Made by a program: the position numbers and the translations under genes. 64,000 nucleotides of DNA from Mobula hypostoma (taxonomy: Eukaryota), in contig NC_086104.1 of assembly GCF_963921235.1 (NCBI RefSeq), positions 118,172,001-118,236,000 of the forward strand, written 5' to 3'. The notes under the pieces are model-generated. The model made no database searches. It had not been told where the DNA came from and was given only the letters and a program-made list of their open reading frames with translations. This document shows, one piece after another, positions 1 through 64,000 of the stretch (positions within the stretch are counted from its first letter, which is position 1; each line of letters opens with the position of its first letter).

Positions 1-85
1 TTGCGATTTTCCGTAATGCATATTCGTGTCATCTATGCATGGTCGAGAATCATGGGTTTAAAAAGTAAAGAATGTGTTTATGTAT

Positions 86-261
86 TCACCATTTACACTT
101 TATAGCTGCATATTCACTCTTCTCTTCATTCTGGTGATGTCTCTGATTTCTGTGAAGGTTTGAAATGCTGAAGGTGGAGTAGATCACCTTTTCCTCATGG
201 GGTGTGTGTTTGATGTCTTTCCTCTGGTGTCGGTAGACTGGTGCAAGTCTGGTTCCTGGAA
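86..261 (-). CDS. Siglec/MAG-like receptor, terminal exon 8 with tyrosine motifs VIYSTF and SEYAAI
   Basis: Acceptor caaccacag|, phase 1. Reads xPGTRLAPVYRHQRKDIKHTPHEEKVIYSTFSISNLHRNQRHHQNEEKSEYAAIKCKW*, with TGA at 86-88. The paired proximal/distal Tyr motifs 23 aa apart are typical of inhibitory Siglec tails. Confidence 0.88.
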
Positions 262-409
262 CTGTGGTTGTACATTACAGATTAGTCTGAGGAGCTCCCG
301 ACTCCAACAGCACTCAAAGAGAATGCAGAGAAAGCTATCTGGAACAACATGTAATTTGCTAAAGGAACTCCTTCACCACACCGAACTCTATCTGCAGATT
401 ATTTCAGTA

Positions 410-700
410 CCCCGACCTACACAGACATGCCCACATTAAGCTTCCTCCACTTTCTGGATAATTTTCACATCAAATTGAAGGATCAACGACTAATATTCCG
501 CCGGGTAGTCTCTATCTAATGGAATGTGCATTGGGATTACCCATTTTTGGTAATTCCATCGTTTTCCCCCATCCTCTTCTTCCAATCCCGCGGTCCTCCC
601 ATTTCTATCCTCCGCTCGATTATCCCACAAACCAACAAACATCTTGATCCACCTTCTTCCCCATCACCCTCCCTGTTGAATCGAACTACTTCACAGGTTA
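410..700 (+). mobile_element. Degenerate Penelope-like 3' remnant
   Basis: caaattgaaggatcaacgactaatattccgccgggtagtctc resembles the better-preserved tails at about 25150 and 46510, followed by a pyrimidine-rich tract. Confidence 0.5.
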
Positions 701-806
701 CCCCACCATGCGCCAAATGCTTCCAAATGTTCACCTCTCCCTTTCTGGTTCTAATTCTCACTTCCTTTCCAAAGCCATTTCGGGAAGCAGTTGTGTTGCT
801 GCTCAC

Positions 807-871
807 TCGACCCAACCTTGTAGATAGGAACCAGAATACCAGAACAGATAGTGGAATCGTTGTGGATAATG
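807..871 (-). CDS. Siglec/MAG-like receptor, exon 7 (cytoplasmic; donor uncertain, exon ends at 840, 807 or 762)
   Basis: Acceptor ttgattttgtatctag|. The phase-2 frame reads (R)IIHNDSTICS.... Three GT donors all give phase 1, as the last exon requires. Confidence 0.62.
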
Positions 872-914
872 CTAGATACAAAATCAAGTATCATTAGCTG
901 AGCAATTCGGGAAT

Positions 915-1560
915 AACTTTCTGAGCTGCGTATATTTCAATGCAAGGGTATTGTCGGAAAGGTGATTGAGCTTAGGCCATGGATCAGCATGTGGAATTAT
1001 GACATTATAATCATTAGTGAGATTTGGTTACTGAGAGGCATGACGGGCACTGTATATTACAGGGTTCTGTTGTTTTAGAGGCCATGGAGTGAGAAAGATT
1101 AAATGGGGAGGATCAGCGTTCCTAGTTAGGGAAAATATCACGGCGGTGCTTAGTCAGGACAGACTGCAGAACTCATCTGGCGAGGCTTTATGGGTGGAAT
1201 TGAGGAGTAAGGAATTTATGACCCTGTTCATGGGGCAATGTTATGAACCATCACAAAAATATTTAGAAGAACAAGATTGAAGAGAGATCGCGGACTGCAG
1301 CAAAAATAAAATCTAAGCTTGTGCTAATTGGGGATTTTAACATCCAATATAATAGCTGGTCACCCATTTTATAAAAGGGGTGGATGGGAAATAGATTGCC
1401 AAATGTGTTCAGGAAAGATACCTCAATCATTACATAGGACTTCATCAAGAGGGAGTGCAATCCTAGACATCCCTTTAGGATAAGATGCAGGGTAGATGAC
1501 AGAAGTATGTGTAGGGGAACACAGAATTTAGTGATGATTATGCCTTGTTTCAAGGTAATT
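915..1560 (+). mobile_element. CR1 LINE fragment (APE endonuclease region), degenerate
   Basis: Translation fragments ALWVELRSK and VLIGDFN-like; homologous to 60300-61000. Confidence 0.8.
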
Positions 1561-2031
1561 TTGGGAAAAGATAACTATGTTCCTCCGGTTGGGATTCTAA
1601 ATTTGAAGCTAAGCAGTTTGTTACTCGGAGTATTTAGTACAAATTGACCTTCTGTTTAAACTCTGCACTTTTTATTCAACCTGGAGGCGATTTAGTCAGA
1701 TTTTTCCGCTCTCTGAATTGGCAATTAATTCTTCCAGACACCCGGGAACTAGTTGTGTACCTGTGCTTATTTCACTGGCTGTACTACACCGGCAATGATT
1801 TGGACGAGATATATTTTGACTTCAATAAGCAACAAATGTTCCGCTCTATGCTTAGTGGCTTAGCGTAGAGGAACACACCACTATATACTATATGCCGGCA
1901 ATTGACTTTCTATGGTATCTGCTGAACAATAATAACTGCAAATAATGCAAAAATAAGGTCGGAATCTTCATCAGATGCAGAAACTTTGTCGATTCTCTCT
2001 CAGCCGTGTTGTGGAGATCTGAGTAACTCAC

Positions 2032-2079
2032 CGAACTCTCGTCCGCCTGTGCGTCAAACGGGAAGTTCTTCTTATTTTC
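2032..2079 (-). CDS. Siglec/MAG-like receptor, exon 6 (basic juxtamembrane tail, (R)KIRRTSRLTHRRTRV)
   Basis: Acceptor tattttatcattacttgttag|, strong donor TCG|gtgagt, 48 nt. The phase 2-2 frame is open and gives a stop-transfer basic cluster after the TM. Confidence 0.8.
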
Positions 2080-2399
2080 CTAACAAGTAATGATAAAATA
2101 ATAATGCTATTACAATAACAATAGTATTAAGCAATTAGGCCGACAAAGCAATATATACATAAAGTGACAAGAATAAACACTACAAGAATAGTCAGAATGT
2201 TCCGACCAATTGAAAAATAGAAGAGCATGGCTTTTTCCGAATTCCAGGCTTTACCACCTTGAGTTGAGAAGAAGAAAAAAAATAAAAATAGAATAATAAT
2301 AATTGATGGGTGAATGTGAAACAGATACCTAACTGGGATATGAGCAAGCAAAGAAAATAGATCATAGTGTGATAAAGGGAAAACTTTCGATAGAATTTC

Positions 2400-3580
2400 C
2401 TAACTGCAAAACAGACCTCCAATGTAAAACTATAACAAAGGCAACAATCACTTTCTCTATAAGTATATTAACGTATCCATTCGGTGCAATACCTTGGTCC
2501 GCAACTGATCTGCAGATTTACAAAGAAAAATAAGAAGGGAATTACAATTTTTTGAATACATCGGGTACACTCGAAGGTTACCTAGGTTGTACAGTGTGTA
2601 CTCGACTTTTACTCGAAGGAGGAAGAGGAATAACAGACGCAAAAAAAAAAGCAGCACAACAGTCAAATAAAACTTGTGATGATATATTTTCATCAATGAA
2701 AACATTATTCAATATTCCACGTGAGCATGTGAAACTCCGATAAGAAGTACATACCATTAAATTTAAGTGAAAGCGCAACTGAAAAATCCCAGAAAATTAT
2801 CACTGTCGAAGAAGAAGGCAACCAAGAGAAAGGTCTGACCCTCCTTGAGCAGAATAGTTATCGAGAAAGAAACGTAGAGTGCCTCGCAGAGATCTGAAGA
2901 CGGGGATCTCATATGCCAATACAGGACAAGATTTTTAACTCAAGAACTATCAAAAATACATCATAAAAGACCACCACGTAAATGCAGGAAATGTCAGGAG
3001 AAACCAGAGATAGTCCAAAACATTAGAAGATCCTGCAGAAGCTTAATTCAATCTGATTACTTACACTGGTACAATCAAGAGGCAAAACATCATTTCCAAA
3101 TATATTACACTAAAATACAAAATTCACAAAAAACAATAAACTTTATTATAAATACAAGCCTGATCCAGTTTTACAGACAGGGTCCTACATATTATATACA
3201 GCTGATTCATTAGTACAGATAGGACAATCCATAATAACTATCCGAAAATAACAAAAGAGGGTAAACAAACAAGAACAATATACTTAATACATACAGCCAT
3301 TCAAAATGCACATACGATCCAGAAACTATTAAGCAGAAAACACCAGAAATATGCTGAAGTAAAAGACGACATAGAAAGACCATGGAACATGAGCAGGGTA
3401 TACATTGTCCCAGTGGTAATATTTACAACTGGTGTCATTCCCTAATCACTACGCAATAGCTTTAAACAATTAGGCTCACCGGGCAATATTTACGTAAATA
3501 TCTAGATAACCACAATACTAAACAACACTGCAATAGTCCCAAAGTTCCTAGCAATTAAAAAATGACTGTGCTTGGCTATG
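2400..3580 (+). mobile_element. R4/Dong-like non-LTR retrotransposon 3' part (RT end plus restriction-like endonuclease), decayed
   Basis: EGGRG motif, KYKPDPVL and KYAEVK..W..V..VP motifs; homologous to the copy at 34530-35500. Confidence 0.75.
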
Positions 3581-3757
3581 TTTAAGAGGGAGTTAGATAT
3601 GGCCCTTGTGGCTACAGGGGTCAGGGGGTATGGAGGGAAGGCTGGGGCGGGGTTCTGAGTTGGATGATCAGCCATGATCATAATAAATGGCGGTGCAGGC
3701 TCGAAGGGCTGAATGGCCTACTCCTGCACCTATTTTCTATGTTTCTATGTTTCTATG
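3572..3757 (+). mobile_element. Young 5'-truncated CR1 3' end with (TTTCTATG)n tail
   Basis: Nearly identical (about 3 differences by eye) to the reverse complement of 6538-6720. Confidence 0.9.
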
Positions 3758-3764
3758 TTATAGA

Positions 3765-4610
3765 TTGTAGACCGGGAACAGCACGGCGCAGGGGCAGTCC
3801 ATTTGGCCCACAATGTTGCACCGAACCAGCGAAAAGGCAAATCAAATACACGGAACCGTTTATCCCTCTTACCTGCACAACACCCAAATCCTCCCAGCTT
3901 CCTTGCAGCCATTTGCCTGTCCAAACGTCTATTTAAAACCTCTTAATGTGTTTGCCTCAATCGCCAAACAAGGCAGTGCATTCCAGGCAACCAACATTCT
4001 CTGAGTAACAAACATACCCCTCACATCCCCCTTGAACATACCCCCTTCTCACCTTCAATGCATGTGTTCTGGTATAATGAATTTCAACCTTGGAGAAGAA
4101 GATACTTCTTATCTACTCGTTATATGTCTCTCATAATTTGATACATTTCTAGCAGATCTCCCTCAGACTCTGCCATTCCAGAGAAAACAACTCAAGTTTA
4201 TTCAGCCTCTCGTGACCTCTAAGGACGGCAGCGTCCTGGTACATCTCTTCTACACCCTTCCATAGCCTCAACATCCTTCCTATAGTGGGGCGTCTAGAAC
4301 TGTATGCAATATTTCAGAGGGTGCCTACCTAGAGTTTTATAAATTGAAACACCACGTCTTGTCTTTTCATCTCTGCGCCTCGATTAATAAAAGCAACCAT
4401 TCAATAATATTTCGTATCGACCTTATCGACCCGTGGTCACTTTCAACTAGCTATGAACTTGGATCCAAAAATCGATCTACTGAGCAGCACTTTCAAGAAA
4501 CTTACCCTTAGCAGTGTACTGTTAGAGTGTTTTAACTTCAGTACTTAACAGTGTATTTTACCATTTGAAAACCATACACTTATCTGGGTTAAACTCCATC
4601 TCCTACTTAC
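3765..4610 (-). mobile_element. Old CR1 3' remnant
   Basis: Degenerate match to CR1 RT C-terminal/3' UTR sequence seen elsewhere in the window. Confidence 0.6.
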
Positions 4611-4628
4611 ATGCTCATATCTGATTGA

Positions 4629-6209
4629 TCGTTATGCTAGAAAGTTTGTGAAGCCTGTAGAATTTTCTCTATTTCTGCATTACAAATATGACCTAACCTG
4701 TGATGTGATCTTCACGTAGTTCTAAAACTAGAAAAGGAGATCCCAATTAAATAAATAACATAAAAACGCATGCCCATTTATTGACTGAGAAAAAAACACC
4801 CAATATTACATGTAATAGCCGGAAAAGTATGTGAACATTCAGTAACTTGTGTGTCCCCCTTGTACAGCAATAATTTCAACCAAACGTTTCCAGGAACTGT
4901 TTATCAGTCCTGCACATCGGCTTGGAGGAATTTTAGTTAATTCCTCCTTACAAAGCAGCTTCAACTCTGGGATGTTGGTGGGATTGCTTACACGTACTGT
5001 TGCTTTAGGTTCTTCTACAACATTTCTACGGGATTAAGGACAGGCCTCTGATTTGACCAGTACAAAACACGAAATTTCTTCTTTTTTATACCACTCTGTT
5101 GTTGATTTACTCTTGTTTGTTTTTTGTTTATTGTCTTCTATTGAGCCTCAGGTGATGGACTACTACCGTGTTATTCTCCTGCTAAACGTCATGATACAAT
5201 CTAGATATTTTTGTTCCCTCAACGATCGCAAACTGTCCTGCCTCTGAGGCAGCAAGCAGCCCAAAACCATGATGCTCCCTCCACCATGCTTCCCGATTGG
5301 GATGAGGGTGTAGTGTTGGTGTGTTGTGCCCTTTTTTCTCCAAACATAGCAATGTGCATTCCTGCCAAATGTGGAACTCTTGTCCCATCTGGCCACACGG
5401 CATTGTTCCAGAAACGTTGTAGAACGTCCAGGTATTCGCTTTCAGACTTGAGACATGCGGCAATGTTTTGTGTTGTTTTTGTTTCTCTTTTTGTAAATCA
5501 GTGATTTTCTCCGTGTCTTTCTACCATGAACATCATTCTTGAATAGTGGTGTTTTTTTTTTATTCTTATAGTGGACACAGGAACCGAGATTTTAGCATTT
5601 CGACAGATTTCTGCAGGTCTTTTTCTGCTGCACTTGGGTTCATTTTCACCTCCTTCAGCATTGCATGTTATGCTTTTGATGTGATATTTGCAGAATACCC
5701 ACTCCCCGGGAGAGTGGCAACAATACTGAGTTACCTTTATTCTCTTACTGTCGACTGATGAACACTCAGGTCTTTAGAAATGCTTTCATGACCTTTTATG
5801 GCTTCAGGCATCTCTACAATTCCTCTTCTAAGGTCCTCTGAAAGTTTCTTCGAGGCATTTAAACAATTTATTTCGTGAGAGACGGGCTAGCTCTGTATTT
5901 TTTACAGGGCAGGGTTCTTCTACAATCAGCACTTTCAATCTCATCAGATTGAACACAAGACCTGACTCCAAGTCGCTTATGTAGAAGGCATTATCCCAGA
6001 GGTTCACGTACTTTTTCCAATAAAATACACGAAATATTGCATTATTTTATCAATAAATAAATGAACAAGCATAATGGTTTGTGTTTTTTTTTTAATTGGG
6101 TTCCCTTTATCCAGTTTTAGGATACGTAGAGATCCGATCATAATTTGGATCATATTTATGCAGAAATAGAGAAAACTCTACAGGGTTCACAAATTTTCTA
6201 GCACCACTA
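4629..6209 (-). mobile_element. Tc1/mariner DNA transposon, both TIRs present, transposase disrupted
   Basis: TIR gtgctagaaa(g/a)tttgtgaa..ctgtaga..tttctctatttctgcat at about 4630-4690 and inverted at about 6150-6209, followed by TA. The minus frame encodes KHGGGSIMVLGC. Confidence 0.9.
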
Positions 6210-6537
6210 TATCTTGCGCTATGTTCTTTTACACCATCCACAACTCTACCAATCTTAGAATCAGCCCCAAATTTACTAATCAACCCGCCTGTATTTCATG
6301 CAGGTGATTTAAATGCATCACAAACAGCAGATCTCCCAACTCAGTTCCCTGCGGAAGACTTGCAGCCCCAATAAGACCCTTCAATCACTGCCATCTGTCT
6401 TCTACGCGCCAGCCTTTTCAGCATCCAGTTGATTCCTCGCGGACCCCATCTCTCTTAATCTTCTGGATTAGCCTCCCGCAAGGGTCTTTGACAAACAGCT
6501 TACTAAAATCCTTTTGCACAACATCCACTGTCCAGCT

Positions 6538-7320
6538 TAGAAACATAGAAACATAGAAAATAGGTGCAGGAGTAGGCCATTCGGCCCTTCGAGCCTGCAC
6601 CGCCATTTATTATGATCATGGCTGATCATCCAACTCAGAACCCCGCCACAGCCTTCCCTCCATACCCCCTGACCCCTGTAGCCACAAGGGCCATATCTAA
6701 CTCCCTCTTAAATATAGCCAATGAACTGGCCTCAACAGTTTCCTGTGGCAGAGAATTCCACAGATTCACCACTCTCTGTGTGAAGAAGTTTTTCCTAATC
6801 TCGGTCCCAAAAGGCTTCCCCTCTATCCTCAAACTGTGACCCCTCGTTCTGGACTTCCCCAACATCGGGAACAATCTTCCTGCATCTAGCCTGTCCAATC
6901 CCTTTCGGATCTTATACGTTTCAATCAGATCCCCCCTCAATCTTCTAAATTCCAACGAGTACAAGCTCAGTTCATCCAGTCTTTCTTCATATGAAAGTCC
7001 TGCCATCCCAGGAATCAATCTGGTGAACCTTCTTTGTACTCCCTCTATGGCAAAGATGTCTTTCCTCAGGTTAGGGGACCAAAACTGCACACAATACTCC
7101 AGGTGTGGTCTCACCAAGGCCTTGTACAACTGCAGTAGTACCTCCCTGCTCCTGTACTCGAATCCTCTCGCTATAAATGGCAGCATACCATTCGCCTTTT
7201 TCACCGCCTGCTGTACCTGCATGCCCACTTTCAATGACTGGTGTATAATGACACCCAGGTCTCGTTGCACCTCCCCTTTTCCTAATCGGCCACCATTCAG
7301 ATAATAGTCTGTTTTCCTGT
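6538..7320 (-). mobile_element. Young CR1 3' fragment with an intact 253-aa RT C-terminal frame
   Basis: ORF 6635-7396 contains RPHLEYCVQFWSP..LEGVQRRFTR..RLRGDLIETYKI; tail (TTTCTATG)n. Confidence 0.93.
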
Positions 7321-7432
7321 TATCAATCGGTCTCGTCGCCTTGACAAAAAAACTCAATCGAGTTGGTAAGTCACGACGTGCCTCGCACAAAGCCATGCTG
7401 GCTCTCCCTAATTAGGCCATCTATTTCTAACT

Positions 7433-7598
7433 ACACACATCAAAGTTGCTGGTGAACGCAGCAGACCAGGCAGCATCTCTAGGAAGAGGTACAGTCGACG
7501 TTTCAGGCCGAGACCGTTTCAGGCCTGAAACGTCGACTATCCCTCTTCCTAGAGATGCTGCCTGGCCTGCTGCGTTCACCAGCAACTTTGATGTGTGT
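7433..7598. repeat. Penelope-terminal-repeat-derived palindrome (about 77-bp arms, 12-nt loop)
   Basis: acacacatcaaagttgctgg...tttcaggcc / ggcctgaaa...ccagcaactttgatgtgtgt are directly reverse-complementary. Confidence 0.9.
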
Positions 7599-7639
7599 TG
7601 CTTGAATTTCCAGCATCTGCAGAATTCCTGTTGGTTGTC

Positions 7640-8510
7640 CATGTATTTCTAAATTCTTATTTGTCATATCCCTAAGAATTTACTCCAGTAATTTCCGTAC
7701 AGCTGACTCGAGACTCACTGGTTTATTGTTCCCAGTATTTCCCCTTCTTACATAGAGACACAATATTCGCCGCTCGCCAATCCTCCGCGACCTCTTCTGT
7801 AGCTAGAGAGGCCTCGAAGATACTGGTCAAGGCCCCGTCAATCTAATCACTTGCGTCCTTCAATGACTTGGTGTGAATCCCATCAGGCCTGGGATCATCC
7901 GCCTTAACACACATGAAGAGACCGAAGAGTTCCTCCTCGTTGACCTGAAAAAACACCCTAACGCATTCACACACTCAGCACTGATCTCCTAATCATCGAT
8001 ATCTTCCTCTTTGGTAAATGCTGAAAGAAAGTACTCATTAAGTACCTCATTCACATTCTCCACATCCAAGCAAATATTCTCCCCTTTTTCGCTGGGTGGT
8101 TCCAACACATCCCTAGTTATCATATTGTTATTAATTTTTGCACAGAAATCCTTGGGTTTCACCTTATTCCTGCTGGCCACTGACTTGTCATCCCCCCACC
8201 CCCCCACCTTCCCCGCTTCCCCTCCAACCCCCTCCCCCGCTTTCCTAATTCCTTCCTTTCGCTCGTTGCTGACTCCTGACTTGTTTATAATCCTGATGTG
8301 CTTCGTTTGATCCTAACTTCCGAATCTTTGCATACTTTTCCTTTTCCTTCTGGACAAAATCCATCACCACTCCGGAAGTACAAGGCTGCCTCTTATCTTT
8401 CCATCCACGTCTTTTCTTCTAACAGGAACATTCCACTACTACACTCTGTGCAATTGATCTTTGAACACCGTTCACATGTCTGGCGTGGACTTACCATAAA
8501 GAAAAACCGT
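7640..8510 (-). mobile_element. Old CR1 internal remnant
   Basis: The minus frame gives EVLNEYFLSAFTKE, the CR1 ORF2 linker motif. Confidence 0.7.
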
Positions 8511-8854
8511 GTCCCTAATTAACTTTACTGAATTCCTTTTAGTACTTGTCATCACACAAGACTTTTCACTCGCAATAGCAGTGGTGTAATTCAACTCCAG
8601 ACTGAGTTCTATACTTCTACTCTCGTACCTCGAAGCAGGAAGCCAGCCTTCCTGGTGCCATTTTTACTGTTACTTTGTCAAATTGCCTGTAAACACCCAC
8701 TCTCTTCATTTCCACGGAATGGTCTGACCGTGAAGTCATTGCCTAAATAATTTCTCCCGAAGGCTCCCAGTTGTCAATTGTTTGAACGATTGCTTTTTTT
8801 TTTCATAATTTCAGTCGTCCTTTTATCTCAAATTCAATGTCGTAATGCACGAAC

Positions 8855-8939
8855 CTGTAGGCAAATAGAATCGTTAAGATCACGATGATCATCACTGCTG
8901 CTCTTCCTGCTGCAATGGCAAAGTCCCTCAGCAACGAAC
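8855..8939 (-). CDS. Siglec/MAG-like receptor, exon 5 (transmembrane: GSLLRDFAIAAGRAAVMIIVILTILFAYR)
   Basis: Acceptor ctagtttcag|, donor CAG|gttcgt, 85 nt, phase 1->2. About 22-residue hydrophobic segment. Not in the ORF track. Confidence 0.88.
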
Positions 8940-9895
8940 CTGAAACTAGTTACAATAAAGAGAATTTTAGTTCAGTAGCACATCACAATTCAAAACACAT
9001 TGGCATACCATACATGAGGAAAACAGCAGGCCAGGCAGCATCGTTAGAAAGGAATAAACAGTCGACGTTTCGGGCCGAGGCTGTTCATCGGGAACTGCTC
9101 AAAAGTGTCTTCCGAAACTTCGTCTGTTTATTCATTTCCATAGATGCTGCCTGAGCTCATAAGCTCCTCCAGCATTGTGCACGTGTTACTATGAATTTCT
9201 AGCAACAGTAGAATCTCTTGCGTTTACACCATGTTACATACCAGCCACGGCTGCAAAGAATGGGCACAACTAACACGAATGCAGTGCTTTGAACGACACT
9301 GAAACAAATGGAAGGACGTTTGCGCAGATGGATTTCTTTGAGGAGGTACATCCAAACTTCAAACATGTGATTTTTTGTAAACATGATGTTATTTTTTATA
9401 TATATATATACATAACGAAAGGAATGCTCTAATGACAATTTAGAAATGATTGCTCACGTTCTGGTGTTTGAACCCACAGATCGGCCTATGCTGTTAGGAG
9501 TGTTACACTACTTCGGGCAATGTAACTATTTTCGTGTGTACGATGAAGAAAACCAGAATTCAACGCGGAAAAGATCAAATAAAGATACAAAGCGATGTTG
9601 GAATCTTCAAATAAAGTAGCTGTTTCGTTACAAAAAGAAAAGGTGGCGTCATTTGTGCACTGCAATGTGCATAAGTGTGTGGGAAAATTTCAAACAATCG
9701 AAAAGGTATTGTATATAGATTGCGAAAGATTTGCAGAAAACAAAAGAGAAAGGAAATGAGAGTGCGTGAGAGAGGGAGAGGGAAAAGGAGACAGAGACAG
9801 AGAGGTTAAGAGCTAGAGAGACAGCTACGATCCCCCATGTTCAGCATTGCTGATCTTTCATTCTGTGATGGCAACAATTACACCTCAGTCCTTAC

Positions 9896-10183
9896 CTGAT
9901 GATTCGCGGTGGAATGTTCCGTTACTAGTACCGTGTACGTTCACCGCGACGCAGGAGATGAGTTGTCCGGCACCAGCCTGGTTACTCAATATCAGTGAGC
10001 CCTGCGTGACGAATTTATCCAACATGAAGCCGGTGACATGGAAACGTTTGCTCTGCCCGTATAGGGCCTTCCCATTGACTCTCCATGTGATGGTTGCTGG
10101 TGGTTTAGCTTTCACCTTACACGTACAGTTGATCCAGTTCTCAAGGCTTGTGCAGGTCGGGCCGGACACATTCTCGGGTGAAT
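9896..10183 (-). CDS. Siglec/MAG-like receptor, exon 4 (membrane-proximal C2-set Ig domain)
   Basis: Acceptor aattctttag|, donor CAG|gtaagg, 288 nt, phase 1-1. YSPENVSGPTCTSLENWINCTCKVKAKPPATITW..SCVAVNVHG resembles the C..CxC membrane-proximal domain of MAG/Siglec-5/10/11. Confidence 0.93.
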
Positions 10184-11169
10184 CTAAAGAATTAAGTCAT
10201 TTGTACAGGTATCATGCGCCATTCAGTTCGTGAAATAAAGCGGATTGAAATTTCATCCTCTAGTTCCTCTCTCACTAACCCTCTCTCCGCTCTCCACTTT
10301 ATATTGACTCAATACGGTCTAGACTTACAGCGTCTCAACAAGAAACGGTGAAAATTCTGCAACAACTTCACACCCCCGCCCACCCCATCCGCCTCCGGCA
10401 CAGATTTTTGCTGGACCCGCTGTGTTACCTTCCCATGAGAAATCTGATACCAGACCAAAAGAATTTTAATATCGTGAACGGACTGAAGCACCGGAATATC
10501 TTCCTTGTGCTGGCCAAGGTCTTATTATCTCGGGGAACTAAGAAGCACTGATCCGAGCCCAATACTAACTCAACAGTAACCATTATTTCACATGAATTGG
10601 CATGATATTTTTGAACCTTTCTTTTCACTCTTCACACATTCCTCAAACTCTACCCCTCACTCACCCCAACAAAACTAGCTAGAATTTGCAGTGTATAATT
10701 AACCCAGAGAGAGGTTGAAATGTCATTAAGTACTTCAGATTATATACTAGTATGGAATGGGACAGGAATGATCTACCCAAATAACTGTCCACTGCATATA
10801 TCTGAGTTTCAATGACTAAGATTTAATTTTAACATGTTTCATTCAGGAGGCACACTGAACCTGGGTTCAGCTGCGTCCTCGTGTGATCATGGTGTGGATC
10901 TCTCACATTCCCTTTGAAAGTTTTATTCTAGTTAGTGAGGAAAATGGTGATAACAAGAAGGGCGGGAAGCCAGAAAATATTATTCAAATTGAATCCGTGG
11001 AGGCGCATGACGATCTCAAGGGCGTTCTTCATGACAATGTATCAAGAAAATTGCATCTACGTTTTTCTGCAGAAGTATAGGTGACAATCTAAGTGAAAGA
11101 CTGCTGGCAACGATGGTGTGGAAGCAGTATACGTGTTCCATTTATTGTTATAATGTCATGGTGTTATCC

Positions 11170-11480
11170 AGCATGCTGTGGGTACGTGACCAAATGTTTA
11201 AGGCATTGAACTAGTGATCTGAAGGTCGTGAGGTGGAGCCCCAGTCGAGGCAGCGTGTTGTGTCCTTGAGCAAGGCGCTTACCCACACAGTGCTCTGCGA
11301 CGACACTGGTGCCAAGCTGTTTCGGCACTTGCCCTTCCCTCAGACAACAACGGTGTTGTGGAGAGGGGAGACCTGCAGCATGGGCAACTGCCGGTCTTCC
11401 ATACAACCTTGCCCAATTAGTGAAGACTTTCCAGGCGCAGATCCATGTTCTCGCAAGCCGAACGAATGCCTATATCCAGC
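11170..11480 (+). mobile_element. tRNA-type SINE
   Basis: A/B-box-like head (gtgaccaaatgtttaagg..ggtcgtgaggtggagccc); body shared with the copy at 18432-18720. Confidence 0.75.
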
Positions 11481-12681
11481 ACGGAAAAGGGCCCCTTGGA
11501 CTTATTCACTCATGCTGAACAATCTGCTGCCCTGAGTCACACTCATTTGCCCTCGTTTAGTCCAAAACGCTCTATAACTTTCATATCCATGAAGCAAACA
11601 AATATCTATTAATTGTACTCCCTTCTACTACACCCTCAAGCAGCAAGTTGCCGAAACCTTCTGTTATTTGCGTAAAGAATGTTGCCCTTCATGCCCGCAT
11701 TAAATCTGGGCCCTCAAGCGGCACGATGAGAAAGGGATTTGCCTAGATCCGCTCTGCCAATAGTCATCGGAGTTTTATGAAGCCCCACTACTCCGCTTTA
11801 GATAAAACAGAACCGCCCATCTACTCTCTCCACCTGTCGAGTCCCGTGAATCGTGCTTGCACACTCCTTAACTTAATCAGATGTTCCCTGTACTATGGCG
11901 AAGATAATTGCCCACAATGAACCAATTTTATCAAATTGCCTCCTGTGCATTCAAAAATTAAGTAATTTGATATTCGTCAGAGAGGTTTTATTGCAAGAGA
12001 CGTCAGAAAATCCGTTTGCATGCTTATGGCAAGGAGAGGTCAATCTGTCGTTGGGTCTTAAGAAAACGTGGTCGCTGCGTGAGAGAAAAAAAAATCTGCG
12101 GTCAGAACCCAGTCACGACAATGTATGCAAACTGGGCGGGCACGGGGCAATTGGTCCGGTTCTGATGCGCTGCGTTGTTTCATTGCTAATTCTTGATTTT
12201 GGAGCACTCATCGCTAATGTGCCTACACTGGTACAAAATAAAAATAATTAAGGGCAGTGGCAAAGCCCTCGAGCAGTTCAGTACATAACAATCTTCAGGT
12301 CAATTGTAGAAGCTTAACAATAGGCCCATCCAGTCGCGAAATCACTGTTGGCATTAATTTGTGACTGACACGCTACTCGTAACCTTTTGAAAGGTATTGT
12401 CAGAAACCATGGAAACACCAGTGCCACCCCGAGAGACCCTCCACGTCAATGAGATTAATGTAGCAGAGCAAGCTGCTTGGCAGAATAATACAGGGTCCAC
12501 TCCGATATCTAAATGTAAACCTTACCCCGCAATCATCACTTCGGACTGCATATCCTCGCCCCCTTAAACCATAAGACCAGAAAAGTATTAAGGAACATTA
12601 AAGGAAATAATTATTATTTAAGGAAAGCTGCGGGTGAATTCCTGTTCACCATTATTGACTATAGCTTTGAGAAACACTCAC

Positions 12682-12984
12682 AGTGAACATCCAGCGTAAA
12701 ATATGCCGTATTTCTCCCGCTGGTACCATCCGTTGTAAGTTCACAACCAATACGTTTACTGTCATGGTTCGGTGAAGGAGTGAATGTGAATTTGGTGGAG
12801 ATATTCTGAGGACTCTGAATAGTCTTGCCGTTTTCTTTTGAACCTTGAGTAATTGCCATCAGTTCTTCGTCGAGAATCCATTTTAACCTGAATCGGGCGG
12901 ATGGACAACTGTGATTTAGTGAGCAGGTCAAGTAGCTCATTCGCCCAGCGATGACGTCTTGAGGAACTGATATCTGTGGTTCAG
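12682..12984 (-). CDS. Siglec/MAG-like receptor, exon 3 (C2-set Ig domain 2)
   Basis: Acceptor tttattaacag|, donor ACT|gtgagt, 303 nt, phase 1-1. EPQISVP..LTCSLNHSCP..W..FTFTPS..HDSKRIGC is the typical Siglec domain-2 pattern, with the interdomain Cys in HSCP. Confidence 0.95.
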
Positions 12985-13232
12985 CTGTTAATAAAGGTAA
13001 TTGATATATCATGAAATACTTTATTGGTAATTTGTTTTTTTATTGAAGTTGATCATCAAACAATCATTTCCCTAAGATGTACTTCAGATGCTGTGCATAT
13101 AATATCATACAATAATATTTGTCAAATACTTTTAATTCAAAAATAAAATAATTGGAAGATTATTGTCTCACTCCTCGGTAGGACAGATTTGCACCGTCAA
13201 TATTAACTCAATGTAATAAAATCGCAATCGCC

Positions 13233-13945
13233 TGTTAGAACCATAGAACCATAGAACATTACAGCACAGAAACCAGGCCATTCGGCCCTACGACTCTGTG
13301 CCGAAAATTTATTCCGCTTGTCCCATTGACCTGCACCCAGTCCATAATCCTCCAGACCTCTCCCATCCATGTACCTATCCAATTTATTCTTAAAACTTAA
13401 GAGTGAGCACGCATTTACCACTTCAGGTGGCAGCTCGTTCCACACTCCTACAACAATCTGAGTGACGAAGTCCCCCCTAATGTTCCCTCTGAACCTTTCC
13501 CCTTTCACCCTAAAGCCATGTCCTCTCGTATTTTTCTCTCCTAATCTAAGTGGAAAGAGTCTATTCGCATTTACTCTGTCTATACCCCTCATAATTTTGT
13601 AAACCTCTATCAAATCTCCCCTTATTCTTCTACGTTCCAAGGATAAAGTTCGAACCTGTTCAATCTTTCCCTCTAACTCAACTCCTGAAGACGCGGCAAC
13701 ATCCTAGGAAATCTTCTCTGCACTCTTGCAATCTTACTGAAATCCTTCCTACAGTTAGGTGTCCAGAACTGCACACAATACTCCAAATTTGGCCTCACCA
13801 ATGTCCGATACAACCTCACCATAACATCCCAACTCCTATACCCAGTACATTGATTAATGAATACCAGGATGCCAAAAGCCTTCTTTACAAACCTGCCTAC
13901 CTGTGACGCCACTTTCAGGGAATTATGTATCTGAACTCCCAGATC
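13233..13945 (-). mobile_element. CR1 3' fragment
   Basis: ORFs 13203-13640 and 13673-13912 (RPNLEYCVQFW, RGDLIEVYKIM); tail (ACCATAGA)n on the plus strand. Confidence 0.92.
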
Positions 13946-14511
13946 CCTTTGCTCTCGGTGTTTTCAGTGTTTCCCGGCGGCAAGATGAAGTCGCCATTCA
14001 ACAGCAATGGTAAATAAAATAAGAAAAGGATAAGCGGAACGGCAATTATTGCAGTGGACTAGTCCTAGAGTCCTGAGGCTTTGGTTCCCGAGTTTCAACA
14101 ATAAGAGGTCTTAAGTACATTGTTATAGCAGTGCTAATGGATTCAGAGGCTGTATTATCTATTTTTTGATTGTTTGTTATTCGGCACTCTGGGAGACGTC
14201 CAGCCTCCCGGGTAGACAGACCTGCACCACAGGTAGCTAGAACACAGTGAGTAGGGGAATAGAATAGATTAGAACATGAGATTAGATTATGAGGAATACA
14301 ATAGATGCCTGGCTATAATAGATGTTATCATATCAACAATAAATCGGGGTCACCAGCTAACAAATATTCGGACAGCTGTAGGTGCAAAACCAAAGGTTGG
14401 AGAAGAAACACGGGAGACGATATGCATCGATATAAATAATGCGTATATACATAATACTTATCTGTAAAGTTTCAATGTAAACTAGAAACGCAGCTCTAAG
14501 AGAAAACTTAC

Positions 14512-14880
14512 TTATAACAGAAACTGTGACGCAGCCATGTTCTTTTCCCTTCGGTATCCCCCTTAGGTTTCCAAAGGTCACCCTGAAGCAATAGACGCCT
14601 TTGTCAGCAAAGCTGACGCCTTTAATCCGTAAGGAACATCCATTCTGAGCTAGGTTGCCAGTGAATTCTGCTCGTCGTTCATAAGTAGAGGATATTTTTC
14701 CATTCTCGTAGATAGCAAAGACCTCTTTCTCCAGAGGATCATATCCCCCTTTTAACCACATACCGCTTGGGTTATAGAGTCCCGTCCTCTGGTCAAATGT
14801 GCACTGGATCTCCATACAGCTACCGTACACAGCCCAGAGTGTCCGCGGAACATTCACAGAAAGTGACATAGTCTGTACAA
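14512..14880 (-). CDS. Siglec/MAG-like receptor, exon 2 (V-set Ig domain)
   Basis: Acceptor tttgtttcag|, donor TAA|gtaagt, 369 nt, phase 1-1. Carries the Siglec signatures GSCxxIxCxF, the E-strand Cys (NGCSLRI) and DxGxYxFR with the essential Arg (codon 14582-14584). Confidence 0.95.
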
Positions 14881-15299
14881 CTGAAACAAAAAATCAATCA
14901 AGTAACCATACAATGAGGTGAAAGTATGATTGCTGGTACTTGACGCGGACAACTACACCGGACTGACTTCGAAAATTAAATACAATCGACCGAATTAGTG
15001 TTGTAGAACAAAGGGCCCTAGAGCTGTGGTATATTGTCCTTTTGAAGTGGAGACCAACGTAGAGCAGGCCGTAACGATGTTTTTTGTCACGTATTATCTG
15101 CCACAGAAATAACTACAGGTGTTGCGGTATCATGTTACAGCTAACAACATATTGCTGAATCTACACTTGGAGAGCTCTATGCATTTCTGGGCGACCTACG
15201 AAAGGAAAGATAGCAACAAATGATTTTTTTTCTTTTAAAAAAGGAAAGAATTTCGCGAAGACTCAACCGGAGTTGAAGTACTCATGTTCTAAGGAAAGG

Positions 15300-15700
15300 T
15301 CAGATAGCCTGGCTATAACAGAGAAGCGTATGATGACATTCTGGATGTTTGCAAAATTACGGATTTCTGCCATAAGGTTAATGGCCATGGTCTCTTTCCA
15401 AGGATAGTAGAGTGTGAAGCGAACAAATATCATTGGTTTAAATAGAGAGGAGAAAGATGTCAAAAGGAATTGAAAGTCAACATTGACACAGAGGGTGGCG
15501 GGAATGTGGTTCGGGCTGTCAGAGACGTTGAAGGTGTAGATACAATCACGGCCTTTAAATAAACAGGACAGATGCGCAGATCGGAAAGGTACAGAGAGAA
15601 ATGGGCCTAACGCGGACAACTGGACTAGCTCAAGGAGAGTACATTAGTCATGGAAGATTAGTTGGCATGGAAGAGCTATGCTGGAGGGCCTGGCTCCACG
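15300..15700 (+). mobile_element. Old CR1 3' remnant
   Basis: Degenerate RGDL..K..-coding and 3' UTR-like sequence. Confidence 0.55.
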
Positions 15701-15836
15701 CTGTATATCCGTCTGTCTCTTCTTGACATATCATATTTACATTAAATTGTGTTGTTATCTCTCGAGCACACAACAACTTGGTGTGCAATAGCAATTATTT
15801 ATCCAGGGCTGTATTAGCAATATTTTTAATGCATAC

Positions 15837-15879
15837 CTGTAGCATGAAACAGAATGGAAATCAGCAGAGCAAATGCCAT
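15837..15879 (-). CDS. Siglec/MAG-like receptor, coding exon 1 (signal peptide MAFALLISILFHAT)
   Basis: Kozak context acaaccATGG. Hydrophobic 14 codons + 1 nt, then a phase-1 donor CAG|gtatgc. An upstream acceptor (tttttaattttcag|) at 15898-15899 implies a further 5' UTR exon. Joins in frame to the V exon (G|TT = Val). Confidence 0.88.
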
Positions 15880-16829
15880 GGTTGTAGTAGCTGGATACTG
15901 AAAATTAAAAACAAAAACAGCAATTCCACAATCGAGCCCTTTTTATGCACTCAAACTTCTCTTTAACGCTTGTACCAGTTGTTTGTCGAACGGTCGCTAT
16001 ACTTCAGGAGATGAAACTGTGCTGCTTGCATTCGCACCTCCGCTGTCTGCGTTTGCAATACCCCTTCACCATCAAAGAACAGAAGCGTAAGAACTTCACG
16101 GAAGTAAAATTAGGTTAAACCTCCCAAGAATGGACCACCGCAATCACGAAATGCAATAGGCCAGTCTGGTGTCCGACCACAGCCGCGCACTGGGCCACAA
16201 TTGTAGATTATTATCTCGAGAAACAGTTGACTTCTATCAGCGGGAAAGAACTTCTCGCAACCCGTGTTATTTGCGTGCGATGAAAGTTGGTGTTTGTCGT
16301 GTAGGTACTTTCTCCGGAAATTACTATTTGCCGCCTTCGAGTTACTCTCGCATCGAAATGTCAAGAGTACCAGGGCTGTTTCAGTAAACATGTAAACGGG
16401 CGTCATCGTGCTTCCTGTAAAATGACCGCAGTAAGTTGCGTCCACACCCAGACGACAGGACAGTTGTCTATCCAAATGCCACAAGGAAGGTCACCTGGGA
16501 AGAGTCAACATTTCTGCAAAGGAAAATAGGGATAAGTCATGCATTATAGACCAGTGTGAGTCATATTATTTTTGAGAGGTCTTTGGAGAGGATATTGAGG
16601 GATGAGACAGAAGCTTTTTTTTCAAGATTGTAAGTACGACATTTTGAAGATATTAGATGTTTTAAAAACATGATTAAGATTTTTGAAGGATGCTTTATGT
16701 GGTATGTGCCCTGGGCATTATCTTCATAACTTTCCTTTAACTGACGGCTAGACATCTTGATGTATAATTACCTCAATTATTCTAACTTGCCTTTTGAGCA
16801 AAGGAACATATGCTACTCTCAAGTCCTCC

Positions 16830-17250
16830 GAGATATCGCCGCTCCTCGTGAAGACCCAAATATCTTTCTCCATGCTTCAGCAATCACCTCACGCGTATTT
16901 GAATGTTTAACTTCTAAATCTTCCTAAATCCCTGTATGTCTGAACTATTGCCGCATATTCTGCCTGCGGATCTATTAATCCGCAAAGACCTATGTACTTG
17001 TGCCCGCACCATATCCTCCATACCTCTTTCATCGGTGTACCTGTACAAATGTCTCCTAGAAATTTGAAGTCGAACCAGCTTCCAGTGACAGCTCGTGCGA
17101 AGCTCTTCCCACCCTCTGGGTGAATTAGTTCTATCACATGTTCACTGTAATCATCTCACATTTCACTATTAACCAATAACCTCTATTTTAGGTCTCACAC
17201 AAACCCAGTGAAAATGTTCTTACATTTACACTACCTTTGCCCCTCATATT
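16830..17250 (-). mobile_element. Old CR1 3' remnant
   Basis: Similar to the 3' ends at 13250-13600. Confidence 0.55.
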
Positions 17251-17329
17251 TTGTATACTTATATCAAATTTCCCCTTTCTATTATCCGCTATGGAATAAA
17301 GTCTCAAAAAAAAGACATAAACCAATCTT

Positions 17330-17770
17330 CCGTCCCTGGACCCACTTTACACCTCACGCTCTCGGAGCAGTACTGCCAGGATAATCAAGGACACGACCCA
17401 CCCAACGAACACACTTTTCATCCCTCTTTCCTCCGGGAGAAGGCTCAGGAACTTGAAGAGTTGTACGGCCAGATTTGGGGACATCTTCTTTCCAACTGTG
17501 ATAAGACTGCTGAACGGATCCTAACCCGGATCTGGACCGTACCCTCCAAATGTCCGGACCAGCCTCTCGTATTTTTTTCTTTTTTTGCACTGTCTTACTT
17601 TCCATTTTCTATGGCCTATTTATGATTTATAATTTAATTTTTTTTATATTTACTATCAGTTTGTACACCAGGGAGCGGGTAGCGCAGAATCAAATATTGC
17701 TGCGATGATTGTACGTTCCAGTATCAATTGTTTGCCGACAATAAAGTGTAAAGAAGAAAGTATTCAACCT
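17330..17770 (+). mobile_element. Rex1/Babar-like LINE 3' end
   Basis: IIKD.THP...F..L.SGRR-like coding remnant followed by a T-rich 3' UTR. Confidence 0.6.
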
Positions 17771-18431
17771 TTCCCTGTAAATGAGGTCCTAAAGTTCTGG
17801 CATCACCCTTGTATTTTTTCCACATTCTTTCATTCTTACTGATACTTTTCCCGATAGGTGGGTACAATATTAAAATTAGGTCCCAGCAATGCTTTATAAA
17901 GCTTCAACATAACCTCCCAGCGTCACGACTGTCGGTGTGCTGAAGGTTTTCCTTACGGATTATCTTTCTGTGATGCCACCTTAAAAGATATTATGAATCT
18001 GATTCTCAGATTCCTCTGCTCTACTGCAGTCCGCAGTGCCCTACCACGCACCGTGTAACAATATCATGTAGCCCCATGGTAGTCTGGAAACTGGAGCGAA
18101 GCTATTACAGCTCGATCTGTTCTGGAGTTCGAGGTTCAATCCCGGTGCTGTTCTGTAAGGAATCTCGGTATTCTCCCATTGTCCAAAGACGTACCGGTAT
18201 GTTAATTGGTAATGGTAAATTGTCACGTAATTCGTTTAGAGTTAATCACGATTGCCAGCGGTTTCTGGAGGAGCATTACTTGACAGACTGGAAGGGCCTA
18301 CTCCACGCTGTATCGCTGAATCATAAATAAGGACAAACCTTCTTTGGTCCATCCAAATTGCAACAGCTCACACTTGTCTGCATTAAATACTATCTGCCAT
18401 TTATCAGCCCGGTTTTGTGCCTAGTACTGTA

Positions 18432-18720
18432 GGCGCGTGGCCAAGGGGTTAAGGCGTCGGTCTAGTGATCTGAAGCTTGCTAGCTCGAGCTTCAGCTGAG
18501 GCAGCGTGTTCTGTCCTTGAGCAAGGCACTTAACCACACATTGTTCTGCGACGACACCGGTGCCAAGCTGTATCGGCCCTAGTGCCCTTCCCTTGGACAA
18601 CATTGGTGGCGTGGAGAGGGGAGACTTACAGAATGAGCAACGGCCGGTCTTCCATACAACCTTGCCCTGGAAACCTTCCAAGGCGCAAATCCATGGTATC
18701 ACGAGACTAATGGATGCCTA
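18432..18720 (+). mobile_element. tRNA-type SINE (second copy)
   Basis: gcgcgtggccaaggggttaaggcg (A box) ... gctagctcgagc (B-box-like); body homologous to 11170-11480. Confidence 0.8.
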
Positions 18721-20249
18721 TTTGTGCCTGGTCCAGATCCCACTTCAGAAAAAGCATAGTCTGTTCGGTTAAAAAAAACGAAAAAAAAAAAACAAAACTA
18801 CACAACCTATTTCTCATCATACCTCTGCTTTACCACTGGATCAAAATACAACTGTTCCTCAGTGGAACTTTATCTCCCTTGTTGTCAACTTTTTTTTTAT
18901 CATGTAACGATATAAAGCTTAGAGATTATCCTTGACCTTTGACCCTGCTTGATAAGAACATTTCATATCTCCGCTGACCCATCCTGGTCGCTTATTTGAA
19001 CATTTCCCTGAATCTTTACATTCCAAAGAGCCCAGTTCGCAGTTATCCTTCATTAAAATTTACTACACGTTATGACACTTCTGGAATAAATTTAGAGGCC
19101 CACGGGACATCTGCAGTTCCCTTTACCTATTATCCTTATCCTTCTTGGAACACGCTGCTCCTGAACACTCGTCAGCTCGTCTTTTCATGGCGCCCTCATT
19201 TCGGGCGTGAACATCTGTGATACCAGCTGCTCCCAATCAGCTGATCCTCTCATACTTCGTTGTTATTTGCCGTACATAATTTAGTACAGGAAGATACAGT
19301 TTTATCTTGAATCATAATGGAGAAAATCTTTCGACGGTGATTTCAGCAGGAGAGCAAGCAGTGCTGTCCTTAATCGATTGTACTGTGTACAATATAAATC
19401 TCGTTACCTTAAGCATGTTATTCTTGCTATGCAGGGTGCGAACCAAAAGTTTGGGTGGTATTACGGGATAAAGATCTTGTCGGTTTCAGCTCAATTTTAA
19501 GGGAAGTTCTCATGTAAACGTGTAAATTCCAAAACGAAATACAAGGAAGACCCTCCTGATTATTACAATTATGAACCATGGATTATAGCCTCGGAAGAGA
19601 ACTGAGATGGGGAAAATTTCTTCACCACTGGTTCACAGCCCAGAAGGCAGTGGGCACAGTGTGTTAAATATATTCCATCTGGATGCATTTATCACTGTTA
19701 AGGAAGACAACGTGTCCTGGAAATGCAGAGCCCATGCCAACAAAGGTGCTACCTGAGCTCGGCCCAACTGCTTCCTCCCCTCCGTCACCAGATTTCTCAA
19801 TGAATAATGTTACAGTGATAGACCTCAATATTTTCCCTTTTTGATTTGTTTTCTATTTCCAGTACTTATATAGAAATATGTAATACTAATGTTGAACGTT
19901 CAGTTTTTATTATGTATTGCAATGCATTGCTGCCACAAGAAAGAAGATTTTACGACGTCAACCTGGAACTAATTCTAAGTTTTATGATAGTCATCTGTAA
20001 CGACCAATGCTGAAGTAGCGTTCATTTGTCGGGGAACTCATTTCAAGAGCCTCAGGGTAACGTTGAATTTTCATAAAACTCTGCTTAGCCAGTTGGATTA
20101 CTGTACTCAATACTCTTTGGGTTTATATACGCAGGATGTCGAAACTTTAGAGGGAGTGCGGAGGAGATTTACAGGATGCTGCCCCAATTGGGGGCCGCCG
20201 TCGGTCAGAGTTGGCTGTGGGTATTATCTACTAGCTATCCAGAGACGCA

Positions 20250-20750
20250 AGCCTGGGCAGTACAATATGGAGAACAATCTATTTCCACGTAGCCAGCCTC
20301 CATCCCCAGCCCCTACGCATTGATGAACCCAAAGAACAGCAAAGACTGATACTGGTTTGGTTCTAGCAGAATTGCAGGAGTAGTCTTTTAGTGTTGCACT
20401 CCAGCACCGGATTTTCCCTGGGGGTTCATTCCCGAAGTCTTCTCCATGTGTGGGTATAGCTGCAAGGCAGCAGAGGTTTGAGATCAGTTTTCCTTCTCCT
20501 GGATGAGCTGCCAACCACAGCTGACGAGACCCACCTTCCGGAAGCGACTGGTTTTAAGGAGCCAGTAACCCTTCTCCTGTCTGTGGAAATGGTTTCACCG
20601 GGCTTAGTAGCGAAGCCACAAGTGAAAGCCAGGTGCGGACTTTGTTGTCAGAGGCTATTTGAGGCTCAAGTCATTGGAAATGTTTAACAGTTAGTGTGGG
20701 CTTGACCCCATTGCCACTCCCGGCTGAAACAATCTTAAGAGACTGGAATT
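20250..20750. mobile_element. Probable RTE-related/SINE-like non-coding repeat
   Basis: gagatcagttttccttctcctggatgagctgccaaccacagctgacgag resembles RTE-associated 5' sequence. Recognised from memory only; not verified. Confidence 0.35.
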
Positions 20751-21624
20751 AGAGAGCATATCTTATCTGGAGAGGTTGATCGAAGTCGGGCTTTTCTTTT
20801 TTTTCAGTAAAGGAAGATGCGAGGCAACTTGATAGAGGTATACAAGATAATAACAGGTGTTGATCGTGCGGCGCGCAGTGCGTTTATCTCTGGTGCGTCA
20901 ATGGCTAATTACAGATGACATACCCTTCAGGTGACTGGAGGAAAACGTACCAGAGTGCCACGGTTAGTTTTTTTTTCTAAAGCACAGCTGGTGAAAATTG
21001 CAAGGAACACGTAACTGTGGTGCTGGTAGCCACAGATAAACGACGCCCTTGAAGGACGCAGACAGGCAGACGTATTAATGAGGAATGAAGGGCTATGTTG
21101 GGTTAAGTTTAATAAAAAATGGAACAATAGCATGGAACGAAGAGCTTCTTCCGCACACTACTATTTTGTTCTATATATTGACTGTTTACTAATAGTCAGC
21201 GAACAAAAGTTCTTTGGCACATTTACGTATCAGCAAATACATGTTGGGATGCCATGTTACTGATATGCAAGACATTGTTAAGTTCTCATTTGATTTCTGT
21301 GTTCAATGTTGTTCACCTTGTTGGAAGAAGTTAAGCTGGAAACTCTTCCGAAAATGTTCACACGGATGCTGCTCGATCTCGTTAGATGGAAGTATAAGGA
21401 AGTATAAGGCAGCTGGGTCTTTATTCCTTGGAGCATAGGAGACAGTAGACTAATCTTATAGAGTTGCATAAAATCATCAGTGGTGTTGGAAGGAATCTGT
21501 TCCCTGGGATAGGGGCTTAAACTGACAGGAGACAAAATTAAAAGGAGCCCGAGGAGTAATTTGTTGAAGCAAAGAATTGTGAATACATGTGACGAGCTGT
21601 CCGGGGAACGTTTGAGCTATGTAG

Positions 21625-22470
21625 ATACGGTGGCATGCAAAAGTTAGGGCACCCCTGGTCAAAATTTATGTCCCTATGAACAGCGAAGGGAGTAAAAGAT
21701 GAACTGATTTCCAAAAGGCATAAAGTTAAAGATGACACATTTCTTGAATATTTTAAGCAGAAAACTTGTTTTTATTTCCATCTTTTACAGTTTCAAAATA
21801 ACAAAAACTGAAAAGGGCCTGAAGCAAAAGTTTGGGCACCCTGCATGGCAGTACTTAGCAACACCCCCTTTGGCAAGTATCACAGCTTGCAAACGCTTTT
21901 TGTAGCAAGATAAGAGTCTTTGAATTCTTGTTTGTGGGATTATCGCCCATGCTTCCTTGCAAAAGCCTTCTAGTTCTGTGAGATTCTTGGGTCGTCTTGC
22001 ATGCACTGCTCTTTTGAGGTCTATCCAGAGATTTTCGATGATGTTTAGGTCAGGGGGCTGTGAGGGTCATGGCAAAACCTTCAGCTTGCGCCTCTTGTGG
22101 TAGTCCATTGTGGATTTTGAGGTGTGTTTAGGTTCAATTTCCTGCTGTAGACGCCATCCTCTTTTCATCTTTGGCTTATTTACAGACGGTGTGATGTTTG
22201 CTTCCAGAATTTGCTGGTATGTAATTAAATTCTTTCTTCCCTCTACCAGTAAATGTTCCCCGTGCCACTGGCTGCAACACAAGCCCAAACCACGATCGAT
22301 CCACCCCAACGTTTAACAGTTGGAGTCTGGGACTGTTCATGAAATTTTGCATTTTTTTTCTCCAAACATACCTTTTCTCATTGATGCCAAAATGTTCTAT
22401 TCGGAAGGTTCAAAGGAACATCTAAACAAGCCTGATGCATTTTGGAAACAAGTCCGGTGGACAGATGAAG
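21625..22470 (-). mobile_element. Tc1 transposon, truncated (one TIR plus the C-terminal transposase)
   Basis: TA-cggtggcatgcaaaagttagggcacc terminus with an internal direct repeat at 21822. Frames give NLTELEGFCKEAW..RLQAVILAKGGVAKY and PKHTSKST. Confidence 0.88.
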
Positions 22471-23570
22471 TTAAAATAGAATATTTCTCCCCATTTTGCC
22501 TGCTAATTTTTCCAAGAGAGAATTGCGAAAGCCAACTTTCCCTCGGAGTTTTTGGATGTGGGTGTCAAATGAAAGCGTCCGATCCAGTGTCACGCCCACG
22601 TAAACTTGAGTCGGGTGATTTTCGTGCTTCTTCCCACACCAGAAGATCCTGAGTTTCTGAGCTGCTTCTCGATTCCTTAGGTTGAATACACACACTTGAC
22701 TTTTTGATATATTTGAGTTCAGTGACCATTTTTCATAATACTGCTTCATTGCTTCGAAGACTGCTGTAAGTCGTACTTTAACTTCTTGGAAAGAATTAGC
22801 TTGTGCTGCTGTGCATAGGTCACCTGCATAGATAAACCTGCGTGTGTTAGGAAAGGTTGGTTGGTAATTTGGGTGAACATTAAATAGAGGTGCCAAATGC
22901 TCCCTGTGGTAGTCAGTTCTTTTGTGGACGCCACCTACTCTTAATTCCTTTCATTTCTACATGAAATCAGCGATTTTCTACGAGGCTAATTATTACTTTG
23001 ACTGTGGTTTCCTTCTTTAACATTTTAGATATTTTCGGTAGAAGGCCTCTATGATTCACAATGTCGTATGCTGTTGTTAAGTCAACGAACACTGCCCCTG
23101 TAAATTGCCACATTTGAAAGCCATCCTGAATATACGAGGTTAATTTCAGGACTTGACCGCAGCAAGAGTGGCCTGGCCTGAACCCGGCTTGGTCTGGTGT
23201 TACAAGACCTTCGACTAAGGGGGATATTCTTTTCAGTATGGATCTCTCGTAGAATTCCTAGAGGGTGCAGAGGAGGGAAATCCGTCTGTAATATTTTTAG
23301 GAATTTTGGGGTCTTTATTGGGGTTTAGGAGAGCAACATCTTTGGCTGTTCACTTTTTAGGTAATTTTAATGATCTTAGGCAACAGTTAATAAGGGACAG
23401 AAGCCAATGGAGTGCTTTAGGTCCAAGATGCTTAAGGAATTAATTAAGAATCACATCTATGCCAGCAGCTTTGTGGGATTTTAGCTGTGATCCTTAATTC
23501 TTCTAGGATGAGAGGTGGGAAGTTGTTATTCCCATTTCAGAGAGCTGACTCCATCTCCTGATGTTGTTTT
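22470..23570 (-). mobile_element. Daphne/jockey-like non-LTR retrotransposon RT fragment
   Basis: ORF 22471-22896: FIYAGD..YYEKWSL.N.SKSQVCVF.L.NREA..YVGVTLDRTLSF..KV..RNSLLEKLAG. Clade assignment is tentative. Confidence 0.7.
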
Positions 23571-24399
23571 TACGTTTCCCTCCGTTCCGTGTTATTTGGT
23601 CGACCAGTTAGTATTAGTTGGTGGGAAACCTGATACGCACCAGACATAATGATCCAGTGGGTGGTAAAATGATAAATCCTTCGCCCACTGAAAAGCACGA
23701 AAATCGTTAGTGTTTGACGTTGAAGAGGAAATAATCCAGGTTCCTCTAAACTCTCCTTTTTGGTAATAATCTCCATTCCAGGCAACCTCTATGTTAACGT
23801 CCTCTCCATCTTCGTCAAAATATTTACATGCTGTCTGTAATACCTGAATTGTGCGTACTGTTCCGAGCTAACCTGTCTAATATATTAAGCTAATACAACG
23901 TGACTCTTAGCTCATTTTTTGAGCTATGAAGGCGGGAAAGCCACACACAAAAAATTGTAAATACAAATCCTGTTTAGAGGACTCTGACTATGTACTGAAT
24001 ATATCCCGTTCAGGTTTTGTATGCTTCTTCATGAGCTCCAGTGAGAATAACCTCTGAAAATCACAACTCTCCAGGCAACGAAAGCATTCAGTTTCAGGAA
24101 ACATCCTGATAGTTCGTCGAAATGCACACATAACAGTGAAATAATTCGGCAGGTTCGGCAGCATTTGTGGAAATAAGATGTCGACATTTCTAGCCAAGGA
24201 CTTTCAGCAGGACTGCAAACGAAAGGGAGAAGTAATAATAAGAAGGTGATACAGAGGTAGGAGGACAAGCCCGAAGGTGATAGGAGAACGCAGGTGGATG
24301 AGATAGGAGGGATGAAGTAAGAAGCTGGGAGAAAATATATAGAAAAGGTAAAGGTCTAGAGAAGAAGGAATTTGATACGAGAGGAAATGGTCCTGCACC

Positions 24400-25595
24400 T
24401 ATGTTCTATGTTTCCATAACTACCTCAACGGTACCTCTTCCCACCCTGCCACATGCAAAAATGCCATTCCCTATTCCCAGTTCCTCCGTCTCCGCCGCAT
24501 CTGCACCCAGTATGAGGCTTTCCGTTCCAGGACATCTCAAATGTCCTCCTTCTTTAAGGATCGTGGTTTCCCTTCTGCCGTCTTCAATGATGCCCTCACC
24601 CGCATCTCCTTCATTTCCCGCACTTCGGCCATCACCGCATCCTGCCGCCACCACAACAGGGACAGAGTTCCCCTTGTCCTCACCTAGCACACCAGCAGCC
24701 TCCGGTTCCAGCATATTATCCTCCGCAACTTACGCCACCTTCAACAGGACCCCACCACTCTCAGCTTTCCGTAGGGATCGGTCCCTCCGCGACACCCTGA
24801 TACACACTTCCCACCCCACGGATCTCCCACCCAGCACTTATCCCTGTAAGCGTAAGTGCGACACCTGTCCCTACACCTCCTCTCTTGCCACTATTCAGGA
24901 CCCCAAACAGTCCTTCCAGGTGAGGCAAAACTTCACTTGTGAGTTTGTTGTGGTCATCTATTGCATCCGGTGCTCCCGGTGCGGTCTCCTCTACATCAGC
25001 GAAACCCGACGCAGATTGGGTGTCAGCTTCGTCGAGTACCTCCGCTCCTCCGCCACAACAGACACAAGCTCCCGTTTTGCCGCCCACTTCAACTCTGCTC
25101 CAATTCCCATCCGGATATTTCCTTACATGGCCTCCTCTGCTGCCATGATGAGGCTAAACTCAGGTTGGAGGAGCAACACCTCAAATACCATCTGGGTAGT
25201 CTCCAGCCCCTTGGTATGAACATAGAATTCTCCAACTTCCGGTAATTCCCTCCCCCACACTTCCCCTATCCCTATTTCACTCCACCCCCTCCCCCAGCTG
25301 CCTATCACCTCCCTCATGGTTCCGCCTCCTTCTACTACCCGTTGCATTTTCCCCTATTCCTTCTTTACCTTTTCTACCTATCACCTCCCTGCTTCCAATT
25401 CCCACCCCTTTATCTTTCTCCTTACTGTTTTTTCACCTGGAACCTACCAGCCTTCACCTTCCTACCCTCCCCCGACCTTATTTATAGGGCCTTTGCCCTT
25501 TCTCTGTTCAGTCCTGACGAAGGGTTCCAGCACGAAACGTTGACTGATCGTTTCCACGGATGCTGCCCGACCTGCTGAGTTCCTCCAGCTTGCTA
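24400..25595 (+). mobile_element. Penelope-like element (GIY-YIG endonuclease region plus 3' terminal repeat)
   Basis: TYPCKRKCDTCPY..FQVRQNFTC..VIYCIRCSRCGLLYISETRRRLG..F.E.LRS. The tail has a hammerhead-like motif at 25509-25546. Confidence 0.9.
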
Positions 25596-25699
25596 TGAGT
25601 GAAGTGTTCTTTTGTCATTATGCTGTACTTCTTTTGCCGGGATACTGACTCATTAGCTGCTGGACCTTCCAGACACGGGTCTGTTTTGAATATAATCAA

Positions 25700-26938
25700 T
25701 TGAAACTCCTTAACTGCACACAGGTCTCCAAAAACGTATCTCCATTTAACTAGTTATGTGACTTCTAAACCCAAATGACTGCAGCAGTGATGATTTGGTA
25801 TGTAATATTAAAGAGGATTGAATACTTATGCAATCAATTATTTTGTGTTTTATATTTGTAATTGAAACACCCTGGTTTCATTGCCTGCGGAAGTTTAAGG
25901 AAGACAACCTCCGAGCCAGCCAAACTCGCGAGACTGAGGCAGGTTCGATCCCACCCCAAGTCCCGGACTGCGCGGTAGCTGTGCAATTTGCTACCCTGTT
26001 GCAATTTAAAGCCACAAAATAACAGAGAATATAATGCAAAAGATTAAAGGAATTATATTTATGAATCCTAACTGAAACGTTAGTAAAGAATAAGAAAAAA
26101 GAAAAGCGGCCATTCTACATAGATTGAAACACACAATCGACTGCATCATTCCTCAGGGCAATCACACAACATCCAAGGAAGCCGATCCCAGATGATACCC
26201 CTACAATGACACACCCTGTTTACCTTGGCTGCGTAAGTCCAGGGAAGACAACCTCCGGCCCCACCAAACTCGTGAGATTGAGGGACACTCGATCCCACGC
26301 AAAACCCCGATTTGTATGGATGCTGTGTCATTAGCTACCCTGTTACAAATTTATACCACAATATAGGTCCCAGTCTAATTAAACAGTCTAATGTGCACAA
26401 GTTGAAGCTTGATATTCTCTCCCTCTCTCACGCGCTAGACCCTCGGTCAACGTGAAAGCACACACCACCTTCCGAACGTCCCTCACAATCCACCTCGACC
26501 AAGCAGGTCTCCCACCAGATCGTATGCTACGACTGGTTCTCGCCAGCGTCTTCTCTCTTTATCTCTTCTCGAACAAAACCCCAAGCTCAACCTTAGTGAC
26601 CCTCATCAGAGAAACTTCCCCTTAATCTGATCATGCAAACTGGATGGCACATATTTCTCCTCTGTTTTATCTTCAACGGTAACCCAAAGAAGCATGAAAA
26701 CAGAATAAACTGCTCTTACAGAACTGCCAAAATGAGATACATACAGTATAATAGTAAATATATGAACCATGGCTTTACGCAATTAATTTAGATAACTTTG
26801 TACGGATCTGTTTCCACTATGACATGAGTCTTTTTTTCTGTGGGGAAAAAGCCGAATTAAAGCCCGTGTGATTCAATGATATAAAACAACAAAACATGAA
26901 AACTTCCAAGGGGGTGAATACTTTTTAGAGGCACAGTA
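25700..26938 (+). mobile_element. Tc1 right-end remnant split by two tandem SINE-like copies and a Penelope remnant
   Basis: Tc1 TIR-like text at 25700-25860 resumes at about 26760 and ends gggggtgaatactttttagaggcacag-TA. 25865-26020 and 26212-26360 are diverged direct copies of each other. Confidence 0.6.
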
Positions 26939-28014
26939 TTCACGTTGTTAGTTGTCGGTGGAAACAGGTTTAACAGAGTATATGCATTTAATGTATGAAG
27001 AGAAAGTTCAGTGAAGTTCTGTGCGGCGAGCTATGTTGCAGATAGAGCGTTGCGCGCCCAGAACGGTATGCAATCAGTTGTGGAAAAAGCAGCTGCTATA
27101 AAAATGCTTTTATGACTACAAGATAGACATAAAATGCAGGAAATGGACGGATAAGAATCCTGTGCATGAAGACGGGACTAGATAAATTGGATACGGTCGT
27201 CAACAGAGATATTGTCGGCCCAGGGTCTTTTCCTGTGCTGTCCTGCTCGATGTTCTATGTTCCAACGGCATGTGCCCTTTTCTCTTTGATATGAAGCAGA
27301 GAGTGTCCGCGCAAGATTGCACTGTATCAGCCTGATATCAGTGACGAGTGACTACCAATGTCTGAATAGTTGATGCTAGTCCCATTGCTATTTATCAATT
27401 ATATCAATGATTTGGATTGTTATGTGCAAGGCACGACGAGGAATGCTAAATATGGTGTCGTAGACAGTTAAAATGTTTCTTTCTTTTTGTAATTATATAT
27501 GTATTGCGCAAAAGAGAAGCAAAGTGTTCAACTTGGATTGGTGTGAGATGTTAAAATTTGGGAAAGCAAGTCAAGCATGAACATTCAGAGTGAACGATAG
27601 GGCCTTGCAAAGTGTCGTGGAACAGAGAGACATAGGAGTACAAGTCTTAGTTCCTTGAAAGGGCTGTGGCAGGCAGGCAGTGTGGTGACTTATCTCTTTG
27701 GTACGCTGCCCTTTATCACCTAGAACAATTAAATAAAGATGTTGGGATGACATATTATAAGATATTGTTAACGCCTTATTTCGAACATTGCTTTCAGAGT
27801 TGTCGACGCTGCTGCATGAAACATGCCATTAAGGTGGAAAGAGTGCAAGAGAGGTTTACAAAGGTGAAGAAGGACTCGAGCGACTATCAACAACGTTTAG
27901 GAATGCTGGGTCATTATTCCTAAGACCATAATACTGCAAGATATGGAAGCAGATGTAGGCTCTTTGGCCCATCGAGTCTTCTCCGGCTTTCAATCATGGG
28001 CTGATCCTCTTCAT

Positions 28015-28266
28015 CCAGTCAACCCCGCTCCCCTGCTTTCAGCCCATATCCTATAATGCCCTGGCTAACCAAGAACCTATCTGTCTCTGCCTTAAATACA
28101 CCCAATGACGTGGCCTCCAGAGCTGCACGTGGCAACAAATTCCACAGATTTACCACCCTCTGAATAAAGTAATCTCTTTGCATCTCAGTTCTAAAAGGGC
28201 GTCTTTCAATCCTGAACTCGTGCCCTCTTGTCCTAGAATCCCCTACCATGGGAAATAAATTTGCCA
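28015..28266 (-). mobile_element. CR1 3' fragment
   Basis: LFPMVGDSRTRGHEFRIERRPFRTEMQRDYFIQRVVNLWN. Confidence 0.85.
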
Positions 28267-28326
28267 TGTATGTATGTATGTATGTATGTATGTATGTATG
28301 TGTGTGTGTATATATATATGTATTTA
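28266..28326. repeat. Compound microsatellite (ATGT)n(TG)n(TA)n
   Basis: Directly visible. Confidence 0.97.
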
Positions 28327-28329
28327 TTG

Positions 28330-28890
28330 ATTGATTGTTGATTGAAGCCAGGGCTTCTTCCTTGCCACTCTTCGATAAATACCTATCTTTTGTGCGAAGT
28401 CGTTGAGATTGTGGAGCCAAGAACCATCTCCAGCTGCAGCCAAAAACTTCTGCTGCTCCCTCGGAATGACTATTGAAGTCACAGTTGCCTTTCTTACAAG
28501 TGTCATTCACTCGGCGGTTAATTTTAGAAGGGCTGTCAAACCAAGGCAATGTAGCTGTGGGTTCATATTTTCCCAGTTTTTCAGTTAGGAATATGTTTAG
28601 CTCCGAAGTGTAATCAATGTCTTTGAGATGGTTTTCTATCCTTCCCCTTATCATTTCCTCACTTGACCTGAATTTTCGTTTGTCTTCTTTTCCTTTGGTC
28701 TCCTGAGAATCGACCATACAGTTGGACCCTACAGAGAGAGGTGGCATTTATCCTGTGAATTCGGTGAAAACAGGTGATTCTATAATTGTCTATATCAACA
28801 AATTGCGTGGTTTGGTAAAGCAATATACAATATTGCACCTGAAGATGTCAGCATAGCAATTTCAAAGGGAATTAATTCTTTTTCAGATTG
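28330..28890 (-). mobile_element. Tc1 5' fragment (HTH region)
   Basis: GIYRRVARKKPWL and GKYEPTATLP..SPSKINRR-like paired-HTH remnants. Confidence 0.8.
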
Positions 28891-29771
28891 TGTTCTTTTT
28901 TTAAATTTTGAGAATATTGTTTCAGAATTTTTCTCTTGATTTGACATTCTTGTGTGTGGGAGGGAGAGATGGTCTGCATTTGTGGTTCTAACGTTTTAAC
29001 TGCCATTCATTCTTTTGGGCACTCCTCCGTTTTCGTGGAAGTTTGCGAAGAAAAAGAATTTCAGGATATATATTGCACACATTTCTCTGACATTAAAAGT
29101 ACCTATTGAACATGATTCACAAGGTTTTGAGGATTTGCTCAAAAAAATCATCTTCAATGATTGGTGGAGGTTATATATTTTTTCAAGCCACTGTACAATT
29201 GCAGCATTTAAGAGACGTTTAGATTAATACATAGTTACGGAAGTTTTACCGATGTTTTGGCTCACTGCAGGTAAATGAGAGTCGTTGACATGGACAAATT
29301 TGCCGAAGGACTGGTTTCCAGTCGTTATAAATCCTTGAATCTTTAACAAGTTATAGGTTATACAGACTGGTGAGTGTGACAGGTATGGAGAACATTTATG
29401 GTCATGGGTAGTGAAACAAATGGAGCCGTTTATTCCCTTAAACAACTGAACGTTAATCGTTTACAGAAGAGGTTTTTGCTAATCCTGATATGCCACAGCA
29501 GAGCCAAGAAGTAAAATGCTGGACAAGGCAAAGGTCGTCAAGCAATTTATCATTGAGCAGACGCACTGAGTTATTCCAAAGCGTTTAATACACGGCAAAT
29601 AAGCTGAACTATATACATTAGCAGTTTCCAAATAGTTTTTTTTTGTCTCTCTTTCGTCAGACTGTAGAATACATTAATCAAAAAAAGTGTGTTTCTGAGC
29701 AGGTGTTCAAACCAGACCTTCGGCAATCATACGGGTATCATGAGTGTGGCTTCTCAATCATCATCCCGAAC

Positions 29772-29920
29772 NNNNNNNNNNNNNNNNNNNNNNNNNNNNN
29801 NNNNNNNNNNNNNNNNNNNNNNNNNNNNNNNNNNNNNNNNNNNNNNNNNNNNNNNNNNNNNNNNNNNNNNNNNNNNNNNNNNNNNNNNNNNNNNNNNNNN
29901 NNNNNNNNNNNNNNNNNNNN
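29772..29920. other. Assembly gap (149 N)
   Basis: Directly visible. Confidence 0.99.
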
Positions 29921-31778
29921 ATTCGTGCGATGGAGGGATATCATATGCAGTTTAAATTAGCGTCACAGACAGTGATGCTCGTATGTACCATCCTATATTC
30001 AATATTTTGTGTTCCATGAAGGTGGGCTGCGGGAGCATTTGGAAGGAGAGAGAAGAGCTGATGGAACGTGAGATTAAAGTAAGGGTGCTCTGTGAGCAAT
30101 ACGGACTCGGTGGGCTACAGGACCTCTTCCTGTGATGTTCAATGGTGTAAGTGCAGTCCAGCTGCACAGAAATTCTTCTTCTCTCTGCACTGATTCTCCC
30201 GAACAACTGAACACCGTCAGAGGGGCAGTTTATTGCCGGATGTTATAACTGTTCTGTACGTCGATGCCCTGCAGTGTTTGATCGTAACTGCCTTGTGCTG
30301 CAAATCCGTCCCCAATACATTGGAGACCTCGTCTGAACGTGGTCGACCATGGATGTTGTGTTCCAAATGCGTATGTAATAAGCAAGCCATGGCAGTACGA
30401 TATGGAGAGTAATCTATTGCCCATGTGGCAGGCTCCTTTTCTCTACTCAGCTGATTAATGAAAGGAACGGCAGAGACGATAGCTTATTATACATACGTTT
30501 TAGCCAAACCATTTGTGTATATGTAAAGCAGAGATGGGCGGATTCTTGATTGGTCAGGGCATATAGGGATGTGTAGAGAAGGTAGGAGTTTGGGTCTGGA
30601 AATCTATCTGTCATGACGAAATGATGGAGCAGATTTGAATGGCCGAATGGCACGTAATCTTATTATGTTACATGTACAAAGCATTATATCCACAATAAAG
30701 AGATTCGTGTATAGCAATAGCCAGTGTGATTAGTTAATTGTCATAATTCCTTCCAAGGTATTCGACAAACGATGTATTTATCCGACTGTGGCCGACAAGG
30801 AGTCCTGTACGATTCGTTTCCTTATTGATTCTGCTTCCAGCGTCTCGACGTCTTAAAATTTAATGGTAACAATGAGACTGTGAACCTCTTCCAGCTGCTT
30901 CCTCTCCACTTACTTTGTTAGGGACTTACTTTTCACACACTGGGATGCCTTTCCGGCACCTTAGAGGACCATCCCTTTTCTCGGAGAGGCACTTCCCTTC
31001 ACTTGTTTATAAGAGATTTGCGGGAAAATTAGGTCGGGATTAATCAGCGTGGACGTGATGGGCCGAAGGGCTAAAGGCCCTAGAGCGGGATAACTACAAT
31101 TGGTGATCATATCCTTCTCAGTTTCTGTTGAGACGACCTTCATATCTTCTCCGTCCATCTTTCCCATTCCGCCCATCTGTCTCTCCCACCCACCACCTTA
31201 TCCTCCCTCCTGCCTTTCTCTCTCTCGCCCCCTCACCAACACCTTTGCGTCCCTCTTGTGTCTGCACCGTACCTTCCACTCGCTGTCCCTACTTTTCTAT
31301 TGCGTTTCTAACTCTTTCTTCTCTCTCTACTACAACCCCACCCCCAAACACACACACATTTTTCCAACTCTCCTGCACCCCTCCCTCTAGCGAAACATTC
31401 CAACACCACTACCACCCCCGCCCCCCCCCCCCCCCACCAATGCATTGGATGGAGATGTTAGTCTTAGATTGTGAAGTGAGAGAAATGTGGGTGACTAAAT
31501 TTGCTTGGTGACTTGAAGTGCTTTCATCCTCACACTCTCCAGTGGCAGGGACGGGGCGGCGGGGGGCGCGCGGCGTGTGCATGGTGATTTGCAATGTTTT
31601 TTTTTTCTCACGCTTGTAAGGCATGAAAATGCCCGACGCAGGCCTATCATGGTCTGAGTCGTCGTCCTCCACACCACTCCCCGCCGCCCCCCTCGTCCCT
31701 ATCCTCACACTCTGCAGTGGCAGGGGTGTGGGGGAACGCATTCTGTAAAGTAGTTACCTCATCCCTGGACACACTCAC

Positions 31779-31854
31779 CAGCACCAAAGCGACGGCCACA
31801 CAAGTGACCACCACTGGCCCGATCAAAGAAATGTCGGAACGTTTAAATGCTTCT
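31779..31854 (-). CDS. Candidate orphan transmembrane exon (EAFKRSDISLIGPVVVTCVAVALVL)
   Basis: Acceptor ttcagtttctgcag|, donor CTG|gtgagt, hydrophobic frame. No linked ectodomain exon was found. Confidence 0.3.
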
Positions 31855-32354
31855 CTGCAGAAACTGAAATCTTCAGATTCTAAAATAATAAGAAACACGT
31901 TTGAACATTTTATTCAATTTTGTGTAATTTATAATTAACGTACATTAAGTGACCATATGCAATCCTGAGATTCATGTTCCAGTGGGCAAACTCAGTAAAG
32001 CCTATAACCATAACAGAATAAATTAAAGATCGCAACAAGACGGCGGAAAATCAGATTGCAAAAGGTAACAAACTGTGCAAATACAAATGGTAAGAAAAAT
32101 AAATTCGAATAAAGTAAAGCATGTTTCTAACCTAAGGAAGAAATCACAAAAGATCCAACAAAACATTTTCTCCAAACTCTCTATTATAATTGAAACATCG
32201 TAAATCTCGCAACTAGTCACCGCTCAATTAAATAAGCTTATTTCGTTACAGAAGAGCAAAAAGGATGCCGTAAGGCTATGAAAATATCTGAATAATAACA
32301 GCTAATAGGATCTGAAACTTTAATGAAGCATGGAGGAATTGTAAGAAACTTGAA

Positions 32355-34520
32355 TGTTATCATAGAAACATAGAAACGTAGAAAACCTGCAGCACAATAC
32401 AGGCCCTTCAGCCCACAAAGATCTGCTGAAAATGTCCTTACCTTAAAACTATCTTGGCTTACCCATTTTCCTCTATTTTTCTAAGCTCCATTTACCTATC
32501 CAGAAGTCTCTTAAAAGACCCTATCGCATCTGCCTCCACCGCCGCCGCCGGCAGCCCATTCCATGCATTCACCACGCTCTGCGTAAAAAACTTACGCCTG
32601 ACATCTCCACTGTACCTTCTGCAAAGCACCTTAAAACTATGCCTTCTCGTGCTCGCCATGTCAGCCCTGCGTGGAAAAAAAAACTCTGACAATCCACAAG
32701 ATCAACGCCTCTCGTTATCTTGTACACCTCAGGTCACCTCTCATCCTCTGTCGCTCCAAGGAGAAAAGGCCGAATTCACTTAACCTATTCTCATAAGGCA
32801 TGGTCCTCAATCCAGACAATATCATTATAAATTTTCTCTGCACCATTTCTATGGTTTCCATGTCCTTCATTTACTGAGCTGACGAGAGCTAAGCGCAGTA
32901 CTCCAAATGGGGTTTGAACAGGGTCCAATATAGCTGCAACAATGCTTCTCGGTTCTTAAACTCTATCCATGGTTGAGGAAGGCCAATGCATCGCCTGCCT
33001 TCTTAACCACAGAGTCAATCTGCATAGCACCTTTGAGTGTCCTATGGATTCGGAACCCAAGATAACTCTGAACCTCTTACCATTAATGCTATATTCTGCC
33101 ATCATATTCGACCTACCAAAATGAACCACTGACACTTATGTATCTAGTTAGAACTCAATCTGCCACATCTCAGTCCAGTTTTGCATCCTATCAATGTCCC
33201 GATGTAACCTCTGACAGCCTTCCACGCTACCCACAACACCCCAACCATTATGTCATCAGTAAAGTTACTAACCCATCCCTCCACTTCATCATCCAGGTCA
33301 TTTATAAAAATCACGAAGAGTAGTCGTCCGAGAACAGATCTCTGAGGCAACGCACTGGTTACCGGTCCACATGCAGTATATGACCCGTCTACAATCACTC
33401 TTTGCCTTCTGTGGTCAAGCTAGTTCTGGATCCACAAAGCAATGTCCCCTTGGATCCCAAACATCCTTACTTTCTCAATAAGCCTTGCATGGGGTTACTC
33501 ATCAAATGCCTTGCAAAAATCCATATACACTACATCTACGGCTCTACCTTCACCAGAGTGTTTAGTCACATCCTCAAAAACTTCAATCAGGCTCGTAAGG
33601 CACGACCTGCCTTTGACAAAGCCATGATGAATATTCCTAATCATCTTATGCCTCTCCAAATAATCATAAATCCTGCCTCTCAGGAATCTCTCCATCAACT
33701 CACCAATCACTGAAGTAAGAATTACTGGCCTATAATTTCCTGGGCTATCTCTAATCACTTTCTTGAATAAGGGAGCAATATCTGCAACCGTCCAATCCTC
33801 TGGAACCTCTTCCGTCCTCATTGATGATGCGAATATCATCGCCAGAGGTTCATCAATCTCCTCCCTCGCTTCCCAGAGTAGACTGGGGTACATCTCATCC
33901 GATCCCCGTGATTGATCCAACTTGATGCTTTCCAAAGCTCCAGCACATCCTCTTCCTGAATATTTACATGCTCAAGCATTGCAGTCCGCTACAAGTCATC
34001 CCTGCAATCGCCAGGATCATTTTCCATAGTGAATACTGAATCAAATATTCATACATACTCTTCCACTGTCACACTTGATTGGTCCTATTCTCTCACATCT
34101 TATCATCTTGCTCTTCACATACCTGTAGAATGTCTCGGGATTTTCCTTATTACCGTCCGCCGAGGCCTTTCCAGGGCCCTTTTTGCTCTCCTAATTTCTT
34201 AAGCTCCTTTCTGCTAGCCTTATAATTATCTAGATCTCTGTCATTACCTAGTTTCTTGAACCTTTTGTCAGCTCTCCTTTTCTTTTTCACTAGATTTACA
34301 ACAGCCTTTGTACACCACCGTTCCTGTACACTACTATCCTTTCACTGTTTCACTGAAATGTACCTATGCAGAAACCTATGCAAATATTCCCTGAACATTT
34401 GCCACATTTCTTCCACACGTTTCCCTGAGAACATCTGTTTCCAATTTATGATTCGGTTGTCCTGCCTGATAGCCTCATATTGACTAGCAAAGAGCATTTG
34501 ACTCTGTCCCACGCTCATGA
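32355..34520 (-). mobile_element. CR1 ORF2 (RT to 3' end), with deletions
   Basis: ORFs 33495-33935 (GFVKGRSCLTSLIE..VDVVYMDF) and 33144-33398 (PQRSVLG..FINDL); 3' tail at about 32360. Confidence 0.92.
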
Positions 34521-34529
34521 TTAATGGAA

Positions 34530-35500
34530 GGTCTGAATATATATAAACTACGCCCAATATTTGTGAAATTGCTACATCTGTTGAAGATTTGGTGCACAGT
34601 ACTAAGAATACCCTATCTATTTCAAACCAATACAGAAAGAAGAAACCTTCACTATACAGAAGTCAACACATGGAACAGCAACACTCACCATGCAAGACAT
34701 TCCCATGATCTGAGCAGACTGGATGTCGACAAGGAATTACGAAACGCATGGATCAGAGTCGGAAACCTCTTCTCAGAAAAGGGGAGGTGCTCCTTGTGGC
34801 AATACTGAAGCAGGTGGATGACCAAAATACATAAAAAAAGACCAGCAAATTCAATAAGGTAAATGTCTAAAATGCTAAGAGAAACCAGAAATAATCCAAC
34901 ACATTACAGGATCCTGCAGCAGTTTAACTCAATCTGATTCTTTGCACAGGCACAGTCAAGTGGCAAGCGTCGTTTACCAAAACACTGATTTAAAATACAA
35001 ACATGAAAAACACGATACCCTACAATAAATACAAGACTGATCCAGTTTTAGAGTTAGATTCCTTCAAACTATATTATGACCAATCCATTATTATAAATAG
35101 GATAATCCATAACAACAGTCCTGATATAATATTACAGGATAAACAAACAAGAACAACTTACTTAATAGATATTGACATTCCGACCACACACAACATACAA
35201 AAAATCAGTAAGTGAAGAACATCAGAAATATGCTGAATTAAAAGAGGAAATTGAACGTCTATGGAACATGAGCAGGTTGTACATTGTCCAGTCAGAAAAA
35301 TCTATCACCGGCATCATCCCAATGTCTCCACCCAAAGGCATTAAACAATAGGCAAACACAATGAATCTTCATAATGTCACAATACTAAGCACCAGTAGAA
35401 TGCTGCAAAATGTTCTAACAATTGAGAAATGAATGTGCTTGGCTATGCACCTTTAGCCAGGTTTTACCAGCTTGAGCTGAGAAAAAAAAATACAAAATAA
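34530..35500 (+). mobile_element. R4/Dong-like non-LTR retrotransposon 3' part
   Basis: KYKTDPVLE..KLYYD..IIHNNSPDIILQDKQTRTTYLIDIDIP is a restriction-like endonuclease PD..D motif. Confidence 0.82.
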
Positions 35501-35789
35501 CGACAATAATCACCCAATACATGTTAACATTTCTACAACATCTGATGGAACATTGGCGTACTGTGATAACCTTAACTATTTAGCAAGCAAAAAAAGAGCA
35601 ACCACCGTTATCGAAATAACCTGATGCATTTTTTTTTCTGTCTGACTGACTCTGCCCTCTATATTTCTATTTGTATCTTTAAACCCGCGAACAGATGTGT
35701 GTGAGAGTAAATAAAAAGGCATCTGCTCGCGACCTTTCATGCCGACATATAATTTAAAGCAAATCCAAGTGAAGGAATGAAGGATCCAA

Positions 35790-36400
35790 GCAATTCATCA
35801 CCAACCTCTCAAAACATTTGATCGCAATGGATAACCTTGCCACTGGACCTTCTTCCTAGCTATTGGATTAACTGATGTCTGCTTAAAGCAGGTGTTCAAC
35901 TCAGCCTGCCGAAGCAAGAGGTTAAAGATATTGGTAAACACCCCAGCCAGTTGATCAGCACGGGTTATTAGTACTCGGTCAGTTACCTTTTCTGGACCGG
36001 GTGCTTTCCGTGGATTCAATCTGCTGGAGAATGCACTCAAAAACTTAAATCACAGAATAATCATGGGCTGAGGGAGTTCATGAAGATTGTTCCATGCTTT
36101 ATATTTTGACGGACACAGCGAGCAGAGAGGGCTTTGAAATTGATCAGCAAACTTTTCATTCAAATTTAGTAGGGAATTGCACTCCGCCTGTGAGAGATTC
36201 CGGCCATCGTAACTGGACCTGTTGTTACTTTAATGATTGACGGACTTGAATACCTCTGATCTGGCCCACGGCAGATTGTGGATCTCATAGTTCATGCAAA
36301 GCCTCCGGTTATGGAATTGTCTGACTGATTTTGATTGAACTAAGTTGTAATTCCTCGGGATATTAAAGGTTGATTGTTCCTCTCTGTCTATACTGACTGT
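35790..36400 (-). mobile_element. Rex1/Babar-like fragment (separate copy)
   Basis: RLNPRKAPGPE.V..RVL..ADQLAGVFTNIFNL.L. Confidence 0.7.
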
Positions 36401-39265
36401 CATTAATCCCATGGCGTCGCTCTTTCCCCTGCACTTTATTTACACCAAATAGAAACCAATTAACCATCTGACTGGGATGTTCGAACACAACAGAGAGACT
36501 AGATGCCTCCTACCTGATGGTGACAGAGAGAAAAGGGCATGCCCTGGGTGCTGAAGGTCCTTAATAATGGACGCTGCCTTTCTGAGACACTGCTGCCTGA
36601 AGATGTCCTGGGTATTTTGTAGGCTAGTACGCAAGATCGAGCTGATTAGATTTACAACTCTCTGCAGCTTCATTCCGTCCTGTGCAGCAGCTCAACACCC
36701 CACCCCCATATCAGACAGTGATGCAGCCTGTCAGAATGCTCTCCACGTTACGACTATAGAAGTTTTTGAGTGTATTTGTTGACATCTCAAATCTCTTCAA
36801 ACTCCGAATGAAGTATCGCCACTGTCTTGCCTTCTTTATAACTGCATCAATATGTTGGGATCAGGTTAGATCCTCAGAGATCTTGACACCCAGGAACTTG
36901 AAACTGTTCACTTTCTCCACTACTCATCCCTCTATGAGGATTGGTGCATGTTCCTTCGTCTTACCCTTCCTAAAGTACGCAATCAATTCTTTCATCTTCC
37001 TGAAGTTGAGTGCCATGTTTTGCTGCGGCACCACTCCCCTCGTTGGCATATCGCACTCTTGTCTGCCCTCTCGTCACCATCTGAGATTCTACCAACAATA
37101 GGTATATCGTCAGGAAATTTATAGATGGTATTTGAGCTATGCCTAACCACACCTTCATGTTTATATGGAGAGTAGAACAGTTGGGTAAGCACATGCCCCT
37201 GAGGTGCGCCAGTGATGATCGTCAGCGAGTAGGATATGTTATCACCAATCCGCACAGATTGTGGTCCTTCGGTTCGGAATTCGAGGATTCAGCTGCAGAG
37301 GGAGGGACAGAGGCCCAGGTTCTGTAACTTCTCTATCAGAATCGTGGTAATTATCGGATTAAATGCTGAGCTATAGTCAATAAACAGCATCCTGATAGAG
37401 ATGTTTGTGTTGTCCAGGTGGTCTAAAGCCGTGTGGAGAGCCATTAAAATTGCGTCTGCCATTGACCTATTGTGGCGTTAGGCAAGTTACAAGGAGTCTA
37501 GGTCCTTGGTCAGGCAGGAGTTCAGTCTAGTCATAAACACCCTCTCAAAGCATTTCATCACTGACGATGTGAGTGCTACCCGCGATAGTCATTAAGACAG
37601 CTCACATTATTCTTATGAGGCACTGGTATAATTGTTGCCTTTTTGAAGCAAGTGGGAACTTCCGCCCGTAGCAGTGAGAAGTTGAAGATGTCCTTGAATA
37701 CTTCCGCTAATTGTTTGGCACAGGTATTCAGAGCCTTACCAGGTACCCAATCGGGACCTTACGCCTTTCGAGCGTTCACTCTCTTTAAAGACAGCCTAAT
37801 ATCAGCCTCTGAGACAGAGATCACAGGGTCATCAGGCGCAGCAGGGATGTTCATAACTTAGTCGTGTTCTCCCTTTCAAAGCGGGTACAGCAGGTGTTGA
37901 GTTCATCTGGTAGCGAAACATCGATGCCATTCATGCTGTTGGGTTTCGCTTTCTGGGAAGTTATGTCTTGCAAACCCTGCCGGAGTTGCCGTGCATCCGA
38001 TGTGGCCTCCAACGTCGTTCGAAATTGTCTCTTCGTCCTTGATATAGTCCACCTCAAATCATACCTGGTTTTCTCATATCGGCCTGGGGCGCCATACTTG
38101 AATGCCACCAATCTAGTCTTCAGCAGACTATAAACCTCCTGGTTCATTCACGGCTTTTGGTTTGGGGATCTACTGCAAGTCTTCTAGGCACACACTCATC
38201 CACACAGATTTTAATGAAGTCGGCAATGACTGCAGCATACTCATTCAGGTTCAAAGACGAATCGTTGAATACATTCCAGTCCAGCGATTCAAAGCAGTCC
38301 TGTAGCTGCTCCTGTGCTTCCCTTGTCCATACTTTCTTGGGCCTCTCTTCTGGTGCTGCAGTCTTCAGTTTCTAACTATACTCAGGGATGTTACGTAACC
38401 GGCAACAATGAATATCAATCGAGACAGGTTATATAAAAACAACCAAACATTTATCAAACACGGATAAACAATAAAAAAACAAACGAAAACCTTAACCGGA
38501 AGTTTATCGCTATGCGGCCGTTCAACGAATCGTCACTCGGCACTGGTTCTTAAAGCGTTAAATGCGAAAACAGTTCTTAAAGCGGTAACGTCAAACACAG
38601 TTCTTAAAATGGTAAATTCGAAAGTCCAACAGATTTATGCATCCAATTGGGAGAGACTTCTCTGGAGAAGGATTTCTTCATAGACGCGACGTTCCTGCTG
38701 GTTCTTTCCAAAGGATTCACGATGAAGGAAATAAATGGCTTAAAATAACTGACTTTAGTTTCCAGAGCGCAAATCCCGCAAGAACTTCCCTTATCTTTTG
38801 GCAAGAGTTATCAGCGATGCAGGTCGCTCCTTCTTCAACGAAGACTCAATAAGGTCGATCTTTTATTAAATTGCCGAACATACCCGATTTATTTTAATCC
38901 TTCATATCCTGTACTTCGATGAAGTCTTCAATCTCCAATACTGCTGGAAAAGGGTACATCAACACATCTAGCAAAAATTGCCAGTCCAGCACTTTTGTAC
39001 CTGGCAACAGAACGTAACTCTCCGTTTTAAAAAATGAAACTGCGTCATAAAAGCAAATACGCAACAGAAACGTAGACAGACTAACGTTCTAGCTGGAAAA
39101 TTAAAGACTAAACACTAAAATTTTACTGCGTCATCTGAGATCTTCCCTTATATACACGTAGTGAACATGTCCTCACGTGATCTCACATCGGCGGGAAAAC
39201 TATATCAGGTGACCTCCAAAAGACCTTTACATCATTCTCACAAGATCTCCTTGAGGTGTGTAACA

Positions 39266-39278
39266 CCTTCTTCCAAAA
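39266..39278 (-). promoter_or_regulatory. Polypurine tract of the Gmr1-like element
   Basis: The minus strand reads ttttggaagaagg immediately before the 3' LTR TGTTACA. Confidence 0.7.
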
Positions 39279-42200
39279 CTAAAAAAAAATGGTCTCCTGA
39301 AGAACAAAATTTTAACAATTAGCAATTTACACAAAGAAAATACAAAGGTATACAGTTTACTAAATACACAATATATAGACTTTTATCTTTCAGCACTTTA
39401 CCAGCTAACTTACAGCAAGAGTGTTTCAAATGTTAAAATTCCACTCCATTAAAAAAAAAATCAGTGTACATTTAACATCTGGATAGACAAGCATCGATCC
39501 AATTATCTTTGCCCTTAATATGAATGATGAAAATTTTGTACTTCTGTAACATTAAACTGCATTACTAAATTGGAGTTTAATTTCCTTAACCCTTTTTCTT
39601 AACAGTCACAGAGGCATGACCAAATTCACTTTTAGCTAAGTTAATAGTTAAGATAAATTTTGAAAGTCTCTCAAATAGTCTCTCCACCGCAGTAATACGT
39701 GTTTTCCACGTATTATTTCTATTAACTAAATCATCAATATAGGCATCTGTATCTTTTAATTCCTGAATCAAGCTAGCAAGCATCCTCTGAAAAGCACCTG
39801 GTGCATTCTCCATCCCAAATGGAAGAACATTATAAACATATAACCCAGATTGAGGTACAAATGCCGATATCACTCAACCTCTATCTGTCCAATGGAACAC
39901 ACCAATAACCTTTTAACAAATCAAGCTTTGTAAGGAATTTGGCTTGTCCAACTTTATCCACACAATCATCTACGCTAGGGATTGGATATGCATCATTTTT
40001 TTTCACAGCATTCACTTTCCTGTAATCTGTACAAAACCTAATACTATTGTCTAGCTTCGGCACCATAACAGACGGTGAACTCCAATTCGAATTAGAATGT
40101 CTAATAATATCATTCTCTAACATATACTTAATCTCTTGTTCCACAAGGTCACATTTTTCCCTGTTCATTCGATATGGATGTTGTTTTATGGGTTTTGCAT
40201 CTCCAACATCTACATCATGTGTAGCTACGGTGGTTCTTCTAGGGACGACTGGAAATAAATGTCTATATTTAAAAATTAACTGTTTCATCTGCTCTCTCTC
40301 TGCTCTGGCTGCAAATGAGCTGATTTTACATCAATATTTTCGAGAATTTTTGAAGTTGGTAACCTAGCTGGAATAATGTTTGGTTTAAAATGAGTTTCAC
40401 ATGAATCATCCATTAAGTTTTTATCAAGATCAGATTCATTATTGATCACAACAGTCATAGTAGCAGCATTTATCTCATCATATGGGGTTCTCATGTTTAT
40501 ATGACACAGCTGTGTTGTCTTTCTTCGATTTGTTTTTTTTTTGTTTTTTTTTAACCACGTAATCCACATCATTTATTTTAAATTTAATATCATAAGGACC
40601 GTGACATTTAGCTTGTAATGGGTTCGTTAGCACCGGAAAAAGAACCAACACGTTATCTCCAGACTTAAATGACCTCATCCTAGCTTCCTTATCATACCAA
40701 GTCTTCATCTTCTCTTGAGCTAATTTTATTTTTTCTTTTGCCAAGCTACAAGCTTTGTATAATATTTCCTTAAATTTTAAAACATAATCTAGCAGGTAAG
40801 TGTGTACCTCTTTATTAATCCACTGTTCCTTCAACAAGGCTAAAGGTCCTCGAACTCTATGCCCAAACACAAGTTCAAAAGGACTAAAATCTAATGATTC
40901 CTGTACTGCCTCTCTTACTGTAAAAAGTATTAAATGTATACCTTCAGGACAGTCCTTTTCATTTTCCATGCAATATGTCCAAATCATACTTTTTAATGTA
41001 GAATGAAATCTCTCCAAGGTTGCCTGTGATTCTGGGTGATAAACTGATGAAATAATCTGTTTTGCTCCCAGTTTATAGACTATCTGCTGAAACAATCCAG
41101 ACATGAAATTACAACCTTTGATCCGATTGAATTTCCATTGGTAACCCAAAACAAGTAAAGAAGTTTATAACAGCCTTTGTCACAGTTCTGGCTACTGTAT
41201 TCCTTAGAGGTACTGCCTCTGGAAACCTTGATGCTGTGCACCTGATAGTTAACAAATATTGATGTCCAGTTTTAGCTGTTGGCAAAGGGCCGACACAGTC
41301 TACAATCATTTTTGAAAACTGCTCACCAAATCCTGGAATTGGATGCAGTGGGGCCACTGGAGTAACTTGATTAGGTTTACCCACAATTTGTCACGTATTA
41401 CACGTTCTACAAAATGTCGCCACATCTTTTCTTAACCTAGGCCAATAAAAATGTTTAGAAACCTTGTTCATAGTTTTCTTTAAACATTAATGACCACCCA
41501 AAGAAATACGATGAGCCATAGTTAAAATCTCACATAGATATATTTTAGGAACTCCTATCTGATGATTAACTTCTCGTTCTTCACCAGCAGGAATTGTAGG
41601 CGATCTCTACTTTCTCATTAATCCTCCCTTTTCAAAATAATATCCTACTGGTATTTTTTCAATTTCACTATCTGAAAGAGCTTGATCCTTTAATTAATCT
41701 ATCTCAGGATCTCTATCCTGCTCTGCTATCATCTCCTTCCGAGATAAAGACAAATCTTCCTGGTCAGACTTACCACCAAAATCCTGGTCAATTAATGTTG
41801 GTAAGAAAGTTTCTGACGCATCCTCAGAATTCGAATCTTGAATTGAATAGTCATGGTTAACAACCTCATCCTGTACATCAATATTTTAAGCCATAGCTCT
41901 TGTTACAACACAGGAAGAATCTGTGTTAGAATCCATCTGTGGTTCCTCAGAGTTAGGATTTATTGTCAAATGCGCTTCAGGAAAAACTTGTCTACCTGCT
42001 AAATCATTCCCTAACAAAAGAGAAACATCATTCACAGGTAATCTGGATTGAAGTCCAACTTTAACAACCCCTGTAACTAACCCTGACCTTAAATTTACTC
42101 TGCGTAAATGTACTGGCATAAGGTCACTCCCAACTTCTCTTATATAATCTCACTCATTAGTGTGAGACTCATCACTAAACTTTAGCACACTGTCTAATAT

Positions 42201-43680
42201 TGGTGATTGAGAAGCTCCAGTATCTCTAAGTATTCTTATTGGTACGGAATTGGACCCTTCTTTCAAGGATACCAATCCTCCTATTATAAAAATGTCATAT
42301 CTGTTCTTAACTTGTCCAGACACTGACACATCTTCATTAGTATTTATCAAACTCTGTGAATTTACAGGTGTTTCAATATGTTGCACACATGCATCTGCGA
42401 CGGCTTCTTTCTCTTTTATTTTTCAATCGAAAGCAGTTAGCTACTACATGTCGAGGTTTCATACAATAATTACAAATAATACCAAATTGTCTTTTCTTCA
42501 CATGTCTCCCTTCATCCTTACTTTTCTCACTAACTTCAGATTTAATTTCAGGTTTACCTTGACTCTCTGTGCTATTTTTCCTTTTAAAATTTCTACCTGG
42601 AGAAAATTTATTCTTATGAATTAAAGCATATTCATCAGCTAACTTCGCAGTCTCCTGCAATGTAGCAGTGTCTCTTTCATTTAAGTATGTTCTCACTTCA
42701 ACAGAACCGTTTCTTCTAAATTCCTCCAGTAAAATCAACTCTTTTAATTTATTATACTCCCCATTCACATTTTTAGAGGAAACCCATCTCTCAAAACACA
42801 CAGATTTCTCCAAGGCAAATTTCACATAAGTTTTTGTTTTCCACAGATTTCTTCAAATTTCTGTATCTTTCCCGAAACCAACTCATATGCCTTTAACATA
42901 TGCTGTTTAACAAAATCATAATCCAGTGCTTGCTCAGCAGTTAAAGCTGCATAAACTTGTTGTGCCTTGACTTTAATTAAACTTTGTAACATCACTGGCC
43001 ATTGCTCTTTCGGCCACCCTAAACTCAGAGCAATAGTTTCGAAATGCTGGAAATATTTGTCCACTTCAGCTTCATTAAATGGAGGAGCCAAAATAACCTC
43101 ACGAATAGCAATAAACTGTTTCTTAGAACCAGAAGACTGATTTCCCCTCCTTAATTTCTCCATCCCTAACTCAAATTTCTTCTGGTTTCCAGCTTCACTT
43201 TCTTTAAATTCCCTTACTTTACTTTCCTCTCTTTCTTTAAATTCCATTAATTTATTTGCCTCTCTTTCATCAAATTCCCTTTTTTTTTATTAGTCTCTCT
43301 TTCGGCCATTTCCGCTTTAAATCTTTCAAACTTTATCTGTTCAAGACGTAACTGCATTTCCAGATTACTCTTTGGAAACCTACCTAACACATCATCATCA
43401 AACGTTTTCAAACGGATATAATGTTCAGCGATTTTCCTTTGTATTAAAACCTTTGAGGTATTCTTCGTAATTCCCTTAATATCCAACTTCCTAGCAATCT
43501 CCAACACCTCAGGTTTTCACGCATTCATTAAAAACACCAGGTCAGGCGTGTCCATAAACTCGTCACATTCATTGCTGCCGAATGCCACTCACACACCAAC
43601 CGAACCAAAAAAAAAACGGGTATATCCCTTATCCAAATCAGAATGACAATTACCAGCACTTAAACTCAAAATCGAAACAT

Positions 43681-43696
43681 ATCCCGGACGCCCCCA
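43681..43696 (-). promoter_or_regulatory. Damaged tRNA-Pro primer-binding site of the Gmr1-like element
   Basis: TGGGGGCGTCCGGGAT versus canonical TGGGGGCTCGTCCGGGAT (2-nt deletion); offset from the LTR by an atttgtgg duplication. Confidence 0.75.
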
Positions 43697-46429
43697 CAAA
43701 TCCACAAATATGTTACGTAACTGGCAAAAATGAATATCAATTGAGACAGGTTATATAAAAACAACCAAACATTTATTAAACACGGATAAACAATAAAAAA
43801 AAAACAATCTAAAACCTTAACCGGGAGTTAACAGCTATGCGACCGTTCAAGGAATCGTCACTGGTTCTTAAAGCGTTAAATGCGAAAACAGTTCTTAAAG
43901 CGGTAACATCAAACACATTACTTAAAATGGTGAATTCGAAAGTCCAAAAGAATTATACATTCAATTGGGAGAGGCCTCTCTGGAGAAGGATTTCTTCATA
44001 GACACGACTTTCCTGCTGGTTCTGTCCAAAGGATTCACGATGAAGGAAATAAACGGCTTAAAACAACTGACTTTAGTTTCTAGAGAGCAAATCCCGCATG
44101 AAATTCCTTGCTCTTTTGCCAAGAGCTTTTCACGATGCAGGTCGCTCTTTCTTCAATGAAGACTCAATAAGGTCGATCCTTTATTAAATTGCCGAACATT
44201 CCTGACTTATTTTAATCCTTCATGTCCTGCACTTCGGTCAAGTCTTCACTCTCCATTACTGCTGGAAAAAGGTACATCAGCATATCTAGCAAAAATTGCC
44301 AGTCCAACACTATTGTACCTTGCAACAGAACGTAACACGCCGTTTTAAGACATGAAGCTGCGTCATAAAAACAACTACGCAACAGAAACGGAGACAGGCT
44401 AACGTTCTAACTGGAAAACTAAAAACTAAAAGCTAAAAACTAACCGCGTCAGCTGAGATCTTCCCTTATATACACGTGGTGAACATGTCCTCACGTGACC
44501 TCATATCGGCGGGAAAACTACACCAGGTGACCTCTAAAAGACCATTACATCATTCTCACAAGATGTAACAGGAGTCGAAGTACAGCCCAGTGATCAGACT
44601 TCCCGAAGTAAGGGTGTGGAATAGCACGGTAGGCATTCGTGATTGTGGTGTAGCAATGCTCCAGTGTGTTGTTTATTCGGGTGCTGCAAGTGACCTGTTG
44701 GTGGTAATTGCATAGTGATTTTTATTTCAGACTGGCCCGGTTAACCAGGATTCGGTGAAACAAAGGACACACGCGGTCCTAACGTCCCTCTGATTCCGCA
44801 CGTTTGCCAACAAGATAGTCAGGATAGGGAGTTTAAAAATCTGTTTCCTTAAACATACTTGTATCGCCGCTCTGCATCCGCGCTTCCTCCGAGGTATGCT
44901 ACGCAGGTGCTTCCGGCCACATCGGTGCTGTTTCCGTCAGTGATAAGCAGCGATGCTTCGTTTAAACGCATTAAGACATCTTGGTTGACTGTATTGATAC
45001 TGGAAACAGTTGTGCTTTTTAGCTGCACCAGGCTGAAACGGGTATATTTAATCGTATGCATTGAGGGTACTGCTGCTACTTGAGTCGCTCCGAGGCACCC
45101 CGGACGTCGTTCATTGTTTCGGGTCTAACTGAGAACGCACTGGTGATGAAGTAGCGATTTGAGGGACTCTTCTCGGGGATTCCCTCAGCCGGGTTCACGG
45201 GACAGGAAAAGAGTGAACACAACGGTTTGGCCCCTGGGCTACTCTTGCGGTCACTGCAATCATCGGACTTCAAAGACTTCCTGCATTTCCACTCTCACCA
45301 ATCAAACGTCGACACATTCTGTGACTTTCAGTCCATACATCATATAACATAGGTATGCAGCTCCGAATCAGGCCCTTCAGCCCATCTCTTTCATGTTCGC
45401 TTAACCTTTGACATTCATGAACTTGTTAAAAATGCACTCTTGTACCCACATCTGCCACTTCCTCTGGAAGCTCGTATAATATTCAAAACACCTGCTGCGT
45501 GAAACAATTGCGGCCGAGGCCTTCTTAATACGTCCTTCCTAACCTTAACTCTATGCAGTCGTATTTAAGGACTCAAGTGCATCCACCCCTAACACTTCCC
45601 TAACATATAGAAACAATATAAACATTGAAACACACACACAAGCACGTAGACATGGGTGATGTCTGGGATTATTCGCATTATCTTTGCCCCTCATTAATTT
45701 GTAAAACTTTATAAGGTCACTGCACTACCTCTTTTCTCCCAGTGAAAATAATCCCAGATTTTCCAATCTCTCCACATAACTCTAACCCTCCAGTCTTGGT
45801 CCATCACTTCCATGTAACTTTTCCTGATTAACCGTGTCCCTACTATACCTGAGTAATCAGAATGATGCACAATATCTTCGAATACATGAAACTACACAAA
45901 AACAGGCCAGTCGACCCATCATTTCGCAACCGACCACAATGTCTAGTTCAACTTCACACCTACCTGTAGACTGTTTCTATGCTTTCATTCCCTTCCTGTT
46001 CGTGGGCTTGTCCAAATGCCCCTCAGATATATCTATTGTACTTCCTTCCACCCCTTTCGTGGAAGTACTTTCGTTGCCTACCGCAGTCCCTGGAAATAAA
46101 CGTTCCCTGCAAATCTCCTTTGAACGTTCCGGTTTTTTAATCCAGTGCTTCAGTTTTGCATCATCTGCCCTGCCCTTATCAACCATTTTTTTCAGCCAAT
46201 AGAAGTCATCGTGTATGTAAGACGTGACGTACTTCCACACAAAGCCATGTTGAACGCCTGTGCTTGTACCTAAGTGAGCGGATCTTATCCCGAGGAAACT
46301 TCTGTAAAGTTATCCCATGATGATCTCAAGTCACCGGCCTAAAACTTCCACTTTGACGCTGTTTCACTTCTCAAACATTAAGACATTGTCTGGAGCCAGT
46401 GAACGGAGGAAATGAAGGAAATTCACATT

Positions 46430-47000
46430 AGGCAGAAATGGTGGTGGATAGACATTTTAATTCCATGTACCATTCCCCTTCTGATATGTCTATCCACGGC
46501 CTCCTCGACTGTAAAGATGAAGCCACGCTCAGATTGGAGGAACAACACCTTATATTCCGTCTGTGTAGTCTCCAACCTGATGGCACGAACATTGACTTCT
46601 CAAACTTCCGCTAATTCCCCACCTCCAACTCGTACCCCATACATTATTTATTTATATACACACATTATTTATCTCTCACCGCTTTTTCTCCCTCTGTCCC
46701 TCTCACTATACCCCTTGCCCATCCTCTGGGCTTCACCGTTCCCCCTATCATTCTCCTTAAGCCTCCTGTCCCATGATCACTCATATCACTTTTGCCAATC
46801 AACTGTCCAGCTCTTGGCTCCATCCCTCTCCCTCCTGTCTTCTCCTATCATTTCGGATCTCACCCTCCCCATCCCACTTTCAAATCTCTTACTAACTCTT
46901 CTTTCAGTTAGTCCTGACGAAGGGTCTCGGCCCGAAACGTCGACTATAACTCTTCCTGGCCTGGCCTGCTACTTTCACCAGCAACTTTTATGTGTGTTGC
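46430..47000 (+). mobile_element. Penelope 3' tail and terminal repeat
   Basis: ctcagattggaggaacaacaccttatattccgtctg..ctccaacctgatggcacgaacattgacttctc, then a pyrimidine tract and the hammerhead motif. Confidence 0.88.
46909..46946 (+). ncRNA. Minimal type-I hammerhead ribozyme motif (Penelope type)
   Basis: UAGUC-CUGACGA-A-GGGU(CUCG)GCCC-GAAA-C-GUC/GACUA: intact core, stem II, helix I pairing UAGUC/GACUA and the palindromic ACGU in place of helix III. Confidence 0.8.
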
Positions 47001-47009
47001 TTGTATAGA

Positions 47010-48588
47010 CTTATGGGACTGAAGGCTGCTAAATCCCAGGGCCTGATAGTCTGCATCCCAGGGTACTTAAGGAGGTGGCTCTAGAAATCCTGGAAGCATT
47101 GGTAATCATTTCCCAACGTTCAATAGATTCATGATCTGTTCCTGTGGATTGGAGGGTAGCTAATGTTATCCCACTTTTTAAGAAAGGAGGGAGAGTGAAA
47201 ACAGGGAATTATAGACCAGTTAGCCTGACATCAGTGGTGGGTAAGATGCTGGAGTCAGCTATAAATGATGAAATATCGGCACATTTGGATAGCAGTAACA
47301 GGATCGGTCCAAGCCAACATGGATTTACGAAGGGGAAATCATGCTTGACTAATCTTCTGGAATTTGTTGAGGATGTAACTATGAAAATATACAAGGTAGA
47401 GACAGTGGATGTAGTGTAACTGGACTTTCAAAAAGCCTTTGATAAGGTCCCACAAGGAGATTAGTGGTCCAAATTGTACCACATGGTATTGGGGGTAGGG
47501 TACTGATATGGATAAAAAATTGGTTGGTAGACAGGAAACAAAAAGCAGGGATTAACAGGTCCCTTTCAGAATGGCAGGCAGTGACTCGCGTGGTACATCA
47601 AGGCTCGGCGTTAGGACCGAAGCTACTTACAATATACATTAGTGATTTAGATGAAGGGATTAAAAGTAATATTAGCAAATTTGCAGATGACGCAAAGCTG
47701 GGTGGCAGTGTGAAATGTGCGGAGCATGTTATGAGAATGCAGGGTGATTTGGACAGGTTGGGTGAGTGGGCAGATGTATGGCAGATGCAGTTTAATGTGG
47801 ATAAATGTGAGGTTATCGACTTTTGTGGCAAGAACAGGAGGGCAAATTACTATCTGAATGGTATCAAGTTAGGAAAAGGGGAAGTACAACGAGATCCAGC
47901 TGTCTTTGTTCATCAGTTACTGAAAGTAAGCATGCAGGTACAGCAGGCAGTGAATAATGCTAATGCCATGTTGGCCTTCATAACAAGGGGAGTTGAGTAT
48001 AGGAGCAAAAGTTCCTTCTGCAGTTCTGCAGTGCCCTGGTGAGACAACACCTGGAGTATTGTGCGCAGTTTTGGTCTCCAAATTTGAGGAAGGACATTCT
48101 TCTATTGAGGGAGTGCAGCGTAGGTGCACGAGGTTAATTCCCGGGATGGTGTGACTGTCTTGTGTTGAAAGACTGGAGCGACTGGTCTTGTATACACTGG
48201 AATTTAGACGTATGAGGGAGGGTCTGATTGACACATATAAGATTATTAAGGGATTGGACACGCTAGAAGCAGGAAACATGTTCCCCATATTGGGGCAGTT
48301 CAGAACCAGAGGCCACCGATTAAGAATAAGGAGTAGGCCATCTAGAACGGAGTTGAGGAAAAACGTTTTCACTCAGAGAGTTGTGGATCTATGGAATGCT
48401 CTGCCTCAGAAGGCAGTGGAGGCCAATTCTCTGGATGCTTTCCAGAAAGAGCTCTTAAAGATATGGGGAGAAGACAGGAACGGGTTACTCATTGTGGATG
48501 ATCAGCTATGATCACAGTGAATGGCGGTGCTGACTCGAAGGGCCTAATGGCCTACTCCTGCACCTATTGTCTATTGTCTATTGTCTAT
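47010..48588 (+). mobile_element. CR1 ORF2 RT to 3' end, (CTATTGT)n tail
   Basis: ORFs 47144-47419, 47464-48042 and 48188-48511 carry CR1 RT motifs (NYRPVSLTS, ISKFADD). Confidence 0.95.
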
Positions 48589-48849
48589 GCAACATTATTC
48601 AATCTATACACATCACCTAGCCTATGCATCAACAACCAAACTGTCTGTCATCTTCCAGTCTGTACAATATGGCCCCCTCTATTGATCACACTGTTTACAC
48701 ATCACCCAGTTATTCATCATCATCACAGTCTATATACTATCACCCGGTCACTGCAGCACCCAGTCTATATATCATCAGGTCTAAATAACACCGCCCGGTT
48801 TATACATCACCCTTTCGCAGCGGGCTGCAATCAGCGCGGAGCCAATTAA

Positions 48850-51345
48850 AAAAAAAGGAGGTGCAGGCGGAGAAGCAATTGTGTGGTTGGTCTGGCGTTC
48901 GTGGAAATTAACTTGGGCAAGCAGAGTCGAAGTTTCTAAGTACGTGTCTTGTACGCTTTTTTCCCTCTATTAGGACAAAGCTAGTGCGCAGAGAATGAGT
49001 TCAGGAATACTGGTCTGCTCTTTGTATTAGATGTGGTAACTCTGAGAGACTTCCAGTCTCCCTGAAAACTACGTCTGTACGAAGCGCATCGAGCTGCAGC
49101 TCTTTAGAGACTGTGATAAGCAACTGAAGCTGCGCTTTGACGGCCGACGGCTCATGCAGAAAACTGAAGTGATAGATACGAGCTACAGGAAGGTAGCAAC
49201 CTCTAAGTTGCAGGAAGCAGGCACCTGGGTGACTGTCGGGAGAGGGAAAAAAATAGGCACCCACTGTAGACAACTATTCTGGCCGTTCGCCTCAATAATA
49301 AATATACTGCTTTGAATACTGTTTGGGAGGTGGGCAATCTACAGAGGGAAGAAACATCGACTGGATCTGTGACTCAGGAGGAAAGAGTGCAAAGAAAAGT
49401 GAAGTAGAGTTAGGGGATTCGATAATTATAGGAACAGAAAATGGATTCTGTGGACATGAAAGAGATGCACAGATGGCAAGGTGCAAAGGTCAGGGTTGTG
49501 TCAGATCGCTTCCACTTTATTCGAAATAGGTTGTGATACCTATTGGTCCCAATGACATAGGTAAGGAAAGAGAAAACGGCAGAATTGGAAGGGGAGTCCA
49601 GCAGGGATGACGACAGGACAGCAATGCTTGGAGTTTCTCTGGGAAATTCGGAAGACGGAGGAAAGATAAACTCCAAAGATGAACAAGTAATTTAAAGGGA
49701 GGAACAAGAAACTGTGGCTGACAAGAGAATTCAAAGGCAGCATCAAAGATAAAGGGAGAGCATATAGTATAGCAAATCATTAGTTGAAAGGTAGACGATT
49801 GGGTAGCTTTTAAAATCAACAGAAGGCAACTAAAAGATGAAATACGAGAGGAAGATAGCTACGATATAAAAGAGGATACAAAAAGGAATTCAGAAATATA
49901 AAGAGTAAAATAGAAATGAGTGTGTGTATTGGACCGCTGGAAAATTATGCTGGGATGGTTGTAATGGGGGATCAAAGAAATGGTGAACGAGCTGAACAAT
50001 TTTTCTGCGCCGGTCTTCACGGTGTAAGACCCAAGCAGAATGCAAGAAATGCGAGTGTCATAGGGCAGAAGTAATTGTCTTTGTTATTACTAAAGAGAAG
50101 ATACCTGGGAAGATGGGATGACAAAAGGTAGGACGAGACCAGAACTGGACCATATGGACTAATCCTAGGATTCCAAAAGAAGTAGCTGAAGATTGTACAG
50201 GCATTAGTAACGATCAATAATCATTTGATTCTGGAATGGTTCCGGAGGACTGGAATTTGGCAAATTTCACTTAAATTTTCAAGAAGGGTGGGAGGCAAAA
50301 GAAATAAAATTATAGGCCAGTTAGTCTGATGTCAGTGGCTCAGAAGATATTGAAGTCCATTGTTAAGGATGTGGTTTCGAGTTATTTGCAGGTACAAGAT
50401 AATGTAGGCAAAAGTCAGCATCCTTACTTCATAAACGAAATAGTTGCCTGTTAGCTTTGTTAGAATTTTTTGATGAAATAATTAACAGGATAGATGGAGG
50501 AGAAATGGTGGCTGTTGTGTAGCTGGAATTTCAGAAGCTCTTTGACAAGGTGTAGCATATGAGTCGGCTTAATAGGGTAGAGCCCTAAGTATTACAGGAA
50601 AGATAATAGCATGGATACAGCATTGAATAAGTGGGAGGAGGCAAACTGTGAGAATAATTGGCTGCCAGTAACTATGGTGAACCGTAGGGGTCGGTGTAGT
50701 GTCCTCTACGTTTTATGTTCTATGTCAATGAATTGGATGACATTATGGATGACTTTGTGGTAAAATTTATGGACGATATGAATATAGGTGTAGGAGCATA
50801 TAGTGCTGAGGAAGTAGAGCGGCTGAAGAAGGACAATCAAGTTGGTTGGGCGGGGCAGAGGCAAAGAAGTGGCAGATGGAATATAGTGTAGGGAAATTAA
50901 TTGACATGCACTTTGGCAGATGGATTAATGGTGTAGACGACGTTATAAATGGGAAGAAAAAATCAAACAAATCACTGGTGCAAAAGGACTTACAGGTCCT
51001 CCTGCAGGATTCCCTGAAGGTTAACTGGAAGTTTGAGATGGTAGTGAGGAAGGCAAATTAAATCATAGCATTCTTTTCGAGAGAAGTAGAATACAAAAGC
51101 AACCATGCAATGTTGAGGCTTTATCAGAGCGTACTTTCAGTATTCCGACCAGTTGTGAGTTTTTTCTCCGACCAAAGATATGCTAGCTTTGGAGAGGATT
51201 CAGAAGAGGCTCACAACGGTGATTCCGGAAATGAAAGGTTATCATACGAAGAACGATTAATAACTCCAGGTCTGTGCTTGCTGAAATTAGGAAGAATGAG
51301 GGGGAATTTCACTGAAACGCTTCGAAAGTTGAAAGGCCTCGACAA
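48850..51345 (+). mobile_element. Old, internally deleted CR1 including an ORF1 remnant
   Basis: ORF1 C..C...C..C.ELQL-like text at about 49010-49110 and degenerate RT motifs at 50130-51345. Confidence 0.8.
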
Positions 51346-51346
51346 A

Positions 51347-52306
51347 GTATAGGTTCAAAACAGAAACACTGCAATGGTCCGGTCTGTGAAGCCGCGTTCC
51401 GGTTCATAGTCTGGTCCGTGGACTCCAGACTCCGGGTCTTCCGGCTGTCCCTTGTATCAGTTGGGCTTAATCATACGCACATGATGCTCGTCTTGGGGCT
51501 GCGAATCGCTACCTTGTATTGGGAACCGTCTCTGCGTCCACGCTTTCCCAAGGTAGATCCGGCCGTTTGCCGCTACATTGTGTTGGGAACTGTCTTTCTG
51601 TGTTCTGTGTACGAGTCCAGGCCCTAAGTCCTGCTCCCTAGGAGGAGTCCTGACTCTGTGTAGAGCTCCGGCCCCAAGTCCTGTTCTTAAGGAAAGGTCC
51701 CGGCTCTGTCTACCGTGTCCCTCTGTTCATGTCTCTCCCAAGACCAAGTCTCTGTGTTCCTGTTCTGCCAAGACCAAGTTTCTGTGATCCTGTTCCGCCT
51801 ACACCAAGTCTCTGTGTTCCTGTTCTGCCAAAACCAAGTCTCTGTGTTCCTGTTCTCCCAAGACCAAGGCGCTGTGTTACCTGTTCTCCCAAGACCAAGG
51901 CGCTGTGTTTCCTGTTTTCCCCAGACCAAAGTTCTGTTTCCTGTTCTCCCAAGACCAAGGCTCTGTGTTTCCTATTCTCCTAATATCAAGTCAAGGCTTC
52001 GGGATCTCATCCTGTCTGTGTGCCTTGCCTAGCCCAGGAACCCAAGCCTCGCCATAGCCTCTCCTAGTTCCGGGGACCGAGCCGTAGACAAGACCCAGCT
52101 CCTTGTCCAATCTCTGGCTCGGAGCCCAAACCCAGGCTCTTAGTTCCTTGTGCTGGTCCCGCTTTCCTATCCAAAGTCCTAGCCCAGGTCTGTGCTCCTG
52201 TACCAGCTCCTAGTCTGCGTCCTGTCACGTCCCTAAGCCTAGTCCAGTCCAGTTCCTAGTACTTTAGTTTCTGTGTGTTGCGTTTTGGTTCGCTCTTTGT
52301 ATGACA
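51347..52306. mobile_element. Solo-LTR-like non-coding element containing a tandem array
   Basis: Non-coding insert between two CR1 pieces, ending ...ATGACA; TC-rich. The 5' TG terminus is not clear. Confidence 0.55.
51721..51980. repeat. Minisatellite, 30-31-bp unit (tctgtgttcctgttctcccaagaccaagtc), about 9 copies
   Basis: Directly visible. It explains the overlapping repetitive ORFs at 51687-52032. Confidence 0.93.
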
Positions 52307-53590
52307 AACATAGAAATCCTACAGCACCATACAGGCCCTTCGACCCACAAAGGTGTGCCGAACATGTCCCTACCTTAGAACTACCTAGGCTTTACCCATA
52401 GCCCTCTGTTTTCCTAAGCTACTTGTAGCCAACCAAGAGTCTCTTCAAAGACCCGATTATTGTGGCCTCCACCACCGCCGCCGGCAGCCCATTCCACGCA
52501 CTCACCACTCTCTGCGTAAAATACTTACCCCTGAGATCTCCTCTGTATCTACTTTCAAGCACCTTAAAACTATGCCCTCTCGTGCTAGCCATTTCAGTCT
52601 GGGGAAAAGCCACTCACTAACCACACGATCAATTATCTTGTACACCTCTATCAGGTCACCTCTCATCCTCCGTCGCACCAAGGACACGTTTGCTCCGCAA
52701 AAGGCCGAGTTCACTTAACCTATTCTCATAAGGCATGATCCCCAATCCAGTCAATATCCTTGGAAATCTCCTCTGCATCCTTTCTATGCTTTCCACGTCC
52801 TTCCAGTGGTGAGGCGACCAGAACTGAGCACAGCACTTCTACTGGGGTCTGACCATGCTCCTATATAGCTGCAACATTTCCTCTCGGCTCTTAAACTCAA
52901 TCCCACGATTGATAAAGGCCAATGTACCGTATGCCTTCTTAACCACAGAATCAAGCTGCGTAGCCATTGATGCTATATTCTGCCCAATTAATGCTATAGT
53001 TGACCTAGCAAAATGAACCACCTTACACTTATCTTGGTTGAACTCCATCTGCTACTTTTCAGCCTAGTTTTGCATATTATCAATGTCCCGTTGTAACCTC
53101 TGACAGCCTTCCACACTATCCACAACAGCCCCATCCTTTGTGTCATCAGCAAATTTACTAACCCATCGCTCCACTTCCTCATCCAGGTCGTTTATAAAAA
53201 TCACAAAGAATACGGGTCACAGAACACGTCCCTGAAGCACACCACTGGTTACTGGCTTCCGTGCAGAATATGACCCTTCCACAACCACTCTTTGCCTTCT
53301 GTGGGTAAGTCAGTCCTGGATCCACAAATCAATGTCCCCTTGGATCCCATGCCTCCTTCCTTTCTCAATAAGCCTCGCATGGTGTGCCTTATCAAATGCC
53401 TTATATACACTACATCTACGGCTCGACCTTCAATGCGTTTTGTCACATCCTCAGAAAATTCAATTAGGCTCCTAAGGCACGACCTGCCTTTGACAAAACC
53501 ATGCTGACTATTCCTAATTATATTATGCCTCTTCAAATGTTCATAGATCCTGCCTCTCAGGATCTTCTCCATCAACTTACCAAAATCTGT
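52307..53590 (-). mobile_element. CR1 RT to 3' end, with deletions
   Basis: GFVKGRSCL..VDVVY and RGDLIEVYKI motifs; 3' tail at about 52310. Confidence 0.88.
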
Positions 53591-53724
53591 AAATCTTCCG
53601 CATCTATCCATCTCCCCGTCTGTACATCATTGTCCAGTCTATCTAACATCCACCAGATAATAAATAACTCAGTCTTTCCAATATGACACGGTCTGTAATA
53701 TATCCCCGTCCACTGTGCAGTCCA

Positions 53725-54870
53725 TAGAACATAAGACCGTAGAGAATTAGGGCATTTGGCCCATCGACCTGCTCCACCATTCGATCATAGCTGATCATTT
53801 TTCCCGCTTTCAGCCCCACTCAGCAGACTTCTTTCCATAACATCTGATGCCTTGTTTCATCTAAAACCCATCAAGCTCCGTCTTAAATACACCCAACGAT
53901 CAGGCCTCCACAGGTGCCTGTAGTAATAAATTCCAGAAGTTTACCACCCTTTGGCTAACTAAATTTCTCCACCTCCTGGTTTTAAATTGACGCCCCTCTA
54001 CCTTGAGGCTGTGCCCTCTTATTCTAGCCTCCCGCACCATGGGAAACATCTTTTCCACATCTACTCTGTCTTGGCCTTTCAACATTCGACAGATTTCAAT
54101 GGAAACCCCCATTATCCTTCTAAATACCAGTGAAAACAAAAACAACGAAGTACAATTTAAAACTGTGTATCATTAGTTGACAACACTACTAATGCCTCCA
54201 CAATCTCCACCGCTAACTTTTTCAGAATCCTGGGGTGCAATCCTCTGAACCGGGTGGCATATGTACCCTTAAATCTATCAGTTTTTTGAGCACCATCTCC
54301 CTTGTAATAGTTACCACGCTCACGTCTCTTCCCTCACACTATTCAACAACTGGCAAACACCTTGTGTCTTCACAGTAAAGACTGATGCAAAATGCTCACT
54401 TAGTTCATCTGTCATCTCCTTGTCCACTGTTATTACTTCTCCGGCCTCATTTTCCAGCTGTCGTGAATCCACGCTCATCCCTCATTTAAGCTTTTACTAT
54501 CCACTTTGATATTGTTTGCCAGCTTGCTTTCATACTTCATCTTTTCCCTCCTAATGATTAATTTACTTACTCTCTGTAGGAATTTGAAAGCTTCCCAATC
54601 ATCTGTCTTCCACTACTTTTTGCTTTGTTGTACGCCCTCTCTTTTGCTTTTACATTACTTTGTCAGCCACTATTGCACTTTTTGCTCTTTGAGTAGTTCT
54701 TTGTTTTTGGAATACATCTATCATCAACCTTCCTCATATTTCCTAGAAAGTCACGCCATTGCTGTTCTGCCGTTATTCCTGCCAGCATCCACTTCCAATT
54801 TACCTTGGCCAACTCCTCTCTCATATCACTGTAATTTCTTTTCGTCTAGTGAAATACTGCTACGTCAGAC
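53725..54870 (-). mobile_element. CR1 fragments (3' end 53725-54120; internal remnant 54180-54870)
   Basis: RGHSLKV..QRVVNFWN motif; internal linker remnants. Confidence 0.75.
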
Positions 54871-56479
54871 TCTACCCAGTATCTGTATATCATCATCCAG
54901 TCTGTACAAGATTACGCAGTGTATACGTCATCGCCAGCCCATACATCGTTTCCAGGTCTATACAATATTGCATCGTTGTCGCAGTTCACAAAGACCATGT
55001 CAGAGTCTCTGGAACACTACCCGCCTACCCGGCCAGTAATTCCGCCTGTGCCCTCCGCACATCCCCAGCTCTCGACACTGTTCTTTTTCTCCTTCTAAGT
55101 CTCTCAGCAGACAGTGGGTGGGGTTGACTGGCTTCTTTTTCCACAGATTCTGCTTATGTTCTTAGATCAATCGGTTTATTATTCACCAGTGCAAGAGATC
55201 CTGACGAATGACAGCACAAAGCAGACCAGGCTATTGTGTTGGAATATGGCAATGTTAAGAAATAAGCAGCTGGAACTTTTAATAAACGTTTGGATTGATC
55301 ATTCCCCAAACGGGATATAATTCAATTCAATTCAATTTAGGTTTAACCATTAATGAATACTCATCCTTGCAGCCAGATGAGACAGCGCTCCTACCGGGTC
55401 AAGGTGAAAAGATATTACTAACAGTCGCATACAGTAAGCACACACAAGATGACAATCACGTAATAAGAGTTCCGGCACCCATCAACTCCTCCCCCCCCCC
55501 CAACCACCCACACCACACCTCCCGACACCGTGACCTGATGCACACAAGTAAGCCCATTTCTCGCCCCCAGGCGCGACTCACGTTTGGCGAATCCATGGCT
55601 TTGAGGCCCTATCTTTGCATATACAAGCACATATTGATAGTAAAAACACAACCAGACAAATACATAGGTATATAGTTCAGAACCCTCGATCCATTTTGAA
55701 TCCTTAGTCGCCAAAATTGCATTACTCCGCCCCTGGCAGAGAGCGACTGCTCGGACGCCTGTCCTCCAGCAGATAAAAAAGCAATCGACCCCGCAGCTCG
55801 ACGACCGAGTCTACTGAATGCCTCCAAAAACCTGCAGTCGGCCACAAGAGAGCTTCTCTTCTGATGAGCAAAACGCTGGGAGGGCAACTCCGACTCCTTT
55901 CTGGACGAACCCCATCACGCGAGTGCCTACGAACAGGCGACAACGTAGCTTCAACCGAGGACTAGGCCCCCTCCATCCGGCCCTGTTCGCAGCCAAAAAT
56001 CAGCGAATCGCCTTGCTGCGTGCCAGATTAACAAAATGCAAAGAGGTCTTACGACCCGAAGAAAGGCGACCATGACAGACACTCGCTAGTTGACTGTAAA
56101 CCTCAATCGACTCGTTCCGCAGCACGTTCTGTATCTCCTTAATTATCCCTGCCAGCGATTAACACGATGATGGTAGAATTGCAGTACTCTGAGTTTTTAA
56201 CTTAGAGCAAGATCTTGCAATCATTAAGCGGACGTTTAAATACGATGGTAGCATTTTTTTGTTGATCCCGTAAACGCCGCTGCAAATACTCGCACGCCAT
56301 ACTTCTGCAATTAGTAACCCTACATACTACGGTAAGTGAGGGAAGATATTGTTGTGGCGTTAATGCTGAACTCTGCATCCTCAGTCGCCACGGGATTAGT
56401 CCCAGAAGACTGAAGGATGTCAATAATTCACCAGTGTGAGAAACTAAAGGAGAGAGCTACTTCGGGACAGGATTTCTGA

Positions 56480-57960
56480 GCATTTCGGGAAGCGTAGGCT
56501 GATTATGGGTAGTCATCATTGCTTTGTGAGTGGAGATCGTGCCCAACGAACCTGATTGTCATTTCCGTGCAAATACTATACAACTTGAAGAAGGTAGGCT
56601 GGTGCATTTGCTGTATAAGGATTGCACTTTCGATACTACTGAGGCGTTTGACAATGCTCCACGTGGAAGCATCCTCCAGGAGGTGATTAGGCAATGCGAT
56701 CCTTGAAAGTGTGGCACCCTGGATTCAGAATTGACTTGTTCACAGAAGGTAGGTCAGTGACTAGTGATGTTCCGCGAAATTTGTAAATAACTTTGATGTG
56801 GAAGTAGAAGAATGGGTTCGAAAATTTGCATATGACAGGTATGTTCGTGAATTTGTGGATAGTGTAGAAGTTGGCCGGAGTTTAAATGGAACATAAGCAG
56901 GGCGCAATCTGAGCTGAGAAGCGGTAGACGGAGCCCTATCCGAAAGAAGTGTGAAATTATATGTTTTTGAAAGTCGATAGTGAAGGCAGGGTTAATTGAA
57001 GGATTCTTAGCAGTGTATATGAACAGTGATATCTCGGGGTGCCCATTCATATATCCCTCAAAGTTACTTTGCAAGCGGATGAGGTGGTAAAGGATGCGTA
57101 CGGTGTTCTCGTGCTCATTATTCGAAAGGACAGAGTTCAAGAGCCATAGGGTAATATTACATCTTGATAAAACTATGGTTTGATCACAATTGGAGGATAG
57201 TGTTCAATTCTGGTATAAAATAGATGTGAAAATTTTAGACAGCGTGCAGAGGTTTACTAGGATGGTGCTTGGATTAAAGGACGAAATTTACGAGGGAAGA
57301 TTGAGTGAACTTTTGATTTGGCCTTCAAAGGAAAACGAGAGGCAACCTACACAACAGGAATTCTGCAGATGCTGTAAATTCAAGCAACACACATCAAAGT
57401 TGCCGGTGAACGCAGCCGGCCAGGCAGCCTCTCTAGGAAGAGGCGCAGTCGACGTTTCAGGCCGAGACCCTTGTTCAGGACTTCCTTCAGTTAGTCCTGA
57501 CGAATGGTCTCGGCCTCAAAAGTCGAATGCACCTCTTCCTAGAGAAGCTGCCTGGCCTGCTGCGTTCACCAACAACTTTGATACGTGTTACGAGAGGCAA
57601 CCTGTTAGATCTCTATAAATTTATAAGAGTCATATAGATAGCGGACAGTCGATGCCTGCTTGCTAAGGTGGAAATGGTTCATACAAGATGACGTTCTTTT
57701 AGAGCGAAGGGAGGGAGGAATTTGAGGAATTTACGTGGTTATTTATTTTAAATGGTAATAGTGGGTGCGTGCAAAGTACTTTTAGTGGTAGTAGTAGAAG
57801 CTCGTATAGTAGGGTCATTTAAGGGACTTTGGTTAGGCACATGTGTGACCGATAAATGGTGGGTTGTGACCTGTGTAGGTGGACAGTTAGATGATCGTAC
57901 AGTGGGTTAAAAGTTTGGCAAAATACCGTGGAACGTCGGGCTCGTGCTTAGTTGTGCTGT
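56480..57960 (+). mobile_element. Old CR1 RT/3' remnant split by a Penelope palindrome (57351-57590)
   Basis: LEDSVQFW..VQRFTRMV before the insert; RGNLLDLYK.. resumes after it. Confidence 0.75.
57351..57590. repeat. Penelope-derived inverted repeat carrying two mutated hammerhead motifs
   Basis: Arms about 57384-57478 and 57493-57590 are reverse-complementary. One core is CUGAACA; the other lacks GAAAC. Confidence 0.85.
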
Positions 57961-58309
57961 TCTACGGTGTATGTTTTTATTTTATTTTCATTCCGTTACT
58001 TCAGATTCTTTTTACACCTTATTTTTCAACGCACATCCCTGCGCAGCTACGGACACTACTGACATTCCTCTCCCCCACCCGGTCCAATCAGCGTTTTATT
58101 CAGGCGTTTTATCCAATCGGTATCTTTTCCTTCTCCTTACCCAGCTGTTCCAACCTGTCCGCGATCCTTCTTTCATCAGGTCCCAATCGACACCTTCTAA
58201 TCGATCAAATTTCTTAACCTGCGGCCTCTTGTTTCCTCCAACAATTGTCACCCAAAATTGGTAGCAAGAAATTAGCTTAAGGAAGGGCTGAGGAGAGCAA
58301 GAAGGGGGC

Positions 58310-61300
58310 ATAGAAACATTAAACATAGAAAATAGGTGCAGGAGTAGGCAATTCGGCCCTTCGAGCCTGCACCGCCATTCAGTATGATCATGGCTGATCA
58401 TCCAACTCAGAACCCTGTACCTGCCTTCTCTCTATACCCCCTGATTCCTTTAGCCACAAGGGCCGTATCTAATTCACTCTTAAATATAGTCAATGAACTG
58501 GCCTCAACTGTTTCCTGTGGCAGAGAATTCCACAGATTCACCACTCTCTGCGTGAAGAAGTTTTTCCTAATCTCGGTCCTAAAAGGCTTCCGCTTTATCC
58601 TCAAACTGTAACCCCTCGTTCTGGACTTCCCCGCCATCTGGTACAATCTTCCTGCATCTAGCCTGTCCAATCCCTTTCGGGTTTTATACGTTTCAATCAG
58701 ACCCCGCTCAATCTTCTAAATTCCAACGAGTATAAGCCTAGCCGATCCACCCTTTCATCATATGAAAGTCCTGCCATCCCAGGAATCAATCTGGTGAAAC
58801 TTCTTTGTACTCCCTCTATGGCAAGAATGTTTTTCCTCAGATGAGGGGACCAAAACTGCACACAATCCTCCACGAGTTTTCTCACCAAGGCCTTGTACAA
58901 CTGCAGTAGTACCTCCCTGCCCCTATACTCGATACCCTTGCTATGAATGCCAGCATACCATTCGCCTTTTTCACCGCCTGCTGTACCTGCATGCTCACTT
59001 TCAATGTTTCGTTGCACCTCCCGTATTCCTTTCCGGCCACCATTCATAAAATAATCTGTTTTCCTGTTTTTGCCACCAGAGTGGATAACCTCACATTTAT
59101 CCACATTATATTGTATCTGCCATGAATTTGCCCACTCAACTAACCAATCAAATCACCCTGCATCATCTTAGCATCCTCCTCACAGCTAACACTGCCGCCC
59201 AGCTTCGTGTCATCCGCAAACTTGGAGATGCTCCATTTAATTCCCTCGTCTAAGTCATTAATATATATTGCAATCAACTGGAGTCCCAGCACAGAGCCTT
59301 GCGGTACCCCAATAGTCACTGCCTGCCATTCTGAAAAGATCCCGTTTATTCCCACTCTTTGCTTCCTGTCTGCCAACCAATTCTCTATCCACATCAATAC
59401 CATACCCCCAATACCGTGTGCTTTAAGTTTGCACACTATTCTCCTGCGTGGGACCTTGTCAAAAGCCTTTTGAAAATCCAAATATACCACATCCAGTGGT
59501 TCTCCCCTGTCCACTGTACCAGTTACATCCTCAAAAAATTCTATGAGATTCGTTAGACATGATTTTCCTTTCACAAATCCATGCTGACTTTGTCCGATGA
59601 TTTCACAGCTTTCCAAAAGTGCTGTTATCACATCTTTGATAGCTGATTCTAGCAATTTCCCCACCACCGATGATAGACTAACCGGTCTATAATTACCCTG
59701 TTTCTCTTTCCCTCTTTAAAAATAAAAAGCGGGGTTACATTAGCCACCCTTCAATCCTCAGCAACTAGTCCAAATCTAAAGAGTTTTGAAAAATTATCAC
59801 TGATGCATCCACTATTTCTTGGGCTACTTCTTTAAGCACTCTGGGATGCAGACCATCTGGCCCTAGGGATTTATCTGCCTTTAATCCCTTCAATTTACCT
59901 AACCGCAATTCCCTACTAACGTGTATTTTCCTCAGTTCCTCCATCTCACTCGACCCTCTGTCCCCTACTATTTCCGAAAATTATTTATGTCCTCCTTAGT
60001 GAAGACAGAACCAAAGTAGTTATTCAACTGGTCTGCCATGTCCTTATTCCCCATAATCAATTCACATGTTTCTATCTGTAAGGCACTTACTTTTGACTTA
60101 ACCTATCTTTCTCTTTTCACATATCTATTAAATCTTTTACAGTCACATTATATGTTCCCTGCCAATTTTCTCTCATACTCTTTTTTTCCCTTTCCTAATT
60201 AAGCCCTTCGTCCTCCTCTGCTGGACTCTGAATTTCTCCCATTCCTCAAGTGAGACGCTTTTTTCTGGATGATTTGTATCTTTTTTCTTTGGAATTGATA
60301 CGATTCCTAATTTCTCTTGTCAGCCAGAACTTTTGTTTCTGAATTAACTATGTCACTCTCCATCTTAATGAAGAATTCCACTATATTATGGTCACTCTTA
60401 CCCAATGGGCCTCTCACGATAAGATTGCTAGTTAACCCTTCCTGATTGCCCAATACCCAATCTAGAATGGCCTGCTCTCTAGTTGGTTCCTCGACAAGTT
60501 GGTTCAAAAAACCATCCCGTATACTTTCCAAGAAATCCTCTTCCTCGTCACCCTTACCAATTTGGTTGACCCAATCTATATGTAGATTGAAAACACCCAT
60601 TATAACTGCTGTTCCTTTATGGCACGCATTTCTAATTTCCTGTTTAATGCTATCCCCAACCTCACTACTACTGCTAGGTGGCCTGTACACAAATCCCACC
60701 TGCGTTTTCTGCCCCTCAGTGTTATGCAGCTCTACCCATATAGATTCCACATCCTCCCGGCTAAGGTCCTTCCTTTCTATTGCGGTAATCTCCTCCCTAA
60801 CAAGCAATGCTACCCCACCTCCTTTTCTTTCATGTCTATCCCTCCTGAATATTTAATATCCCTGAATGTTGAGCTCCCATCCTTGGTCACCCTGGAGCCA
60901 TGTCTCTGTGATCCCAACTATATCATAATCATTAATAAGAAACCGCACTTTTAATTCATCCACCTTATTACAAATGTTCCTTGCATTGACACACAAAGCC
61001 TTCAGGCTTGCTTTTACAGCACTCTTGGCCCTTATACAATTATGTTGAAGAGTGGCCCTTTTTGATTTTGCCCTGGATTTTCCGGCCTACCACTTTTACT
61101 TTTCACCTTACTACTTTTTGCTTCCACCCGCATTTTACACCCCTCTGTCTCTCTGCACTTATTCCCATCCCTCTGTTGTGAACTAACCTCTTGTCTCCTT
61201 GTCTCTTTAATTTGATTCCCACCCCCCAACCATTCTAGTTTAAAGTTACCTCAGGAGCCCTCGCAAATCTCCCCGTCACCATATTGGTCCCCTTCGGATT

Positions 61301-62450
61301 CAAGTGTAACCCGTCCTTTTCCTACAGGTCACAGCAACGCCAAAGTAGGTCCCAATGATCCAAAAATTGAATCCCTGCCCCCTGCTCCAATCCCTCAGCC
61401 ACGCATTTATCTTCCACCTCATTGCATTCTTACTCTCACTGTCGCGTAGCACAGGCATTATTTCCGTGATTACTACCTTTGCAGTCTTTTTTTCCTCAAC
61501 TCCCTTCCGAACTCCTATATTCTCCTTTCAGGGCCCCTTCCCTTTTCCGACCGATGTCATTGGTACCTCTATGTACCACGACCTCTGGCTCCTCACCCTC
61601 CCACTTCAGGATATCTTGGACGCGATCAGAAATATCCATGACCCTGGTACTACGGAAACAAACTATCATCCAGGTCTCTGGACTGTGTTCACAGAATCGC
61701 CTATCTGACTCCCTTACTATCGAGTACCCTATTACTACTGCCCTCCTCTTCCTCTCCCTACCCTTCTGAGCTACAGGGCCCGACTCTGTGGCGGAGGCAG
61801 GACCACTGTCGCTTCCCCCAGGTAAGCTGTCCCCCCCGCAACAGTACTCAAACAGGAGTATCTATTGTCAAGGGGCACAGCCACCGGGGTACTCTCTATT
61901 AGCTGACTCTTCTTCTTCTCCCTCCTAACCGTGACCCACTTGTCTGCCTCCCGTGGCCCCGGTGTGACCACCTGCCTCTAACTCCTCTCTATCAACTCCT
62001 CACTCTCCCTGACCAGACAAAGATCATCGAGCTGCAGCTCTAGTCCCCTAACGCGGTCCCTTAGCAGCTGCATCTCGGCGCACCTGGCGCAGATGTGGAC
62101 GTCCGGGAAGCTTGGAGACTCCACGACCTCCCACATCCGGCACCGAGAACAATAAACTGCCCTCACACTCATACTGCCCCTCTCCTCAAATACCAACAAA
62201 AAATGAATACCATACCTTCCTTGCCTCGCCCGTTTCCGCCTAAGCCAGTTCAGCCGAAGCCCATAAGCCTTAACTCTGCTTCCGGTTCACTCCTCCGCCC
62301 GCAAACTACACTGCCCGCTGTATAAGGCTCTGTTCCTTTTAAATCTTACGCTCTCCGCTGCCCGACGTCACACGCCTGCGCAGTCCCGCCTCTCTGAACG
62401 CCGATGGAAAAAAAAACGAAAAATTCTGAAATGGCTTTCTCTGCACTCCC
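58310..62450 (-). mobile_element. Near full-length CR1 LINE (5' UTR, ORF1, APE, RT, 3' tail), inactivated
   Basis: ORF1 VYCSRCRMWE..HICARC.EMQLLRDRV..LELQLDDL (61978-62199), APE (60307-60807) and RT (59140-59667, 58697-59104), with stops/frameshifts. Confidence 0.95.
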
Positions 62451-62464
62451 GCTCCGAGAAGGCC

Positions 62465-63950
62465 TTGGCGCGTAGGGTAAAGGAAAACCCCAAGGCATTC
62501 ATCAATTATGTGAAGAACAAAACGTTGACAGGAGTAAAGATAGGAGCGATTAGAGATAAAGGTCGGAAGATGTGCCTGGAGGCTGTGGAAGTGAGAGAGG
62601 GGCTCAATGAATACTTCTCTTCAGTATTCACTAATGAGAGGGAACTTGATGATAGTGAGGACAATATGAGTGAGGTTGATTTTCTGGAGCATGTTGATAT
62701 TAATGGAGCAGAGGTGTTGGAGTTGTCAAAATACATTAGGACGGGTAAGTCCCCGGGGGCTGAAGGAATATTCTCCAGTCTGCTCCACGAGGCGAGGGAA
62801 GAGATTGCTGAGCCTCTGGCTGGGATCTTTATGCCCTCGTTGTCCACGGGAATGGTACCGGAGGATTGGAGGGAGGCAAGTGTTCAAAAAAGGTAGTAGG
62901 GATAGTCCGGGTAATTGTAGACCAATGAGCCTTACATCAGTGGTGGGAAAGCTGTTGGAAAAGATTGTTAGAGACAGGACCTATGGGCATTTAGAGAATC
63001 ATGGTCTGATCGGGGACAGTCAGCATGGCATTGTGAAGGGCGGATCGTGTCTAACAAGCCTGGTACAGCTCTCTGAAGAAGTGACCAGGCACATAGATGA
63101 GGGTAGTGCAGTGGATGTGATATGCATGGATTTTAGTAAGGTGTTTGCCAAGGTACCACACGGGAGGCTTATTCTAAAAGTCAGACGCCATGGGATCCAG
63201 AGAGGTTTGGCCAGGTGGATTCAGAATTGGTTTCCCTCCGGAAAGCAGAGAGTCGTAGTGAAGGGGGTACATTCGGATTGGAGGTTTGTGACTACTGGTG
63301 TCCCACAAGGATCGATTCTGCGACCTCTACTTTTCGTGATATTTATTAACGACCTGGATGTTGAGGTAGAAGGGTGGGTTGGCAAGTTTACAGACGACAC
63401 AAAGGTTGGTGGTGTTATGGATAGTGTGGAGGATTGTTCAAGATTGCAGGGAGACATTGATAGGATGCAGAGGTGGGTGAGAATTGGTGAATGGAGTTCA
63501 ACCCAGAGAAGTGTGAGGTGGTACACTTTGGAAGGACAAACTCCAGGGCAGAGTACAAAGTAGATGGCAGGAGACATGGAAGTGTGGAGGAGCAGATGGA
63601 TCCTGGGGTCCATGTCCACAGATCGCTGAAAGTTGCCTCACAGGTAGTCAAGAAAGCTTATGGAGTGTTAGTTTTCATAAGTCGAGGGATAGAATTTAAG
63701 ATTTGCGATGTAATGATGCAGCTCTATAAAACTCTGGTTAGGCCACACTGGGAGTATTGTGTCCAGTTCTGGTCGCCTCACTATAGGAAGGATGTGGGAG
63801 CATTGGAAAGGGTACAGAGGAGATTGCTAAATGCTGCCTCATATAGAGAGTATGAATAATGATCACAGTTTTACGGAGCTAAGGCTTCACTCTTTCGAGA
63901 GAAAGAGGATGAGAGGAGACATGATAGGGGTGTACAAGATAATAAGAGGA
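62465..63950 (+). mobile_element. CR1 ORF2 (RT), frameshifted
   Basis: ORFs 62465-62896, 62670-63563 and 63491-63859 carry PQGSIL..FINDL..KFTDD and RPHWEYCVQFWSP. Confidence 0.93.
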
Positions 63951-64000
63951 AGTGGGGGGTTATATGGGAGGCAGGTTTTAAGGGTCGCCACAAAATTGTG

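Follow-up and report, generated by a model that had tools for sequence, protein, structure and literature searches.

Paired activating and inhibitory receptors are thought to arise repeatedly under pathogen pressure, and the worked examples come nearly all from mammals and birds. A Siglec-like gene of the ray Mobula hypostoma encodes an arginine inside its transmembrane (TM) helix, and ITIM-type motifs lie downstream in the same DNA. A sequence-only reading of this DNA had combined both features in one chain and had proposed either a dual-signalling receptor or an intermediate on the way to a paired activating receptor. The question is whether the charged helix and the inhibitory-type tail belong to one chain or to two different forms of the receptor. 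The window analysed here is a stretch of 64,000 nucleotides (NC_086104.1, positions 118,172,001 to 118,236,000); all positions given below count from its first letter.

Organization of the gene

One Siglec-like gene lies on the minus strand of the window, from 15879 down to 86; its exons were worked out from the sequence (Table 1). This Siglec-like gene of M. hypostoma encodes, in this order, a signal peptide, a V-set domain, two C2 domains and a TM helix, and the stretch from the TM exon to exon 6 measures 6,908 nt. The V exon matches the Pfam families V-set (3e-10) and Ig_CD22 (1.6e-5). Sialoadhesin is among its best solved relatives (3.6e-6), and phmmer aligns the Arg of CFRV on the Arg of the sialoadhesin motif FRF; further matches are Siglec-7, -8 and -10, CD33, CD22 and MAG. 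As in other members of the Siglec family, the N-terminal V-set domain is predicted to carry the conserved sialic acid-binding Arg of the F-strand, and the two C2-type exons, the signal exon and one hydrophobic span correspond to C2-set domains and a single-pass helix in type I topology. The spliced product is identical to RefSeq XP_062911968.1 (P0154), named 'Schwann cell myelin protein-like' of M. hypostoma, and the gene is therefore already annotated in RefSeq. Of the sequencing runs compared with the window, X1 and X2 are RNA of M. hypostoma, and X9 (DNA) and X12 (RNA) come from a close relative, referred to as organism B.

Table 1. Features of the Siglec-like gene in the window, with the evidence for each.
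Feature	Position	Strand	Evidence
Exon 1, signal peptide (MAFALLISILFHAT plus 1 nt)	15837..15879	-	ATG, hydrophobic run, CAG/GTATGC donor; equals the P0154 N-terminus
V-set exon, Siglec-type F-strand Arg (CFRV)	14512..14880	-	Pfam, sialoadhesin alignment, RNA junction 14512/12984
First C2-set exon	12682..12984	-	Pfam C2-set_2; both junctions in spliced contigs (X1 record 1, X2 record 14, X12 record 8)
Second C2-set exon	9896..10183	-	Pfam Ig_3/I-set; junction 12682/10183; contig continuing past 9896
TM exon	8855..8945	-	Sequence; RNA pieces span to 8945/6 and end at about 8853-8855; RefSeq models read VSGSLLRD
Arg codon AGA, alternative ATA (Ile) through plus-strand 8903 C>A	8902..8904	-	Sequence; variant depths
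Following codon GCA (Ala), linked to the Arg codon; ACA (Thr) together with Ile	8899..8901	-	8901 C>T depths equal those at 8903; P0153 reads GIT
Read-through of the TM donor (RefSeq model, M. hypostoma), 17 residues, stop at 8805-8803	8803..8854	-	P0154 C-terminus equals the read-through translation; CDS span 7077 nt
Exon 6, 48 nt, basic stop-transfer segment (R-KIRRTSR...)	2032..2079	-	ttag/G acceptor, CG/GTGAGT donor; P0153 reads YRKIRRTSR, then the window's other frame
Last exon, acceptor ttccag/G at 255 as in the manta model	86..255	-	P0153 tail; frame translation

Apart from the gene, the window is rich in repeats. High-copy repeats in the introns at 9000-9199, 11200-11599 and 13200-13999 reach word depths of thousands in RNA and of up to 1.8 million in DNA, and they inflate any share-of-words measure for the gene; word shares in 60-2100, which are inflated by repeats, were left out of the evidence for the tail exons. 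On the minus strand at 39589-43516, a series of long open frames resembles a decayed LTR retrotransposon; distributed over several frames, it contains stretches of the gag, protease (DTGAS), reverse-transcriptase and integrase type. The rest of the window contains numerous fragments of LINE reverse transcriptases and of Tc1/mariner elements, and a run of 149 N at 29772-29920 is an assembly gap or a mask.

The arginine lies inside the transmembrane helix

The sequence-only reading had described a TM exon at 8855-8939 that encodes FAIAAG-R-AAVMIIVILTILFAY, with the Arg codon AGA at 8904-8902. Minus-strand translation of 8937-8855 agrees with this peptide, and the exon is real; its start, however, was found 6 nt further upstream, because RNA pieces extend as far as 8945/6 and Val-Ser-Gly-Ser is present at this point in both RefSeq models, so that the exon comprises 8945-8855 and gains Val-Ser. 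Expression of the exon was borne out by RNA: record 1 of X1 joins 14512/12984 and 12682/10183 and extends 49 nt past 9896, and spliced contigs from two M. hypostoma runs continue from 9896 into the TM exon. The AGA codon is also present in the reads, where the Arg letter at 8903 accounts for 37.3 of 37.3 depth in X1 and for 18.1 of 22.3 in X2, and P0154 has the same residues as the window at the Arg site.

The Arg is residue 7 of the 22 residues between the flanking Asp and Arg-Lys and thus occupies the outer third of the helix, in line with the earlier placement. Hydrophobicity was calculated with the Kyte-Doolittle and Wimley-White scales, and the best 19- and 21-residue windows both contain the Arg. 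Just 15 hydrophobic residues follow it, which are too few for a helix that leaves the Arg outside, and the residue is therefore placed within the span. A basic residue inside the membrane helix is a hallmark of adaptor-coupled receptors of the FcR-gamma or DAP12 type, and we take the depth of this Arg to resemble that of FcR-gamma-coupled receptors.

Two further observations concern the TM exon. Its donor is weak (CAG/GTTCGT with T at +3, 8846-8860); the RefSeq model of M. hypostoma reads through it and the manta model splices it. Near 8927, two X1 contigs (depths 14.6 and 8.6) end close to 8897 and a third begins about 30 nt upstream; in a 31-mer graph, such contig ends suggest another heterozygous position at about 8927, within the outer-flank Arg codon.

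Two forms of the transmembrane exon in two Mobula species

The Arg codon is not the only version of this site. In a second, linked form, plus-strand 8903 C>A changes AGA to ATA (Arg to Ile), and 8901 C>T changes GCA to ACA (Ala to Thr); the alternative codon is hence ATA and not GGA, from which the sequence-only reading had derived the Arg by a single substitution. At 8903, the Ile-Thr form contributes 4.17 of 22.3 depth in X2, where it forms a minor contig, and 0 of 37.3 in X1. In organism B, it makes up 36.9 of 110 in the DNA of X9 (about a third) and 16.1 of 16.1 in the RNA of X12; the RNA of this organism thus contains the Ile form only, and the remainder of its DNA carries Arg. The Ile form of organism B has an additional Ile to Val change at 8889, and it equals XP_072123308.1 (P0153) of Mobula birostris in every residue of the TM exon and in the V-domain sites checked.

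The Arg-Ala contig of X9 carries letters specific to organism B (8938T, 8975A and an extra A at 8991) and is therefore a haplotype of that species rather than carry-over from M. hypostoma. Conversely, the Ile contig of X2 lacks the change at 8889 and is therefore not manta contamination. With carry-over and contamination set aside, the same two-letter difference exists in both species: Arg-Ala and Ile-Thr are two old versions of the TM exon, and both are present in M. hypostoma and in a manta relative.

Variation is also found elsewhere in the gene. At 12807 and 12826 in the C2 exon, both M. hypostoma RNA runs differ from the assembly, and about 10 of 850 exon positions distinguish X1 from X2; there are therefore at least three M. 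hypostoma haplotypes, which are about 1% apart. In the F-G region of the V exon (14512-14650), the sites 14561 and 14571 are amino acid polymorphisms in ligand-side loops that are common to both species: the main contig of X2 and organism B have Glu and Ser where the window and X1 have Gly (GGA) and Arg (AGG). The V exon differs from that of organism B by 8-9%, compared with about 3% in many intron pieces, and nearly all of these differences change a residue (13 of 123 between P0153 and P0154). This pattern looks like diversifying selection or gene conversion.

The cytoplasmic tail and the ITIM frame

The frame which contains VIYSTF (187-170) and SEYAAI (118-101) is open in the window haplotype, with no stop before its end at 88-86. 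The sequence-only reading had a reconstructed transcript end in these motifs; the motifs exist, but their presence in the same transcript as the Arg exon was not confirmed. From the TM exon through exon 6, the ITIM frame is reached only via an acceptor at 248 or via an unsupported extra exon. An ab initio search between 2031 and 275 for an exon 7 with the needed phases yielded weak, repeat-like candidates only, and the P0153 orthologue does without any such exon. No transcript-derived fragments that link TM and tail were found in a protein search with the last-exon peptide.

In the manta protein P0153, the TM exon is followed by YRKIRRTSR, by the other frame of the window's exon 6 (FDAQADESS), by EPDLHQ... 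and finally by VIYSAF ... SEYAAIKCK. The window DNA would encode this tail only with an additional T in the run 2058-2056 and with the CA-run at 210-201 shortened by eight letters. If M. hypostoma follows the manta splice sites (donor 2032, acceptor 255), the window haplotype would encode a strongly basic tail of 36 residues without Tyr, which ends at a stop at 197-195, ten bases before VIYSTF. The ITIMs would then be missed because exon 6 is one nucleotide shorter than that of the manta, which shifts the frame to this stop. In the RefSeq model P0154, the TM donor is read through to the stop at 8805-8803, which adds 17 residues and no ITIM. The acceptor gaaccag/A at 248, which lies 7 nt downstream of 255, would keep the frame open all the way from the TM exon to the stop at 88-86, as the frame changes relative to the manta (-1 in exon 6, +8 in the CA-run and -7 at the acceptor) cancel each other. 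A short tail without motifs is thus obtained with the orthologue splice sites or the RefSeq model and is absent with acceptor 248. Among the two RefSeq models, the Ile chain P0153 has an ITIM tail with VIYSAF and SEYAAI, and the Arg chain P0154 has a short tail without ITIM; the only documented ITIM-bearing chain carries Ile, and neither model combines a charged helix with ITIMs.

In X2 and X12, the summed depth of the bin 8800-8999 is in line with coverage of the exon alone, and we therefore think, by what is a rough argument, that the TM donor at 8855 is used in M. hypostoma. The differences in exon 6 and in the CA-run may be differences between the species rather than between the Arg lineage and the Ile lineage.

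A third motif was noticed near exon 6. On the minus strand at 1891-2079, the other frame of this exon runs for 63 codons without a stop, across the GTGAGT donor, and includes VSYSDL, a match to the ITIM consensus. VSYSDL lies past the exon 6 donor, in the frame that the manta uses in the second half of exon 6 and not in that of the window haplotype, and an unspliced transcript of the manta type would carry it. This open frame could be due to chance (roughly 1 in 10 at this ORF length), or it could be a vestige.

Alleles of one locus or separate genes

The Arg and Ile forms could be allelic lineages of one locus, which we favour by a modest degree over separate genes or genes that vary by presence and absence. 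With P0153 as query, just one protein of this type was recovered from each RefSeq protein set, next to a paralogue group of 54% identity; the presence of a single form in each annotation favours allelic lineages. No second gene was called within 10 kb, and no paralogous TM exon or second gene copy was found within the window. The summed X9 DNA depth at the TM exon is 110, similar to single-copy introns and flanks (75-115). At two intron places (records 23/24 and 25/26), the two X9 contigs depart from the window by about 3% and about 7%, respectively, as expected of two old lineages.

A less probable but serious alternative is that Arg and Ile belong to two genes, either recent or gene-converted paralogues or KIR-like copies that are present in some chromosomes and absent from others, one of which is missing or collapsed in each reference assembly. 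The X9 depth is split 73:37 between Arg and Ile, about 2:1 and not 1:1, although contig depths are crude measures; the exon bins of X9 (126-165) are somewhat deeper than the intron bins (75-115), and X1 contains Arg alone, with both forms in X2. All three observations would suit two genes, which would have to be reconciled with the single member per protein set, the lack of a neighbour gene within 10 kb and the single-copy depth of the TM exon.

The paralogue group comprises P0002, P0151 and P0152, from M. hypostoma, M. birostris and Hypanus sabinus; the paralogue lies on the same chromosome as the gene, outside the window. It has Thr at the Arg column and, towards the inner side of its helix, a Lys (ILTKIFAY); two of the models have a short basic tail.

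Function of the two forms

The reading that we put first, with somewhat less than even confidence, is that the Arg form is an activating-type receptor paired with an inhibitory Ile form. The Ile version, with its ITIM-type tail, would be the inhibitory form, and the Arg version in the window would most likely work as its activating-type partner. The buried Arg would pair with an acidic residue of an ITAM adaptor, which we infer from the general rule for such receptors (PMC6890642, PMC3601082). The tail of the Arg version would be free of ITIMs through the frameshift in exon 6 described above. This reading was put first because a basic helix residue and an ITIM-removing frame change occur on one haplotype, because the documented ITIM chain carries Ile, and because parallels exist in sharks. 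Of the two proposals of the sequence-only reading, the birth of a paired activating receptor fits better, as Arg and Ile forms coexist in two species and some shark relatives have a membrane Arg together with a tail that is short or lacks Tyr; the single chain with charged helix and ITIMs was not upheld, since neither public model of the gene combines both and the orthologue splice sites lead to a stop before the ITIMs.

A more specific version of the activating-inhibitory pair appears possible, although we would not call it probable. One locus in Mobula rays would hold two allelic lineages of ancient origin, both maintained in at least two species: an inhibitory one (Ile-Thr, ITIM tail) and an activating-type one (Arg-Ala, frameshifted tail without ITIM). 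Such a locus would be a cartilaginous-fish counterpart of KIR3DL1/3DS1 under long-term balancing selection, and the ligand-binding loops, too, would have amino acid polymorphisms common to the species.

Dual signalling, as the sequence-only reading had proposed, has perhaps half the appeal of the activating-inhibitory pair and is rated as unlikely. Here, the Arg chain would also contain VIYSTF and SEYAAI, reached via acceptor 248 or an unseen small exon, and would engage both an ITAM adaptor and SHP phosphatases in the manner of CHIR-AB or KIR2DL4. The stop-free ITIM frame of the window haplotype, which acceptor 248 joins without interruption as far as the natural stop at 88-86, is consistent with such a chain, and three frame changes that sum to zero are what selected compensation would produce; furthermore, bifunctional receptors built in this way are known from birds and humans (PMC3601082). 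However, the manta acceptor at 255 leads the window haplotype to the stop at 197-195, the RefSeq model of the gene has no ITIM, the ab initio search gave no convincing exon 7, and the sole documented ITIM-bearing chain is the Ile chain. In addition, the Phe at +3 places VIYSTF outside the ITIM consensus given in PMC7226832.

It is still less likely that the polymorphism is functionally silent, in which case the Arg would snorkel to the outer head-group region and bind no adaptor, and both forms would signal alike via whatever tail they have. A silent change would be compatible with the position of the Arg, which just 6-7 residues separate from the outer end of the span, with the lack of fixation in both species, and with the Thr of the nearest paralogue at this column. 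Neutral variants, however, rarely persist as two linked changes in two species whose DNA is about 3-4% apart here; the 15 hydrophobic residues after the Arg speak for a buried position, and a membrane Arg recurs with short tails in distant relatives. An assembly or sequencing error at the Arg codon, for which nothing was found, was ruled out for practical purposes, as two RNA runs and the DNA of the related species all yield contigs with AGA.

Significance and comparison with known receptors

If both states are old shared variants of a ray Siglec-like gene, the same solution would have been reached in the oldest jawed vertebrates. Should the activating-inhibitory pair be real, both of the usual steps, in which a charge is gained in the membrane and the ITIM frame is lost, would have been caught on one haplotype; should one chain signal in both directions, it would be the first bifunctional Siglec. 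Arg and Ile provide a clean natural pair for adaptor-coupling tests in cartilaginous fish. Either way, the gene is already in RefSeq, and the claim of the sequence-only reading as written is not established. What is new is the Arg/Ile dimorphism common to both species, together with its possible link to tail loss; the kind of system to which these observations belong is known.

According to a survey of fish Siglecs, only Siglec-1, CD22, MAG and Siglec-15 occur regularly in fish (PMC7226832), and no description of Siglec pairs in sharks or rays was found in the literature searched. A membrane Arg is found in three Siglec-like shark proteins, XP_072326180.1 (Scyliorhinus torazame), XP_048476508.1 (Rhincodon typus) and XP_078392811.1 (Cetorhinus maximus). 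Their V-set domains are related to that of the ray gene, and they have an Arg 6-8 residues into the hydrophobic span and a tail that is short or free of Tyr; however, their V domains are only 28-40% identical, their domain numbers differ, and they are predicted models only. Other relatives have uncharged helices and two Tyr motifs ending in ...EYAAI.

A basic helix residue and a long tail with two ITIMs are combined in one chain in CHIR-AB/TILR-AB and KIR2DL4 (PMC3601082), whereas the documented ITIM chain of the ray carries Ile and the documented Arg chain has no ITIM. Mouse CD33 has a membrane Lys and depends on Dap12 (PMC6890642), but it is a CD33-related mammalian Siglec in which the Lys is fixed in the species. 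Paired receptors are formed by Siglec-5/Siglec-14 and Siglec-11/Siglec-16. The ectodomains of these partners are kept similar, one partner has ITIMs and the other is activating and has a charged helix, and the activating partner is polymorphic in the population (PMC4042635, PMC5701461). The primate pairs are separate neighbouring genes homogenised by gene conversion, whereas the ray reference assemblies hold one gene each.

Another close counterpart is the human pair KIR3DL1/KIR3DS1, whose inhibitory and activating forms behave as alleles of one locus. The activating form has a basic residue in the helix, a tail without ITIMs and an ectodomain closely similar to that of the inhibitory form. 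KIRs, however, are a family of C2-type Ig receptors which bind MHC class I and couple to DAP12 through a central Lys, whereas the ray gene is Siglec-like, has its Arg near the outer leaflet, and is proposed here to have undergone tail loss in one of two allelic forms.
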